From an uncultured Nitrospiraceae bacterium (GTDB lineage: Bacteria > Nitrospirota > Nitrospiria > Nitrospirales > Nitrospiraceae): 64,000 bases of DNA. Location of the stretch: the NCBI GenBank assembly GCA_963846575.1, contig CAWJWJ010000002.1:1344001-1408000 (forward strand). The letters are read 5' to 3'. The translations under genes and the position numbers were made by a program. The notes below the pieces were generated by a model. The model saw nothing but the letters and a program-made list of their open reading frames with translations, made no database searches and was not told where the DNA came from. Positions 1-64,000 of this stretch are shown one piece after another (positions within the stretch are counted from its first letter, which is position 1; each line of letters begins with the position of its first letter).

Positions 1-107
1 GGATCTTGTGTGTGTCAAGTTTATCGATCAGATATCACAAGGAGGTGAGCCATGATGAATAGCTCGTAAGTGAGTGGAAACTTGTACGTCCCACCGCTCC
101 TTATTTC

Positions 108-147
108 TGTCCCCCAGTGTCCCCTCCTGTCCCCTCGTGTCCCCTCA
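108..147 (+). repeat. Four direct repeats of TGTCCCC with exact 10-bp period
   Basis: tgtcccccag/tgtcccctcc/tgtcccctcg/tgtcccctca at 108, 118, 128, 138. Confidence 0.85.
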
Positions 148-227
148 CAGGGATCTTTCACCAACACGGCCCGCATGCGTATGGTCAGCGCCGTGCAACG
201 CGACGTCATCGTGAGAGAGGAGATGCC

Positions 228-540
228 ATGAGAAGGTTCTGGATCAACCGCCGATCAATTGGCCGCCAAACTGGGCGTGAGTGTGAAGTCCATCCGCCGG
301 GCCTACCGCAAAGGCGAGATTCCCGTCGATCGATTCTGCCGGTTTGTCCGCTTCGATCTGGAACGGGTGAAGGAAGCACTGCAGGCGAATGGGCATTGGC
401 CGTCCTTTGTCGATGCCAAGAGGAAGAAGGGACAGCGCAGCGCGACCGGCGGCGCCAGCCGGCGGCGCGCGCAGCGGACCAGCCCCCGACTTGGTAAGAC
501 GGGGGCGTCTATCGCTACCAAGCCAAGGAGGAAGAAATGA
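228..540 (+). CDS. Excisionase/MerR-like winged HTH DNA-binding protein (apparent +1 frameshift at ~246)
   Basis: RBS GAGGAG, ATG at 228; removing one A at 246 gives MRRFWITADQLAAKLGVSVKSIRRAYRKGEIP...VRFD, a typical HTH_17 pattern. Confidence 0.7.
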
Positions 541-1530
541 CAGGTTCAGGAGGGTTCACTCAGACCATCGATTGGCTGGCCTTCACGCTTCCAAAGGCGG
601 AGGTCGCCGACGTGATTACGATGATTGGTGGCGACTGGTTCCAGAGTGAGACCGGCTTTCGCGGGTATCCCGTGGCCCAACTCATGACGGAAGGTAAGAA
701 CGGGGTCGGCAAACTGGGGACGGGTGCCCCTCGCAATCCAAAGGAAGTGCATGTGGATCTCTCCGCCGGGATTGTCTCCCAGTGGGACGAGACCAAGCTG
801 AAAGCGGTCCTCGCCTGGATCTTCGCGCAGAAAGGCCATGTGACTCGGATCGATGTGGCGCTGGACGACCGGGAGGCCTCTGTCGCCGTGGAGACCGTCC
901 GCCTGGCCGTGGAGGCCGGACAGGTGGTGAGCCGTTCGAAACAATTCAAAGTCATCCAAGCCTCGAATCATCGCGAGGGCGTCCGTACGGGCGAGACGCT
1001 CTACTTTGGCAGTCGCGAAAGTCAAACCATGCTGCGGGTCTACGACAAGCGGCTGGAACTCCAGAGCCAAAGGCCGAGAAGACGCCGGATTGTATGGCGT
1101 CCGATGGGAACTGGAATTCAAACAGGATCGCGCTCAAGCCTGCGCGAAGGCCCTCCTCACGCTCGATCCCGAAGATTGGCGGGCCTTCTTGGTGGGCGTG
1201 CTGCGTTCCTATGTGGATTTCCGAGAGACCACACGAGAGGCGGAATCCTATGAGAAGTATCGAGCGCCGTTGGTGAGTTGGTGGAAAGCCCTCACGGAGG
1301 GCTTCATGCGATGCCGACTGGTCGTCGAACGCATTCAGCAGCGACTGGATGATGTGGCCGCCTGGCTCGCGCAATCCGTCGCCTCGATGCTCGCTGTGGT
1401 CGTGGCGTGCCGAGGCGATCAGTTCCTGAAGGAGCTCATCTATGCCGGCACGCAGAAATGGAAGCAGAAGCACTATGCCCTGCTGAAGGAACGGAGGAGA
1501 GGGACGCCCTATGTCCTTAGAGTTTCATAA
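537..1530 (+). CDS. Rolling-circle replication initiation factor (Rep_trans family), split by a +1 frameshift at ~1068
   Basis: Motifs IDWLAFT, TRIDVALDD, GETLYFGSRES, LRVYDK in ORF 537..1253 continue as KGREDAGLYGVRWELEFK in the other frame. Confidence 0.85.
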
Positions 1531-1697
1531 CGGAGCGTGGCAACGGATGTGTCCGGGCTGTGGCACGCGAGGCTGTCGGTGCAAGTGGAGAACAGGGCGC
1601 CCTGTATCTGAGCTGTCGGGCATGCGATTCGGAATTCTGTTATGCGACCAATAGCCCGGTCCGAAGGCCGGGGCGTGTGGGTCAGGCGCTTGGCTGA
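1511..1697 (+). CDS. Small Zn-ribbon-like phage protein (apparent +1 frameshift at ~1568)
   Basis: MSLEFHNGAWQRMCPGCGT then, one base shifted, EAVGASGEQGALYLSCRACDSEFCY...; paired CxxC motifs and a purine-rich RBS. Confidence 0.5.
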
Positions 1698-1732
1698 CCC
1701 GGATTGTGTTCATCACTGGAGGAGGGACGACG

Positions 1733-1996
1733 ATGCAAGTCAAAGCGGAGGGAGCGGTACAGGGGTATGTGGAACGGAGGAGCCGGGAAGGCAAGGTCTA
1801 CCGATCGGTGGATTTTTATGTGAAGGGCAAAGATCCGGGGGTGCTGCGTTTGGGGATTCCGGACGATCAGATGCCGTTGATCGAGGTCTGCAAGCAAGCC
1901 GAGGGCAAGCAAGCGCAAGTCTCGATCGAAGTGCGGAAGTTCGAACAGACCGGACGGGTCTTCTTCGACCTGTACGGATTGGAAGTCTTGAAGTAA
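1733..1996 (+). CDS. Putative ssDNA-binding protein (pV-like)
   Basis: 87 aa, beta-rich and basic, strong RBS GGAGGAGG, positioned after rep as in inoviruses. Confidence 0.65.
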   Translation: MQVKAEGAVQGYVERRSREGKVYRSVDFYVKGKDPGVLRLGIPDDQMPLIEVCKQAEGKQAQVSIEVRKFEQTGRVFFDLYGLEVLK

Positions 1997-2016
1997 CGGC
2001 AGAGGGAGGAAGGCCG

Positions 2017-2091
2017 GTGGATCTCACCATTATTCTCGTGGCGGTCTTGTTACTGGCCTTCCTCCTGGGCCTCGGAGTCGGACGGATATGA
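2017..2091 (+). CDS. 24-aa hydrophobic minor virion protein (pVII/pIX-like)
   Basis: RBS GGAGGA, GTG start, MDLTIILVAVLLLAFLLGLGVGRI, stop overlaps the next ATG (ATGA). Confidence 0.6.
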   Translation: MDLTIILVAVLLLAFLLGLGVGRI

Positions 2092-3357
2092 AGCTGATCT
2101 CGTTGACAGGGTATCTCGGGCTCATCTGGAGCCTTGCTCGTGTCCCTGTGCGTCTGCGCCGGGTGAATCCGTGGCGCAGACCCGACCCAGTATGCGCGGG
2201 TGGTCGCTCAAGCCGAACGCATTGCCTATCTGGCCGCGCAACGGTCCGCCTTGGCGGGTCAGGTGGCCTCGGCTGCAGTGGCTCCCTCGGCCGCCTCGTT
2301 GGCCGTCCGCATGGTCGCCGGTCCGGTGGGTTGGGCCGCACTCGGTGTGGGCGCGGGATTGGTCCTGGCTCAGATGTACTATTCACAATCCGACCTGTCG
2401 GCCATCAAATCGGCGGCCTCGACGCCGGGTGGCTGGCAAGTCACCAGCAGCAATGCCGGCATCCAGACCTTTCCGGGCCTGGGGACCAATACGCCCGGCA
2501 ATCCCAGTTATCCCAACGCGAGCATTCAATTCAGCACGACCAATGTCCCGCTCTGTGCGGTCGATTCAGAGTATCAGCATGATTGGATGGTCGGACCCTT
2601 TCAGAGCGTCAGCACGGCCGTGTACTTCTCCGGCAATTTCTTCGTCAACGGCCCGCCGGTGGGAGGACACAGCCTGTATGTCTGCCACCGAAAAGGCATC
2701 CCGGGTGAGCCCGCTCCGTTGCAAGACGCCTCCACTCCGCCGACGCAGCAGCAGGCGGCCAACTATGTGGCGGCACTGCCGGCGAGTGATCCGAAGTCCA
2801 TCGAAGCCCATACGAATCCGGTCGGGACCACCGGCACGACCCAACCGGCGGACAATACGGTCTCGCAGCCCGTCTCGCCGAGTGAGATGCCGACCACGGT
2901 CAAACCGAAGCCGGTGCCTGCCGGAGACATCATCGTGGTGGACAACGTCCCGCCACCGGCCAGTACGCCGCAGCAAAACACCCAGCAGCAGACGACGACC
3001 ACGACGACCACGACGACCCAGAATCCAGACGGCTCGACGACGCAACAGGAAGAGACGCAGGCCACCACGTCCTGTACGGCCGGCACGCATGAGAACCGGA
3101 CCTTCGGAACGGTGCTGCAAGCGCATCAGACGATCTGGGCCACGAGCGGACTGCTCAGTACGCTGAATCTGCTGAAGTCCCTGACCTGGCCCTCGACCTT
3201 GCCGGTGATTGCGCTGCCCTCGGCCTTCTTCGGCAGCCAGCAGGTGGACTTCAATCAATGGGCCTGGTTCTTCACCGTGCTCCGGACATTGGTCATTGCG
3301 GCGGCTTCCATTGCGGCGTACCGCATCATCTTTGTGGGAGGTCAGACGAGCACATGA
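2088..3357 (+). CDS. pIII-like adsorption protein; N-terminal signal region disrupted by indels at 2130-2190
   Basis: Signal-like start MKLISLTGYLGLIWS, main frame 2200..3357 with Cys pair, Pro/Thr-rich linker (QQQTTTTTTTTTQNPDGS) and C-terminal TM anchor ending AAYRIIFVG. Confidence 0.75.
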
Positions 3358-3629
3358 CCGCCATTCTGACCCTGATCTATTGCTGGCTGCAGGAGTTCTT
3401 CTTCTCGCTCACGGATTGGGGACTCGGCATCTGGGATTCCCTGCTCTCCGTGGCGGACAGCACGCTCGCGACCCTCGGCACGGCAGGCCTCACCCTGCCG
3501 GTCATTCCCGATCAGTACGCGTGGGTGCTGGGCGCGACGGGCATGAGTCAGGCGCTGGCCATCGTGGCGAGCGCCATGGGGACACGATTCATTCTCCAAA
3601 CCATTCCATTCGTGCGGTGGGGCTCATGA
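3354..3629 (+). CDS. pVI-like minor coat protein (DUF2523-like)
   Basis: 91 aa hydrophobic protein ending IPFVRWGS, between pIII and zot, ATGA coupling. Confidence 0.7.
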   Translation: MTAILTLIYCWLQEFFFSLTDWGLGIWDSLLSVADSTLATLGTAGLTLPVIPDQYAWVLGATGMSQALAIVASAMGTRFILQTIPFVRWGS

Positions 3630-3712
3630 ACCAGCTCGTCATGGGCTGGGCCTATGCCTGGACCGTCGTCTTAGCGCTGTGGATCTGGGTCTATGTCAGG
3701 AGTCTCCGATGA
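3626..3712 (+). CDS. 28-aa single-TM phage protein
   Basis: MNQLVMGWAYAWTVVLALWIWVYVRSLR, ATGA overlaps on both sides. Confidence 0.55.
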   Translation: MNQLVMGWAYAWTVVLALWIWVYVRSLR

Positions 3713-4715
3713 TCGAACTGTATGAAGGCGTGCCGGGCTCGGGCAAGTCCTATCACGCGATCTGTGAGAAGTTCCTGCCCTGGGTGCGGCAAGGCCGGCG
3801 ACTCTATATCGCGGTCGATGGGATCTATCTGGATCGGCTGGCGCTGTTCACCGGCATCGAACTCGACACGCTCGAACAACAGATCACGATCTGGAAAGAC
3901 TCCGTCGAAGTCCTGCAGGCTTTTCCGCACGTCGAACCGGGTTCAGCCGTCATCATCGACGAAGCCCAGACCGTCTTTCGGTCCATGCAGAAGGTCGAAC
4001 CGGGACTCCTGCGCTGGCTCGAAACCCATCGGCATTACGGCGTGGATATTCTGCTCATGAGTCAGGATTTTCGCCAGATGTCGCAAGGTGTCACCCGGCT
4101 GATCGAAGCCACGGTGAAGTTTCGCAAGCTGGCCTTTGTCGGGCTCGCGAAGAAGTACCAGGGCAAGGTGCGGGGGAATCCCGAAGACCACGAGACCATC
4201 CGGGCCTTCGTCGGGACCTACTCGCCGGCGATCTACGCCTACTATTCGAGTTATGCGTCGGCGGCGATCCGAGAAGAGAAGCGCAGCCATACGGTCTTCA
4301 AGTCGGCGCGGGTCGCGATCGGCATTGCCGCTGGGCTGTTTGCCATTGGCCTCATGGTCTGGCGGCCCTGGTCGTCATTAAGCAGCACCAAGGGAATGCC
4401 GGCAACGAGCGTGAGTAGCGCTGCGACTTTGTCTTCGCTCCATCTGCATCGGCGCCGGGCAGTCTCGTGAATCCCTTGGGCGCTTCCGCTCCCTCAGTGG
4501 CCACACCGTCACCTCCCAAACGACCAGTGCGCATTCTGGGCGGCGCCGGCATGTCGTCGAATCGGCAAGGCTGGCGCTATCTCTTGGACAGCGGCGAGAT
4601 CCTCACGGCGGCTCAGATCACCGGCCGGTATGGCGTCGTCGTGTCGGAAGTCTATGAGGAGGGATCGATGCGGCTCATCGGCGAAGGAGTGTTCTATGGA
4701 CCAGCCGGCGATTGA
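3709..4715 (+). CDS. Zot-like/pI morphogenesis ATPase; apparent -1 frameshift at ~4440 separates the C-terminal domain
   Basis: Walker A GVPGSGKS, Walker B IIDEAQ, HRHYGVDILLMSQ motif, TM segment; adding one C at ctc-cca joins ORF 4467..4715. Confidence 0.9.
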
Positions 4716-4908
4716 GATGATGACCTACTTCACGGCGATCTTCTGGCTCGGCGGGTTTGCCGTCGGTCTGATTATCAAACTGATTCTGCCTCAGAGCTCA
4801 CTGAGGCACTCGTCCGCCGGCGAGGATTCCGGCGGCGTGGGTGGACGTGACCACCAACAGCACAAGGAGGTGCGGTATGAAGGGATGGGGTTGGGTGAAG
4901 GGGCTTAG
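4696..4908 (+). CDS. Small TM phage protein (3' end uncertain)
   Basis: RBS AAGGAG, MDQPAIEMMTYFTAIFWLGGFAVGLIIKLILP; the tail overlaps the coat gene start, so the true stop may be earlier. Confidence 0.5.
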   Translation: MDQPAIEMMTYFTAIFWLGGFAVGLIIKLILPQSSLRHSSAGEDSGGVGGRDHQQHKEVRYEGMGLGEGA

Positions 4909-5089
4909 GGGCTTGCTCATGGCGTTCGTGTTCGCCCTGGGCGTCCCGGCGCTGTCGCAGGCGCAGTTGTTTCCGGTGTCGGCGGATGTGGCCACGGTGC
5001 GGGCCGATCTGCTCTTGTGGGCCACGGCCCTGATTGGCGTGGCGTTGGCGATCTACGCCTTTAAGCGCGTGCGCGCGATTGTGGGCTAG
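4877..5089 (+). CDS. Major coat protein (pVIII-like) with signal peptide
   Basis: RBS AAGGAGGT; 70 aa, signal ending SQA, amphipathic segment, TM helix, basic C-terminus FKRVRAIVG; followed by a terminator. Confidence 0.8.
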   Translation: MKGWGWVKGLRGLLMAFVFALGVPALSQAQLFPVSADVATVRADLLLWATALIGVALAIYAFKRVRAIVG

Positions 5090-5102
5090 GTAAGAGCCCA
5101 TC

Positions 5103-5134
5103 GAGGCAGGCTGGCAGCAGCCTGCCTCCTTTTT
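5103..5134 (+). terminator. Rho-independent terminator after the major coat gene
   Basis: GAGGCAGGCTG-gcag-CAGCCTGCCTC 11-bp stem followed by cTTTTT. Confidence 0.85.
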
Positions 5135-5178
5135 CAGCACAGGACAGATCAGGATGGGACCGACAAAGGAGTGCACGG

Positions 5179-5307
5179 ATGACGGCGCAACAGATTCAAA
5201 ATATCGGCAACGCGTTGGCCACCGACCTGGTCGCCTGGGGCACGGCGGCGATCGGCCTCGCATTGGTAGCCGCCGGAGCGGCCTGGGTGTTGCGGCTGCT
5301 GCGCTAG
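5179..5307 (+). CDS. 42-aa leaderless paralog of the major coat protein
   Basis: RBS AAAGGAG; MTAQQIQNIGNALATDLVAWGTAAIGLALVAAGAAWVLRLLR; TDLVAWGTAAIGLAL aligns with ADLLLWATALIGVAL of the coat protein. Confidence 0.7.
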   Translation: MTAQQIQNIGNALATDLVAWGTAAIGLALVAAGAAWVLRLLR

Positions 5308-5807
5308 GCGCCGGGCCAGCCCTGGTCGGCGAAGCTGTAGTAGCGGTCGTCAGCGAGGATGAGATGGTCCAGCAGCGGAATGCCGAACAGATCAGCCGCT
5401 TCGCGCAGCCGTTTGGTCAGGACGCCATCTTCCGGGCTAGGGGTGGTATCGCCGGAGGGATGATTGTGCGCGCAAATCCAGGCGCCGGCATTCATGAGGA
5501 TCAGGGGTTTGAAGACTTCACGGGGATGGACAATGGCCAAGGTGAGCGACCCGGTCGAGACGACATTGATGCCGATGACCCCATGCTTCGCATCGAGGCC
5601 GCAGACCAGGAACTGTTCCCGGTCCAGACCGGCAAACAAGGGCCGGAGGATCGCAGCGGCGCCTTCCGACGTATGCACCGACTCCGCAGCCGGAATGGCA
5701 CGGCCCTCGCGCACGAGCGTGACACGGTACCGAGGGACTCCGTATTTCCGAATCGGGCTCAGTGGCCGTACACCGTTCGAGGAACCGAGAGAGCTATCAA
5801 CGGACAT
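5304..5807 (-). CDS. RadC-like JAB domain protein
   Basis: REQFLVCGLD, VHPREVFK, AHNHPSGDTTPSPED, LLDHLIL; RBS AAGGAGG before ATG at 5807. Confidence 0.9.
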   Translation of the reverse strand: MSVDSSLGSSNGVRPLSPIRKYGVPRYRVTLVREGRAIPAAESVHTSEGAAAILRPLFAGLDREQFLVCGLDAKHGVIGINVVSTGSLTLAIVHPREVFKPLILMNAGAWICAHNHPSGDTTPSPEDGVLTKRLREAADLFGIPLLDHLILADDRYYSFADQGWPGA

Positions 5808-5834
5808 GTGCGCCTCCTTCTTCATTTCTATGTA

Positions 5835-5864
5835 GCCCCACCCTTCACAAACCGAGGGTGGGGC
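5835..5864. other. 10-bp stem hairpin in the radC-xis intergenic region
   Basis: GCCCCACCCT-tcacaaaccg-AGGGTGGGGC. Confidence 0.6.
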
Positions 5865-6068
5865 GTAGAAGAAGAGGCGGCACGGGGCTCTCGCAGCGGG
5901 CAGGCCTGGAGGGGCGGAGACCGGCACGGAGGGGACCGGGAAGGCCTAGCCTGCTGCTCCCTGGCACCGGGCCGCACCCGCATGGAGGTGGATGCATCGA
6001 GGAAATTCGGCGGCAACAAGGGGCTACTTGTCTGTTCATATTTGTGCTGAAAAGGGTGTGAGAAAACC

Positions 6069-6287
6069 ATGAGCAAGCTTTTGACAATGGATGAGGCATC
6101 GGAGTATCTAGGCATATCAAAATTGACTCTCTATGGCTGGGTGTCTGCCCGGAAGCTTGGTTTCGTGAAAGTCGGACGCCTCGTTAGATTCAAACAGGAA
6201 CACCTCGACAAGTGGATCGATCAACACACGGTCAAGGCGCGAGTAGAGACGCAGAAGTTTTTTGACTGTGGGTCACAGCAAAGATAG
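6069..6287 (+). CDS. Excisionase family HTH protein
   Basis: LLTMDEASEYLGISKLTLYGWV...KVGRLVRF, directly upstream of the integrase. Confidence 0.85.
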   Translation: MSKLLTMDEASEYLGISKLTLYGWVSARKLGFVKVGRLVRFKQEHLDKWIDQHTVKARVETQKFFDCGSQQR

Positions 6288-6332
6288 GGGTGGCCTAGCT
6301 CAGGGCAGATTAATACGAGCAGGAGTAGAAAA

Positions 6333-7442
6333 GTGGGACTGACCAAGCGACGTAACAGCTACTATGTAGAGTTTCGGGTGCTTACTTCAGAGGATGGGAA
6401 GTCGTACAGGCTTGCCTCTGAGGTACACGGCGCGAGGCTTAAACGATGGAAGGTGGGTTGCCTTAACAAGCAGGTAGCGCGAGAGATGGAAGCTGCCATC
6501 AGGATGAATCTCCTCTTGGGCAAGGTTCTGACAGCAGAAGCTCGGCCTGTTCTGTTTTCTGAGTGGGCTACTACTTATCTGAACCTGGAGGAAGTGAAGG
6601 CTCTGCGGTCGTATCGAGATCGATCAGACAGAGTAAGCAAGCAGTTAGTTCCGTATTTCGGTGGCGTGATCCTGGGTGAGATCAGACCACAGGATGTGGA
6701 GTCCTTCAGAAGCCAGAGAGTCAGGAAGGATGGAAGGGCAGCCAGTCTACAGACCATCAACCACGACCATGTGGCGTTGAAGCATTGCCTAAACGTGGCC
6801 ATTCGGCGGGGGCTCTTGAATAGCAATCCCGCGAGCAAGGTTCCAATACCCAATCCGCAGAACGAACGCGACAGGGTGCTAGGGGTCGAGGAGTGGGATA
6901 GGCTATATCAAACGGCGAAGCCACATCTTCAGCCAGTCATGCTCTTGGCATATCAGCTTGGGCAACGGTTCAGGGAGATCATCGAATTGACTTGGGACCG
7001 GATTGACTTAAGGCGAGGATTCATCCTTCTGAGGTCTATTGACACAAAAACCAAGCAGCGTAGGGAAGTCCCTATGACTCCAGCGGTCAGGACTATGCTT
7101 CAAAAGCTGGCGAAGGTGCGGAGACTTGAAACGAATCGGGTCTTTCTGTACAAGGGCAAGCCGCTGGGTCGGGTGTCTAGAGCGTTCAAGAGCGCTCTCA
7201 AGGAAGCAGGTCTATCAGACTTCAAGTTCCATGACCTTCGACACTGCGCCTCCACCAACCTTAGAAGGGCAGGGGTGGACACAGCAACCGCCATGCGGAT
7301 AGTTGGTCATAAATCTGAGAAGATGTGGAAACGGTATAACGCTATTGAGGAACGGGACTTGACGCAAGCAGCGGAAAAGCTCGATAAGTTCCTGGCAACT
7401 AACACCCTAATAACACCTGGGCAAAGCTCTCTTGGGTCATAG
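6333..7442 (+). CDS. Tyrosine recombinase/integrase
   Basis: GQRFREI (catalytic R), TKTK, FHDLRH, VGHKSEKMWKRY (H, Y). Confidence 0.92.
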   Translation: MGLTKRRNSYYVEFRVLTSEDGKSYRLASEVHGARLKRWKVGCLNKQVAREMEAAIRMNLLLGKVLTAEARPVLFSEWATTYLNLEEVKALRSYRDRSDRVSKQLVPYFGGVILGEIRPQDVESFRSQRVRKDGRAASLQTINHDHVALKHCLNVAIRRGLLNSNPASKVPIPNPQNERDRVLGVEEWDRLYQTAKPHLQPVMLLAYQLGQRFREIIELTWDRIDLRRGFILLRSIDTKTKQRREVPMTPAVRTMLQKLAKVRRLETNRVFLYKGKPLGRVSRAFKSALKEAGLSDFKFHDLRHCASTNLRRAGVDTATAMRIVGHKSEKMWKRYNAIEERDLTQAAEKLDKFLATNTLITPGQSSLGS

Positions 7443-7447
7443 AGTAT

Positions 7448-7460
7448 TAACTAATTGATA
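7448..7460 (-). promoter_or_regulatory. IHF consensus site in the att region
   Basis: Reverse strand TATCAATTAGTTA matches WATCAANNNNTTR exactly. Confidence 0.6.
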
Positions 7461-7469
7461 AATCAGGTT

Positions 7470-7546
<77 letters not shown>

Positions 7547-7844
7547 TACACTCATGAAGTCATAGTTCACCAACGATATCTAAATAGCTTGTCAAAGTAC
7601 TGTAACAACCAGATCTCAGGAATAGACGCCGCGTTTCCGCCTCCCTCACCCACCCACCGCCTGTCCCCCTGATGTGATCACGCATTTATGACAAGTGCTC
7701 TGCAGATATCTACGTGACTTGTGGACTGTGATCGATCAGCTTACCATGAGTATGTAAGAAGGTTCGTCTTTCAGGCACCCTCATTGCCTGAACGCGTGCG
7801 CAGCAAGATACGGGAAATCATGGAGCCGCCACTGGAGGATTGAA

Positions 7845-7994
7845 TTGGAGCCACAAGCGATCGAGTTATCTCCACTCACGTTGAACGAGTTGCAAGACAT
7901 GTTAGCGAGACATGCCGATAATGCGCCGATCAAGATGGTCATCGAAGATGCAATGAAACGTCGGCTCTCGGATAGGCCGAACGTCCCCTCCTGA
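7845..7994 (+). CDS. Possible 49-aa hypothetical protein
   Basis: GGAGGA RBS, TTG start, helical-looking sequence LEPQAIELSPLTLNELQDMLARHADNAPIK... Confidence 0.35.
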   Translation: MEPQAIELSPLTLNELQDMLARHADNAPIKMVIEDAMKRRLSDRPNVPS

Positions 7995-8083
7995 TTGCTC
8001 ACTCTGTCAATACACCATCCACTTCCAGACGCGGGCGATGTGCTCCCAATAGGGCTTCCTGCTGACCTGGGAAAGGAACATTC

Positions 8084-8263
8084 ATGCAGCTGTGGTTTTA
8101 TCAAAATCAGTACCGGAACATGGATCGCATTGTTCGCATACTTCAAGCGGATGATGTGCACACCATTGTTTGGATGAACGAACTGAATAAAGTTGAGAAG
8201 CTCGATCTCCGTCCTGAAGAATGGGCGGAGTTCCATCGTGACTTTATTGGAAGCGAACCCTGA
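8084..8263 (+). CDS. 59-aa hypothetical protein
   Basis: RBS AAAGGA; MQLWFYQNQYRNMDRIVRILQADDVHTIVWMNELNKVEKLDLRPEEWAEFHRDFIGSEP. Confidence 0.5.
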   Translation: MQLWFYQNQYRNMDRIVRILQADDVHTIVWMNELNKVEKLDLRPEEWAEFHRDFIGSEP

Positions 8264-8357
8264 CCTGGTGTTAAGAACGCGATAGTGTTTGGCAGAAATC
8301 TCTCCCGACGGCACAGCTTCTGCCCTGCGCACCTGTAACCAGCATGGAGCAGCATCA

Positions 8358-8687
8358 ATGAGCCTTCCAGTTCAGATAAAAAAGATCGTCGGAGTGTTGT
8401 TAGATGATGGTGATTGGCACGAGGTGCGCCCCGGTAGTATGGCGGTCAACAAGTTTGAGTTGGCCGACGGAGACGACACGCTCATCAGAGGTGGTTCTAT
8501 CCCGGGCGTCTCGAGTACAGGAATGGTGTTTCAAGAAAATGAGGGAGGCAGGATGATTGCCTGCCCCATCACGTCAGTGAAGGCCGTTCGCTATCGAGCT
8601 GAGGATCCACTCCTGTCGGCTGTTCATTCCGCTGCTCTTGTTGATATCCTCCCTCGGGAAGCAATCATTTCTGCTCAGGAGGTGTAA
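8358..8687 (+). CDS. Hypothetical protein
   Basis: RBS GGAG, globular beta-rich sequence. Confidence 0.55.
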   Translation: MSLPVQIKKIVGVLLDDGDWHEVRPGSMAVNKFELADGDDTLIRGGSIPGVSSTGMVFQENEGGRMIACPITSVKAVRYRAEDPLLSAVHSAALVDILPREAIISAQEV

Positions 8688-9108
8688 TCGCACCCGGCCA
8701 TTCATCTTCATTTTGCGATTTGCTTCCAGGACGGCTGCACAGGCAGGAACGAATCATCGCTGTGCCTGCCGCTGTGCCGCGGGCTTGGAATCCAGGATAT
8801 CTGTTTCAAGAAGGGCATCTCGGAGGAGGGTCGATAACATCGACCTTGTTCCTGCTCCGCCACCCGGCTTGTCCCTGCGTCGTGTTTGCCTCACGTTTTC
8901 GTGGGCCATCGACTCTAGCCGTAGCAACTACCACCTTGTCCCCCCGTATGTTTCCCCGAGCGTAGTTGTTCTTACTTGCCCTCCGCTCCCGGTCCCAGTG
9001 AGCACCTTGTTCTCCAATGGTTTAATCGTTATCCTTAACTTCAATAGTTATTAGTCATATTCGTGTCCGGTGAATCGTGCGGACGCACCCTAACGTGCTT
9101 TTCTGGCC

Positions 9109-12042
9109 ATGCCGCTTCTTTTGCGATATCGAACAGCCCTGGTTGTCGTGAGCGCCGTGGTCGCGCTGTACGCGCTGCTGGGATTCTTCGGCGTGCCCTA
9201 CGCGGCCAAGGCTTACGGCGTCCCGGCTTTGTCCAAACGCCTGCAGCATCCGGTTCTGTTGGGAGATCTTGGCTTCAATCCCTTCACCTTTTCCCTGACG
9301 GTCTCGAATTTTGAGATCCAACAGCCGGACGAGCGGCCGATGCTGGGGTTCGGGGAACTCTTCGTGAATTTCGAAGTGACGTCGCTCGTGCGCTCCTCCT
9401 ATCTGTTTGACGAGATCCGCCTCACGTTTCCCTACAGCTTCGTGCATGTTCCCGCCAAGGGGAAGCTGAATCTCCTCGGCCTCGTTTCCTCCACCGATCC
9501 GGCGGAACCGGGATCGGAGCCTGAGGGACCGGCCACCGATGAACGGCGCGGAAAATCGCGATTGCCGCCGGTAGACATCCGCTTACTGAGCATCACGCAG
9601 GGCGTCATCGAATACCGGGATGATTCGAAGCGGAAACGGGTGATGGTCGATGTGGTCCCCATCGAAATCACACTCGAAAACTTCAGTACGCGGCCGGGGG
9701 ATGAAAACGCCTATGCGTTCACGGCGGAATTTGGAAAGGGGGAGACCCTCGCATGGGAAGGTACGATCCAGCTCGATCCGTTAGTCTCCGCCGGGAAGCT
9801 CTCGCTGTCCAACGTGCAGTTGAATACCTTCTGGCCGAGCATCCGCGACCAATTTCGGTTCGAAATTCTGAGCGGCGCGATCATGGTCGATGCGCGGTAT
9901 CGATTCGATACCGCCAACGTCGAACTCAGCGACGGGAAACTGGTGCTGTCGGATTTTCGTTTGGCTGCCGCTCGTGGGAGCGAGCCGCTCATTACCATGC
10001 CATCGTTGGAGCTTGATGGCATTCGCCTGGATCTGTCCAAGCAGGAGGTGGAAGTCGGCGGCGTGCGCACGGCGGGCGCGGAGGTGCGTGCCTGGTTGAC
10101 GGAAGACGGGTCGGTCAACTATGCGACACTCTTTTCTACGAGGACGGACGCGGACGAGACCGCGGACTCGCAGGCGTCACCCACGGAGCCCTGGAGCGTC
10201 GATGTACGAAAGGTCGAGGTCTCAAAAACCAGGGTCGCCTTCGAAGACCGCAGTGTGACGACTCCGGCGAACCTGGCGATCGACGACGTACAACTGACCC
10301 TCAGTGATATCCATGTCCCCTTCAAGGGCCAGATCCCGGTCGCGCTCAGTCTACGGCTCAATACCGAGGGGACAGTCGAGGCCGACGGCAGGGTGCAACT
10401 CGACCCGCTGCAGGCCGATCTCAAGCTCTCATTACAACAAATCGGCTTGATTCCCTTTCAGCCCTATCTGCCTCCAACGCTCCGGGTCGACGTGAAGTCC
10501 GGGGAACTCGACCTCACCGGAGAGGTCCAATATCGAAGCCGCCACGAACTGGAACCGTTGCTCCGTTACAGGGGGAATATCGGGGTCGGAAACTTGCGGC
10601 TGACCGAAACCAACGGCCGGAAGCCTATCCTTGCATGGACGGGGCTGGAACTGAAGAACCTCGCACTGGACCTGGCTCCTACCAAGGTTCAGATCGGAGA
10701 GATCGCCCTGAAAGACCCTTCGATCAGCGTGGAGATGGCAGAGAACGGCACGACGAATCTTGAACGCATCGTTAGTGCCCCGGAGCCGGACCGCACGGCC
10801 GGGCCTGCAGCAAGCTCCGGCGCGAAGGTCCGGCAGGGCGGGGAGACTCCCACGATTCCTGTGGTGATCGACGTGGTGACCCTCTCGAAGCTGTCGGCGG
10901 CCTTCGTGGATGAGTCGATCGAACCGGCCGTGTCCCTGGGGATTCAGGATCTCAGCGGCACCATCAAGGGCTTGTCCTCCAAACAGTTGACCAAGGCACA
11001 GGTGGCGCTTTCCGGAACGGTCGACGAGGTGGCCTCGATGAAGATCCAGGGGCAAATCAATCCGCTCAGCGAGAACGCCTATACCAATCTGAAGGCTACG
11101 TTCCAGGGCGTGGATCTTACGGCGGTCTCTCCGTACGCGGGCAAGTATGCGGGGTATCCCATCACCCAGGGCAAACTCTCGCTCGATCTGAAATATCAAC
11201 TCTCGAAGCAGAAGCTGGCCGGAGAGAACAAGGTGCTGATCGATCATTTCTCCTTCGGAGAGAGCACCGGCAGCGAGCATGCGACGGGTCTTCCCGTGCG
11301 CCTCGCGGTCGCGCTGCTGCAGGACCGCAACGGCCGCATCGCCATCGACATGCCCGTGAGGGGTAATCTGAACGAGCCGGACTTTAAATATGGACGGGTG
11401 GTGCTGAATGCCTTGGTGAATCTGATTTCCAAGGTGGCGACGTCTCCCTTCGCGGCGCTTGGAAACCTGGTGGGAGGCGGCGGAGAAAATCTGCAGTTTA
11501 TCGAATTCCAGGCCGGCTCGGATATCCCGGAGGCGACCGCACAACAAAAAATCACGTCGATCGCGACTGCGCTTCAGAAGCGTCCTGCCTTGCGGGTCGA
11601 GGTCGCCGGCGCTGCGGATCCCAAACGGGACCGGGATGCGCTTGCCTTGCAGAAAATGAAGGCCGAGGTGCAACGACGTTTTACGAAAGGCGGCACCGAG
11701 GCTGCCGACATCGCCATTCCGCCACAGCGTGAGTTCGAATTTCTCAGCGACCTGTACGCCGAGAAACTGGGAAAACAACCGACGAAATCGGTGGAGACGG
11801 CGAACGGAACCACCGTCGACCGCGTGCTGACGGCCGATGAACTGCGGGAGCAATTGGTTCCGGCGATAGCCGTGGCGGAATCCGAACTGCGTTCCTTGGC
11901 GCAGGAGCGTGCGAAAGCGATTCGGGCACAACTGCTTGCGGCGGGCCGATTGACCGAGGAGCGCGTGTATCTGGTCGAATCCGAGTTGATCAGCTCGGAA
12001 GGAGAGAAGGTCCGGGCCCATTTGAATTTGACGGGGAGCTGA
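9109..12042 (+). CDS. DUF748 (AsmA-like) envelope protein
   Basis: N-terminal TM, repeated beta-rich units (FNPFT.., SPYAGKYAGYPITQGKLSLDLKY, GLPVRLAVALLQD), OmpA-like C-terminus. Confidence 0.85.
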   Translation: MPLLLRYRTALVVVSAVVALYALLGFFGVPYAAKAYGVPALSKRLQHPVLLGDLGFNPFTFSLTVSNFEIQQPDERPMLGFGELFVNFEVTSLVRSSYLFDEIRLTFPYSFVHVPAKGKLNLLGLVSSTDPAEPGSEPEGPATDERRGKSRLPPVDIRLLSITQGVIEYRDDSKRKRVMVDVVPIEITLENFSTRPGDENAYAFTAEFGKGETLAWEGTIQLDPLVSAGKLSLSNVQLNTFWPSIRDQFRFEILSGAIMVDARYRFDTANVELSDGKLVLSDFRLAAARGSEPLITMPSLELDGIRLDLSKQEVEVGGVRTAGAEVRAWLTEDGSVNYATLFSTRTDADETADSQASPTEPWSVDVRKVEVSKTRVAFEDRSVTTPANLAIDDVQLTLSDIHVPFKGQIPVALSLRLNTEGTVEADGRVQLDPLQADLKLSLQQIGLIPFQPYLPPTLRVDVKSGELDLTGEVQYRSRHELEPLLRYRGNIGVGNLRLTETNGRKPILAWTGLELKNLALDLAPTKVQIGEIALKDPSISVEMAENGTTNLERIVSAPEPDRTAGPAASSGAKVRQGGETPTIPVVIDVVTLSKLSAAFVDESIEPAVSLGIQDLSGTIKGLSSKQLTKAQVALSGTVDEVASMKIQGQINPLSENAYTNLKATFQGVDLTAVSPYAGKYAGYPITQGKLSLDLKYQLSKQKLAGENKVLIDHFSFGESTGSEHATGLPVRLAVALLQDRNGRIAIDMPVRGNLNEPDFKYGRVVLNALVNLISKVATSPFAALGNLVGGGGENLQFIEFQAGSDIPEATAQQKITSIATALQKRPALRVEVAGAADPKRDRDALALQKMKAEVQRRFTKGGTEAADIAIPPQREFEFLSDLYAEKLGKQPTKSVETANGTTVDRVLTADELREQLVPAIAVAESELRSLAQERAKAIRAQLLAAGRLTEERVYLVESELISSEGEKVRAHLNLTGS

Positions 12043-12057
12043 GATCTCGACGGGAGT

Positions 12058-12426
12058 TCAGGGTTTGGGTCGGTACCGCATTCGCGTCCCATGCAGGAGC
12101 GACAGTTCGATCTCACTGGCGCTCAACTCGACGGGGAAGTAGGCTCCGGAGACCTTGGCCGCATTGATGCTGGCGCCTTCGAGCCGGGCCAGGCGAAAAT
12201 CGACCCCGCGCAGATCGGCCTGTCGAAAATACGATTCGCTCAGGTCCAAGCCATCCGCCTCAAGTCCTCGCAGGTCGAGCCCCCGTAAGTCGCACCGGGT
12301 GAGGTCGACCTGCTCGCCACTGGCCCGCTTGACGTTAAATTCCTTGATGCAGCCTTCCCGTAGCAACCGGTACATCGGGTCGTTGGAGATCCGTAGCCCG
12401 CTCGAGGCGGGTTTCTGATTGTCCAT
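12058..12426 (-). CDS. Pentapeptide repeat protein
   Basis: DLRGL/DLRGL/EADGL/DLSES/YFRQA/DLRGV repeats. Confidence 0.85.
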   Translation of the reverse strand: MDNQKPASSGLRISNDPMYRLLREGCIKEFNVKRASGEQVDLTRCDLRGLDLRGLEADGLDLSESYFRQADLRGVDFRLARLEGASINAAKVSGAYFPVELSASEIELSLLHGTRMRYRPKP

Positions 12427-12639
12427 GCAACACTCCTGTGTGTGTGGGTTCTTTATCGGGCGCAGGCATGAAAACTTGAGTCCCCGCGGATGGATCGCCT
12501 GGCCAGTGTGGCGATGGTCATCGCCGGTGGCGAGCTAACGCTTGCACCAGACTCCAGAGAAACGGTAGTCTTATTCGCTGATTTGTTCTTATCGCTTGGT
12601 GGGTACTACACATCCGGTCGAACGGAGAAGGAGGGGATC

Positions 12640-13275
12640 ATGGGATTACGACTGGGCGACGACGCCCCGAACTTTACGGCGGAGACGACAGAGGGAACCA
12701 TTAATCTTCACGAGTGGTTGGGAAATGGGTGGGGCATCTTGTTTTCGCATCCCAAGGATTTTACGCCGGTCTGCACGACGGAGCTGGGCTACATGGCCAA
12801 GATCAAAGGGGAATTCGATAAGCGGGGGGTGAAGATTCTGGCCATCAGCGTGGATCCGCTGGATTCGCATCGCGGATGGACGAAAGATATCAATGAAACC
12901 CAGAGCTGCACGGTCAGTTATCCCCTGATTGCCGATCCGGAAAAGAAGGTGGCCACGCTGTACGACATGATTCATCCGAACGCGCTGGATAACATGACGG
13001 TGCGGTCGGTCTTCGTGATCGGGCCGGACAAGAAGATTAAATTGATGCTGACCTACCCGGCTTCCTGCGGAAGGAACTTCGACGAGTTGCTGCGGGTGGT
13101 GGACTCCCTTCAGCTCACGTCAAAATACAAAGTGGCCACGCCCGTGAATTGGAAGGATGGTCAGGATTGCATCATCACCCCGGCGGTCAATGATGCGGAA
13201 GCCAAGACCCTCTTCCCCAAAGGGTTCAAAGCCATCAAGCCCTATCTTCGGGTCACGCCACAACCCAATAAATAA
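12640..13275 (+). CDS. 1-Cys peroxiredoxin (Prx6 family)
   Basis: FSHPKDFTPVCTTELG, GRNFDELLRVVDSLQL; RBS GGAGG before ATG 12640. Confidence 0.93.
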   Translation: MGLRLGDDAPNFTAETTEGTINLHEWLGNGWGILFSHPKDFTPVCTTELGYMAKIKGEFDKRGVKILAISVDPLDSHRGWTKDINETQSCTVSYPLIADPEKKVATLYDMIHPNALDNMTVRSVFVIGPDKKIKLMLTYPASCGRNFDELLRVVDSLQLTSKYKVATPVNWKDGQDCIITPAVNDAEAKTLFPKGFKAIKPYLRVTPQPNK

Positions 13276-13462
13276 CGTCTTTTCTACAGAGGGAACATGA
13301 GGGGAGTCGGCCTTGGGGCCGCCTCCCCTTGTTGTATGCGCAGCACGGATCATCATTACAGCCTCGGCATTCGCTCTCCGGCTCGAACTGAAAGGGGGAC
13401 GTCGCCCGGATGTGACGATGGAAGTCCGCGGGTGCGTCCTCCCGAATACGAGCCCGGAGACG

Positions 13463-15652
13463 TCACACCAGCAGAAGCCCTGCTTGCCGGACGGTCTGCC
13501 AGGCTTGGGTCCGACTGAAGCGGTCGAAGCCTCGTGAGCCGTCGACGGGAAAGGTCTCGCGTGCCTCTGCCAGGCGGGGGTAGTGGTCGCCTTGTTTGCA
13601 GGGGGAGGGTGTTGACCGGTTCAACAACGAGGTCAACCAGGCGGCTTGAGCCGACGCGAGCGTGAGCGGGAAATCTTCCGAGCGTGTCGGCAGAATCAGT
13701 CTGGTTTTGGCCGGGCTGTTCGCAGTGACCACCGGAGCGCTGCCGATCCACACGCAGCGCCGTTCTGCGGTGAGTGGGACGGCGGGGATATCGGCCATGG
13801 CCGCCTCGGCCCAGGTTCGTGGGACTCGCGGGGCTTTGACCGCCTGGGAGAACCATCGTTGCACCGGCAGATCGAGTCCGGTCCGTTCGATGTAGTTGAG
13901 AAGCGCCGCGCGTAATCCTTCGCCCAACCAGTCCGGACAGGTCGTGGAAGGATCGGCATGGCGGAGATCGTTTTCGGCAAATCCGGCGAAGGCCGGGCCG
14001 AGAATGGTGAGACCTTCCGCCGACGGATTCAATCCGATGGGACTGTGGGCCGTGGCCGTGAACTTGTGCCAGAACGCGGACTGCAGCAGGTCATGCAGAA
14101 AAAGTTGCCGGACGCGCTCGAGCGAATCCACCGTGTCGGCAATGGTCTCGCCGGGACAGCCATACATCAGATAGGCGTGGAGCAGGATCCCGGCCTGCCG
14201 AAAGGCGGCTGCTACGACCGCTGTCTGATTGACCGTGATGCCCTTTTTCATTCGTTCGAGCAACCGGTCCGATGCTGCTTCGAGCCCCGCCGTGAGAGCA
14301 ATGCAGCCGGAAGCGGCTAAGAGCCTGGCCAGATCAGCGGAAAAGGCTTCCTCGAAACGGATGTTGCCCCACCAGGAAATGGTCAGGCGTCGTTCGAGCA
14401 GTCGAAGGGCCAGCGACTTCAACGCGGCGGGAGGGGCGGCTTCATCAACGAAATGAAAGCCCCGCTGCCCGGTTTCCTGAATGAGGGCTTCGATGCGTTC
14501 CACCAGGACGTCGGTCGGAGTCGCTTCGTAGCGGGCGATATAGTTCAGCCCCACATCGCAGAACGTACATTGCTTCCAGTAGCAGCCGTGCGCGACGGTC
14601 AGTTTATTCCAATGCCCTTCCGACCAGAGCCGGTGCATCGGATTCAGACTGTCCAGGATCGAGAGGTAGCGGCCCAATGGGAGTCCTGCATAGGTCGGTG
14701 TGCCGAGGTCCTGCATCGAGACGTCCGGCTCCGTGCTGCCGTCCCGAAACTGCACCGTGCCATTCGAACAGAGGAAGGTCCGGCGAAGCAGGTGTTCCGG
14801 ACGTCCGCCGGCCAGGTGTTCGAGCAGGCAGAGGAACGGCCGCTCTCCGTCGTCGAGCGTGACATAGTCGACATAATTGAAAAGGCGAGGGTCTTCCAGC
14901 CGGCGAAGTTCGGTATTCACATAACCGCCGCCCAGAACGAGGCGAATCCGTGGCCGCCTGGTTTTGAGGGCCTGGGCGATTCGTAACGCGCCGAAAAGAT
15001 TCCCGGGAAACGGGATGGTGAGACCGACCACGTCGGGGTCGGCCCGGTCGACATGCGGCCAGAGCCGGTCAATCAGCAGGTGGTCGGTCAAGCTCAGCGG
15101 TTCGGTCAGGGCAGCGTCAAGACGGTCGAACGACGAGGTGGATTGCGTAATCTGCTCGGCATAGCGATTCAGCAGCAAGTGCGGGGCGACGGTTTCGTGC
15201 AGCAGGTCCGTGAGATCCTCAAGATAGAGCGTGGCACGGTGACGGGCTTGATCGGATGGCGACGAAGACCAGCTGTGTGCCTGGCGTGGCTGACCCTCGA
15301 AGCGGGGACCTTCCGGCAGAAAGCCCGGACGGGCGAGATGCGGCGCAAGCATGGGGTCCCGGCCTTGAAGAAAAGCGATCACCGGATCGATAGTCGCGAG
15401 ATAGGCCTCTTCGAGCGCCAGGAACTGCTGGACCTCTCCGCGCCATGACTCTCCGCTCTGCTTGATGCGTTGGAAGGCCTGCTCCAGGCCCGAGCGCGAG
15501 AAAAGGCGCAGCACCATTTCAAGCCCTAGATCGGCCTGCGTGGTGTCATAACCGCGGGATCGCAAGAACCCTGTCAAATGAGCCGTAGCGGGATACGGCG
15601 TATTGAGTTGAGTCAAGGGAGGGATGAGCAACAGTACGCGCGGCAAGGCCAT
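13463..15652 (-). CDS. B12-binding radical SAM protein
   Basis: PPLTQLNTPYPAT N-terminus, LGGGY, CYWKQCTFC cluster motif, FHFVDEAAPP. Confidence 0.85.
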   Translation of the reverse strand: MALPRVLLLIPPLTQLNTPYPATAHLTGFLRSRGYDTTQADLGLEMVLRLFSRSGLEQAFQRIKQSGESWRGEVQQFLALEEAYLATIDPVIAFLQGRDPMLAPHLARPGFLPEGPRFEGQPRQAHSWSSSPSDQARHRATLYLEDLTDLLHETVAPHLLLNRYAEQITQSTSSFDRLDAALTEPLSLTDHLLIDRLWPHVDRADPDVVGLTIPFPGNLFGALRIAQALKTRRPRIRLVLGGGYVNTELRRLEDPRLFNYVDYVTLDDGERPFLCLLEHLAGGRPEHLLRRTFLCSNGTVQFRDGSTEPDVSMQDLGTPTYAGLPLGRYLSILDSLNPMHRLWSEGHWNKLTVAHGCYWKQCTFCDVGLNYIARYEATPTDVLVERIEALIQETGQRGFHFVDEAAPPAALKSLALRLLERRLTISWWGNIRFEEAFSADLARLLAASGCIALTAGLEAASDRLLERMKKGITVNQTAVVAAAFRQAGILLHAYLMYGCPGETIADTVDSLERVRQLFLHDLLQSAFWHKFTATAHSPIGLNPSAEGLTILGPAFAGFAENDLRHADPSTTCPDWLGEGLRAALLNYIERTGLDLPVQRWFSQAVKAPRVPRTWAEAAMADIPAVPLTAERRCVWIGSAPVVTANSPAKTRLILPTRSEDFPLTLASAQAAWLTSLLNRSTPSPCKQGDHYPRLAEARETFPVDGSRGFDRFSRTQAWQTVRQAGLLLV

Positions 15653-15704
15653 GCGAAGGGAAATACCATACCGCACGGCCCGGCTGCCACTCGCGTGGAC
15701 GGGA

Positions 15705-17030
15705 CTACGAGGCCGCCTGCTCCCGGGCTGTGCGCATGGAGGATTGAATGAAATAACCGGTCCACCGTTTGAGGCGGAAGTATTCGGCTATCGCGGGAGG
15801 CAATTTACTGCGCGCCATCGCGCGCACGATCGACAGTTCGGGTTCTGAAGAGAGGTCAATGGTGGGAGAGGAGTCCTTCTGTGCGTCCGGCTTATAGAGC
15901 AGGACGAGAGGCTTGAGACGGATGTCGAAATTGATGTTGAGCACCAGTCCCAGAGAGCCGTCAGACAGCGTCACCACAGTGCCAGGCGGATACACACCGA
16001 AGATCTGGATCATGGCTACGACGACATCGGGAGCGAAGAGGTGCTGTTGATGCTTGTACATCTTGGACAGTGCTTCGGCCGGACAGAGGGCTTCGAGCGT
16101 GTCCGGATGATTGACGAGCCAGTCATATTGATCGACCGCACTGACGATTCTGACGGAGAGCGGGATCTGGTCGCCCTTGAGCTTCTCCGGATAGCCTGAC
16201 CCATCCAGGCGCTCGTGATGGCTACGAATGATGTCCAGTACCTCTTCGGGAAACCCTGGATACCGACGGAGCATGTCGATCGCGTGAAACGGATGCAGAT
16301 GGTACTCCCTGCTTTCCTGGGGGGAATGATGGCCTCGGTTGCGGAGCACCCGGCTGGAAATGCGATTTTCTCCGATGTCGAGCAAGAGTCCGGCCATGCC
16401 GATCAGTTGTACCGTATTTTCGTCCACTTCCAGATGTCGAGCGACCATCATGGAGAGGGTCGAAACGTTGAGGGCATGGAGGACGCTCAGATTGCCGAGT
16501 TCTTCGGCATCAAAGGCGCTGGCCACCATACCGGCCGCCTCGGTATTGGTCAGCAAGCTACTGAGCCCGTTGATCATGAGTTTTGCGTTCCGGAGTCCTT
16601 CTGGAGAGCCAGTCGAGAGATCTCGCAACATCTGCGAACTGCGTTGGACCACCAGCCGGTAGGCCTCAGAAGCCAGTTCGACCGCTTCCCGGTAGTCGGT
16701 GGCGGTGGGAACATAGGCTGAGTCCTCGTCAGCCGGGTTCGTGTCAACCTCCGGAGTCGCCTCCGGTAGGACACCAGAGGGGGAGGAGGCGACATCTGTG
16801 GTTGTGTCCGGGTCTGATTCCCGAGGATAGACCAGCACCGTGGCGAGACCTAGACCCCGGATGGTTGCGATCTGATTCGTCGATGAGATTCTGAACGATC
16901 TTCGAGGAAACGGGTGCTTGAACCATGAGCAGTTCAAGTCGACATACATGCCGACTTTGAGAGCCTCCGGCCGGATGACGATCGTTTCCGGAGCGCTGCC
17001 CTTGGATTGTCTCTCTGGCTTACGTTGCAA
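15705..17030 (-). CDS. DUF3391 + HD-GYP domain protein with degenerate HD motif
   Basis: LKVGMYV..WFKHPF N-terminus; HHERLDGSGYP; GLLLDIG in place of GLLHDIG. Confidence 0.85.
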   Translation of the reverse strand: MQRKPERQSKGSAPETIVIRPEALKVGMYVDLNCSWFKHPFPRRSFRISSTNQIATIRGLGLATVLVYPRESDPDTTTDVASSPSGVLPEATPEVDTNPADEDSAYVPTATDYREAVELASEAYRLVVQRSSQMLRDLSTGSPEGLRNAKLMINGLSSLLTNTEAAGMVASAFDAEELGNLSVLHALNVSTLSMMVARHLEVDENTVQLIGMAGLLLDIGENRISSRVLRNRGHHSPQESREYHLHPFHAIDMLRRYPGFPEEVLDIIRSHHERLDGSGYPEKLKGDQIPLSVRIVSAVDQYDWLVNHPDTLEALCPAEALSKMYKHQQHLFAPDVVVAMIQIFGVYPPGTVVTLSDGSLGLVLNINFDIRLKPLVLLYKPDAQKDSSPTIDLSSEPELSIVRAMARSKLPPAIAEYFRLKRWTGYFIQSSMRTAREQAAS

Positions 17031-17279
17031 GGCTGTTACCTTCTCTCCGATTTTAGACCGGGGTGTTGTTTCTGATGGCCAATCAGGGGCTATATCGGTG
17101 AGCCACGGAGGAATCTTGATGGGGTGAGACCCGAGGGTGGAGGAGTTGGTTTATCCGGCCTCACTGTGCCGCTGAGGTTCGGCTTTTAACTTCTTGGATC
17201 TGGTCCGCTAAATAGAATCCAAGCATCGTTCATTCAGTGTCATTTGAAAACAATGACATCGATTTATTACGTGACGTAT

Positions 17280-17301
17280 AGCTTCAACTTATGTTGAAGC
17301 T
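17280..17301. other. Perfect 9-bp inverted repeat (terminator or operator)
   Basis: AGCTTCAAC-ttat-GTTGAAGCT just past the RLP stop codon. Confidence 0.5.
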
Positions 17302-17308
17302 TGGCGGC

Positions 17309-18454
17309 TTATTCCAGGAGCCGGATAAACTCCCGGCAGGCGGTTCGTATGCCCCCCGTCTCACGACGCACGTCGCTGCCGAGTATGAACATGAAGTCCT
17401 CGCCGTACAGTCCGGTCATTTCATCGATGCGCGATGAGGACATTCGCCCCGCAGCCGTGGGAAAGATCGGAGGACAGGGCCCGAGGCGTCGACGACAGGC
17501 CGTGGCGATCTGCCGGCAATCGTCCGCGGAGATCGGGTAGGTCAAGCCATAGGTCGGATAGATGGATACGTCCGCGCCGGCGATTCTTGGGAGGAGACCA
17601 AAAAGTACCTGAGGTGCAATGCCGCTGTCCGGCGAGACATAGTGGCTTCCAAGAAAATCCGGGTGGGAGACGAGCGGTAGGGAGACCGATGGATTACGTG
17701 CCAGGGAAGCCATCGCATCGAATCCTACGAGACCAGGGCAAACCAGCAGAGCACCTGCGCCGGCTTTCTCCGCAAGACTCGCTCGTGCCATGAGTACAGG
17801 CCAGGGACTCGAAATGTGGGGGGCATACAGGCAGGGTTTGCCAGTCCGCTGTGAGGCCGCACTCACGGCTTCGGCGCATCGCGTGATCCGCTCCTCGAAG
17901 CGGCAGAAGGGCTGGTCCCCGAGGCTTTGATCATCCTTGATGATGTCGACTTCCCCGAGTGCAAATTCATAGGCCAGGGCAGCCAATTGCACCGGAGTGA
18001 ATCCCAGAGGCTTGAGGACGGCGCAGACCAGCGGACGCGTGGGAACCTGAACCAGGTCGCGGAGGCCCGGCGTGCCAAAGCGGGGGCCCGTTTCCGCCAG
18101 CTCCCCATCCGGGAGCGACAAACCCGTGAGGCGGACTTGTCCTCGTAATCCGGCCATTCCGAACGCCATGTGCACCAGGGTACCGACTGACCCGTCGAGG
18201 AGTTCGGTGGGGAAGGTGATCACGGCACGGTGGTGCGACTGATCCAGGGATTCCCAGCCGGAAATCTGTCCCAGCAGCTGCTCGCGAATCGCTCCTGGTG
18301 GAATGACGTGCTCGGCGGCTTCGACGGTTTGTTCAATGCAAAGAACTTCCGCACGCTCGCGTGCCTCCCCGGCCGAGCCATGGATCTGGTACTCGACTGA
18401 GAAACGCTCTCCGCTCAAGAGGAGAGCACCTTCCGGAGTTTTCTGTTGAGACAT
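17309..18454 (-). CDS. RuBisCO-like protein (form IV)
   Basis: EQTVE, GPRFGTPGLR, LKPLG, DIIKDDQ motif; ~381 aa; no small subunit gene nearby. Confidence 0.85.
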   Translation of the reverse strand: MSQQKTPEGALLLSGERFSVEYQIHGSAGEARERAEVLCIEQTVEAAEHVIPPGAIREQLLGQISGWESLDQSHHRAVITFPTELLDGSVGTLVHMAFGMAGLRGQVRLTGLSLPDGELAETGPRFGTPGLRDLVQVPTRPLVCAVLKPLGFTPVQLAALAYEFALGEVDIIKDDQSLGDQPFCRFEERITRCAEAVSAASQRTGKPCLYAPHISSPWPVLMARASLAEKAGAGALLVCPGLVGFDAMASLARNPSVSLPLVSHPDFLGSHYVSPDSGIAPQVLFGLLPRIAGADVSIYPTYGLTYPISADDCRQIATACRRRLGPCPPIFPTAAGRMSSSRIDEMTGLYGEDFMFILGSDVRRETGGIRTACREFIRLLE

Positions 18455-18581
18455 CCAGGGCTCCTTCGGGGTTGCAGGGATGCAGGAAGAGAGGGCACCG
18501 TAATTCGGCCCGGCCCGGTAGTCCCTCGCCGGGCAGCAGGCTGTGGAATGAACCGATCCTATCCTATCGCACAAGGACGCC

Positions 18582-19391
18582 ATGGAGAACAGGGCACGAC
18601 AGAATCTTGGACCGGCATCGCTGTCTCGTATTGGAGTGGTCATCCTGCTGCTCGCCGGAAGTACCTGGAGTGACAGGGCGGTGGCTCAAGGTCTCATCGA
18701 CCTCACCTACACCTTCGATGAGACCACCCAGGTTTGGCCGAGCAACCTTCCGTTTCATCGAGACTCGACGGTCAGGGGAGGGACGAAGACCGAGGCCTGG
18801 TATGCGACAGGGCAAGTCACACTCTCCGAACATGCGGGGACGCATATGGATGCGCCCGTGCATTTTGCCCAGGGGCAGGTAGGCATTGACGGGATCCCAA
18901 TCGAGCAACTCATGGGGCCTGCCGTAGTGATCGATGTCAGGGATGCCGTAGCCGGCGACCGCGACTATCGCTTGTCCTTGGAAGACGTGCATCGCTGGGA
19001 GCTCAGGCATGGATCGATACCGCTCGGCTCGGTCGTGCTGATGCTGACAGGGTGGGGGGCCAATTGGAGCGATCGGGAGCGGTATTTCGGCACGCCCACG
19101 CCGGATCTTCCGTTGACGCTTCATTTCCCCGGGTTCTCCCGACAGGTGGCGGAATTTCTGGTGGCCGAACGCCACATTCACGGGATCGGGATTGACACGC
19201 CGAGCATCGACCACGGTCCTTCGAAGGATTTTGCCGTCCACCGGATAGTGAACGGCGCCGGCCTGTATGGACTCGAAAATCTGGCGCGACTCGACGCGGT
19301 GCCTCCGTCCGGCGCCTCGCTGGTGGCCCTGCCGATGAAGATTGCCGGTGGGAGCGGCGCCCCGGTGCGGGTCATTGCCATTCTCCCTTAA
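18582..19391 (+). CDS. Cyclase family metal-dependent hydrolase (kynurenine formamidase-like) with signal peptide
   Basis: EHAGTHMDAPVHF, GIGIDTPSID, LENL, GGSGAPVRVIA. Confidence 0.88.
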   Translation: MENRARQNLGPASLSRIGVVILLLAGSTWSDRAVAQGLIDLTYTFDETTQVWPSNLPFHRDSTVRGGTKTEAWYATGQVTLSEHAGTHMDAPVHFAQGQVGIDGIPIEQLMGPAVVIDVRDAVAGDRDYRLSLEDVHRWELRHGSIPLGSVVLMLTGWGANWSDRERYFGTPTPDLPLTLHFPGFSRQVAEFLVAERHIHGIGIDTPSIDHGPSKDFAVHRIVNGAGLYGLENLARLDAVPPSGASLVALPMKIAGGSGAPVRVIAILP

Positions 19392-19686
19392 GGCCCCGGC
19401 CTGTCTGTCTCACGCCCTCGTAGTCCATCCGGCGGTGTGGCGTGAGGGAGTAGGGACTGAGTGACGGCCAGAACCGCTCCCTTCTCTTCGCCTGTCCCCC
19501 ATACCACCCCCGCATCACGTTGGCCAAGGGATTTCCGTAGCAGCCCACCACATGCGTTGCCGGCCGGTCGGCGGCCATTCTGTCGAAATACCCTAATCGG
19601 TTTGTCGCCGGAAGCCCTCGTGTTATGAGTGAGAAGACGCGAGCCTCTTTGACACCTTTACGTTATTCACCCAATGGAGTGAATTC

Positions 19687-20433
19687 ATGAAATCAGCACG
19701 CCCATCCCTGGCTGCGCTCATCTGCGGTTGTTGGCTGATCGTTGGAAACCACTCGGCGTCTCTGGCGGCCACTCCTCCCCCGAGTCCGGCTAAGCCTTCA
19801 GCCGAGGCTCCTGCCCCCGCGCCGGAAAAGAAGAACGAGTTCTACGTAGCTCTCTATATGCAGGGCAGTTATCCGTTGAACCGACCGATCAGACTGCAGG
19901 ATGACCCCTTCACGAATACGGACGTTCAGGGCGGATTGGGCGGGGGATTGAAAGTCGGGGTGTTTCCGGCGTTCGCCGGCGAGGCGCTCGGACTGGAGGC
20001 CGATATCTCAGGGATGGATGGGAGCGTGGATGCGCCTGCCCGCACGACCGGCGGAGTGACGCGAAGCGGGACTTTCCGCCTTCAGTCGATCAATGCCATG
20101 GCCAATCTGTTGCTGCGTTATCCGGGCGACGTCATTCAGCCCTACATCGGAGTCGGCGCAGGATTGTCGGGCGGGTTTGCGCGGGATTTGAATCTGCAGC
20201 ACAGCACGATCGGATTCATCCGTGAAAATGCCGCCGACGGGGCGTTCGCCTATCAGTTTCTCGGCGGTATTCGCGCGAACGTAAGCGAACGGGTGTTTGT
20301 GTTTACGGAATACAAATATTTTGTCGCGAATTATCAGTGGGAAAGCGAGTTCGCGGATGGCTCACGCGGTCCGTCATTCACGCTGAATTATCGCGCGCAC
20401 ATCATATCAGGCGGCGTCGGGTTCAGTTTTTAA
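19687..20433 (+). CDS. Outer-membrane beta-barrel protein
   Basis: Signal peptide, alternating beta strands, PYIGVGAG, C-terminal GVGFSF. Confidence 0.82.
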   Translation: MKSARPSLAALICGCWLIVGNHSASLAATPPPSPAKPSAEAPAPAPEKKNEFYVALYMQGSYPLNRPIRLQDDPFTNTDVQGGLGGGLKVGVFPAFAGEALGLEADISGMDGSVDAPARTTGGVTRSGTFRLQSINAMANLLLRYPGDVIQPYIGVGAGLSGGFARDLNLQHSTIGFIRENAADGAFAYQFLGGIRANVSERVFVFTEYKYFVANYQWESEFADGSRGPSFTLNYRAHIISGGVGFSF

Positions 20434-20661
20434 GTCTCCCGCCTGATTACCGGGTTCCGGTCCCGTCGCCGCCAGAGTCCTCGGCTCGCCGTCATGCAAC
20501 CTTCTGAGTCGGTACCCCTCACTGTGCTGGGTCCATCCGGGCAGTTCCCGATACAAGCGGAGGCCGAAGGGCTGGAAAGGCCTGCGCTTGCGGTTCACTC
20601 ATCCCGAGGCATAAGATAACCCATCACTTGCTCCTATTCCGGCATTCGGAGGCACAAGGCT

Positions 20662-21942
20662 GTGTTCTGGGACACGCGGCATCCTTCGCAGAAGCCAGAC
20701 CGCCTCTGTTCATTTTGCGGCAAACTTCAGGGCGCCGATCAGCACCTCATCGCCAATCCCGATCCGGTCACCTGCCACTCGTGCCACACGTCTTCTTCCC
20801 TGTCGGTCTGTGAAGAATGTATTCAGCGCTGCGCCTTGTCTCTGATCAGGGAGAAGCGCCAGAGCTCTGCCGCTCCCTCGTCGCTCCCGCTCGTGATCCC
20901 CAAGCCGACCGACATCAAAGCCACGCTGGATGATTACGTGATCGGGCAGGATCGCGCCAAGAAGGTCCTCTCCGTTGCGGTGCACAACCATTACAAACGG
21001 ATCGCGAACCGGGAGCGTCTCAAGCATGTCGATCTCCAAAAGGGCAACATTCTGATGATCGGATCGACCGGAACCGGGAAGACCCTGCTCTCCCAGACCC
21101 TGGCTCGTATCCTTCACGTTCCCTTTACCATTGCGGATGCCACGGTCCTGACGGAGGCGGGATATGTAGGAGAGGATGTCGAGAATGTGGTCCTCAAGCT
21201 GCTGCAGAGTTGCGATTACGACGTGACGCGCGCGGAAACCGGCATCATCTACATCGATGAAATCGATAAGATCAGCCGTAAGTCGGAGAATCCCTCGTTG
21301 ACCCGTGACGTATCCGGCGAGGGGGTGCAGCAGGCGCTTCTGAAACTGGTCGAAGGGACGATCTGCAATGTCCCCCCCAAAGGAGGACGGAAGCATCCGG
21401 AGCAGGATTATATTCGCGTGGACACGACGAATATTTTGTTCATCGCTGGCGGGGCGTTCGTCGGATTGGATCAGATCATCGCGCAACGGAGGATGCCAAA
21501 ACGGCTGGGGTTTGGAGCGCTGAGCTCTGCCGCGGAAATCGACGGCCATACCGACCTGCTGCGTTACGCACAAGCCGAGGATTTGCTGAAGTTCGGGCTG
21601 ATTCCCGAGTTCGTCGGCCGCTTTCCTGTCTTGACGACGCTGGCGGATCTCGACGTGCCTGCGTTGATTCGGGTGCTGACTGAGCCACGCAACGCGTTGG
21701 TGAAACAGTATCAGGCGTTATTTGAGATCGAGGGCGTCGAACTTGAATTTACCGACAGCGCGGTGAAAGCCGTAGCGCGCAGGGCAGCCGTCATGAAAAC
21801 CGGAGCGCGGGCGCTTCGCTCGATCCTGGAGGAGGTGATGCTGGACCTGATGTACGAGATTCCCGCGCTAAGCGGGGTGAAATCCGTCGTGATCACTGAA
21901 GAGGTTATCGCGGGAATCGGGCAACCGCAAATTCTTACCTGA
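20662..21942 (+). CDS. clpX: ATP-dependent Clp protease ATP-binding subunit ClpX (stand-alone paralog)
   Basis: CSFCG zinc domain, [42 protein letters not shown] and LGF loops. Confidence 0.93.
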
Positions 21943-22091
21943 CACAGTCGGCATCACGCATCCTGCCCCCGGAGCTTCGCCATAGGCGCGACTGGCCAAT
22001 GATGGAGAGGCCAAGCCTTTCCTGTAACCTGTCTCCGTTGTCAGAGCAGGTGTGGACAGGTGCGACAGGCACTTATCGAGAATCAGGGGAA

Positions 22092-22259
22092 TCAGGCCGC
22101 GTGCTTGGCGCGCGTCGCCTGCATCCCCGGCTGAAGAGAGCGATGACCGTCGCGAGACGACCCTAACCGTCTCTTCTCCGATTCACTCTCGGCCGCCATG
22201 GACCAGGCGAGGAGCCAAACTAGGGCGATCATGATTCCGAGACCGATCATCGCGACCAT
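22092..22259 (-). CDS. 55-aa single-TM protein ending in Ala-Ala
   Basis: RBS GGAGGT; MVAMIGLGIMIALVWLLAWSMAAESESEKRR...KHAA*. Confidence 0.6.
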   Translation of the reverse strand: MVAMIGLGIMIALVWLLAWSMAAESESEKRRLGSSRDGHRSLQPGMQATRAKHAA

Positions 22260-22463
22260 AGGGCACCTCCGTTCCCGAACAACGAGACCCTACCCGTAGC
22301 AACAACGCCAAGACATCCCGCCTTCCTACAAGCCAGAGCAATTCCATCGCTGCCGACTCGCTGACGTTGTGCGAGTGCATGATGCATCACCCCGCAAGCC
22401 CGGTCGGTGAAGGTGACGGGGGACCTCCACCGGCCGGCAGGGGCCGTCAGGTCAGCCGCCAAT

Positions 22464-22643
22464 TTATGCTGCCTGCCTGGACCCGGTCGAAGGTTGCGCG
22501 ACCCTCTGATCCGACTTGTCGGCGCTGTCGTTCGACACCCCGGATGATCCTTTCGGCCTGGAGTAGAGGATCCCCACGCAAATGAAGAGGGTCGCCACCA
22601 TGGCCAGGAGACCGAACACGATTCCCCAATAGACACCAGACAT
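22464..22643 (-). CDS. 59-aa single-TM protein ending in Ala-Ala
   Basis: RBS GGGAG; MSGVYWGIVFGLLAMVATLFICVGILYSRPK...RQAA*. Confidence 0.6.
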   Translation of the reverse strand: MSGVYWGIVFGLLAMVATLFICVGILYSRPKGSSGVSNDSADKSDQRVAQPSTGSRQAA

Positions 22644-23234
22644 AGGTCACGCTCCCGCGCGTATCGCGCGAGTCCTTTGTGTACGCGCCTTGACGGCACG
22701 ACGGAGTGTCACGGGCGCCGGTGGAGTGCCGGGTCCTGGCGCGCGGGTGATTGTTCTGCTTCTCGCGCTGATCGAGCCGGATTTCAAGACGGGAGGATCG
22801 GCCTGATTCTGGATGCAGGGCGTCGCTCCTGAGCATTGCCGCACCTGCCTCTGGAACCGCTGATCGGAACTCCATGTCGGATAATGGTCACTCGAGGCCT
22901 GCTGTTCCCGCCTCCGGCAAGTGCAGGTGGACAGGGGGCTCCGGAGGTCGAGGAGGAGACTTCCAGTATGTGGAATTACAACCGGAGACGACAACTCGGT
23001 ACTATCGTTGGGAAAAGCCGGCGTCGGGAGGAGGTCACATCTGCCACGCTCATGCCGTTGGATGCCTGCTCCACGGAAGAACATGGGGTCACCTCCAGAT
23101 TGAGGAGGTACGTGACGAATAGTTCATCCTATTCCTTGACAGGGTCATGGTCAAGGGCGTGGATGGGAGAACGGGTTGGATAGCCGGAGCAGTGGGCGGA
23201 GTTGAATCTTAACGGAAGAAGCGTGGCAGCAGAC

Positions 23235-23636
23235 TCAGAGAAACTCTCCGGGCTGGGTGCCCTGCCGTTGTGACGGCTTGGAGGATTTGAAGCGAAGCGT
23301 GAATTCATGTTGATCACTATCGGGCGAGAGCTGAAAGGATCCTTCTGCAGTGAGGTGTTCCGGAGAATGAGATTTACCCTGTGGAAAGAGCTTCAGGCGG
23401 AATTCCCCGGTCCGGCGGGATTCAGGGGATGACAGGTGCCCCTCTACCTCAACATATTCTTGTATAGTCGCCAGGGCTTGGTCGAACAGCCCGTGCAGGA
23501 GATCGTCCGCCTCGGGCTTGTCTATGGGGCCATTCGTGGAGAGATGGCCCAGGTGCCCTCCCTGATGCCCGCTCTGTTCAGCCGCCATCAGTGGAGTCGT
23601 AATGAACAGGATGAAAGCGAGAAACATGCCGACCAT
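23235..23636 (-). CDS. Exported hypothetical protein
   Basis: Signal peptide followed by a soluble domain. Confidence 0.6.
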   Translation of the reverse strand: MVGMFLAFILFITTPLMAAEQSGHQGGHLGHLSTNGPIDKPEADDLLHGLFDQALATIQEYVEVEGHLSSPESRRTGEFRLKLFPQGKSHSPEHLTAEGSFQLSPDSDQHEFTLRFKSSKPSQRQGTQPGEFL

Positions 23637-23722
23637 GATGCCAGTCTATCGGGCTGGCGGCACATCAGTCAAGCGCGTGAGACGTGACGACGGAACTCCG
23701 ATTGCGGATCAGTGGGGGGAGA

Positions 23723-24895
23723 CTAACAACGAGGGAGGAGTTTCTCATTCCTGTGCCATTGGGACACCGCACCGCTGTTATCGGTCAACTCCATCTTGTC
23801 CCTGGAGAAGACCTGCATCGAGAGGGGAAGCGTCTTGCTTCGAGCAGGGATCAGCTTGAACCGATCTCCTTCCGGCTCGACCCGGCCCGTCTGGGTGGTG
23901 GCCTTGTAAAACTCCGACACGTTGGCGGAGGTGATGGTCCACACGAATTCTTCCTGACGATCGACGAATTTGGCCGATCCCTCCCACATCCCGATAAGGG
24001 CTGGTTCCACCGGCGCCAGCCTCTTGACCGTCATCTTGCGGGGGAGGGAACCGAATGACTGCCAGAGGAGCGGATCGAATTTGCGGGGCGCCTGATTCTT
24101 CGGGATCTTGTTCCAGTCCACACTCATGTTGCCGGTCGTCGAAAACCGATCACTTCCAGCAAGTCGGTAGGTTCCGTGCAGGATCTCCTGGTACGATTCG
24201 GCCTGCCAGCTACCCCGGTCTGCCACGACCGTTCCCGGCATGACCACCGCCGTCGTCAGAGTCCAGTCCGCACGCTCGCTTAAAGCGAGGTGACCCTTTC
24301 CGAACATCAGCCCCACCGGGACGCAGCCGTACCAGTCTCCGCCCCACTCGGGGAGGACTCCGGTCGATTCCGACCCCAGGGCAGCGGATGCCACGGCAAC
24401 GGGAAGGAGCGGCTTGGCGGCGAGCTTATTGGCGGCAACCTTTGCGAGACTCGTGACTGCGGCCTGGGGATTGGATTGCTTCGATGATACGAGCGACAGG
24501 GTCACCAGCGCATCGTTCTTCAGAAAGGTCAGCTCAATGCCCCCGATGGGAGAGCGAAGTGTGAAGGCCCCTTCGCCGATTCCCGGGATCGGTTGGCGTC
24601 CGGGCTTCGCCTGTTTGTCGCGAAAGAGACTTTTCGTGTTCCCGTCCGGTCCTGAATCGAATTCGACCGTCACTGTCTCCTGTGGATTGCGTTTTGCCTG
24701 GTAGAGACACTGGCGGTCATTGTGACGGACGCCCGTCGTCACCGGCGTGCCGATGGCCAATTCGACATCGGCTTCGCTTACGATCAAACAGGCGTTCAGG
24801 TTTGTAGTGAGCACGTCGGAAGACTGAGAGCAACCCAGCATTCCCCAGGCCAGCAAGACACAAGATGTCACTCGAAAGGACGGCAGATTAAACAT
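23723..24895 (-). CDS. Putative lipoprotein, unknown function
   Basis: Lipobox MLGC; NACLIVSEADVELAIG...IPGIGEGAF resembles DUF3558-type domains. Confidence 0.65.
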   Translation of the reverse strand: MFNLPSFRVTSCVLLAWGMLGCSQSSDVLTTNLNACLIVSEADVELAIGTPVTTGVRHNDRQCLYQAKRNPQETVTVEFDSGPDGNTKSLFRDKQAKPGRQPIPGIGEGAFTLRSPIGGIELTFLKNDALVTLSLVSSKQSNPQAAVTSLAKVAANKLAAKPLLPVAVASAALGSESTGVLPEWGGDWYGCVPVGLMFGKGHLALSERADWTLTTAVVMPGTVVADRGSWQAESYQEILHGTYRLAGSDRFSTTGNMSVDWNKIPKNQAPRKFDPLLWQSFGSLPRKMTVKRLAPVEPALIGMWEGSAKFVDRQEEFVWTITSANVSEFYKATTQTGRVEPEGDRFKLIPARSKTLPLSMQVFSRDKMELTDNSGAVSQWHRNEKLLPRC

Positions 24896-24990
24896 TGATT
24901 TCAGTCTAGGGGTCGTCGGAGCAAATAGCAAGCTGCAATGCCGGGTCCGGCGGTCGCGGTGCGGGCCGCCACTCGAATGGAGAATCACGG

Positions 24991-25410
24991 CTAAGCCGGA
25001 ACGAATTTCAGTGACACGCCGTTGATGCAGTATCGAAGTCCGGTTGGCTTGGGGCCGTCATTGAAGATGTGACCCTGGTGGCCGTTGCAACGGGCGCAAT
25101 GAACTTCGGTGCGGGTCATAAAGAATTTGGAATCAGTGCGTGTCTCGACCACCCTGGGATCGATCGGCTGCCAGAAGCTCGGCCATCCTGTGCCGCTATC
25201 GAACTTATGCTCCGAGGAATAGGCGGGAAGCTCGCAGCCGGCGCAACGATAGATGCCTGCCTGATGATTGTCGTGGAGCGGACTCGTAAAGGCCCGCTCG
25301 GTGTCGTCATGCCGCAAGACCTGATAGGCCGCAGGAGCCAGCAGCTTCTTCCACTCTTCGTCACTCTTGTTCACTTTCACGATCGGGCCGATATCGATCT
25401 TCTCGCTCAT
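24991..25410 (-). CDS. msrB: Peptide-methionine (R)-S-oxide reductase
   Basis: KFDSGTGWPSFW, RTEVHC, GHIFNDGPKPTGLRYCING. Confidence 0.96.
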   Translation of the reverse strand: MSEKIDIGPIVKVNKSDEEWKKLLAPAAYQVLRHDDTERAFTSPLHDNHQAGIYRCAGCELPAYSSEHKFDSGTGWPSFWQPIDPRVVETRTDSKFFMTRTEVHCARCNGHQGHIFNDGPKPTGLRYCINGVSLKFVPA

Positions 25411-25525
25411 GATGCTCTCCTCAGTCCGCTTGGTGATGAGACATGGGCCTCTCCCCCTACGGTACCATGCTCATGTCTCATCAACCAATGGCTTCTTGCC
25501 GGAGCCGGGCCAGTCGGACTCACGA

Positions 25526-27925
25526 TTATGATCCGGCCAGTGAAGACCCTGCACCCACTTCTGAATGAGGCCGGGGACCCGATTCCTCGTGAAACGCGGC
25601 TTGCAATACCTCATCCAATCGCTGAACCAGGAAGACCTGTAAATCCTGGCGTACTTCCTCCGGGATCTCTTTCAGATCCTTCTCGTTCGCCTTCGGCAGA
25701 ATGATGCGTCGAAGACCGGCGCGGTGGGCCGCCAGGACCTTCTCCTTGATTCCGCCAACCGGCAACACTAACCCCGTCAGGCTGATCTCGCCTGTCATGG
25801 CCGTGTCGCTGCGCACCGGCTTGCCGACATAGGCGGAGGCCAGTGCTGTGGCCATGGTAATACCGGCAGAGGGACCATCCTTAGGAATGGCGCCGGAGGG
25901 CACATGAATATGGACGCCATTCCGTTTGAATCGGGAAATGTCGAGCCCCATGGCTTCCGCATGACTCCACAGATAACTCCGCGCGGCGCGCGCGGATTCC
26001 TGCATCACATCACCCAGCTGACCGGTCAGCGTCATGTCATGGCTTCCCGGCAGCAGGCTCGTTTCGATGTACAGCACATCACCGCCGGTCGGAGTCCAGG
26101 CGAGACCGGTCGCGACACCGGCCGGCAAGTCCTTCCTGGCTTCTTCCGGCTGAAACCGTTCCTGGCCCAGCCACTCGTCGAGCAGCGACACGGTAATATC
26201 GACTGTCGTCGACGGGGAGTCGGCAGGCTGATCCGCCAACGTCACGGCGATTTTCCTCGTGAGGCGCCCGAGCATCTGTTCCAGCTGCCTGACCCCGGAC
26301 TCCCGGGTATAGCGGCCGATGATGTGGTCGAGCACGGCCTCCGGCAGATTGACGTCCTCCGGCCGCAACCCGGCCTCTTTCAACCGTCGTGGCCAGAGGT
26401 AACGAATCGCGATTTCACGTTTCTCACGCTCGCTGTATCCATTCAGGCGAATGATCTCCATCCGGTCCAGCAGCGGCTGCGACAGCGTCTCCAGGGTATT
26501 GGCCGTCGTAATAAAAAACACTTTCGACAGGTCGAACGGCAGATCGAGATAGTGGTCGCGGAACGTATGGTTCTGCGCCGGATCCAGGATTTCCAGCAAT
26601 GCCGCGGCGGGATCGCCCCGGAAATCGCGCCCGAGTTTATCCACTTCGTCGAGCATGATGACCGGATTGTTCACCCCCGCACGCCGCACCGCTTGAATAA
26701 TGCGGCCGGGAAGCGCGCCGACATAGGTGCGGCGGTGGCCGCGCAGTTCACCTTCATCATGCAGTCCACCGAGGCTGAAGCGTTCGAAGGTGCGTCCCAT
26801 CGACTTGGCGATGGACTGTCCCAAACTGGTCTTACCCACGCCCGGAGGCCCCACCAAGCAGAGGATCGGGGCCTTGGCGGCCGGGTTCAATTTCAGAACG
26901 GCCAGATGTTCCACGATGCGTTCTTTCACTTCCTTGATCCCGTAGTGATCCTCGTTCAAGACCTGACGGACATGCGCGAGATCCAGATGCTCTTCCGAGG
27001 CCTTGTTCCAGGGCAGCTCGAGCACCAGCTCCAGGTAGCTGCGGATCACCTGATGCTCGGGAGAGGCGCTCGGGGTCTTGGCAAGCCGGGCGAGTTCCCG
27101 ATCGGTCTCCTTCCGTACATGTTCCGGAAGATCGGCCTCTTGAATTTTCGTTCTGAGCGAGCCGACATCGTCTTCTTCGCCGCCATTCTCACCCAGCTCC
27201 TGCTGAATGGTTTTCAGTTGCTCACGCAGGAGATATTCGCGCTGGGTCCTGCCCAGTTTCTCCCGGGCTTCGCTGGCGATCTTGTCCCGTAATTGAAGAA
27301 TTTGGATTTCGCGCGACAGCGCGGCATAGAGGCCCCGCAGCAGGTCCGCGCGCGTGGCCGCTTCAAGCAACTGTTGTTCGCCGTCCAACGTAAGATTCAA
27401 CAGCGAGGCGATGCGATAGGCCAGGACCACCGGGTCCTGCTCGGTACCCAGCGTCGCCACGGCTTCGTTCACTCCGGGCGTTTGTATCAGCTTGGGCAAC
27501 TCGGTGATGATGTCCAGAATCGCCCGGTGCAGCGCCTCGACCTCCGTGCTCTGTTCACTGGGAGGAAGCAACTGTTTCACGCGCGCCTGCAGATAGGGCT
27601 CGGTCTGGTCGAGTTTCAGCAGTACGAATCGCTCCAGGCCCTGGATCAGAATATTGTAGTGTCCTTCCGCCGCGCGGGCCGTTTGTTTGATGACGGCCTT
27701 TGTGCCGATGGTATAGAGATCCTGAAGTAACGGCTGATCGGTTTGCGCGTCCCGTTGAGCCACGACGAGCAGCGTTTTGTCTTCGGTCTTCAACGCCGCT
27801 TCCACCGCCGCGATCGAACGGTCCCGTCCCACGGTCAGGGGCATCATCGTGCCGGGAAACAACACCGTTCTCTTCAGGGGCAGCACGGGCAGATTCGTGA
27901 GTATGGGGGCATTCGAATCGGTCAT
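25526..27925 (-). CDS. lon: Lon ATP-dependent protease
   Basis: LON N-domain, [13 protein letters not shown], catalytic PKDGPSAG and GGIKEK. Confidence 0.96.
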
Positions 27926-28070
27926 GGCGTCCTCCGTATGCTCGGATGGTCTGCTGATTGCGGCGGCGTGCAGTCAGGAAAAAATCTTCACGCTTGTTCG
28001 TCTTGGTTAAGATAGCCACCGGAATAGGGGAGTCAAGCGGGAGCTCTGCAGCGCAGACACGGGCGAGCGC

Positions 28071-30164
28071 CTATCGGTCGATGAAAAGGCTGCCGGGATT
28101 CTCGATGTAGGTCTTGCCATTAAGGCGTTCCGGTCGCGCGTCTCTGGCCGCCAACGGAACGGAAAAGTAATCATCCCGGCCGTCGAGATCGAAAAATGCG
28201 CCGATGCTGTCTCGATCGCCCAGGCCCAGTCCGCGGCTGGCCGCATACTGGTCGGCGCCGCCTTCTTCCACAAACAGACCCCACCCCCCGAGATCGCCCA
28301 TTCCCAAACCGGTCGACGCAGGCAGGTCGTAGAAGTCGCTGGTCATACCGGCGTCCACCGCCAGGGCGACACTACCGTCCCAGGCCGCCCCGCCGTTGTA
28401 AAACGGCCCGTTCGAGCCATAGCGGTCCTTGCCCTGATAGTCCACGATCAGGCCGACGCCGAAGTGGGCCGCCGTGCCGTGCCCGTAGCGAGCGGCCTGA
28501 TGATCGTCGTTTCCGTCAAGATCCAGCCTCGCCCCGATTCCGAAAAAGTATCCGTGGCCCTGCGAAAAGTTCGCGCTATGATAACGATCCTGCCCGTCCA
28601 GATCGATCAGCATGCCCAAGCCGCCGGCCAGGCTCAGTGCCTGATGCGCGGGATTCTTCGTGAAGACGCGTAGGCCGGATCCGGTGCCGAGTCCGAAACA
28701 ATCGTATTGGAAACCGGCGTCGCCGGGCTTGGCGTCCGGAGCGTCAGCTGCATTGTAGGCGCTCGGATAATGCTCGCCGCATGAATAGGCATCATCGCCG
28801 GCAACATCAATGACCGCTCCCACGCCCAAGGGGGCGCCGAATCCCAGCGCATAACCGAAGCTCGTATATCGATCGTCTCCGGCCCGATCCACGAGAAGGC
28901 CGAATCCGCCGAAGGCCGCCCCTTGGGTAAAGCGACTGCCTTCGTAGGTGTCGTGTCCTTCTCCATCATACAGGACCCCGAGCCCCGCCACTCCGACGCC
29001 GCCGGACCCCGGGGAGAGGCGATAGATATCGTCTCCGCTGTGATCGATGACGATGCCGACTCCTGCACGACCGGTGGCCAGTCCCAACGGAGAGGGCAGA
29101 TAGGTATCATTCCCGCTCAGATCGATCACCATGCCGTTGCCGAGATCGGCGGTGGGGCTCGCCCCGATGGTGCCCTGGTACGTGTCGTTGCCGCCGAGGT
29201 CGATGATGAGGGCGGCGCCCTGCTCGAGGTCATAGGTATTCGGACCTCGTCCCCCGATGATGAGCCATCCGTACGAGGTCGGCTGGGCCAGGAGCAGGTC
29301 ACCGGTGACGCCGGGAAACGAATGGGTGACCGGCGGTTTGTTGGTGAAGACCAGGTCCAGCTGTCGCAAAAATTTCCGGTTCCCCAGCCGGGCCAATCGC
29401 TGCGTGGCGGTAATCAGGGAACCATAGTCGACCTGTTGGATGAGTAGGGTGGCGTATCTGACCGCGGCCTCGGCGTCGGATAACTGAGCCGGCGGTGTGA
29501 CCTGGGGGCTGAAGTGTTCCACGAGGGGGCGGGCGTGGGCAAACAAAAATTCCCGATCTTGCGGGGAGAGGCGACGCAGGGCATGCTCCCGGTCTTGATA
29601 GGCATCCTCGAGGGCTTCCATAATAAACCCGAGCACGTCCTCAGGCGCGAGGGTCGCAGGAAACACGAGCGGTCGGAAGGGCGCGCCCGTCCGGTCCAGG
29701 CCGCCTTCCAGGATTTCGATGACGGCCGGTAGTCCTTCAATTCCCGATTCCGCTGCCCCGGCGGCGAGTAGACCGGTTTGTTCAATGGTTGAGAGTCCGT
29801 CCCAGGGATCGGCGAGCGTGCGCAACACCAGACTCCGCTTAAATCTGGCGATCTTGTTGGTCTGGTCGGCCAGGCTCTTACGGACTGCAGGAAGATTGAC
29901 GTTCAGGTTGTCCCGCAATTCCGGTTCGACGACCGCTTGCATGCGCGCCACGATGGCCTGTTGTTCCCGATCCGCTCGTCGGTCGAGCGGCTGGGTCACG
30001 GAGAAGAGATGGGAGATCTGAGTGCAGGCGCCCAGGACGATACACAAACTGAATACCGACAGGAGCGAGACCCATCGTCCCGCGGCGCCATTCCGATCCC
30101 TTTTCACCCGTTGGGGGTGAACGGGACGCGGGTTGCTGAAAAAAGAGCGGGAGATGTGGAACAT
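28071..30164 (-). CDS. Putative lipoprotein with ~12 DxxGxDxY/Gly-rich repeats
   Basis: Lipobox LGAC; repeats IIDLGGNDTY, VIDLSGNDTY, VIDHSGDDIY, LYDGEGHDTY and others; start uncertain. Confidence 0.7.
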   Translation of the reverse strand: MFHISRSFFSNPRPVHPQRVKRDRNGAAGRWVSLLSVFSLCIVLGACTQISHLFSVTQPLDRRADREQQAIVARMQAVVEPELRDNLNVNLPAVRKSLADQTNKIARFKRSLVLRTLADPWDGLSTIEQTGLLAAGAAESGIEGLPAVIEILEGGLDRTGAPFRPLVFPATLAPEDVLGFIMEALEDAYQDREHALRRLSPQDREFLFAHARPLVEHFSPQVTPPAQLSDAEAAVRYATLLIQQVDYGSLITATQRLARLGNRKFLRQLDLVFTNKPPVTHSFPGVTGDLLLAQPTSYGWLIIGGRGPNTYDLEQGAALIIDLGGNDTYQGTIGASPTADLGNGMVIDLSGNDTYLPSPLGLATGRAGVGIVIDHSGDDIYRLSPGSGGVGVAGLGVLYDGEGHDTYEGSRFTQGAAFGGFGLLVDRAGDDRYTSFGYALGFGAPLGVGAVIDVAGDDAYSCGEHYPSAYNAADAPDAKPGDAGFQYDCFGLGTGSGLRVFTKNPAHQALSLAGGLGMLIDLDGQDRYHSANFSQGHGYFFGIGARLDLDGNDDHQAARYGHGTAAHFGVGLIVDYQGKDRYGSNGPFYNGGAAWDGSVALAVDAGMTSDFYDLPASTGLGMGDLGGWGLFVEEGGADQYAASRGLGLGDRDSIGAFFDLDGRDDYFSVPLAARDARPERLNGKTYIENPGSLFIDR

Positions 30165-30450
30165 TGTGTCTGCGATCACAGGCCCTCTCAGCCGACGCCC
30201 GTTGTGCTGCTCTCTCCTACACAATAGAGGGACTGCCATCCTGAGGCAAGAGGCCCGCGTCCCGCAGGCAGCCATCCGCCCGCGATCAACGGTCATGGGT
30301 GGCCGGATGGGCACGCATGCGCCGCATCCGCCGCAGGGTGAATGGAAGATGGGTCCGCTTGATTCCGCCGGTCGTCCGGTAGACGACGATCACGCCTGGT
30401 GAGGTTCCATGACCGGATCGCCTGTCATGTAAGGAGAAACGCGTGAACCG

Positions 30451-31635
30451 CTAGCGATCATGAACGGATTGTTCTTGAGCCCGTGGTTTGCGATGGCTTC
30501 CCGCCACCATCCGAAACTCGAACAGGCGGCATTCGATGGCACCATTGAATAGCGGGACGCGGCGGGAAGGAGCCAGTCGCAACAGCCCTGGCAGTTTCAG
30601 GTCGGCCGTCAGGATATGGACGGTCCATCCGCAATAGTGTTTCTTCAACTGATCGCCGAACGCCGGATAAAAGTCCCGAAGCGTTTCAGGGTCTCCCATG
30701 CGATGGCCGTAGGGGGGATTCGTGATCAGAAGACCGGCCTCGGCCGGGGCCGGCAGGGTCAGCACGTCTCCCTGATGGAGGGTGACGGCGTCGACGCATC
30801 CGGCGATGGCCAGATTGGCCCGGACCGACGCGAGCGCCTGGGGGCTGTGGTCGGCCGCCTGAATCAAGCCGGCGGGGGCCGGGATCTCCGCGGCCTTGAG
30901 TTCGGTGCGCAGGTCGCTGAACGTCCGGGGGTCAAACGACAGCAGTTTTTCAAACGCGAACCGGCGGCCGAATCCAGGCGCGATCCGACGGGCCATCAGC
31001 GCGGCTTCGATCACGAACGTGCCGCTGCCGCACATGGGGTCGAACAGCAGGGCGTCCGGTGTCCACTTGGCGAGCCGTAAGATCCCAGCCGCGAGGTTTT
31101 CCCGGATCGGAGCTTCGCCTGCCGACTTGCGCCAGCCTCGTTTGAAGAGGGGGTCCCCGGAAGTATCCAGATAGAGGGTGCACGTCGTTTGATCCAGGAA
31201 TACCGCAATGAGAATGTCCGGGGCGTGGGTGTCCACGATCGGCCGTTTGCCCCTGGCATATTGGAAGCGATCGCAGACGGCGTCCTTGACCCGCAGCGTC
31301 ACGAAATCCAAACTCTTCAAGGGGCAGTGGTGGGCGCTGACCTTCACCTTGATGGTCTGCTGCGGGGTGAACCAATCCTGCCATCTGACCGCCTTGACGG
31401 CATCATAGACGTCGTGTTCATCGCGATAGGGCAGCTCGGCAATGCGCAGGAGGATGCGGCTCGCGATGCGGGATTGTAAGTTCAGGCGATAGCAGAGAGC
31501 GAGCGTGCCGTGAAAGGCGACACCGCCGGCCGTTGCCTTCATCTGGGAGGCGCCCAGCTCCGTGAGCTCCTCAGTGAGGACCGCCTCGAGCCCGCGAGGG
31601 CAAGGTGCAAAGAAGGCGTGATTTATGCTATCCAT
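30451..31635 (-). CDS. THUMP-domain RNA methyltransferase (RlmL-like)
   Basis: CPRGLE, LYLDTSGDPLFKRGWR, APIRENLAAGIL, DPMCGSGT, NPPYG. Confidence 0.9.
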   Translation of the reverse strand: MDSINHAFFAPCPRGLEAVLTEELTELGASQMKATAGGVAFHGTLALCYRLNLQSRIASRILLRIAELPYRDEHDVYDAVKAVRWQDWFTPQQTIKVKVSAHHCPLKSLDFVTLRVKDAVCDRFQYARGKRPIVDTHAPDILIAVFLDQTTCTLYLDTSGDPLFKRGWRKSAGEAPIRENLAAGILRLAKWTPDALLFDPMCGSGTFVIEAALMARRIAPGFGRRFAFEKLLSFDPRTFSDLRTELKAAEIPAPAGLIQAADHSPQALASVRANLAIAGCVDAVTLHQGDVLTLPAPAEAGLLITNPPYGHRMGDPETLRDFYPAFGDQLKKHYCGWTVHILTADLKLPGLLRLAPSRRVPLFNGAIECRLFEFRMVAGSHRKPRAQEQSVHDR

Positions 31636-31663
31636 TCTCTTCCCTGTGTGATCGGGAGCTGTC

Positions 31664-32206
31664 ATGAAGTTTTGCTCTGAATGTGGGGCCGGGCTATCCT
31701 CGAAAATTCCACCCGGCGATAACCTGCCGCGATTCGTGTGCGATATCTGCCAGGTTATCCATTACATCAATCCGAAAATCGTCGCCGGCTGCATTCCCGA
31801 GTGGAAAGACAAAATCCTGCTCTGCCGGCGGGCCATCGAACCGCGCCTGGGCCACTGGACCTTTCCCGCGGGCTTCATGGAGATCGGCGAAAGCACCGAG
31901 CAGGCCGCCATTCGCGAAACGATGGAAGAAGCCCAGGCCGATGTCGAGATCACGTCTCTCTATGCCGTCCTGAGTCTGCCCCGAATCAGCCAGGTGCATA
32001 TGGTCTTCCGTGGCACGATGCGGACCGGGGATTTCAAGCCCGGCAGCGAAAGCCTGGACGTGCAACTGTTTGCCCTCAGCGACATTCCCTGGGATGACCT
32101 CGCGTTTCCCGTCATCCACAGCGCGCTTGAACGCTACGTGGCGGATGCGGCCCGTGGCACCTTCTCCATGCATTTCGGCAGCGTCTTTCCGGGGCTGAAA
32201 TCGTAA
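31664..32206 (+). CDS. NUDIX hydrolase with N-terminal zinc ribbon
   Basis: MKFCSECG..CDIC, GFMEIGESTEQAAIRETMEEA. Confidence 0.9.
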   Translation: MKFCSECGAGLSSKIPPGDNLPRFVCDICQVIHYINPKIVAGCIPEWKDKILLCRRAIEPRLGHWTFPAGFMEIGESTEQAAIRETMEEAQADVEITSLYAVLSLPRISQVHMVFRGTMRTGDFKPGSESLDVQLFALSDIPWDDLAFPVIHSALERYVADAARGTFSMHFGSVFPGLKS

Positions 32207-32242
32207 ACGTGAACCACCCCGGCGGTGTTTCCGGCCTCCTGG

Positions 32243-32551
32243 CTAATTGTTGCTGGGCATGATCAGCCCCAACTCATTCGCCGGCGGATGCACGAAGCTG
32301 AAGCCTTTGGCCTCCTGATAATCCACCGTCATGCCGATGGTCCGGTGCACGCTCGCGCGATCCAGGGCGATGGTCAGTCCTTCGATGTGCTGCACCTCGT
32401 CTTCTTCCTGGGGGGCGGGTTCCAGCGTGATGCTCAGGGAGAGGCGCTGGTCATCGAGGTCCCGTAGGGCTATACGCACGACCGGGTCTTCCGGATGTTC
32501 CTTGATCAGCTGTCGCAAGCGCCCGATGGCGGTCCAGGTCAGGTTCAGCAT
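32243..32551 (-). CDS. HesB/IscA-fold-like hypothetical protein lacking Cys ligands
   Basis: MLNLTWTAIGRLRQLI...EDEVQHIEGLTIALD...GMTVDY pattern. Confidence 0.55.
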   Translation of the reverse strand: MLNLTWTAIGRLRQLIKEHPEDPVVRIALRDLDDQRLSLSITLEPAPQEEDEVQHIEGLTIALDRASVHRTIGMTVDYQEAKGFSFVHPPANELGLIMPSNN

Positions 32552-32553
32552 GG

Positions 32554-32829
32554 TTAGGTCTGCAGAGGCGGCTGAAGTGGCGTCATCCGGTAAAAATGGT
32601 GAATGTCTACGAGCTGCTCCGCCCGGTCGATCGAATAAAAAATCCGCCAATCGCCCACGGCGTATTTGTGCAAGCCGGGTAAATCGGCAGCCACGGGTTC
32701 GTGCCGCAGGTTCTCCACGTTGGAAGCCAGCCATTTGGTCTTGTCGAACAGCCGTTGCGCCATGGTCGTGTCGGCTGCACGCAGGTCGGTAATCACGTCG
32801 GGCCGGAAGGCTAAGCGAAACCAGGGCAT
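32554..32829 (-). CDS. RelE/ParE family toxin-like protein
   Basis: LPGLHKYAVGDWRIFYSID; downstream of a small antitoxin-like gene. Confidence 0.75.
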   Translation of the reverse strand: MPWFRLAFRPDVITDLRAADTTMAQRLFDKTKWLASNVENLRHEPVAADLPGLHKYAVGDWRIFYSIDRAEQLVDIHHFYRMTPLQPPLQT

Positions 32830-32831
32830 CG

Positions 32832-33050
32832 CTACCACCGCAAGCCGAGCTTGTCGGCCACTTCATCACCGGTCAGACGTTCCGTGGAAGCCAATGATTG
32901 CTTGAGGCGATCGCGGACCGATTCGCCGAGCGGTGCGCCCAGGTCCGGGTCACCCAGCAAGGCGCGCAACCGGTCATCGACGATGCCTTCGACGAGGTTC
33001 TTCAGTTCCGCCAGACTGAGATTGGAGATGGTGATAGTCGGTTCGGTCAT
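32832..33050 (-). CDS. Putative antitoxin
   Basis: 72 aa, ISNLSLAELKNLVEGIVDDRL..LLGDPDLG..EVADKLGLRW, adjacent to the toxin. Confidence 0.7.
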   Translation of the reverse strand: MTEPTITISNLSLAELKNLVEGIVDDRLRALLGDPDLGAPLGESVRDRLKQSLASTERLTGDEVADKLGLRW

Positions 33051-33486
33051 AAACTCGGATGGCCCATATTCATGAATCGAGCATACGGGGCTGGCGGCGG
33101 GAATTGCAAGCCTGCGGCTGAGACCTGTGATGCAACTCCATGAACCGTCCCTCCATTGAAAGAAACACGTAAAGTCGGAGCAGGTTCTGTCATGGGTCTG
33201 CGTGAAATCGCGACCGGATCCGCGCCGGTGGAATACCGGGGATGAACAGCCCGGGAACCCGGGCCCAGCAGGGGCTGTGCGCCAGGCTGAGCCGGATGAA
33301 CCTGGCGCCATGTTCATGATTGTCGTCTCTCTTCCAAACAGGTATGCTGCCTGAATTCTCTCCGGACAACGTAGATTCCGCTCTGACCGGATGGGTTCTA
33401 TTTGGATTGGGCCGTCCGATTCCTGCGGCGGTCGTCAGGTCATGGATGATTGATCAAGAACCGCGAAGCTGATCACACACTTTCCC

Positions 33487-34746
33487 ATGCGTTTTCTCCA
33501 CGCCTCAGATCTCCACATCGACAGTCCCTTGCGCGGGCTGGATCGTTACGACGGTGCACCGGTCGAGCGGCTGCGGAGCGCGACCCGGGCCGCCTTCGAG
33601 CGGCTGGTCGATCGCGCCATCTCCGAACGCGTGGACTTCGTGCTGCTCGCGGGTGACATCTACGACTGCGACTGGCAGGATTTTCACACCGGGCTGTTCT
33701 TTCGCGGACAGATGGTCCGCCTGGAGCGTGCCGGTATCCGCGTCTTCATCGTGCAGGGGAATCACGATGCGCAGGGGGTGATCTCGAAGCAGTTGGTCCT
33801 GCCGCCGAACGTCACGGTGTTTTCCAGCCGCACGGCCCAGACTGTCCGGATCGATGCCCTCCCGGTGGCGATCCATGGCCGCAGCTTTCCGGAGCGCGCG
33901 GTCGATGAAGATCTGGTTCCTTCCTATCCCGCACCTCTGCCCGGCTGCTTCAACATCGGCATGCTCCATACAAGCCTGACCGGGCGTGCGGGACATGATC
34001 CCTATGCGCCGACGGATCTGCCGACGCTGATCGAGAAGGGTTACGACTATTGGGCTCTCGGACACGTGCATGCGCGTGAGGTGTTGTCGGAGCGACCACG
34101 GATCGTGTTTTCCGGCAATCTGCAAGGCCGCCATGCGAAGGAGACCGGCGCGAAAGGATGCGAGCTGGTCACGGTGGAAGGGGGCCGTATCGAAGCCGAG
34201 TTTGTGCCCCTGGATGTCGTACGCTGGAGTCAGGTCTCCCTCCCGCTTCACGGCATCGACAGGCTGGAGGCGTTAAGCGACGCGTTCCGTCACGCGTTGG
34301 AGCCCGAACTTGCAGGAGCCACGGATCGGCTGCACGCGGTCCGTGTCACGCTGACGGGTGCGACGGAATTGCATCGGCTGGAAGCCACGCAACCGGGCAC
34401 GCTGGCGGCGGCGATGCGTGCGGCGGCGCAGGATGTCGGCGAGGCAGAAATCTGGATCGAGCAGGTGCGGCTGGATCTTTCGACGCCGTTGGATCGTGCA
34501 CAGGCGGCGCAACGGCAGGATGCAATCGGCGAGCTCCTGCGCCTCGTGGACTCGATTGCCGCGGATGACGCCGAACTGACGCGCCGGTTTCAGGCTGAAC
34601 TTGGCGGCCTGCTCGGGTCCATGCCGCAGGAAGTCGCTGCCGGAGACGTGCCGAAACTCGATGATCCGGCCGATTTGAAACGCCTCCTGAGGGATGCCGA
34701 AGCCACGGTGCTGGCGCGCCTCACCGATTCCGGGGACGGCGCATGA
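33487..34746 (+). CDS. SbcD/Mre11-like metallophosphoesterase (YhaO-type)
   Basis: SDLH, AGDIYD, GNHD, YWALGHVH motifs. Confidence 0.92.
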   Translation: MRFLHASDLHIDSPLRGLDRYDGAPVERLRSATRAAFERLVDRAISERVDFVLLAGDIYDCDWQDFHTGLFFRGQMVRLERAGIRVFIVQGNHDAQGVISKQLVLPPNVTVFSSRTAQTVRIDALPVAIHGRSFPERAVDEDLVPSYPAPLPGCFNIGMLHTSLTGRAGHDPYAPTDLPTLIEKGYDYWALGHVHAREVLSERPRIVFSGNLQGRHAKETGAKGCELVTVEGGRIEAEFVPLDVVRWSQVSLPLHGIDRLEALSDAFRHALEPELAGATDRLHAVRVTLTGATELHRLEATQPGTLAAAMRAAAQDVGEAEIWIEQVRLDLSTPLDRAQAAQRQDAIGELLRLVDSIAADDAELTRRFQAELGGLLGSMPQEVAAGDVPKLDDPADLKRLLRDAEATVLARLTDSGDGA

Positions 34747-37700
34747 GGCTCATCACACTCCTCCTCCAGGCCTTTGGCCCCTTCAGAAACAAGACCCTGG
34801 ATTTTTCGACCGGCTCCGCTGACCTGCATGTGATTTATGGTCCGAATGAAGCAGGCAAGTCGTCGGCGTTACGAGCCATGACGGACCTCCGGTTTGGCAT
34901 TCCGCTCCGAAGCCCGGATGACTTCATCCATGCCGCGGGCGACCTGCGCATCGCCGGCATCTTCCTGGATCAGTCGGGTGAGAGGCTCGGCCTGGTCCGG
35001 CGCAAAGGGAGGGGTGCGACACTCTCCCGTTTGGATGCCACCACGGAACAGCGTGATCCGGGACCGGCCGTCGACAGCCGGCATGAACGCGAACTGACGG
35101 GCGGCCTGCAGCGTGCCGAGTTCGAAGCCATGTTCGGGCTCAACCACGCGCGGCTGCGGGAAGGCGGCAAGGTGCTGCTGAGTGGAGAAGGGGATCTCGG
35201 ATCGACGCTCTTCGAAGCCAGTGCGGGCACGCGCGGCATCACCGCGTTGCTCGCGGCCTTGGAGGTCGATGCGAAGAAACTCTATAGTCCCCACGGGCGG
35301 ACCCAGAACGCGGTGATCAACGAGGCGCGCCGGCAGCTCGATGAGCAGCGGCAGGCCTGGCGTCAGGCGCAAACGAAGCCCGCCGACTGGCAGACGCTGA
35401 ATCGCGCGCATGAAGCCGCGGCATCCGTCCTCGATGAGACGACGAAAGCCCTGGAGAGCCTGCGCCGCCGCGAGAACGAGTTAACCGAACTGCGCACCGT
35501 CGAGCCGTTGCTGCGGGAATATGACCGGGCAGCGGCGGCTCTGGAGTCACTGGCCGGGGCGCCGGACCTGGCGGACAATGCCCGCGAGGAGCGGCTGGCG
35601 GCGGTGCAGGCCCTGGACCATGCGTCGCGTGATCTGCGAGAGGCTGAGGCCGAGTTGGAACGCTGCGCACTGGACCTCCAGGCCCTGGCGCTTGAGCCGC
35701 TGGTGCTCGACCATGCGGAAGCGATCGAACGGCTGGTGGCAGGAGTTGCCTCGGCGGCGCGCCATCGTATCGAGGTGCAACAGCAGGGTGCTGTCATGAC
35801 GAAGATCGAGACCGATCTCGCCATGGCCGCGTCGCGGCTGGCGCCGGGGCGGGAACCGGGAGAGTTGCTCCAGGCCGTGCCTTCCTCCGCCGACCGGGTT
35901 GCGTTGGATGCTCACTTGACGCAGGTGAGTCGCCTGCGTGAGCGACTCGATGGTTACCGGCAGCGCGCAGAGGTGCTGGATATGGCTCTGCATCCGGACA
36001 ACCGGGACTCGTCTGTTCAGGCCGATCAGACCCTGAGGCAGCGCCTCGCCGCCGCCGTCCGGAGAGGCCAGTCCCTGGGTGACGTGGTGCGTCAAAAATC
36101 CGATTTGGAGCGCCAGTTGCGGGACCTCGAGACGGGGCTCGAGCAGGCGCTGTCGGATATGGGCAGTGCTTCTGACGAAGCCCTCCGGCAAACCCATCCG
36201 ATACTGGAGGCGCAGATTGCGCAGAACAAGCAGGAACTGGCAGCTCTCGAAGAGCAGCTCAGGAAGTTGCGCGACGAACAGCAGCTGGTGGGGCGGGATC
36301 TGGATAGTCAGCGACTGCGGCAGCGCCAGCTTGCCGCGGAAGGTGAGGTGGTCACCGCCGACACGTTGCGCCTCGCACGCGGCAAACGCGATCAGGGCTG
36401 GGCTCTGATCCGCCGTTGTTTCATCGAGCGGACACAGACGGCCGAGGACCTTGCTCCCGGATTCGACCCGACCAGGCCGCTGCCGGAGGCGTTCGAGGCA
36501 AGCGAACGGGAGGCGGATCGGCAAGCCGATTTGCTGCGTGCCGACGCCAAGCGAGCCGCGGGCGCGGAGGAATGTGCAGCGCGTATTGAACAAATGGAGG
36601 CGCGCCGCGCTGAGATTCTTGGGGAGATGGCGATGCTCGCCGCAACCCGTGGAGAACTGCTGGCTTCATGGGCCCGGCGGCTCAAGGAGGGTGGGCTGCC
36701 CGATCTGGAGCCTGATTCGTTACGTGAATGGCAAGGGAGGCGATATGATGCCCTGCAGTTGGCCGACCGGGTGGCAGCGCTACGCGCTGATCGTGATCGG
36801 CTTGTTGAAGACACTCAGGAAGCCGTGGCGGGAATTGCCGACGCGCTTCGGGCGCTGGGGCATCCTCTGATCGAGATCAAGCAGTCAGAGGCACAGGCGC
36901 TGTCCGCGTTGATCGAACGGGGACTGGGCTGGGAACAGAAGGCGGTGGAGGTTGAAGCCGACCGCAGCGCAAAACATAAAGTGCTTCAGGCGCAGCGTCT
37001 CGAACGCGGGAGGGTGGAGGCGTTACGCGCCGAGGCCGAGGCCGATTTGCAGCAGCACATCGCTGCCTTGCAACAGTGGCATGCCCGGTTGTTCATGCCG
37101 AGCGGGACGGTCCCGGAGGCGCTCAAGGTTCGCCTTGATGAACTCGACAGCCTGGCGCAGCAGGCTGCCATGTTGGGTGAGGCGCGGCAACGCAAGGCTC
37201 TGGTGCAGGCCATCCTGGATGACCTTATCCAGCAGTCCAAGCAGGTGGCTGGGTGGCTGGGCGAGCCGGCTTCCGTTGAGGTGGAGGATTTCGCGGACCG
37301 GCTGCGAGCCAGACTGAGCGCGGCGCGAGCCGCCGATCAGGCGCGGACGACCCTGCTGCGTGATCGGACCAAAGCGCAGGAGAAGCAACGGAACGCCGAA
37401 TCCGAAAGGGCCATGCAGGAGGCGGTGTTGGCGCGAATCTGCGCCGCTGCCGGGGTCACGACGATCGAGCGGGTGCCGCAACGTGAAGAGGAAGCCCTGC
37501 GCAAACGCGAGGCGCGGAAGTCCCTGTCGCAACTCTGCCAACAGATCGCGGCGGCGTCGTCGCATTCCGACTCGGAGCTTCGCCGGAGCCTGTCAGGCCG
37601 CGATGCGCTGACGATCGAGAGTGAGCGGGAGCGCTGTCGTGAAGAGATCACGATGCGGGAACAGGACCTGACCCACGCCCGGCATAACGAAGAGCATGCG

Positions 37701-38273
37701 CGGCGCGCCCTGGAAAGCATCGACGCTTCCGACCGGGCCGCCCTGGCCCGCGAGGCCATGGAGTCGGCGGCCGCCCGTTATCGCTCCGCGATCCGGCCCT
37801 GGGCCAGACTGAAGCTGGCGCGCGCGTTGCTGGAAGAAGCCTTGAACCGTTTCCGGGAGCGGGCGCAGGCGCCCATGGTCTCGGCGGCTTCGTCCTACTT
37901 CGCTCTTGTTACAGGGGGAGTCTATGAACGGCTGATCACGGATGACCAGCAGGACAAACCGGAGTTATGTGCGCTCCGCTCCGGCGGTTCCCGCATCCGG
38001 GTCGAGGAGATGAGCGAGGGGACGGCGGATCAGCTGTATCTCGCTTTGCGGCTGGCGGCGCTGGAAGTGCGACGCGCGGCCCATCCGCAGATGCCGCTGG
38101 TGCTCGATGATGCACTCATCACCTCCGATGACGAGCGCGCAGCCAATATCCTGCGGGCGCTGGCCCGGTTTGCGGAGGGCGGACAGGTCATGATTTTCAC
38201 CCACCATCAACATCTGCTCGACGTGGCCCGTGCGGCGCTCGGCGAGCGAGGCTTCGTGGCGCACAGGCTGTGA
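34743..38273 (+). CDS. YhaN/AAA_27 SMC-like coiled-coil ATPase
   Basis: GPNEAGKS, long coiled coil, MSEGTADQLYLALRLA, LVLDD, FTHH; ATGA coupling. Confidence 0.9.
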   Translation: MRLITLLLQAFGPFRNKTLDFSTGSADLHVIYGPNEAGKSSALRAMTDLRFGIPLRSPDDFIHAAGDLRIAGIFLDQSGERLGLVRRKGRGATLSRLDATTEQRDPGPAVDSRHERELTGGLQRAEFEAMFGLNHARLREGGKVLLSGEGDLGSTLFEASAGTRGITALLAALEVDAKKLYSPHGRTQNAVINEARRQLDEQRQAWRQAQTKPADWQTLNRAHEAAASVLDETTKALESLRRRENELTELRTVEPLLREYDRAAAALESLAGAPDLADNAREERLAAVQALDHASRDLREAEAELERCALDLQALALEPLVLDHAEAIERLVAGVASAARHRIEVQQQGAVMTKIETDLAMAASRLAPGREPGELLQAVPSSADRVALDAHLTQVSRLRERLDGYRQRAEVLDMALHPDNRDSSVQADQTLRQRLAAAVRRGQSLGDVVRQKSDLERQLRDLETGLEQALSDMGSASDEALRQTHPILEAQIAQNKQELAALEEQLRKLRDEQQLVGRDLDSQRLRQRQLAAEGEVVTADTLRLARGKRDQGWALIRRCFIERTQTAEDLAPGFDPTRPLPEAFEASEREADRQADLLRADAKRAAGAEECAARIEQMEARRAEILGEMAMLAATRGELLASWARRLKEGGLPDLEPDSLREWQGRRYDALQLADRVAALRADRDRLVEDTQEAVAGIADALRALGHPLIEIKQSEAQALSALIERGLGWEQKAVEVEADRSAKHKVLQAQRLERGRVEALRAEAEADLQQHIAALQQWHARLFMPSGTVPEALKVRLDELDSLAQQAAMLGEARQRKALVQAILDDLIQQSKQVAGWLGEPASVEVEDFADRLRARLSAARAADQARTTLLRDRTKAQEKQRNAESERAMQEAVLARICAAAGVTTIERVPQREEEALRKREARKSLSQLCQQIAAASSHSDSELRRSLSGRDALTIESERERCREEITMREQDLTHARHNEEHARRALESIDASDRAALAREAMESAAARYRSAIRPWARLKLARALLEEALNRFRERAQAPMVSAASSYFALVTGGVYERLITDDQQDKPELCALRSGGSRIRVEEMSEGTADQLYLALRLAALEVRRAAHPQMPLVLDDALITSDDERAANILRALARFAEGGQVMIFTHHQHLLDVARAALGERGFVAHRL

Positions 38274-38293
38274 GGGGCAGCCATGCGTGGTGG

Positions 38294-38887
38294 TCATGGC
38301 GCGTCGCAATGCGATCCGCCCGGTGATTCGCAGGAACAATCCAGGCAGCCGTGGACCGCGCATGTTCCACAGGCCTGCTCCACCTGACGCCGCAGGGCCT
38401 TCCTGGCCCGGTGTACGCGCACTGCGGCATTCTCGGCGGTGATGCCGGATTGCTGAGCCAGATCGCTCAGTGAACCGTTCTCCAGGTCCACGACCTGTAA
38501 CGCTGTCCGGTATTCGGGTTTGAGGGACTCCAGAAGACCTGACACGCAGTGGCAAATCTCCCGTCGAAGTTCCGCTTGCGGTTCCTGTACATCCGGAAAG
38601 TCACGTTCCCATCGCTTCAGGGCTCGTTCGGTTGCGGAGCGATGGCGGTAATGGTCTATGACGGCATTCCGCAGGATCCGATAAAACCAGGGCAGGATTT
38701 TTTCGTCCGCGACGCCCGCTCCGCGCTCCAAACCACGGGCCAGCGCGGATTGCAGAATGTCCTCGGCCGCGGCTCTGGATTCTACACGCCGTTCCAGGAA
38801 CGCTAGAAATGCGCGGTGTCCCTCCACCAGTGTAGCCGTGGCTTCAGGGGAGAGAGAGGGGGCGGACTTCGGCGGCATGTTCATCAT
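38294..38887 (-). CDS. CorE-like ECF sigma factor with Cys-rich C-terminus
   Basis: AEDILQ, WFYRILRNAVIDHYR, CxC (ICHCV), sigma4, CGTCAVHGCLDCSC tail. Confidence 0.85.
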   Translation of the reverse strand: MMNMPPKSAPSLSPEATATLVEGHRAFLAFLERRVESRAAAEDILQSALARGLERGAGVADEKILPWFYRILRNAVIDHYRHRSATERALKRWERDFPDVQEPQAELRREICHCVSGLLESLKPEYRTALQVVDLENGSLSDLAQQSGITAENAAVRVHRARKALRRQVEQACGTCAVHGCLDCSCESPGGSHCDAP

Positions 38888-39254
38888 GGCCTCAGATTAC
38901 CATGGCGTTCTTTGCACTGTCAGGTTTCGAAACCTCGCGGACTGATTTGTATGACCGTCCGCTCCCGTCCTGTCCCCGCCTATCGAGGGCGGGGTTGCCG
39001 GACGTTTCCGGCTTGGCTCCGGTACCGCCGCAGCAGGGCGGAATCTGTGGCCGGACCAGGAGCCTGGTCATACGAATCAGCTTTTCCTCAGAGGTTGCTT
39101 TAATGCGACGGAATAGAGCAACCTGAGCCCTGGTAGGGTCTCCGGGCTCAGCCTGAGCGGTGGACCGCTCCGTACGTACGTATGTAGCCTGTCTGTGACG
39201 GTTCAATGCTGATCGCGGCGGGACCCGGCAAACTGAAAGAGCGCGAGAGGAGCT

Positions 39255-39878
39255 GTGATGAAGACCAGCCCGCTGGTTGAAGCGAGGGATGTGCGACTTC
39301 TGCTCCATGACAAACTGAAAATCGCGACCCGAGAATCCCACGCGACCTTCGAAGCCATGCTTCCCCTTCTGGATACTACGTTGACCAAGGATGCCTACGG
39401 GCAGTTACTCGCGCAGTTTTTGGGTTTTTATGGACCGCTCGAAGCGGCCATGGCCGGAGTCGGGCCACAAGCGCTGCGGGCCGAAGTCCTGCGACGCTCA
39501 AAGTTGCGTTGGCTGGTGCAGGATCTGCTCGCTCTGGGACGCAGTCAGGAAGAGATCGCCAGGCTTCCCCGCTGCCGCGACTTGCCTGATCTACTCCATA
39601 GCCATCAGGTGCTGGGAGCGCTTTACGTGGTCGAAGGCGCCACCTTGGGCGGTATCCTGATCACCCGACGTGTGAAACAGGCGCTCGGGGAAGAGGCCGA
39701 GCGGTGCAGTCGTTTCTTTCAGAGTTATGGTGCCGATGTACGCCCGATGTGGGACGCCTGTCTCGAGCTTCTGACACGGGCGGCGTCCGGACCAGAGCCG
39801 GAGCGTCAGATGATCCAGGCTGCCCGCGATACCTTCCACTGTTTTGAGCAGTGGCTCCGTCACGGCCGATCAAGATAA
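39255..39878 (+). CDS. bphO: Biliverdin-producing heme oxygenase
   Basis: LKIATRESH (proximal His), LGALYVVEGATLGG; directly upstream of a phytochrome. Confidence 0.88.
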   Translation: MMKTSPLVEARDVRLLLHDKLKIATRESHATFEAMLPLLDTTLTKDAYGQLLAQFLGFYGPLEAAMAGVGPQALRAEVLRRSKLRWLVQDLLALGRSQEEIARLPRCRDLPDLLHSHQVLGALYVVEGATLGGILITRRVKQALGEEAERCSRFFQSYGADVRPMWDACLELLTRAASGPEPERQMIQAARDTFHCFEQWLRHGRSR

Positions 39879-39882
39879 CGAC

Positions 39883-42198
39883 ATGCCGATGGCTGACCAC
39901 GACCACCACAGCATGATTACCGCGGAGAACGTCGATCTCAGCAATTGTGATCGGGAACAGGTGCAATATTGCGGTGCCATTCAGCCACATGGCGCATTGG
40001 CAGCGGTGGAGGAGGTGAAGTGGACGATCCAACAGGTCAGCGGAAATAGCCGGTCGATGTTGGGCCGGACACCCGAGGAACTGTTGGGCGCCGCGCTGGA
40101 GCGCCTGCTCGGCGGGGCGCAGCTGGAGCAGTTGCGTCAGGCCATGGCCGCCCAGCGAACCCTGAACTGTCCGCCCGTCAGATTGCTGACCGTGCGTCTC
40201 GACCGGGGCGCGGGGGCGATGGATGTCTTTGCGCATCGCAACGACGACGGAGTCTTGATACTGGAGTTCGAAGCCCTTTCGGAAGCAGGTCCGGACTCGT
40301 TACAAGATCTCCATAGCGAGGTGCGAACCAGTATTGCCGAACTGCAACGCACCGGATCGGTGCAGGAGTTTTTCGATCTCGCCGTCATGCGCATTCGTCA
40401 GTTTACGGGCTATGATCGTGTTCTGGCCTATAAGTTTTTGCCCGACGGGAGCGGCCGGGTCGTGTCGGAAGATCGCGAAGAGGGCCTGGAAAGTTATGTG
40501 GGACTTCATTATCCGGCCAGTGACATTCCCGAGCCGGCGCGACGCCTCTTCTCAAAAAAATGGGTCAGCCACCTCCCGAACGTGAGATATGAGCCGGTGC
40601 CGGTCATTTCCCACAGGACGAGCGAGGGGCCGATCGATCTGAGTTATGCCTTCATGCGGAGCGTCTCCGTCATGTACAGCGGTTATCTCCACAACATGGG
40701 TGTGCAGTCCTCCATGGTGTTGACGCTACTTCGGAACGGGAAGCTCTGGGGTCTGATCTCCTGCATGCATCATCGCTCGCCCAGGCATGTCTCATACCCC
40801 ACCAGGGTCACCGCAGAGGTCTTGGCGCATCTGATGTCGCTGACGATGGCGTCGAAAGAAGAACTGGAGGATCGCGAGGCTGTTGCCCACATGCAGAGCC
40901 TGACCGCCACTTTGCGGGAGACCATGCTGCAGCACCCGGAGCTTCCCGAAGGCCTGTTAAGGCATCAGCCCAATCTGCTGTCTTATTTCGGCGCATCCGG
41001 CGCCGTCGTCTGCCTGGATGGAGAGATACATCGGCTGGGCCACACGCCGGACGAAGGCCAACTCAAAGCGCTCTCGACCTGGTTGGGCGAGACCATGGAA
41101 GAGGATCAATTTTCAACGGACCGGCTCGCCGGGGTCCATCCTCCTGCGGCCGAATACGTACAGCAGGCCGCCGGTCTCTTGGCATTGCGGCTGTTCACCG
41201 GCGAGCCGCAGTTCATCCTCTGGTTCCGTCCCGAAGTCGAACGCACCGTGCATTGGGCCGGCGATCCCCGAAAGCCGGTCGCGATCTCTCGCGAAAACGG
41301 AGAGGAGCGTCTCATGCCTCGCACCTCCTTCGCGCTCTGGAAAGATTCAGTGCGCGGATCCTGTAGTCCGTGGCGCGAGAGCGAATTGAGCGCTGCCGCC
41401 GATCTTCGTCGAGCGATCGTCGATGTCGTGCTACGCACGAAGGCGATGGAGTTGGCCCGCTTCAAGGACACGCTCACCCGCAAGAATGTCGAGCTCGATG
41501 CCTTTGTCTATATCGCCTCGCATGATCTCAAAGAACCCTTACGCGGCATTCATCACTATGCCCGGTTTGTGTTGGAAGATTGTGAGGACAGGCTCGATGA
41601 GGACGGCAAGGGCAAACTTCGCACCATGGTGCAACTCACGGAGCGTATGGATCGACTCATTGACGACCTGCTGCACTACTCACGCCTCGGCCGGGAGGAA
41701 TTCGAAGCGGCACCGACCGATCTGCTTGCGCTGGTCACGGACGTCGTGCAGTCGCTCGCTCCACGATTACTGGAACGGGGCGTGACGGTGCGCATGCCCG
41801 CGTCGCTCCCACCGGTGACGGTCAATCCCGTCATGCTCCACGAAGTGTGCGCCAACCTCATCACGAATGCCATGAAGTACAACGACAAGCCGGAAAAATG
41901 GATCGAGATCGGCAGCCTCGCGCCAGGAACGTGGTCAAAAGGCGGGGAACCAGCGAGGTTGGAAGGAACGGTCGTCCTCTACGTGACGGACAACGGTATC
42001 GGGATCCCCCCAAAGCATTTCGATACGATTTTCCATATGTTTCGTCGCCTCCACGCGCGCGATGCCTTTGGAGGCGGCACGGGAGTCGGCTTGTCGATTG
42101 CCAGGAAAATTCTCGAACGGCATGGCGGGCATATTTGGGTGGAATCCCAGCCTGGACAGGGATCGACCTTTTACGTTGCACTGCCGGAGAACCGCTGA
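39883..42198 (+). CDS. bphP: Bacteriophytochrome histidine kinase (PAS-GAF-PHY-HisKA-HATPase)
   Basis: N-terminal CDRE..IQPHG, GYDRV, HYPASDIP, WFRPE, WAGDP, PRTSF, SHDLKEPLR, N/G boxes. Confidence 0.92.
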   Translation: MPMADHDHHSMITAENVDLSNCDREQVQYCGAIQPHGALAAVEEVKWTIQQVSGNSRSMLGRTPEELLGAALERLLGGAQLEQLRQAMAAQRTLNCPPVRLLTVRLDRGAGAMDVFAHRNDDGVLILEFEALSEAGPDSLQDLHSEVRTSIAELQRTGSVQEFFDLAVMRIRQFTGYDRVLAYKFLPDGSGRVVSEDREEGLESYVGLHYPASDIPEPARRLFSKKWVSHLPNVRYEPVPVISHRTSEGPIDLSYAFMRSVSVMYSGYLHNMGVQSSMVLTLLRNGKLWGLISCMHHRSPRHVSYPTRVTAEVLAHLMSLTMASKEELEDREAVAHMQSLTATLRETMLQHPELPEGLLRHQPNLLSYFGASGAVVCLDGEIHRLGHTPDEGQLKALSTWLGETMEEDQFSTDRLAGVHPPAAEYVQQAAGLLALRLFTGEPQFILWFRPEVERTVHWAGDPRKPVAISRENGEERLMPRTSFALWKDSVRGSCSPWRESELSAAADLRRAIVDVVLRTKAMELARFKDTLTRKNVELDAFVYIASHDLKEPLRGIHHYARFVLEDCEDRLDEDGKGKLRTMVQLTERMDRLIDDLLHYSRLGREEFEAAPTDLLALVTDVVQSLAPRLLERGVTVRMPASLPPVTVNPVMLHEVCANLITNAMKYNDKPEKWIEIGSLAPGTWSKGGEPARLEGTVVLYVTDNGIGIPPKHFDTIFHMFRRLHARDAFGGGTGVGLSIARKILERHGGHIWVESQPGQGSTFYVALPENR

Positions 42199-42364
42199 TG
42201 CCCGCGCGTCCGGGGATGGCGGATCCTGGTGGTGACGATGGCGAGGAGCAGGTCAACGGTGTGAACAACTCCGTTAGATCTCGCGATCTCGATGCAGCGA
42301 TTCACGAGCGTCTACGGGAGGAGGGTGACAGCATGATGGTGTGGGGAGAAGGGGAGAGAGGGCA

Positions 42365-42781
42365 ATGAACGATTCGAGACGGATCGTGCTCCTGATCATT
42401 GACGATAATCCTGTCGATCGGGTCACCTATCGCCGCTACCTTGAGCAGGTGTCCGGGAACTATGAGGTACATGATGCGGTCGACATCGAAACGGGGCTGG
42501 AGGCGGCTCATCGGCTGAAGCCCGATTGTGTGTTGCTTGACCTGATGTTGAATCAGGAATCCGGATTTGAAATTCTCAGTACCCTCGGGGAACGTACGGC
42601 ACAGCTTCGGCTGCCGGTCATCATGCTCACCGGAGCCTCCTGGGTCGCGCTGAAAGATGCGGCCATGAAATTAGGCGCTCGCGCCTATTTACGCAAGAAC
42701 CACATCGATGCCGTGACGCTGGATCGCACGATCCGCGAGGTGATCACGAATAAAACCGGGCCTCAACCGCGCGAGGATTAA
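42365..42781 (+). CDS. Single-domain response regulator
   Basis: IIDDN, VLLDLML, IMLTG, AYLRK. Confidence 0.88.
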   Translation: MNDSRRIVLLIIDDNPVDRVTYRRYLEQVSGNYEVHDAVDIETGLEAAHRLKPDCVLLDLMLNQESGFEILSTLGERTAQLRLPVIMLTGASWVALKDAAMKLGARAYLRKNHIDAVTLDRTIREVITNKTGPQPRED

Positions 42782-42972
42782 AACCCCCGACCGGCGGCCC
42801 GGTCGCACCTCGAGAGTGGTGACAACCACCGACGTTCCGCCCTCCGGGTAGGCCAGACCCGTCCCACGCTGCTGCGCGGGTTCCTCCTAGTTGTCCCCGG
42901 GATTGCCTTCGCTACAATAGTATGGAAAGAGCGGGCTGTTCTGACCCACGGGCGTTCTAGAGAGACTGGAGA

Positions 42973-43236
42973 ATGGCGCAGATGGCACAGGATACGAAGG
43001 ATTTACAGATGGGCGGTTGCCAGGTGCATTTAACCTACCACGCACTGGAGGATGGGCGCTGGACGGTAATGGGTATTGTCCGATGCGGGACGGCAGAGAA
43101 CGCCGGGGAGCAGTCGGTGGCGACGGGGCCCTTTCCGACCCGTGAGGCGGCTGAACAGGATGCATTGGAGCGGCTGGGCGAGGTCCTTGGAAATAATGTT
43201 GATCGAAGTCATTCGCGCGTGAAGAACTACAGCTAG
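42973..43236 (+). CDS. Hypothetical protein
   Basis: RBS GGAGA, 87 aa globular ORF. Confidence 0.6.
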   Translation: MAQMAQDTKDLQMGGCQVHLTYHALEDGRWTVMGIVRCGTAENAGEQSVATGPFPTREAAEQDALERLGEVLGNNVDRSHSRVKNYS

Positions 43237-43626
43237 ATCCACTGGTCCACCCGTTCTCCTCAGCATTTCCCTGCCTCCGCCGGCCCGATTCCTGGTGAGC
43301 GGATCGTGGCGGCCGGCCGAACCGCTCGTTAGAACCGACCTTGTACATGGGATCCGTGAGCCGCTTCCAGCGACGCTAGGGCCAATCGGCACGTACCGAA
43401 AGGACCGAGCACTGATCTCCGTGGCCCGACCACCGTGAACCCGGACTGATGCCGTAAAGGCGACAGTTTGAAACCTGCGGATAGACTTGGTATTCTCCGT
43501 CGTCGATCGAGATTGCGCGTCCATAGCTCTATCATTTCGCGTCACATGCGCCGGCGTCAGACCTGGTTCGGCGGATTACGGAGTTCCAATGTATGAGGGC
43601 GGGTTCGTGAAGGAACGCGAGTAGGT

Positions 43627-46600
43627 ATGGCATCATTCCTGCTCCGGTTCTCTCCGGGAAGTCTCTGGCATTTCGTCTGGATCGCGGTCGTCCTCTCCTG
43701 CCTGCTCAGTCTCCTTCTCAGTCGACTCATTCACGGACACATTGCCTGGGATTATCCCTTTTCGGCCGCCGTTATTTCGTTAGTGGTGGCTTCGATCGTG
43801 CTGTCGCTCATCAAACGGATGCGCGAGTTAGAACGCGAACTGACCGACAGGGCACATGAACGAGCGCAGGACCTTGCGGCGCGGACAGCAGCCGAGGAAG
43901 CCCTGCGGCATAGTGAAGAACGCTTCAGAGCCTTTATGGATCACAGCCCGGCAATCGCCTGGATGAAGGGTGACGACGGGCGGCACGTGTATGTGAATGA
44001 GGTCTTTTCCCGCCGATTCCATCTCACCCGGGAGCAGTGGCTGGGGCGGACGGACCACGAAATGTTTCCGCACGAAATTGCCGAACGACTCCATGAGCAT
44101 GACCGCGTCGTCTTGGCGGAGGGGCTCTCTAAGGACTTTCTCGAGATGGCGCCGGACCCGGATGGAACGTTGAGGGAGTGGTGGTCGTTCAAATTCCCCT
44201 TTCATGACCGTGCCGGGAAACGGTACGTCGGTGGCGTGGCGATCGATGTGACTGATCGCAAACGGACGGAGGCGGCCCTGCGCGTCAGCGAGGAGCGGTT
44301 GCGTCTGGCGCTCGGCGCAGCCCAGCTGGGGATCTGGGACTGGGACATCCGCTCCAATGTCGTGCAATGGTCCGACAACGTGCCTGTCATCTTCGGTGTC
44401 GCCGGTGAAGCCCTGGCGCATACCTACGAAGCCTATCTGAATCTCGTGCACCCGCAGGACCGGGACCGTGTGATGCAGGCCATCAGTCAGTCTCTTGAGG
44501 CCTATGCGGAGTACCGGATCGAACATCGCATCGTCCGGTCGGACGGGACGGTGCATTGGGTAGCCTCACGCGGTGACGTGCTCCGCGATTCCGACGGTGT
44601 CCCCTTGCGCATGTTGGGGACCATCGTGGACGTGACGCCTCGGAAGGAAATGGAGTTGAAACTCTCAGGCAGCGAGGCGCAGCTGCGGGCCATTCTCGAT
44701 CACAGTCCAGCGCTCGTCTTCCTCAAGGACCCCGAAGGCCGGTACCTCGACGTCAACCGGCAATTCGAACGGACATTCAAGCTCACCCGCGAGCGTATCA
44801 TCGGTCGCACGGACATGGAGCTGTTTCCTCCTCCGCAGGCGGCTGCGTTCCGGGCCAATGATCTCCTCGTGCTCGAGTCGGGGCGGCCGATCCAGTTTGA
44901 GGAATTCGCCTCCCATGATGATGGTCCGCATACGAGCCTCGTCTTCAAATTTCCCCTGCTGAATCTGGACGGCATCCCCTATGGAATCGGCGGGGTGGCC
45001 ACCGACATCACGGACCGGAAGAGAGCGGAAGAAGCCCTCGAAGAGGCCCGCGACCAGGCGATGGAGACGGCACGGCTCAAGTCGGAGTTTCTGGCGACGA
45101 TGAGCCACGAAATCAGGACCCCGATGAACGGGGTGATCGGGATGACGGGGCTGCTTCTGGAGACTGCGCTTACCGAGGAACAACAAGAATATGCGGAGGT
45201 GGTCAGAAAGAGTGCCGAGCACCTGCTCACGGTGATTAACGACATACTCGATTTTTCAAAAATCGAGGCCGGACGGCTCACGCTGGATCAGCTCGATTTC
45301 GACCTGCGGACCATGACCCAGGAAACTCTGGATCAGTTCAGAGCTCAAGCGCAGGGGAAGGGGCTTGGCCTGGTGGCGCTGGTCGAGGCGGCCGTTCCCT
45401 CGTCCGTGCGAGGGGATCCCGGCCGCTTGCGACAGATGCTCTCGAACCTGCTCGGCAATGCGATCAAGTTCACATTTCAGGGTAAGGTGGTCCTGCGTCT
45501 GCAGGTCCTGGAGGACGAGGCCGATCACGTCCGCCTCCGTGGCGAGGTGGAGGATACCGGGATGGGCATCAGTCCTGAAGGCCAATCCAGGCTGTTCCAG
45601 ACGTTCAGTCAAGTTGACGGTTCAAGCACGAGAAAGTATGGCGGCACAGGCCTGGGTTTGGCGATCTGCAAGCGCCTCACCGAACTCATGGGAGGTGAAA
45701 TCGGGGTCGAGAGTGCCATCGGCAAGGGGAGCCGGTTCTGGTTCACCGTGCAACTGTCGAAGGGCGCTGTCATGAGGGCGCAGGATCCGGGGTCCGTGCA
45801 GCCGCTCGACGGCCGGCGTATCTGTCTGGTGGGAAAGCCCGGCTCGAGTCAGACATTTCTCGAACAGACCATCAGGGAGAGGGGGATGGAGGGAACGGCA
45901 GCCAGGGATGCCGTTGAGGCCCTGGACCTTCTCTCCCGTGCGGCCATCGAAGAGAAACCGTACGATCTGGTTGTCCTTGAAGAGCAGCGATCGGGAGCCG
46001 AGGGAATTGCCTTTGCCAAGGCGCTGAAGGGGGATTCCCTGCTGAAAACGATCCCGCTAGTGGTCGTCACGTCCTTCGGCCAACGGGGGGACGCCAAGGC
46101 GGCGCAGGAGGCGGGGGTTGCTGCCTATCTGACCAGGCCGGTTCACCAGCCCACCTTGCGGCAATGCCTGACTAAACTACTCGACGAGGAAAAAGCCTAT
46201 TCCACCGATGACCAAGGACTCTCCCGGCCGCTCATCACCACCCATAGCCTTCAGGAACAAACTGATCGGGAACGCCCGCGCGTCTTGGTGGTCGACGAGC
46301 AGGAGAGCGATCAGGTCGCCGCGGTGACGTTGCTGGACCGCTTCGGGTGCCTGGCGGACGTGGCCGGAAGCGGGCAGGCGGCTCTTGAGGCGGTGAACCG
46401 GAGTTCCTACGACCTGGTCCTCATGGACTGCCACCTGTCCGGCATGAACGGGTATCAGACCGTTGCCAAGATTCGTCAGGGTGAAAGGCAGGGAACAAGG
46501 ATTCCCATTGTGGCGATAACGGGCGTGCCGCAAGAGCAGGATCGGGAACAGGGGGCGGCAGCCGGGATGGATGATCACCTTACCAAGCCCCTGGAAATAA

Positions 46601-46659
46601 CCCTGTTGGAACGTGTGTTGCGAGAATGGGTCAAGAAGGACTTCAACCGGCGCCACTAG
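43627..46659 (+). CDS. Membrane hybrid histidine kinase, 3 PAS + HK + 2 REC (first REC degenerate)
   Basis: 2 TM, PAS/PAC units, [30 protein letters not shown]1 has LEE/TRP, REC2 has LMD/TKP. Confidence 0.92.
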
Positions 46660-46755
46660 GGGCTGGCTACCCCGTTTTCTTCCGTTGTGCCGTCGTCTCC
46701 GGTGAAAGCACAGACGCGGGAGCGAGACGAGAAGTCCGTTGAAGAGGAGGACCCC

Positions 46756-47475
46756 GTGGAACGTCTCAAGAACAAGATCGCGATTGTGACCGGGAGCAGC
46801 AGCGGGATCGGCAAGGCCATCGCCCTGAGGTTTGCTCAAGAAGGGGCGAGGGTGGTGGTGGCGGCTAGGCGGTTGGACAAATGTGAAGAAACCGTGGCGC
46901 AGATTCAGGACTCCGGAGGGACGGCCGTTCCGGTGCAAACCGATATCGCCGATGAAGCGCAGGTTGAGCGGCTGATCACGGGCGCCGTGCAGCGGTTTCA
47001 GCGCATCGATATCCTGGTGAACAACGCCGGTCTGTTCGGCGGTCGCCGGCTGGCGGAAACCAGTACCCACGCATTCGACGAGGTGATGAACACGAATCTG
47101 CGCGGCACGTTTTTCTGTTGCCGTGCGGGATTCCAGCAGATGAAGAAGCAGGGCGGGGGTACGATTATCAACATGTCCAGCGTGGCCGGAGTGCAAGCCT
47201 GGAGTGGAACCGGCACGTACAGCGCCTCCAAACATGCCATCATGGCGCTGACCAAGTCGCTCGCAGACGAGGGGCGGGCGCATCACATCAAGGTGGCTGC
47301 GATCTGTCCCGGCGGGGTGGCGGACGAGCTAGTGGACGCAACGGAGGAGGAGCGGGCCCGCAGCGAAAAAATCGATCCCTTCGACATTGCCGAGACGGCT
47401 CTGTATCTGGCTTGCCTGAGAGTCCAATCAGTCGTGCATCAGATCGTGGTAGATAGGATCGGCGCGGACTGGTAG
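46756..47475 (+). CDS. SDR family oxidoreductase
   Basis: TGSSSGIG, NNAG, YSASK; RBS GAGGAGG before GTG. Confidence 0.92.
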   Translation: MERLKNKIAIVTGSSSGIGKAIALRFAQEGARVVVAARRLDKCEETVAQIQDSGGTAVPVQTDIADEAQVERLITGAVQRFQRIDILVNNAGLFGGRRLAETSTHAFDEVMNTNLRGTFFCCRAGFQQMKKQGGGTIINMSSVAGVQAWSGTGTYSASKHAIMALTKSLADEGRAHHIKVAAICPGGVADELVDATEEERARSEKIDPFDIAETALYLACLRVQSVVHQIVVDRIGADW

Positions 47476-47502
47476 CGCTGCGGCCGGCTCGCGCGCGAAC
47501 AC

Positions 47503-48120
47503 CTACATGACTTTCGCCACGGCATGCAGCGGCTTCGCCGGATGGTGTAAGAGTGGAGGGCCGAGGGGGAGCAGCGCCTTGCCCGTAAACGCCTGGGTCA
47601 GGCTTCCGACGGCATGGTAAAAGGCCATCAATCCCACGACGATATGTCCATACCCGGGTAGTAACTCGCTGATGAAATCCAGGCGGGCGAAGGTGGTGGC
47701 GAGAAACGTGAAACTGATGACGACGTGAAGGGTGGCCAGGGTGACGTTCCGATAGGCTGTGAGATAGACCATCACGGCGGAGAAGACCGCATAGACGAGG
47801 TTGATCGGCGCATACAGGACGCTGTCGAATTGCACCGTCGAACTCGCGCTGACGAGCTTGACGGTGCAGAGGGTGATCCAGAGGAATCCGTACATCGTCA
47901 GCGCCGTCCCGCCGAGTTGCTCGTTGTAGCGAATGTCGGTAATCCCGGCCAGGAGCTGCACAATCCCCGCGAAAATCAACGCAATGACCACGGCGCCGAC
48001 CATGTTCCGAGGAGAAATCCATCCCAATTGCGCGACCCCCATGGTGAGGGCCCCCACTGCCAGTCCAAAGAGCCCGATGGCCAGGACGTCGATCCGCCGA
48101 CTCTGATTATCTTCGATCAT
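47503..48120 (-). CDS. GPR1/FUN34/YaaH (SatP-like) transporter
   Basis: Six TM helices, IGLFGLA, GIVQLLAG, GTALTMYGFLW, LPLG. Confidence 0.8.
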   Translation of the reverse strand: MIEDNQSRRIDVLAIGLFGLAVGALTMGVAQLGWISPRNMVGAVVIALIFAGIVQLLAGITDIRYNEQLGGTALTMYGFLWITLCTVKLVSASSTVQFDSVLYAPINLVYAVFSAVMVYLTAYRNVTLATLHVVISFTFLATTFARLDFISELLPGYGHIVVGLMAFYHAVGSLTQAFTGKALLPLGPPLLHHPAKPLHAVAKVM

Positions 48121-48304
48121 ATCGAATCACCTCCCGCTCACGCCAAGCGCCACGCTTCAGGTCTGATACGCAGTCAAAAAAGAACGGCGGCCAGCATGCA
48201 AGAGCTGGTTGCAAAAGGCAAGCAGGAAACTCATTCCCCATACCGACGTGGGGACTGCTGATCCGTTGGAGGTCGTGGCGCTGACGATCACTCGCCAGGG
48301 CACG

Positions 48305-48622
48305 CTAACTAGGCCCTGCCGGGGGAGCGAGAAATGTCTGCAGGCGTTTCAGTTGGGAGGGCTGAATCGACAGGAATCGAATGCCACATTGCGTATCACG
48401 AACCCATCGGACCGCGGCGAGATCCACGAGGATCGGCGGTTCCTCGAGGGCAAGGAGTAATCTCAGCGAGAGGTAGGTGTTGACGGATAACCGACCCACA
48501 CCTTCCACGCGGCAGCCTTCCACCGAGAGGTCCACCAGCCTGGCTTCTCCCGCCGCAGCAGAACTGCTTGAGAGCGACACCTGATAATAGACGGTCTGCT
48601 GCATCCTGGCCGGATATTCCAT
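48305..48622 (-). CDS. PilZ domain protein
   Basis: DLSVEGCRV, AAVRWV...GIRF. Confidence 0.75.
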   Translation of the reverse strand: MEYPARMQQTVYYQVSLSSSSAAAGEARLVDLSVEGCRVEGVGRLSVNTYLSLRLLLALEEPPILVDLAAVRWVRDTQCGIRFLSIQPSQLKRLQTFLAPPAGPS

Positions 48623-49199
48623 TCCTGACAGCGGTCAGGTCTTGTGACGGTGATCGGGTCGTGGCCCGGGTACCCCATAGGACCCATATCGGAGAAGTGC
48701 TCGATTGCACCATGCCGTCTGCTCCGTCAGCAGGTAAAGCGGATGAGCCTGAAACCCCCGTTACGCATTGGTTCCCGATGGAAACGAGTCATAACACATG
48801 CTCTGCAAAACAGGCGATCCCGATAATGTCTCCGACCATTTGGAATGGGGGAGATCCCTAGGGGCCGGACCAGGTATCCGGGCCGGGTGGGCCGAAATCC
48901 GATGGTACAGGGCATAAAAGTCGAAACCGGAAGGCGGGTGTTCGAGTTTCCCCGCTCTGTGGCATTCCACGCAGGACGAAAGCAGAAGCCTGTCGATCGG
49001 CTTCCAGAGCCATATGGCGCGGCCTTGACTGCAGGGGATTAGGGGCGCAAGCTGAATATATCTTCGGAGGTCGCGATGAAGCCTCATGAGATATTCCGTC
49101 ACTCCCACTGTCTCTCTTTCTGCTCCGTCCGGGCGTCTCCGGCCATTCTCCTGCATTGATGCCGGGCGCTTCCTTCACTCCCCTAACAAGGAGGTCTGT

Positions 49200-49559
49200 A
49201 TGAAAGCATCAATCTTGACCAGTCTGTTCATTTTGTCCGGGGTTATGTTCACGGCTGCGGCCTTCGCGAACCCGGCAACTCTGCCGGACCATCCCGGCTA
49301 CCCGATGGGCAAGTTGACCGATCCGGTCACTGGCCAATCCCTCGCCAATGACACGGGGAGGGAGAACGCGGTCGGAGATGAGGCGCTCAACAAGGCGGCG
49401 GCCTTTACGGACAACCAATTGAAAATGCAGCAAGGCATGGTCAACCAGAATAAAAAGGTTTCCGGTCCCGTCTCGAAAGCCCAAGAGTCAGATCGAGGTT
49501 CAGACATCATGACCGATCAACCGATGAAAGGATCGCGAGGCCAGCCTTCCTCGAAATGA
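49200..49559 (+). CDS. Exported hypothetical protein
   Basis: RBS AAGGAGGT, signal peptide ending AFA, NPATLPDHPGYPM. Confidence 0.7.
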   Translation: MKASILTSLFILSGVMFTAAAFANPATLPDHPGYPMGKLTDPVTGQSLANDTGRENAVGDEALNKAAAFTDNQLKMQQGMVNQNKKVSGPVSKAQESDRGSDIMTDQPMKGSRGQPSSK

Positions 49560-49713
49560 CCATTCGACTGTCTGCCAGTGACGAGTGACGGCCAATTGGT
49601 TCCGCGGGGCCTGGTCAAAGGCCGAGAGGCCCGAGGCAAGGCTCCGCGGCTCCTCATGAATTTGATTTTCCGCTTCCCGCCTTTTAGAATGCCGCCACTC
49701 ATCACGATCCGTT

Positions 49714-50436
49714 ATGACGACCAAGCCGCGCGATCCGAAAAATTCGTTCCGTACGAAAAAGCCTTCCAAGCCCTCGGTCACGCTTGCGCGCGGCCAAAAG
49801 CAGCGTTTCCAACAACGCCTGTTGAAATGGTACAAGCAGTTTGGTCGTGACCTTCCCTGGCGGAAGACCTCCGATCCCTATCACATCCTGGTATCGGAGG
49901 TGATGCTCCAGCAGACGCAGGTGGATCGAGTGATCCCCAAGTATCATGAATTCCTGGAGCGGTATCCGTCATTTGAGGAGTTAGCCGGGGCCCCGGTCGC
50001 CGAGGTCAAGCAGACCTGGTATCCGTTGGGATACAACATTCGTCCGGAACGGCTGCACAGCATCGCTTGCGAAACGGTGGTCCGATATGGCGGCAAACTG
50101 CCCAACGATCCGGTTGAATTGTTATCCTTCAAGGGAATTGGCCGGTATACGGCCGGAGCAATCCGTTCCTTTGCGTTCAACGAGGATGCCCCCATCCTGG
50201 ATACCAATGTGATACGCGTGCTGCATCGCGTTTTCATCGCGACCGGCGATCCGAAAACGCAGAAGGCCGCCCTCTGGCAGCTCTCGGAAGCCTTGATCCC
50301 CCGCGGGAAGGGATATGATTTTAATCAAGCCATCATGGATTTCGGCGCAACCGTCTGCGCGGCGAGGGACCCCTATTGCCTGTTGTGCCCGATGAAAACG
50401 TTTTGCAAGACCTTCCCATTCGAAGGCGGGAAGTGA
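49714..50436 (+). CDS. mutY: A/G-specific adenine glycosylase, catalytic domain only
   Basis: RDLPWR, VSEVMLQQTQV, HhH GIGRYTAGAI..DTNV, Cx6Cx2Cx5C. Confidence 0.82.
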   Translation: MTTKPRDPKNSFRTKKPSKPSVTLARGQKQRFQQRLLKWYKQFGRDLPWRKTSDPYHILVSEVMLQQTQVDRVIPKYHEFLERYPSFEELAGAPVAEVKQTWYPLGYNIRPERLHSIACETVVRYGGKLPNDPVELLSFKGIGRYTAGAIRSFAFNEDAPILDTNVIRVLHRVFIATGDPKTQKAALWQLSEALIPRGKGYDFNQAIMDFGATVCAARDPYCLLCPMKTFCKTFPFEGGK

Positions 50437-50547
50437 CGGGTCCGGCAATCTGTTGTGCTCGTTCGTCATCCCGCGAAATCCGGTTCCAGTTCCGCGACAG
50501 GCGCTGTTCACTCGTCATGCATAGGGGACAACAGGTCACGGGTTCTC

Positions 50548-50940
50548 ATGAAGGTCATCGAGGTGGCGGCAGGGTTGATTGCGCAAGAGGGACGGTATCT
50601 CATCGCGCGCCGGAAGGCAGGCGTCCACCTCGGCGGATACTGGGAGTTTCCCGGCGGCAAGCGGGAGGCTGGCGAAACCTTAGAGGAATGTCTGCAGCGG
50701 GAATTACGGGAAGAGTTGAATGTGTGCATCGATCTTCCCTTGCCCTTTCAGATCGTACGGCATGAATATCCCGAGAAAATTGTGGAATTGCATTTCTTCC
50801 GCTGCCGGATCGAGTCTGGCGAGGCGGTCGCGCAGGATTGTGCGGAACTTCGATGGGTCTATCCTCATGAAATGGCCGCGTTCCAGTTTCCGCCGGCCGA
50901 CCAGGCTATCATCACGGCGCTCCAGCAGGAACGGTTGTAA
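50548..50940 (+). CDS. mutT: MutT-like NUDIX dNTP pyrophosphohydrolase
   Basis: WEFPGGKREAGETLEECLQRELREEL, FPPAD. Confidence 0.85.
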   Translation: MKVIEVAAGLIAQEGRYLIARRKAGVHLGGYWEFPGGKREAGETLEECLQRELREELNVCIDLPLPFQIVRHEYPEKIVELHFFRCRIESGEAVAQDCAELRWVYPHEMAAFQFPPADQAIITALQQERL

Positions 50941-50946
50941 GGGCCG

Positions 50947-51663
50947 ATGAAAATCGTCCTTGATATCGAAACGGTCCAGATTCCGAGAGAGGAATGGGCT
51001 CGTCTGGCTGGGCGCCAACTCGCGTCAGGGGAAGCCGCGTTTGCCGAGACGGGAGGGGATTTATTTGCGGTGGGTGCAGCGGAAGCCCAACAGCGGCTGG
51101 ATCAGGAGCTGTACGAAAAATCCTCTTTCGACGGCACCTTCAGCAGGATCGTCTGTATCGGCCTCCTGGAGTTTTCGGACGGTCTCGAGCCGCGAGGTGC
51201 CACCTCCTGGTATGGAGCCAATGAGCGGGAGTTGTTGCGTGCCTTCTGGGCCCATCTCGGGCAAGTGCGGCCATCCTTGTTCATCACCCACAATGGTCTC
51301 AATTTCGACCTGCCCTTCATCAGGAAGCGTTCGATCATCCACCAGGTGAAGCCCAGCATGGAGATCAATCTCGCGAAATTCCGGACTGAACCGGTCTATG
51401 ACACGATGGCCATCTGGAGTAACTGGGACAATCGCGGGTGGGTCAAGCTGGATGTCCTGGCGCGCGCGCTGAATGTGGAAAACAAATCGGGGAGCGGGTC
51501 GCAGGTCGCGCAGATGTGGGCCGAGGGGCAGGGGAGGGAGATCGCTCTCTATTGTCTACAAGACACCTTTGTGACCTATGGCTGTTATTGCCGTATGAAT
51601 TTCCGGCAGCCGATCTCGCGGGAGATCGTTCTGCTGAAGCCGGAGCTGATCGATGTGGGATAG
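50947..51663 (+). CDS. Stand-alone PolB-type 3'-5' exonuclease (DEDDy)
   Basis: LDIET, HNGLNFDLPFI, YCLQD. Confidence 0.82.
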   Translation: MKIVLDIETVQIPREEWARLAGRQLASGEAAFAETGGDLFAVGAAEAQQRLDQELYEKSSFDGTFSRIVCIGLLEFSDGLEPRGATSWYGANERELLRAFWAHLGQVRPSLFITHNGLNFDLPFIRKRSIIHQVKPSMEINLAKFRTEPVYDTMAIWSNWDNRGWVKLDVLARALNVENKSGSGSQVAQMWAEGQGREIALYCLQDTFVTYGCYCRMNFRQPISREIVLLKPELIDVG

Positions 51664-51680
51664 TCGAACAGGGCGAGTGG

Positions 51681-52742
51681 TCAGCGTATGGTAAGTTCGG
51701 CGCGGTTGCGTTTGTCCTGTTTCGGCTGAGTCTGCCGGCTGGCCTTCACGGCCCTGAGTTCTTTATCCCGCGTTTCCAGTTGTTCCCGCATCGACTCTAG
51801 ATCTCTCCGCAGCGCGCTGATCTTGGCGTCTTTCCGGGCCATGGCCTGCCGGGCATCCTGCAATTCCTGGAGCGTTTCGGTCAAACGTTCGTCCTTGGCA
51901 GGAGCGGCGTGCACCATCGGCTGCTGCCCTGACGGTTCCTGCGGAGGCTGGGTGGCCGGTAAGATCCTTTCCTGCGCTCCCGCCGCGACCAGCACTCGGC
52001 CCGGCGTCATAGGCTGAACCGGTTGACTCTCCGACGGAGCCATCGCTGCTGTTCTTGCGGAAGGCGATTCGGGTGCCTTGGCAAACAGAAATTCCCGGTA
52101 GTCTATGGCGAGGGACTTGAGCTGCGGCCGCCCCTGGGCGATCGCGGGCAAGGCCGTTTCAATCTGCCCCGCTGATTCCGGATCGACCGTAATGATGCGG
52201 GCGGGGCGGCCGGGGCTGAACAGGGAGGATTCGACCTTGTCGAGCGTGCCATGGTGCTCGGTCACGGTGAGATACACCTTGTCATCACGAACGTAGAGGG
52301 TGCCCGCGGTGGGTTCAGAGCCTGACCCTGCCGATGAGGACAGCCGGAAAGCGACCACATATTCTGGTTGCGCTTGGGACAACGCTTGGGCTAGCAGGGG
52401 AGCAAGATATCGAACGTCCTCATCGCTGAATACTCTCATCGGCTTGCTGCCATCCACGGGCAGATTCGACAAATCCTGCTGGATTTCTGTGATCTTGACG
52501 GCGCGCAACAGGGTATCGAGGGTGATCGCCTCGATGCTGCTGGGATGCGCGGCTTCGAATTCCCAATCGGCAATCTCCTGGAGCCGCACGGAACCGCTCG
52601 GTTGCGTCGCGTCCGCCTGCAGGCTGGCGGAGGTCGATGAACAACCGGTGGCCATTGCTCCGAGCAGGGTCAACCCAAGTACGCCGTTAGTGAAGCTGTT
52701 TAGGAGCGGGGTGCGGAAGTCGCGATTTCGCATGGCGGTCAT
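51681..52742 (-). CDS. Putative lipoprotein with C-terminal coiled coil
   Basis: Lipobox ATGC, coiled-coil tail. Confidence 0.7.
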   Translation of the reverse strand: MTAMRNRDFRTPLLNSFTNGVLGLTLLGAMATGCSSTSASLQADATQPSGSVRLQEIADWEFEAAHPSSIEAITLDTLLRAVKITEIQQDLSNLPVDGSKPMRVFSDEDVRYLAPLLAQALSQAQPEYVVAFRLSSSAGSGSEPTAGTLYVRDDKVYLTVTEHHGTLDKVESSLFSPGRPARIITVDPESAGQIETALPAIAQGRPQLKSLAIDYREFLFAKAPESPSARTAAMAPSESQPVQPMTPGRVLVAAGAQERILPATQPPQEPSGQQPMVHAAPAKDERLTETLQELQDARQAMARKDAKISALRRDLESMREQLETRDKELRAVKASRQTQPKQDKRNRAELTIR

Positions 52743-52819
52743 CCTTCTGGGCGGTCGGGCGGCGCGAATGGGATCGGCGCGGCCTTACGATCAGGCCGCG
52801 TGATGGCTGAGAAGCCTGA

Positions 52820-52954
52820 TCACCAGATGCCTAGGCCCATCATCACGACTCCAAGGGCCATCCAACCGAAGACGCCGACAGCGATGATGGTTTCCAAGCT
52901 CATGCCTTCGGGGGCCTCTTCTGCGTGACTCTGACCGACGTCGTTCTTCTTCAT
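52820..52954 (-). CDS. 44-aa single-TM protein (may extend to 52791, ending HHAA, if one base is missing)
   Basis: RBS GAGGA; MKKNDVGQSHAEEAPEGMSLETIIAVGVFGWMALGVVMMGLGIW. Confidence 0.5.
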   Translation of the reverse strand: MKKNDVGQSHAEEAPEGMSLETIIAVGVFGWMALGVVMMGLGIW

Positions 52955-53023
52955 GGTGGGCGGTCCTCTAGGAGCAGGTCGATGGTTGTGTGACGAAAAA
53001 GTTCCGGTTACGAGAATGGACCA

Positions 53024-53039
53024 AGCAAAGGGTGTGCCC
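53024..53039 (-). promoter_or_regulatory. Sigma54 -24/-12 promoter candidate
   Basis: GGGCACACCCTTTGCT (GG-N10-GC); IHF-like ATCAATAGCTTA at 53143-53154 upstream. Confidence 0.55.
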
Positions 53040-53414
53040 TGATTCCACGGGTCGATTGAGAAATGTTCGACGTCTCCCGATGGCAGTGGAATGCAATGCG
53101 GGGGTAATCGATGCGAAACAGCTCGTGGCGAGGAATTCAGTATAAGCTATTGATGTTTCAGTGCAGAGAACTCACTCCATTACACAGCACGGGAGAGGTG
53201 AACATCTTTGCGGACGCGTGACGGGCTGAGCGGCTCCAGGGTGACGGACTTTTAAGGCCTGTCATCCTGACAAGCGAACTGTCTAAAAATTGGCAAAGAT
53301 TGTTCAGGAACGACCGGCCCTGGTCCGGAACTGTCATCCTGCTGTCGCACTCCGTAGCCGGATGGCGAGCCGTCGCACAAAACAAGCCGTCGACTGGCGG
53401 ATGAATCTGATGAA

Positions 53415-54779
53415 TCATACCGGCGTGAGCTTGGAATCGCGTCGTCCCATGAGTACGGCGGCGCTCGCATCCAGGACGGTGATTGGGTGAATGTCGCCGA
53501 GAGAGGCTGGAGCGTCGCTCTTATTCCAGATCACGGTGATGTTGCTGTCGGTGCGGCCCATCCATTGATCGGGTGAGCGTTTTGAGTCGCCTTCGACCAT
53601 CACCGGGAGCGTGCGTCCGATCAGGTCCCGATTGATGCGGGCGGTGATCGGCCGTTGCAGGTCTACAAGCCGGCTGACCCGTTCCCCCTTGACCGCTTCC
53701 GGAACATCATCCGGGAACTTACGGGCCGCGATGGTATTTTTCCGCTCGGAATATTTGAAGATGTAAGCGGCGTGATAGTTCACTTCTTCGATCACCCGGT
53801 AGGTGTCGAGAAACTCCTGCTCGGTTTCCGAACAAAAACCGCAAATGATATCGGTCGTGAGCGCGATTTCAGGATGCCGGCGACGGATCTGGGCGACCAG
53901 GTCGAGGTAATCCTGCCGACTATAGGTGCGGTTCATGAGCTCCAGCATACGGTCATTCCCGGACTGCAAGGGCAGGTGAATGTGCTTGCAGATATGTGGA
54001 TGGCCCGCGACGGCATCTAGGACAGCAACGGGAAAGTCCTTCGGGTGGGGCGAGGTAAAGCGGACCCTTTGTACTCCGGGTACGTCCGCCACCGCCAGGA
54101 GCAACCGCGCAAAATCCCAATCGCCATGCCGGTAGGAATTGACGTTCTGCCCGAGTAGGGTGATCTGTGGATGTCCGCTCGCGACCGAGGCTTCCACTTC
54201 ACGGAGCACCCCTTCGGGATCGCGGGAACGTTCCCGCCCCCGCGTATAGGGCACCACGCAGAAACTGCAGAAGTTGTCGCATCCGCGCATGATGGCGATC
54301 CAGGCATTGATGCCGCCGTCACGCTCCGGGAGAATATCGTCATAGGTTTCATATTCGGATAGGTCGACAGCCATGCCTCGTCGCGCGAGTCCCTGCTCTT
54401 CGGCGTTGAGTGCGTTGGTCAACAGCCCGGGCAGTTGGCGGTAGCCGTCGGGACCCACCAGGACGTCCACGAGCGGTTGCTTATCCGTCAACTCTTCCTT
54501 GAGGTTTTGCGCCATGCATCCGAGCACACCGACCACGAGCGGACGCTGCTCCTTGACGATTTTCAGCTCGGCCAGATGCCCGTACACCTTATTGTGAGCG
54601 TTTTCTCGAATGGCGCAGGTGTTCATCAGCATGACGTCGGCCCGTTCACGGTCCTCGGTAAACTCGAACCCCGCCTTGCGGAGTAAAGTCCGGACCAGCT
54701 CCGAGTCGTACTCGTTCATCTGGCAACCGAAGGTTTCTATATGGACCTGATGGGGTTTGTCTGGTTGTTTCATAGTCAT
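53415..54779 (-). CDS. miaB: tRNA-2-methylthio-N6-isopentenyladenosine synthase
   Basis: TFGCQMNEYDSE, NTCAIRE, GCMAQ, GCDNFCSFCVVPYTRGRERSR, LLGQNVNSY, TRAM domain. Confidence 0.94.
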   Translation of the reverse strand: MTMKQPDKPHQVHIETFGCQMNEYDSELVRTLLRKAGFEFTEDRERADVMLMNTCAIRENAHNKVYGHLAELKIVKEQRPLVVGVLGCMAQNLKEELTDKQPLVDVLVGPDGYRQLPGLLTNALNAEEQGLARRGMAVDLSEYETYDDILPERDGGINAWIAIMRGCDNFCSFCVVPYTRGRERSRDPEGVLREVEASVASGHPQITLLGQNVNSYRHGDWDFARLLLAVADVPGVQRVRFTSPHPKDFPVAVLDAVAGHPHICKHIHLPLQSGNDRMLELMNRTYSRQDYLDLVAQIRRRHPEIALTTDIICGFCSETEQEFLDTYRVIEEVNYHAAYIFKYSERKNTIAARKFPDDVPEAVKGERVSRLVDLQRPITARINRDLIGRTLPVMVEGDSKRSPDQWMGRTDSNITVIWNKSDAPASLGDIHPITVLDASAAVLMGRRDSKLTPV

Positions 54780-56119
54780 ACAAGGGGCAGGCCGGCTGGT
54801 TCCAGGACGGTAGCGACCGGATGACCATAGGCCAGTCCGTCCATGACGCCCGTGATCGTCACATCGTGAATCGCTCCGGCCATGACGCCACCGGCGGGAA
54901 CAGCGACTCGCATAAAGTTGGCCGTCGTGCCGGTGCGAAATCCGTCCCGCTCTCCCTGTTCGAATAACACCCTGGCAGTGCGGCCGATCTGCCCCTGATA
55001 GAAGCCGAGCGTCTTGGTTCGAGAGAGTGCTGTCAAGGTTTTGCTCCGTTGACGGATCACGGGGGATGGAATCTGGTCTTCGAGGCGCGCTGCGGCGGTG
55101 CCCGGCCTGGACGAATAACTGAACACGTGAAAATAGGAAAAGGGGAGCCTGGTCGCCGTTTCGACCGTGTTCGCAAAGGCCTGCTCGTCTTCGCCGGGGA
55201 AACCGACCATGAGATCCGTACCCAGCCCAAGGTCCGGCATAAGCGTCAGGGCCTGCGCCACCAGATCCTCATAGTCGCGGACGTCGTACCGGCGGTTCAT
55301 CGCCTGCAGAATTCCATCGTCGCCGCTCTGCAACGGCAAATGCAGGTAGTGACAGAGTTTGGTCGACCCGGCCATCTGTTGCAGCAAAGCAACCGGCACC
55401 GTCGTCGGCTCGATCGAAGAAATCCTAATCCGTGTGACCTCAGGTATCGCTTCAAGTTCTTGCAGCAGCTCACTCAGCCCGATGCCATTAGATGAGTACT
55501 GGCCGATGTTCACTCCGGTCAGGACGAGTTCACGGTACCCGTGAGCCGCCAGGTCGCGCGCTTCCCGCACGACATCATCGAGCCTGCGGCTGCGTTCCCG
55601 TCCCCGGGCAAAAGGAATGAGACAGAAGCTGCACATGAAATCGCAGCCGTCCTGGATCTTCAGCAGGGCCCTGGTCGAGTCCGAATAGGCCGTGCCGGGG
55701 AGGACGAAATCCTCCCGATCGATCGTGCGGCTGTGACGAAGCTCCGGCTCCGGTTGTTTGTGGAGCTTGGCAGGAGCCGGGAGATAATCGGGCAGGTTCA
55801 TTTTGAACTGTGTGCCCACGATCAGATCGATGCCCGGGACCTTTTGCAACTGCGCCGCGCCTGTCTGCGCGTAGCAACCGGTGACCGCGACGAAAGCATG
55901 GGGAGAATGGCGAAGAGTCTTGCGCACGGCATACCGGCAATCCTTTTCGGCATTCTCGGTGACGGAGCAGGTATTCAGCACCAGCAGGTCGGTCTCTTCC
56001 CCGAATGCCACAATCCGGTACCCCTGCCGTTTCAGGCTATCGCCCAACATGGAGGTCTCGGATTGACTGAGGCGGCAGCCCAGGGTGTGGAGTGACGCGC
56101 GTGGTGTGCTCATCGACAT
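54776..56119 (-). CDS. mtaB: tRNA t6A37 methylthiotransferase
   Basis: TLGCRLSQSET, NTCSVT, TGCYAQ, KIQDGCDFMCSFC, ISSIEP. Confidence 0.9.
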   Translation of the reverse strand: MSMSTPRASLHTLGCRLSQSETSMLGDSLKRQGYRIVAFGEETDLLVLNTCSVTENAEKDCRYAVRKTLRHSPHAFVAVTGCYAQTGAAQLQKVPGIDLIVGTQFKMNLPDYLPAPAKLHKQPEPELRHSRTIDREDFVLPGTAYSDSTRALLKIQDGCDFMCSFCLIPFARGRERSRRLDDVVREARDLAAHGYRELVLTGVNIGQYSSNGIGLSELLQELEAIPEVTRIRISSIEPTTVPVALLQQMAGSTKLCHYLHLPLQSGDDGILQAMNRRYDVRDYEDLVAQALTLMPDLGLGTDLMVGFPGEDEQAFANTVETATRLPFSYFHVFSYSSRPGTAAARLEDQIPSPVIRQRSKTLTALSRTKTLGFYQGQIGRTARVLFEQGERDGFRTGTTANFMRVAVPAGGVMAGAIHDVTITGVMDGLAYGHPVATVLEPAGLPLV

Positions 56120-56258
56120 CGTGCGCGATTATAAGAGCGCGAGCGTTCGCTCGGCAAGCTGACGCGAGAGAAAAGATGAGCGGTCGTCTTGATCGAGCGG
56201 TGGGTGAGTGGTACGATCAAAAAACTGTCGCGACAGGGACAGTCGGACCTCCAAGGCT

Positions 56259-56666
56259 ATGACGAACCACCGCTTGCTTGCCAGCCTTCTTTTCAGCCTG
56301 CTGCTCATGTTCCCGACCGCTGCCGGCTGGTCGAGAGAAACACTGCCGGTCGAGCCCGATCTAAGCACCAGGCTGGACGAATTGTACGATCACGAGTCGC
56401 GCATGTTCATCATGCTCTTCTCGCTCAATGGCGACGGGAAGGTCGATTACGTCACCGCGCGTCTGGTGCAGGACTACACCAGAAGCAATTACGGCAACCC
56501 GGTCTACTACACCGAGCAGTATCCGTTGTTCTATTGGTGGAATCACACCATGTTCAACGATCCGGACCAGGATGGCGTGAACGGAAACGAGCAGGTGTAC
56601 CAGGAGGATATCGAGTTCGACATTGCGCGCTATAAGCCCTGCGTATTCAACGGACAACCCTGCTGA
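56259..56666 (+). CDS. Exported hypothetical protein
   Basis: Signal peptide; NGDGKVD and DQDGVNGNE Ca-loop-like motifs. Confidence 0.7.
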   Translation: MTNHRLLASLLFSLLLMFPTAAGWSRETLPVEPDLSTRLDELYDHESRMFIMLFSLNGDGKVDYVTARLVQDYTRSNYGNPVYYTEQYPLFYWWNHTMFNDPDQDGVNGNEQVYQEDIEFDIARYKPCVFNGQPC

Positions 56667-56745
56667 GTCCGGTCCACCGGCAATCATTTCCGCCGCTCAT
56701 TCACCCGATCAGTTGACCTGTCAGCGCCTCTGATCCCGGATCCTC

Positions 56746-57609
56746 TCATTCAAAAACAAGCACGGGGCATTGAGCCTGGTGGAGCACCGAGTGAGAAACG
56801 CTTCCCAGCAGCAGCCGTGTGATGCCTTGCCTGCCGCGCGAGCCCACCATGATGAGATCGGCTCCTATTTTTTCTGCCTGCTCTGCGATCGTTGCCGCAG
56901 GAACGCCTAGGAGGCTGGTCCCACGAGCCGTATGACCGAGGGATTGAATCTTCGTCGCCACGCCCTCGATGAACTCGCCGGCATGCCGGAGGGCCTGCGC
57001 CTCCAGTTTATCCGCCACAGCATAATCCACCGTCCATGGCGGGCGGGTCAGCGGAAGAACGGTCAGCAGAGTGACCATCATCGGCTGCTCGAAAGGTTCT
57101 TTCTGGAAAAAGCGCAGAGCTGTCTCCGCGTCCGACTGACCCTGTAAGGGCAAGAGGATCTGTGACAAGTCCGGGACCGGACCTTTCACGATCAGCTTGG
57201 GGCAGGGGGCAAAGCTCATGACTCGACTGGACACGGACCCGAACAGCCTCTCTTTGATCGGCCCCAGACCTCTGGCTCCCATCACGATGAGATCCACATG
57301 TCGGGATTCCGCGAGTGCAATCACCACTTCGGCGGGCGAACCCATCTCCAGCCGTTTCGTAGTCGAGCCGCTATGGGGAGGCAGTAGTGATTGCGCGCGA
57401 GCCAACAGGCGATTGCCCTCGTCTTTCAGGCTTTGTTCCAGTTGGGCGTACAATTCCTGCGCCACCTCCGGCACCATTTTGGGATAGGCTGGCCTGGGGG
57501 CGTCCACGACGTGGAGCAGGGTCAGTTCGTCGGCGCGCCGGAAATATTTCAGCGTTCGCAAAGCTTCATAAGAATTTTCGGAGCCATCGACAGCCAGGAG
57601 GATGTTCAT
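56746..57609 (-). CDS. Tandem universal stress protein
   Basis: ILLAVDGSE, DLIVMGARG..GSVS, DLIMVGSRG..GSVS. Confidence 0.92.
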   Translation of the reverse strand: MNILLAVDGSENSYEALRTLKYFRRADELTLLHVVDAPRPAYPKMVPEVAQELYAQLEQSLKDEGNRLLARAQSLLPPHSGSTTKRLEMGSPAEVVIALAESRHVDLIVMGARGLGPIKERLFGSVSSRVMSFAPCPKLIVKGPVPDLSQILLPLQGQSDAETALRFFQKEPFEQPMMVTLLTVLPLTRPPWTVDYAVADKLEAQALRHAGEFIEGVATKIQSLGHTARGTSLLGVPAATIAEQAEKIGADLIMVGSRGRQGITRLLLGSVSHSVLHQAQCPVLVFE

Positions 57610-58283
57610 GGGTTGGACTCCTTTAAGGCCTGCGTAATCGGTGGAAAATGATATTGGAACCAGCTGAGGGCCTGTTCGGCGACCTGCTCGAGGGTTCCCG
57701 GTTCTTCGAACAGATGACTCGCTCCGGGGATTACCACGAGTTTCTTTGGACAGGCGAGCTGCGCAAGCGCGTCTCGATTCATGCCGATTACCGGACCGTC
57801 GTCTCCTCCTACGAGCAGGAGCGTCGGCGCGGCTACCTGGCTCAAATAGGGACCGGCCAGATCCGGCCGTCCTCCGCGGGAGACCACCGCCTTCACGTGT
57901 TGAGGGTCGCGCGCGGCGGCCTGGAGAGCTGCACCGGCTCCTGTGCTGGCGCCGAAATAGCCTACTGGCAGGTCGCTGGTTTGAGGGTGCTTGCCGAGCC
58001 AGGTCCTGGCCAGAAGAAGACGGTCGGCGAGGAGGTTGATGTCAAACACTTTGAGCCGATCATCCGCCTCGTCCGGTGTGAGGAGATCCATCAGCAGGGT
58101 TGCGAACGCTCCCTCTTCCAGGTAACGGGCGACGAATTGGTTCCGCGGGCTGAAGCGTCCGCTGCCGCTGCCATGGGCAAAGGCGATGACGCCCCTGGAC
58201 CGTTGCGGTAAAGCGAGCACTCCGTCGATTGAGAGCCCGTTTTCGCTGATGCGGATATGCAGAGCCGTCGCTCCATCTACCAT
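57606..58283 (-). CDS. Dienelactone hydrolase-like alpha/beta hydrolase
   Basis: FAHGSGSGRFSPRN, GYFGASTGA, SRGGRPDLA, HLFEEPG. Confidence 0.88.
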   Translation of the reverse strand: MVDGATALHIRISENGLSIDGVLALPQRSRGVIAFAHGSGSGRFSPRNQFVARYLEEGAFATLLMDLLTPDEADDRLKVFDINLLADRLLLARTWLGKHPQTSDLPVGYFGASTGAGAALQAAARDPQHVKAVVSRGGRPDLAGPYLSQVAAPTLLLVGGDDGPVIGMNRDALAQLACPKKLVVIPGASHLFEEPGTLEQVAEQALSWFQYHFPPITQALKESNP

Positions 58284-58487
58284 GTCGCCTCCAGGCGCTT
58301 CATCGTCCTTCTCCCTTCTTCGCCACATTGAACGGTGGCGAGGGGTCGGGGCTGGGTTCGCCTCCTTCAGTGACATTTCGTCGGACAGAAGAAGATCAGA
58401 TAGATTGCCGCTCCGGTTCCGGCCAGCCATTCCAGCCTGAGTCTCTGATTTCTGGACATCGTTGAGGCCATCGGGATGACTTGAATC

Positions 58488-58503
58488 AGCAAGAGCAGTG
58501 CCA
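58488..58503 (-). promoter_or_regulatory. Sigma54 -24/-12 promoter
   Basis: TGGCACTGCTCTTGCT, exact match to TGGCAC-N5-TTGCW. Confidence 0.75.
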
Positions 58504-58757
58504 TTCATCATTCCACAGGCACACAGGCGGACTCGCGCGGCATCACAAGGAGGGCTTGGCCGGTGGCGTGACGGGAGAGCCGCAGAATTGTGATCGCTTC
58601 AATCTTCCTGTTGTTTGTGGCGTTCCGCTACAGGATCGGTTGTGCGGCTGTAGCATGACACCCCTCTGAAAACCGGCCGCACTCTGCACCAGAGGCGGTG
58701 GGTCGACGAAACGATGATCTTTCCTTGTATTTATTGTTCGTTCCCGGCTCGCGTGAA

Positions 58758-58773
58758 TGGCATCGCCCTTGCT
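58758..58773 (+). promoter_or_regulatory. Sigma54 -24/-12 promoter
   Basis: TGGCATCGCCCTTGCT, 40 bp before the USP ATG. Confidence 0.72.
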
Positions 58774-58813
58774 GAATGAGAAAGGGGAGAAAACAGTTGG
58801 ACACGGAGGTGGA

Positions 58814-59314
58814 ATGGCTGATGGGCGCTTCCGTAAGATTCTGGTCCCGGTAGATTTCTCTCCATGTTCCGAAGCGGCGTTCCGAATCGCCCTGTCCTTC
58901 GCCCCGTTGTTTCAGTCGGAACTGCTGTTGCTCCATGTCGTCGATACGAAGAGCCTCGACGCGCTGAACCGCCTGGGACTGGCTCTTCCTGCCGATGCCG
59001 CCAAGCAGAAAAAACAATTGCAGCATCATGCTCGTCCCAATGCGCGGCGGTTGCTCGGGTGGGACGAGGTGAAGGGAATATCCATACGGAGGCTGTTGGC
59101 GAACGGCTGCCCTTTTGAAGAGATTGCACGAACCGTCAGGGTGGAGGGGGTCGATCTCGTGGTGATAGGCACTGATGGGGGGGCCATCGGTGGCGTGGAT
59201 AAGATTCTCTTCGGCAGCACGGCCGAAAAGGTGGTCCGGACGGCAGGGTGTCCGGTGTTGACCGTTCCCTTGCCCCTCAAACAATTTACGGTGCGGGCGA
59301 ACAAGACGACATAA
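58814..59314 (+). CDS. Universal stress protein
   Basis: KILVPVDFS, DLVVIGT..FGSTAEKVVR..CPVLTV; RBS GGAGGT. Confidence 0.92.
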   Translation: MADGRFRKILVPVDFSPCSEAAFRIALSFAPLFQSELLLLHVVDTKSLDALNRLGLALPADAAKQKKQLQHHARPNARRLLGWDEVKGISIRRLLANGCPFEEIARTVRVEGVDLVVIGTDGGAIGGVDKILFGSTAEKVVRTAGCPVLTVPLPLKQFTVRANKTT

Positions 59315-59325
59315 GGGAGGTGGAC

Positions 59326-59754
59326 ATGGCGCTGTGGAAAGAACGTAATCCGATCGGTGTGAGACGGTTAGGCTTGGCCGCCTGTTTCGTTCTGGCTCTC
59401 TGTTCGCAGGGTGGGGCTCAGGCTGAACAGCGGATCGACGTCACGATCAAGGACTTCACGTTCGTGACCAGGCAAATCCCGCTCCGGTTGGGGGTCGCGA
59501 CGGTGATCGCCATTTCCAACGAAGACCCGGAGCGTCACGATTTCGGCTCGACGATGTTCCATGGCGTGCTCACGCGAGTCGAATCCGGCGGGATCATCTC
59601 TTATGGCAGGGGCATCAGCGGCCTGTTTTTGGATGCCAAGAAGCAGGCGACGCTTCGATTCACCATGGAGCGACCGGGTCGGCACGAATTCCGTTGTTCC
59701 ATCCATCCGGAAATGAAAGGCGAACTGCTGCTGCTGAACGTGGAGGCGGTTTGA
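59326..59754 (+). CDS. Exported cupredoxin
   Basis: Signal peptide; type-1 Cu ligands HDF...CSIHPEM. Confidence 0.82.
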   Translation: MALWKERNPIGVRRLGLAACFVLALCSQGGAQAEQRIDVTIKDFTFVTRQIPLRLGVATVIAISNEDPERHDFGSTMFHGVLTRVESGGIISYGRGISGLFLDAKKQATLRFTMERPGRHEFRCSIHPEMKGELLLLNVEAV

Positions 59755-59757
59755 GCC

Positions 59758-60696
59758 ATGGCGCCTTTGATCACGCGCATCCTGTTGGCGACCGATTTCT
59801 CGGCCTGTGCCGAACGAGCGACGGGGTATGCCGTCAACCTGGCCAGGGCCTGGAAGGCAGAGCTCTCTGTCATGACCGTGTTGGAGTTTTATCCCGGCAT
59901 GGATCCGGACTATGCCGTCAATAAGATGTATCTCGATAATTTGCGGGCGCAGGCCAGCAGGCAGTTGGAAGAGGTCCGGACCCTTCTGAAGGGAGAGGGC
60001 CAGGAAATCACGACGCGCATCGAAGTCGGCATTCCGAGCGAGGCCATCCAATCGGTCGCTCACGCGATGGCGGCGGATCTGCTGGTGCTCGGGACGCACG
60101 GACGAACCGGCCTCGATCATATCTTGATCGGTAGCACGGCGGAACGGGTGGTGCGCATGGCCTCATGCCCGGTCCTGTCGATCAAGACCGAGAGAGGCGG
60201 GAAGGGCTTCGGGCCGATCCGAACCATCAAGCGGATTGTGGTACCGATCGACCTCTCCGGTTGTTCGTTGGAGGCCCTCGAATATGCGGCGCACTTTGCC
60301 AGACAGGCGGGGGCTTCGGTCACCATCCTCCATGCGTTGGAGCCGGTTGCCTATGGACTGGATTTCAGCTTGAGCCAAGCGACGGAACGAACACGTCAGC
60401 GGGAATATCTTGAGGCACGCCTGATCAGCCTGTCCGCTTGCCTCAACTCATTCGGCGTGGAATCCGATCATGCGCTCAAGCCCGGGATACCGGCTGATTC
60501 GATCCCTGCGCACGTGACTCACCAGGGCTATGACCTGATGATCATGGGCACCCATGGCAGGCGCGGATTCGTGAATCTCCTCGTCGGCAGCATCGCCGGT
60601 GCCATGTTGCGGCATGCGGCCTGCCCGGTTCTCACCGTCCGCCGGTTCGCATTCGGCGCGGATCACCAACGCGTGGTTCCTCTTGAGGAATCATAG
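59758..60696 (+). CDS. Tandem universal stress protein
   Basis: ILLATDFS, GTHGRTG..GSTAE, second USP domain. Confidence 0.92.
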   Translation: MAPLITRILLATDFSACAERATGYAVNLARAWKAELSVMTVLEFYPGMDPDYAVNKMYLDNLRAQASRQLEEVRTLLKGEGQEITTRIEVGIPSEAIQSVAHAMAADLLVLGTHGRTGLDHILIGSTAERVVRMASCPVLSIKTERGGKGFGPIRTIKRIVVPIDLSGCSLEALEYAAHFARQAGASVTILHALEPVAYGLDFSLSQATERTRQREYLEARLISLSACLNSFGVESDHALKPGIPADSIPAHVTHQGYDLMIMGTHGRRGFVNLLVGSIAGAMLRHAACPVLTVRRFAFGADHQRVVPLEES

Positions 60697-60733
60697 ATAG
60701 ACCCTCTCATCACGTACCTTAAAGGAGTCCGCC

Positions 60734-60958
60734 ATGAGCACCTTAGTTAAAAAACAGCGCGGGGTACGATCCATGAGTTCACCAGGAGCCCGCTCCGGAA
60801 CGAGCACGATCGAACTGCCCGGGGACACGTGGGAACGTGTCGCGCTGAAGGCCTATCGGTTGTGGCAGGAGCGGGGATGTCGGGATGGGTGTGCCCTCGA
60901 GGATTGGCTGGATGCGGAGGCCGTCGTCTTGAAGGAAATCGATGAAGCTCGCGAATGA
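60734..60958 (+). CDS. DUF2934 family protein
   Basis: VALKAYRLWQERG..G.ALEDWLDAE. Confidence 0.82.
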   Translation: MSTLVKKQRGVRSMSSPGARSGTSTIELPGDTWERVALKAYRLWQERGCRDGCALEDWLDAEAVVLKEIDEARE

Positions 60959-62309
60959 ACGGGTTGCCGGGCGATCGGTGCCGGTGACCCGGCACCTTGA
61001 GGCCCTGCTGAGCAAACTCGACCGGCTGTCGATGGCGCCGGGGCTTGCCGTGCAGCGTCGGATTGCGTTCGGGCGGGCATTGCAGGTCTATGTCGAACTC
61101 GGGGCCCAAGCGCCCTTGTCCCCCTTGCCTGAAGAAATCGGACTGGCCGATCTGATCCTCTATGCCGACTTCTATCCGGAAGACGGCCAGTTGACCTTGA
61201 TCGAGCAGCTCAGGGACGTGATCACCGAACATATTCCCGAAGAGGAACGGGCCTGGATGGACCCCCTCAAGCACTCCTATATGGATCTGGTCGAACTCCT
61301 GCCGCAGGCGAACGGCGAGGCGCGGCGAAGTCTGAGGTCGATCGGAGACGGGAGACCGTACGATGTGCCGGTGGAGAGCATCGGAGCGAACGAACAGGCG
61401 GGGGAGGTTTTTTTAACCCGTCTCATTCGGGAACCGGGAGAGCCTGAGAGCAACAAGGCTGTGATCGCCGGACCGGTCCTCGTCTTGTCGGCCGAGGATG
61501 CCCGGGCATTGCATGAGACCACGGCTCAGGAACGTCGCCGGATGGAAGTGGCAGGCGGATCATTCGAACTGGGTGACTGGCCGGAGTTCGCCAAACGGTT
61601 CGGACATCTGTTCTTGAGTAATTTTGCGCGGATGCGGCTGGCGGCGTTGCTGGAGGCCGTGAGGGACATCCGGTATCGAACGACCCGTGGCGATCCCTAC
61701 TTCTATGTCGTGGCGATCTATGACCACCAGGAGTTCTCGCATCTGTCCGGCGGCATGATGGAGTTGGAAGGCTGGGAGGAGTCTCCGGTTGCGCCGGAGG
61801 GCTCGACAAGCACGAAGAAACTCCGCCGATTTGTGCAACGATCCGGAGAGAGCGCTTCGGGCGGAGATCCGACGGGCAGAGTGACCGTGACCGGAACGCA
61901 GCTCTTTCTCGAATGCGACACGCGAGATCGCCTGGATGAGATCAAACATAGCCTGGCAGCCGCCTTCGGGTTCTCATTGCACTTCCGTGGCGAATCGACG
62001 CAGCCGCCGGATCGACAGATAACGCAGGAGGAATTGTCCCGCAACGAACCCCTGACCCTGGTGGTGAGCGATGAAGAGGATCGCACATTGGTCGGAGCGT
62101 TCCTCGAACTGGTCTATCTGGAGTGGGCCGATCAAGGGAGCCCGACGCTGGGCGGTGAAACTCCCCGGCACATGATGAGCACTCCCGCGGGACGCACCCG
62201 GGTTGCGGCGCTCATCGATGACATGGAACGAACCGATCCGGGCCTCCTGCGAACGGGGATCGCGGCCTTCGACTATGACAAGCTTCGAGTCCATGTCGGA
62301 CTCTCGTGA
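60942..62309 (+). CDS. Hypothetical protein with C-terminal Xre/MbcA/ParS-like motif
   Basis: 455-aa ORF; W.D..SPTLGGETPR...GRTRVAALIDDME near the C-terminus. Confidence 0.65.
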   Translation: MKLANERVAGRSVPVTRHLEALLSKLDRLSMAPGLAVQRRIAFGRALQVYVELGAQAPLSPLPEEIGLADLILYADFYPEDGQLTLIEQLRDVITEHIPEEERAWMDPLKHSYMDLVELLPQANGEARRSLRSIGDGRPYDVPVESIGANEQAGEVFLTRLIREPGEPESNKAVIAGPVLVLSAEDARALHETTAQERRRMEVAGGSFELGDWPEFAKRFGHLFLSNFARMRLAALLEAVRDIRYRTTRGDPYFYVVAIYDHQEFSHLSGGMMELEGWEESPVAPEGSTSTKKLRRFVQRSGESASGGDPTGRVTVTGTQLFLECDTRDRLDEIKHSLAAAFGFSLHFRGESTQPPDRQITQEELSRNEPLTLVVSDEEDRTLVGAFLELVYLEWADQGSPTLGGETPRHMMSTPAGRTRVAALIDDMERTDPGLLRTGIAAFDYDKLRVHVGLS

Positions 62310-62374
62310 GGGGGCGAGGCATCGATCCGGGAAACGTCAAGGGCCATCACATCTCAGGCAGCCGGCTCACGTAT

Positions 62375-62773
62375 TCACCGCGCTTCCAATCCCTGCTTGA
62401 TCGCCTTGGCCACCTCACCGCATTCGGTCACCAGATCGACGCGGGATCTTGTGCCTGAGATCGCCGGAGACCGGTTCGCCACGCAGGATTCGAAATCCGT
62501 GATCGCGCTGTCGTCGAAGGTCCGGCTCCAGATTTGTGACATCCGTTCCCGTTCCCCCTGCGCGCGCTGGTCGATGACAAACCATCCGATCAAGACCAAT
62601 GTCGCGAGAGCCACTCCCGCGGTAAGCAGCTTGAAAATGCGACTCCGCAGCACCTTGACGATGAAATAGAGCAAGGCTCCGCCGACCAGAATCGCCAGCA
62701 CGGCTCCCATCGCCAGGTCGGTCGGCTCAAGTTCGAGATACCGGGATTCCCACCACACGCCTAGGTTTGTCAT
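62375..62773 (-). CDS. Hypothetical two-TM membrane protein
   Basis: Two hydrophobic helices, C-terminal Cys pair, RBS GGAAGGA. Confidence 0.65.
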   Translation of the reverse strand: MTNLGVWWESRYLELEPTDLAMGAVLAILVGGALLYFIVKVLRSRIFKLLTAGVALATLVLIGWFVIDQRAQGERERMSQIWSRTFDDSAITDFESCVANRSPAISGTRSRVDLVTECGEVAKAIKQGLEAR

Positions 62774-63142
62774 GCCGATCCTTCCCTTGCGGTCCCGCTA
62801 CTTATAGCAGGTCGCCTGTTCAAAAGCCTCCCCGAAAAAATCCTTCTGCGGAAGGGTTGATGTGATGATCCACTTAATACATTCCGTCGAATTTTTCACC
62901 CTGTCCATCCGTTGTCGGCGAGGCCTGCCTGCCCGGCAGCCCCGACGTCCAACCGGCAGGCGGGAGTCGCGGATGGCTGGCGCGACCGGCGCAGTTCTCC
63001 GCCTGGGCTCTGTCCATCCTCAGAGGCCTGTCGGACCATGTACGTCTCCCGTCGGCGAGAGAAGGATTCGCGATTCTGATGCGCAGGAGAGGCGCCACGG
63101 TGGTATGCTGCACCTCGTGATCCCCCGGCTTTTTTCAATCAG

Positions 63143-64000
63143 ATGAGCAGAGCGACCCTGCGCGCCGTCCTGACTCCACGACTCGGCATCATGCTGCCCT
63201 TGGGCTTTGCCTCGGGATTGCCCCTGGCCCTCACCGGCGGAACCCTCCAGGCCTGGCTGACGGAAGCGGGTTTGGATCTGACTACCATCGGGCTCTTTGC
63301 CTATGTGGGTCTTCCCTACACTTTGAAATTTCTCTGGGCGCCGGTGATGGACCGGATCGTACCGCCCTGGCTGGGTCACCGCCGTGGCTGGATGATCGTG
63401 ACGCAGGCTGGTCTGGCCCTGGCCTTGTCGGTCATGGCGCTGATCGGTCCCAGCGAGGGGGCGCAGATCTTTGCGGCGCTGGCGCTGGGTGTCGCCTTTC
63501 TCTCGGCATCGCAGGACATCGTCTTCGATGCCTATCGCACCGATCTGCTGAGGCCGGATGAGCGGGGATTGGGAGCCGCCACCTGGGTCATGGGCTATCG
63601 CATCGCCATGATCGCGTCCGGATCGTTGGCGTTGATCGTCGCGGCGCGGCTGGGATGGTCCTCGGCCTATCTCTGCATGGCCGGACTGATGGCGTTGGGT
63701 GTGGTGACGATTCTGTTGATTCCCGAACCGGAGGCGGCGCGGGCCGCACCGCAATCGATGAAGGAAGCCGTCTGGGGGCCATTATTTGAATTTCTGACCC
63801 GTCCGATGGCCGGGGCGCTCTTGGGCCTGATCGTTCTTTACAAGCTCGGCGATGCCTTCGCCGGCGCACTGACGACCTCGTTTCTTCTGCGCGGCATGGA
63901 GTTTTCGTCGGAGGACATCGGCCTGGTCCGCGCATTCGGCATCGGGGCGACGATTCTCGGAGCCTTCATCGGCGGAGCCCTGATGCCGCAGCTGGGACTC
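63143..64000 (+). CDS. ampG: AmpG muropeptide MFS permease (3' end outside the window)
   Basis: LGFASGLPLALTGGTLQAWL, LPYTLKFLWAP, GHRRGWM, SASQDIVFDAY, LYKLGDAFA read directly from the DNA. Confidence 0.9.
   Translation, partial: MSRATLRAVLTPRLGIMLPLGFASGLPLALTGGTLQAWLTEAGLDLTTIGLFAYVGLPYTLKFLWAPVMDRIVPPWLGHRRGWMIVTQAGLALALSVMALIGPSEGAQIFAALALGVAFLSASQDIVFDAYRTDLLRPDERGLGAATWVMGYRIAMIASGSLALIVAARLGWSSAYLCMAGLMALGVVTILLIPEPEAARAAPQSMKEAVWGPLFEFLTRPMAGALLGLIVLYKLGDAFAGALTTSFLLRGMEFSSEDIGLVRAFGIGATILGAFIGGALMPQLGL

Follow-up and report, generated by a model that had tools for sequence, protein, structure and literature searches.

In the available sections of three published accounts, inoviruses are described with a single major coat protein (PMC11209303, PMC10675462, PMC13595969), and the standard virion is given as one major and four minor coats (PMC11209303). 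The Ff phages (M13, f1 and fd) carry pVII and pIX, which are small, have a single helix and no leader, and cap the particle at its round tip (PMC10480500). Pf3 has a leaderless major coat of 44 aa (1IFP), which is its sole annotated major coat. Pf1 has a leadered major coat that is followed by a rho-independent terminator and then by a low-copy virion gene, the large pIII-type ORF437. The Nitrospira prophage analyzed here has elements of both systems. As in Pf1, a leadered coat gene (A) is followed by a hairpin and a further gene (B), but the gene beyond the hairpin is a coat homologue and not a pIII-type protein, and the coat block lies after pI, unlike in Pf1. B is most like the Pf3 coat, which it matches in length, the lack of a leader, the single helix, the aligned aspartates and the basic end; in Pf3, however, such a protein is the only annotated major coat, whereas here it comes second, downstream of a leadered one. 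Our literature searches, which took in few subscription papers, returned no published description of two inovirus coat genes or of this Nitrospira phage family, and no inovirus study in Nitrospira, a key nitrifier. PMC6813254 lists one Nitrospirae inovirus species, and seven of its supplementary files, which may not include the Supplementary Notes, contain no mention of paralogous, duplicated or multiple major coats.

The prophage, an inovirus-type element of the Nitrospira type, occupies positions 1 to 7546 of the window, by which we mean the whole 64,000-nucleotide stretch of DNA analyzed. Its genes run in the order HTH, Rep_trans, ssDNA-binding gene, small membrane ORFs, pIII-/pVI-like genes, pI, A, B, RadC, excisionase, integrase and tRNA-Arg (Table 1). 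Small single-helix structural genes together with a rolling-circle Rep are a hallmark by which inoviruses are recognized (PMC6813254, available parts). We found several such genes of 30 to 90 aa with one membrane helix, a rolling-circle Rep and a Zot-family, FtsK-like pI ATPase, a gene content that points to a Tubulavirales prophage, with predicted filamentous ssDNA virions. The pIII-like and pVI-like genes are putative assignments, as neither had a family match in our searches. The source genome contains four copies of the prophage, all of which (4/4) hold both coat ORFs; up to five copies of the phage family are co-resident in another genome (G395), and close relatives of the prophage come nearly all from Nitrospira or Nitrospiraceae records. 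The copy in the window has frameshifts in rep, pI and tm3, and its pI is 253 aa long compared to 334 to 335 aa in five of five relatives checked; breaks are also present in the other prophage copies of the source genome. The frameshifts reflect either long-read error or decay, and because of them the window copy may be inactive or mis-assembled.

Table 1. Positions of the prophage features in the window, with the evidence on which each was called.
Feature	Position	Strand	Basis
Small membrane ORF tm1, pVII-like	2017..2091	+	Top PDB match 8B3P G7P, E 0.11
pIII-like and pVI-like genes	2200..3629	+	Position, size, C-terminal membrane helix
pI/Zot-family assembly ATPase	3709..4715	+	PF05707, E 5.6e-30; frameshifted in window copy
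Small membrane ORF tm3, pIX candidate by position alone	4696..4803	+	Directly upstream of A
Shine-Dalgarno of coat A, AAGGAGGTG	4864..4872	+	Sequence; duplex with host 16S tail, -14.9 kcal/mol
Predicted signal peptide of coat A, 29 aa, ends ...SQA	4877..4963	+	Inspection of sequence
Mature coat A, 41 aa, likely major coat (pVIII/CoaB type)	4964..5089	+	Homologue family matches
GC-rich hairpin with short U-tract: leaky terminator or mRNA-stabilizing stem	5103..5134	+	Fold
Shine-Dalgarno of gene B, AAGGAG	5166..5171	+	-8.4 kcal/mol
Gene B, 42-aa leaderless coat-like single helix, Pf3-coat-like	5179..5307	+	dN/dS, HHalign, PDB match, AlphaFold
RadC/JAB gene, convergent with B	5304..5807	-	PF04002, E 6e-39; same place in most relatives
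Excisionase, tyrosine integrase, tRNA-Arg (attachment site)	6069..7546	+	Family searches

Outside the structural genes, the prophages vary in their modules. The RadC/JAB gene is a stable passenger of most of them and converges on B, and the integrase module beyond it is highly variable, with 22 to 78% identity among loci. The 5′ 43 nt of the tRNA-Arg (window 7469-7511) are repeated at C2:1319430-1319472 of the source genome (G000), ∼24.5 kb upstream of the window start; this second copy adjoins a broken integrase, which suggests stacked elements at the site. Three related prophages (L024, L274 and L276) carry unrelated replication genes in one slot, so that the replication module is exchanged while the structural block of A and B, seen in L274 and L276, stays. 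At C2:130-132 kb, C2:524-527 kb and C1:849-852 kb, the source genome also holds rep-xis-integrase elements with no structural gene matches, which are possibly satellites or relics.

Gene A (4877-5089) encodes 70 aa including the leader. Its homologues match the Pf1-type family PF05356 (Phage_Coat_B) with a best E of 1.2e-4, below the cut-off, and they match PHROG 7106 (major head; 7 of 10 members) and PHROG 6548 (major coat; 5 of 10), with a best E of 3.8e-5; one NCBI homologue carries the name major capsid protein. The leader is variable among relatives, and the A29-Q30-x-F-P-V junction is kept. The Shine-Dalgarno of A forms the strongest duplex with the 16S tail among five phage genes tested, and dN/dS of A is 0.004 in the close clade. 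From position and Shine-Dalgarno strength, we infer that A rather than B would be the shaft coat present in thousands of copies. In the close clade, dS of the mature part of A (window 4964-5086) is 0.19, compared to 0.66 for B, which hints at codon- or RNA-level constraint or at homogenization between co-resident copies.

Gene B had been proposed, in a sequence-only reading of this DNA, as a 42-aa coat-like ORF with a strong ribosome-binding site and no signal peptide. The coordinates, the upstream AAGGAG and the leaderless form were all confirmed, and conservation and dN/dS, which were among the checks put forward in that reading, indicate that the gene is real. The 142 loci that carry both genes include 111 with a distinct combination of spacer and B, and 110 of these have a closed, intact B ORF, mostly of 42 aa (88 loci) or 47 aa (18 loci); the B of one locus (L228) lacks start and Shine-Dalgarno. 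A Shine-Dalgarno-like word of at least 5 nt precedes B in 98 of the 111 despite divergence of the spacer, which averages 63% nucleotide identity compared to 86% for B. Pairwise dN/dS of B, computed from sequences that share kinship and hence from non-independent pairs, was 0.089 for 82 close and 0.117 for 17 distant sequences, whereas the other two forward frames over the gene gave 1.7 and 4.6, and variable columns number 37 at codon position 3 compared to 14 at position 2. B is a protein-coding gene under purifying selection. NCBI and JGI annotate its homologues as hypothetical proteins.

The product of B keeps the anatomy of a coat protein, namely a continuous helix of the 40- to 50-aa class with an amphipathic N-terminal part, a D-x3-WG motif, a membrane segment and a basic C-terminus. 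AlphaFold predicts one helix from residue 3 to 41 (pLDDT 96), and the window B has a hydropathy of 2.0 and two basic residues, R39 and R42. The sequence-only reading had noted basic C-termini on both proteins; this is true, but they are unequal, as the final 12 residues include 2 K/R in B (130 of 130 sequences) and 3 to 4 in A. In one locus on the minus strand (L277, G309:C201), B is 67 aa long with a signal-peptide-like N-terminus, the sole leadered B seen.

We compared A and B by BLAST and by profile methods. BLAST of the window pair was marginal (E 0.028). With HHalign, however, the two family profiles matched at 91.9% (E 7e-7), and wider alignments of B and mature A matched at 97.3% (E 2.8e-11, 31 columns), whereas pVII, pIX, M13 pVIII, tm1, tm3 and the Pf1 proteins all stayed below 3%; the profile similarity between the two proteins that the sequence-only reading anticipated is thus present. 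Likewise, the B profile scores A genes at 18.7 to 37.5 bits, compared to 6.0 for the best of 172 small host membrane ORFs, its matches beyond intact B in 401 Nitrospirota genomes are A genes and two B relics, and the A and B profiles find each other as reciprocal genome-wide matches. Similarity to the Pf3 coat reached 85% for B and 76% for mature A, and the Pf3 coat is the best known match of B. It was also the sole PDB match of the wide B profile (1IFP, E 0.17), and a B of the LAS72 type aligns with it over 38 residues, both aspartates included. With a threshold of E 0.5, PF05356 was matched by 4 of 20 B members, and one of them (P0023, 23.7 bits) passed the cut-off of 23.5; the window's own B had no PF05356 match. 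Single-sequence searches of A and B in Pfam, PHROG and PDB, and PDB searches with the narrow A and B profiles and the wider A profile, gave nothing significant. B had no match among GenBank phages, nor did its helix in a Foldseek search of the PDB, for which a single helix is an uninformative query. Judged by these profile comparisons, B is homologous to A and to the Pf3 coat; both A and B are similar to members of the Pf3/Pf1-type coat family, the links to named families being weak but consistent.

The relationship between A and B appears to be an old one. In a tree of 49 rows and 45 columns, in which the bootstrap is unsettled, A and B fall on opposite sides of a branch with support 95/89, the A of the outgroup phage L062 groups with the other A rows, and the B side takes in the coats of Pf3 and Pf1; B as a single clade is neither rejected nor established (p-AU 0.32). 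The pairwise identities of A rise with those of B (r 0.85 over 210 non-independent pairs). Since the A/B branch predates the split from the distant outgroup phage, the two lineages would have separated long ago. The proposal of two paralogous coat-like genes therefore holds as to homology but finds no support as to a recent duplication, and B may have arisen either by duplication or by early acquisition of a Pf3-like gene.

B accompanies A almost without exception. In 23 of the 401 Nitrospirota genomes, we found 47 strong A matches, and all 47 have B 64 to 147 nt downstream; the 48th B, which has no paired A, sits at a contig end. All strong matches to A or B lie within the host's family, in which 24 of 75 genomes carry B (one of the 24 by a relic only), often in several prophage copies; no B was found in other families of the 401 genomes. 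Three weak A matches (E 0.001 to 0.009) occur outside the host family, at least two of them inside long open frames. Of 236 partly redundant loci, 142 have both genes and nine have A alone, eight of which end no further than 83 nt past A; one locus has B alone and lies at a contig end. Setting aside contig ends and two relics, every prophage with B that we saw also carries A. The families are large, with 481 proteins matching B and 396 matching A at E 0.01 or better; the two sets may partly overlap, and the most distant B members carry uninformative names. B is almost never lost from the Nitrospira phage clade. The exception is L062, whose pI is 37% identical: a strong terminator follows its A, B is absent there, and the B profile assigns 15.2 and 11.6 bits to two leaderless ORFs that lie upstream of A, compared to the host best of 6.0. 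Relics of B were seen as a degenerate lone fragment with no start and no phage context (G000 C2:463349-463468) and in L229 (G305), where the structural genes are deleted and rep runs straight into the end of B and radC.

We further analyzed the region between the two genes. The sequence-only reading placed a strong terminator here, which overstates the signal. In the window, an 11-bp stem (5103-5128) is followed by CTTTTT (5 T); the RNA fold has a z of -2.6, and 4 of 200 shuffles were equally stable. A stem-loop follows A in 23 of 23 diverse loci examined, with several unrelated sequences among them. Folds were also computed for the 111 unique spacers; in 106 close loci, the 9 nt after the stem contain 3 to 7 T, whereas the LAS72-type clade lacks a U-tract. 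Rfam returned no family for the spacer other than one chance match (E 0.45). A scan for sigma-70-like sites, which is weak for this host, found none near B, and the gap from stem to start codon is about 11 to 27 nt in most of the 23 loci, too short to hold a promoter; where it is only 11 to 22 nt, a separate promoter for B is unlikely, and a promoter overlapping the hairpin is possible. The leaky hairpin and the scant space for a promoter make read-through the probable source of B, at a lower level than A. The sequence-only reading had offered read-through or a separate promoter as the source of low-level B, and the former fits so short a gap better. In the LAS72-type clade, where the U-tract is missing, lower expression of B is not assured.

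We also compared B with the known cap proteins. The small leaderless single-helix proteins pVII and pIX of the Ff phages resemble B in build, but similarity between them is under 1%: HHalign gave 0.8% for B against M13 pVII and 0.7% against M13 pIX, and B lies downstream of the major coat. The corresponding values were 0.3% for Pf3 ORF58 and 2.7% for Pf1 ORF83. The pVII slot appears to be filled not by B but by tm1, which matches M13 pVII at 92.9% in HHalign and has a relative that matches Pfam Inovirus_G7P_2 (E 5e-4). For tm3, whose frame in the window copy stays open until 4908, we found no PDB match and no similarity to M13 pIX. In M13 itself, no similarity of pVII or pIX to pVIII was detected (z 0.3). 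Pf3 ORF58 (L279) and Pf1 ORF83 (L280), when compared with their own coats, gave z of 4.8 and 4.5, with 0 and 2 of 1000 shuffles reaching these scores.

Second coat genes are not confined to the Nitrospira phages. Our control set comprised 58 distant inovirus loci (pI at most 37% identical) in 19 clusters. In this set, which is non-random, includes many partial contigs and has major coats assigned by eye, a second ORF resembling the presumed major coat occurs in at least 6 of the 19 clusters (z 6 to 32; 0 of 1000 shuffles and 0 to 1 of 172 host ORFs as high), and a seventh cluster (L118) was seen in profile comparison only. The IMG/VR loci with such an ORF are L105, L109, L110, L074, L083, L084, L086, L090, L092, L094 and L112. 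None of these second coats detectably belongs to the B family (at most 6.6 bits on the B profile). In L105 and L109, the order matches that of the Nitrospira phage, a leadered coat and then a leaderless coat-like ORF, so that the tandem of both forms, which the sequence-only reading regarded as unusual, is present here but not unique. In L105, L109 and L110, however, the genes are 0 to 3 nt apart with no hairpin between them, and most other second coats are upstream copies with long charged tails, unlike B.

Several of these loci are of interest in their own right. L105 (711-1013), L109 (1395-1751) and L110 (3241-3471) are AT-rich inoviruses with the leaderless coat-like ORF directly after the coat; the second ORFs of L105 and L109 are alike while the first differ, and the first coat has a leader in L109 and none in L110. 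In L074, L083, L084, L086, L092, L094 and L112, which are unrelated inoviruses, a copy of the phage's own presumed major coat has a long charged or acidic cytoplasmic tail. Such a copy usually immediately precedes the coat, but in L092 it lies between pVI and pI. Copies of this kind recur in different lineages and may represent a gene class that has yet to be described. Two loci on the minus strand (L270, G309:C208; L271, G309:C167) have a third, leaderless coat copy between the pVI-like gene and pI, which is derived from A, nests among the A rows of the tree and has a long acidic tail in place of the basic one; such a tail would not allow the A-type contact with DNA, and the copy looks like a decoy or assembly regulator. 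The Nitrospira A/B pair looks like a well-conserved case of an apparently recurrent inovirus habit, and no one-off.

We propose, with a probability of about 0.5, that B is a low-copy, extra minor subunit of the virion made by read-through of the hairpin. Most transcripts would stop or be stabilized at the hairpin, so that A would outnumber B. B would insert N-terminus-out without a leader, like the Pf3 coat, which inserts through YidC, and the leadered B of L277 is consistent with N-out export. The pI ATPase would then co-extrude B along with A, and B would be placed as a short segment or adaptor layer beside the cap or scattered along the shaft. Its two basic C-terminal residues, compared to three or four in A, would shift the DNA contact locally, as basic C-terminal coat residues face the DNA in M13 (PMC10480500, available sections). 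A mosaic or minor capsid subunit was among the roles raised in the sequence-only reading, and conservation, coat homology and the leaderless form make it plausible. Constant retention, purifying selection and the place at the end of the operon are together best fitted by a low-copy virion subunit; retention is like that of an essential gene, and the stronger Shine-Dalgarno and tighter constraint are on A. Strict retention of B also fits an assembly helper outside the virion.

As tm3 matches neither M13 pIX nor any PDB entry, B may simply be the phage's pIX, an ordinary round-tip minor coat at an unusual address with nothing extra present. B lacks a leader, would be low-copy judging by its position and is constantly retained, and Pf-type minor coats are often coat-like: the weak resemblance of Pf3 ORF58 and Pf1 ORF83, encoded upstream of the coats, to their own major coats is what keeps this reading in play. 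Nevertheless, we consider it unlikely, as tm3 is conserved out to the distant L062 and L063 phages and holds the pIX position directly before A, B is unlike M13 pIX, Pf3 ORF58 and Pf1 ORF83 but matches the Pf3 major coat at 85%, and L062 has tm1 and tm3 plus two further coat-like ORFs. B could instead act at the inner membrane as a coat decoy, for superinfection exclusion (e.g., through type IV pilus parts) or for tuning of pI. The available text of PMC11436027 reports that pVII, pVIII and pIII of Pf4 join in exclusion through PilC/PilJ, which provides a precedent among capsid proteins. A coat homologue with fewer DNA-facing charges could be dominant negative, although the charged-tail copies of other inoviruses look still more decoy-like. 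Such a role is hard to square with several co-resident copies of the family per host (four here, up to five in G395), and exclusion genes are usually patchy in distribution, whereas B is constant. Moreover, B is the last structural gene of its operon, with no promoter-like site close by and frequently too little space to hold one, a placement that suits virion synthesis rather than a quiet lysogen, and we give the decoy little credence.

That B might be an alternative major coat, building its own filament under high read-through or limited leader processing, is suggested by the Pf3 coat, a true major coat that likewise has only two basic residues near its C-terminus, and by the stable hairpin without a U-tract in one clade, which could pass much transcription. 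The weaker Shine-Dalgarno of B, its higher dN/dS in the close clade, its downstream position and the lack of prophages with B and no A (contig ends and the two relics aside) make this improbable. Degenerate relics of B do exist, at C2:463349-463468 and in L229, as would be expected of a non-functional remnant, and a neighboring gene such as radC might in principle conserve B from outside. However, dN/dS is ∼0.1, variation is predominantly at third positions, 110 of 111 ORFs are intact, and B and radC overlap in their stop codons and no further, so that the codon-level selection data refute this reading in practice and leave it almost no weight. The subunit read as a low-copy part of the particle can be extended, tentatively and with the balance against it, to a two-coat filament in which B, a major-coat descendant dosed by read-through, would be the sixth protein of the virion and would be placed as a segment or mosaic in the shaft, with such homologues common but overlooked among inoviruses. 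An analogy, and only that, is the CPm of closteroviruses, which arose from the coat as a diverged duplicate and forms a short tail covering about 5% of the genome (PMC7827187, available parts). Like the A/B phage, these are filamentous viruses with a diverged second coat gene, but they are unrelated plant RNA viruses with another fold, and a segmented virion is hypothetical for the phage with B.

Mosaic pVIII display is an engineered system, and B as a scattered or segmental virion subunit would be its natural counterpart. Because copies of coat genes seem to be widespread, the question can be tested in hosts that are easier to handle than Nitrospira. A second coat homologue maintained throughout a clade points to a virion part or an assembly step that is absent from the standard model. 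Pf-type shafts are non-five-fold (PMC10480500, available sections), and B could bear on how such shafts meet their caps.
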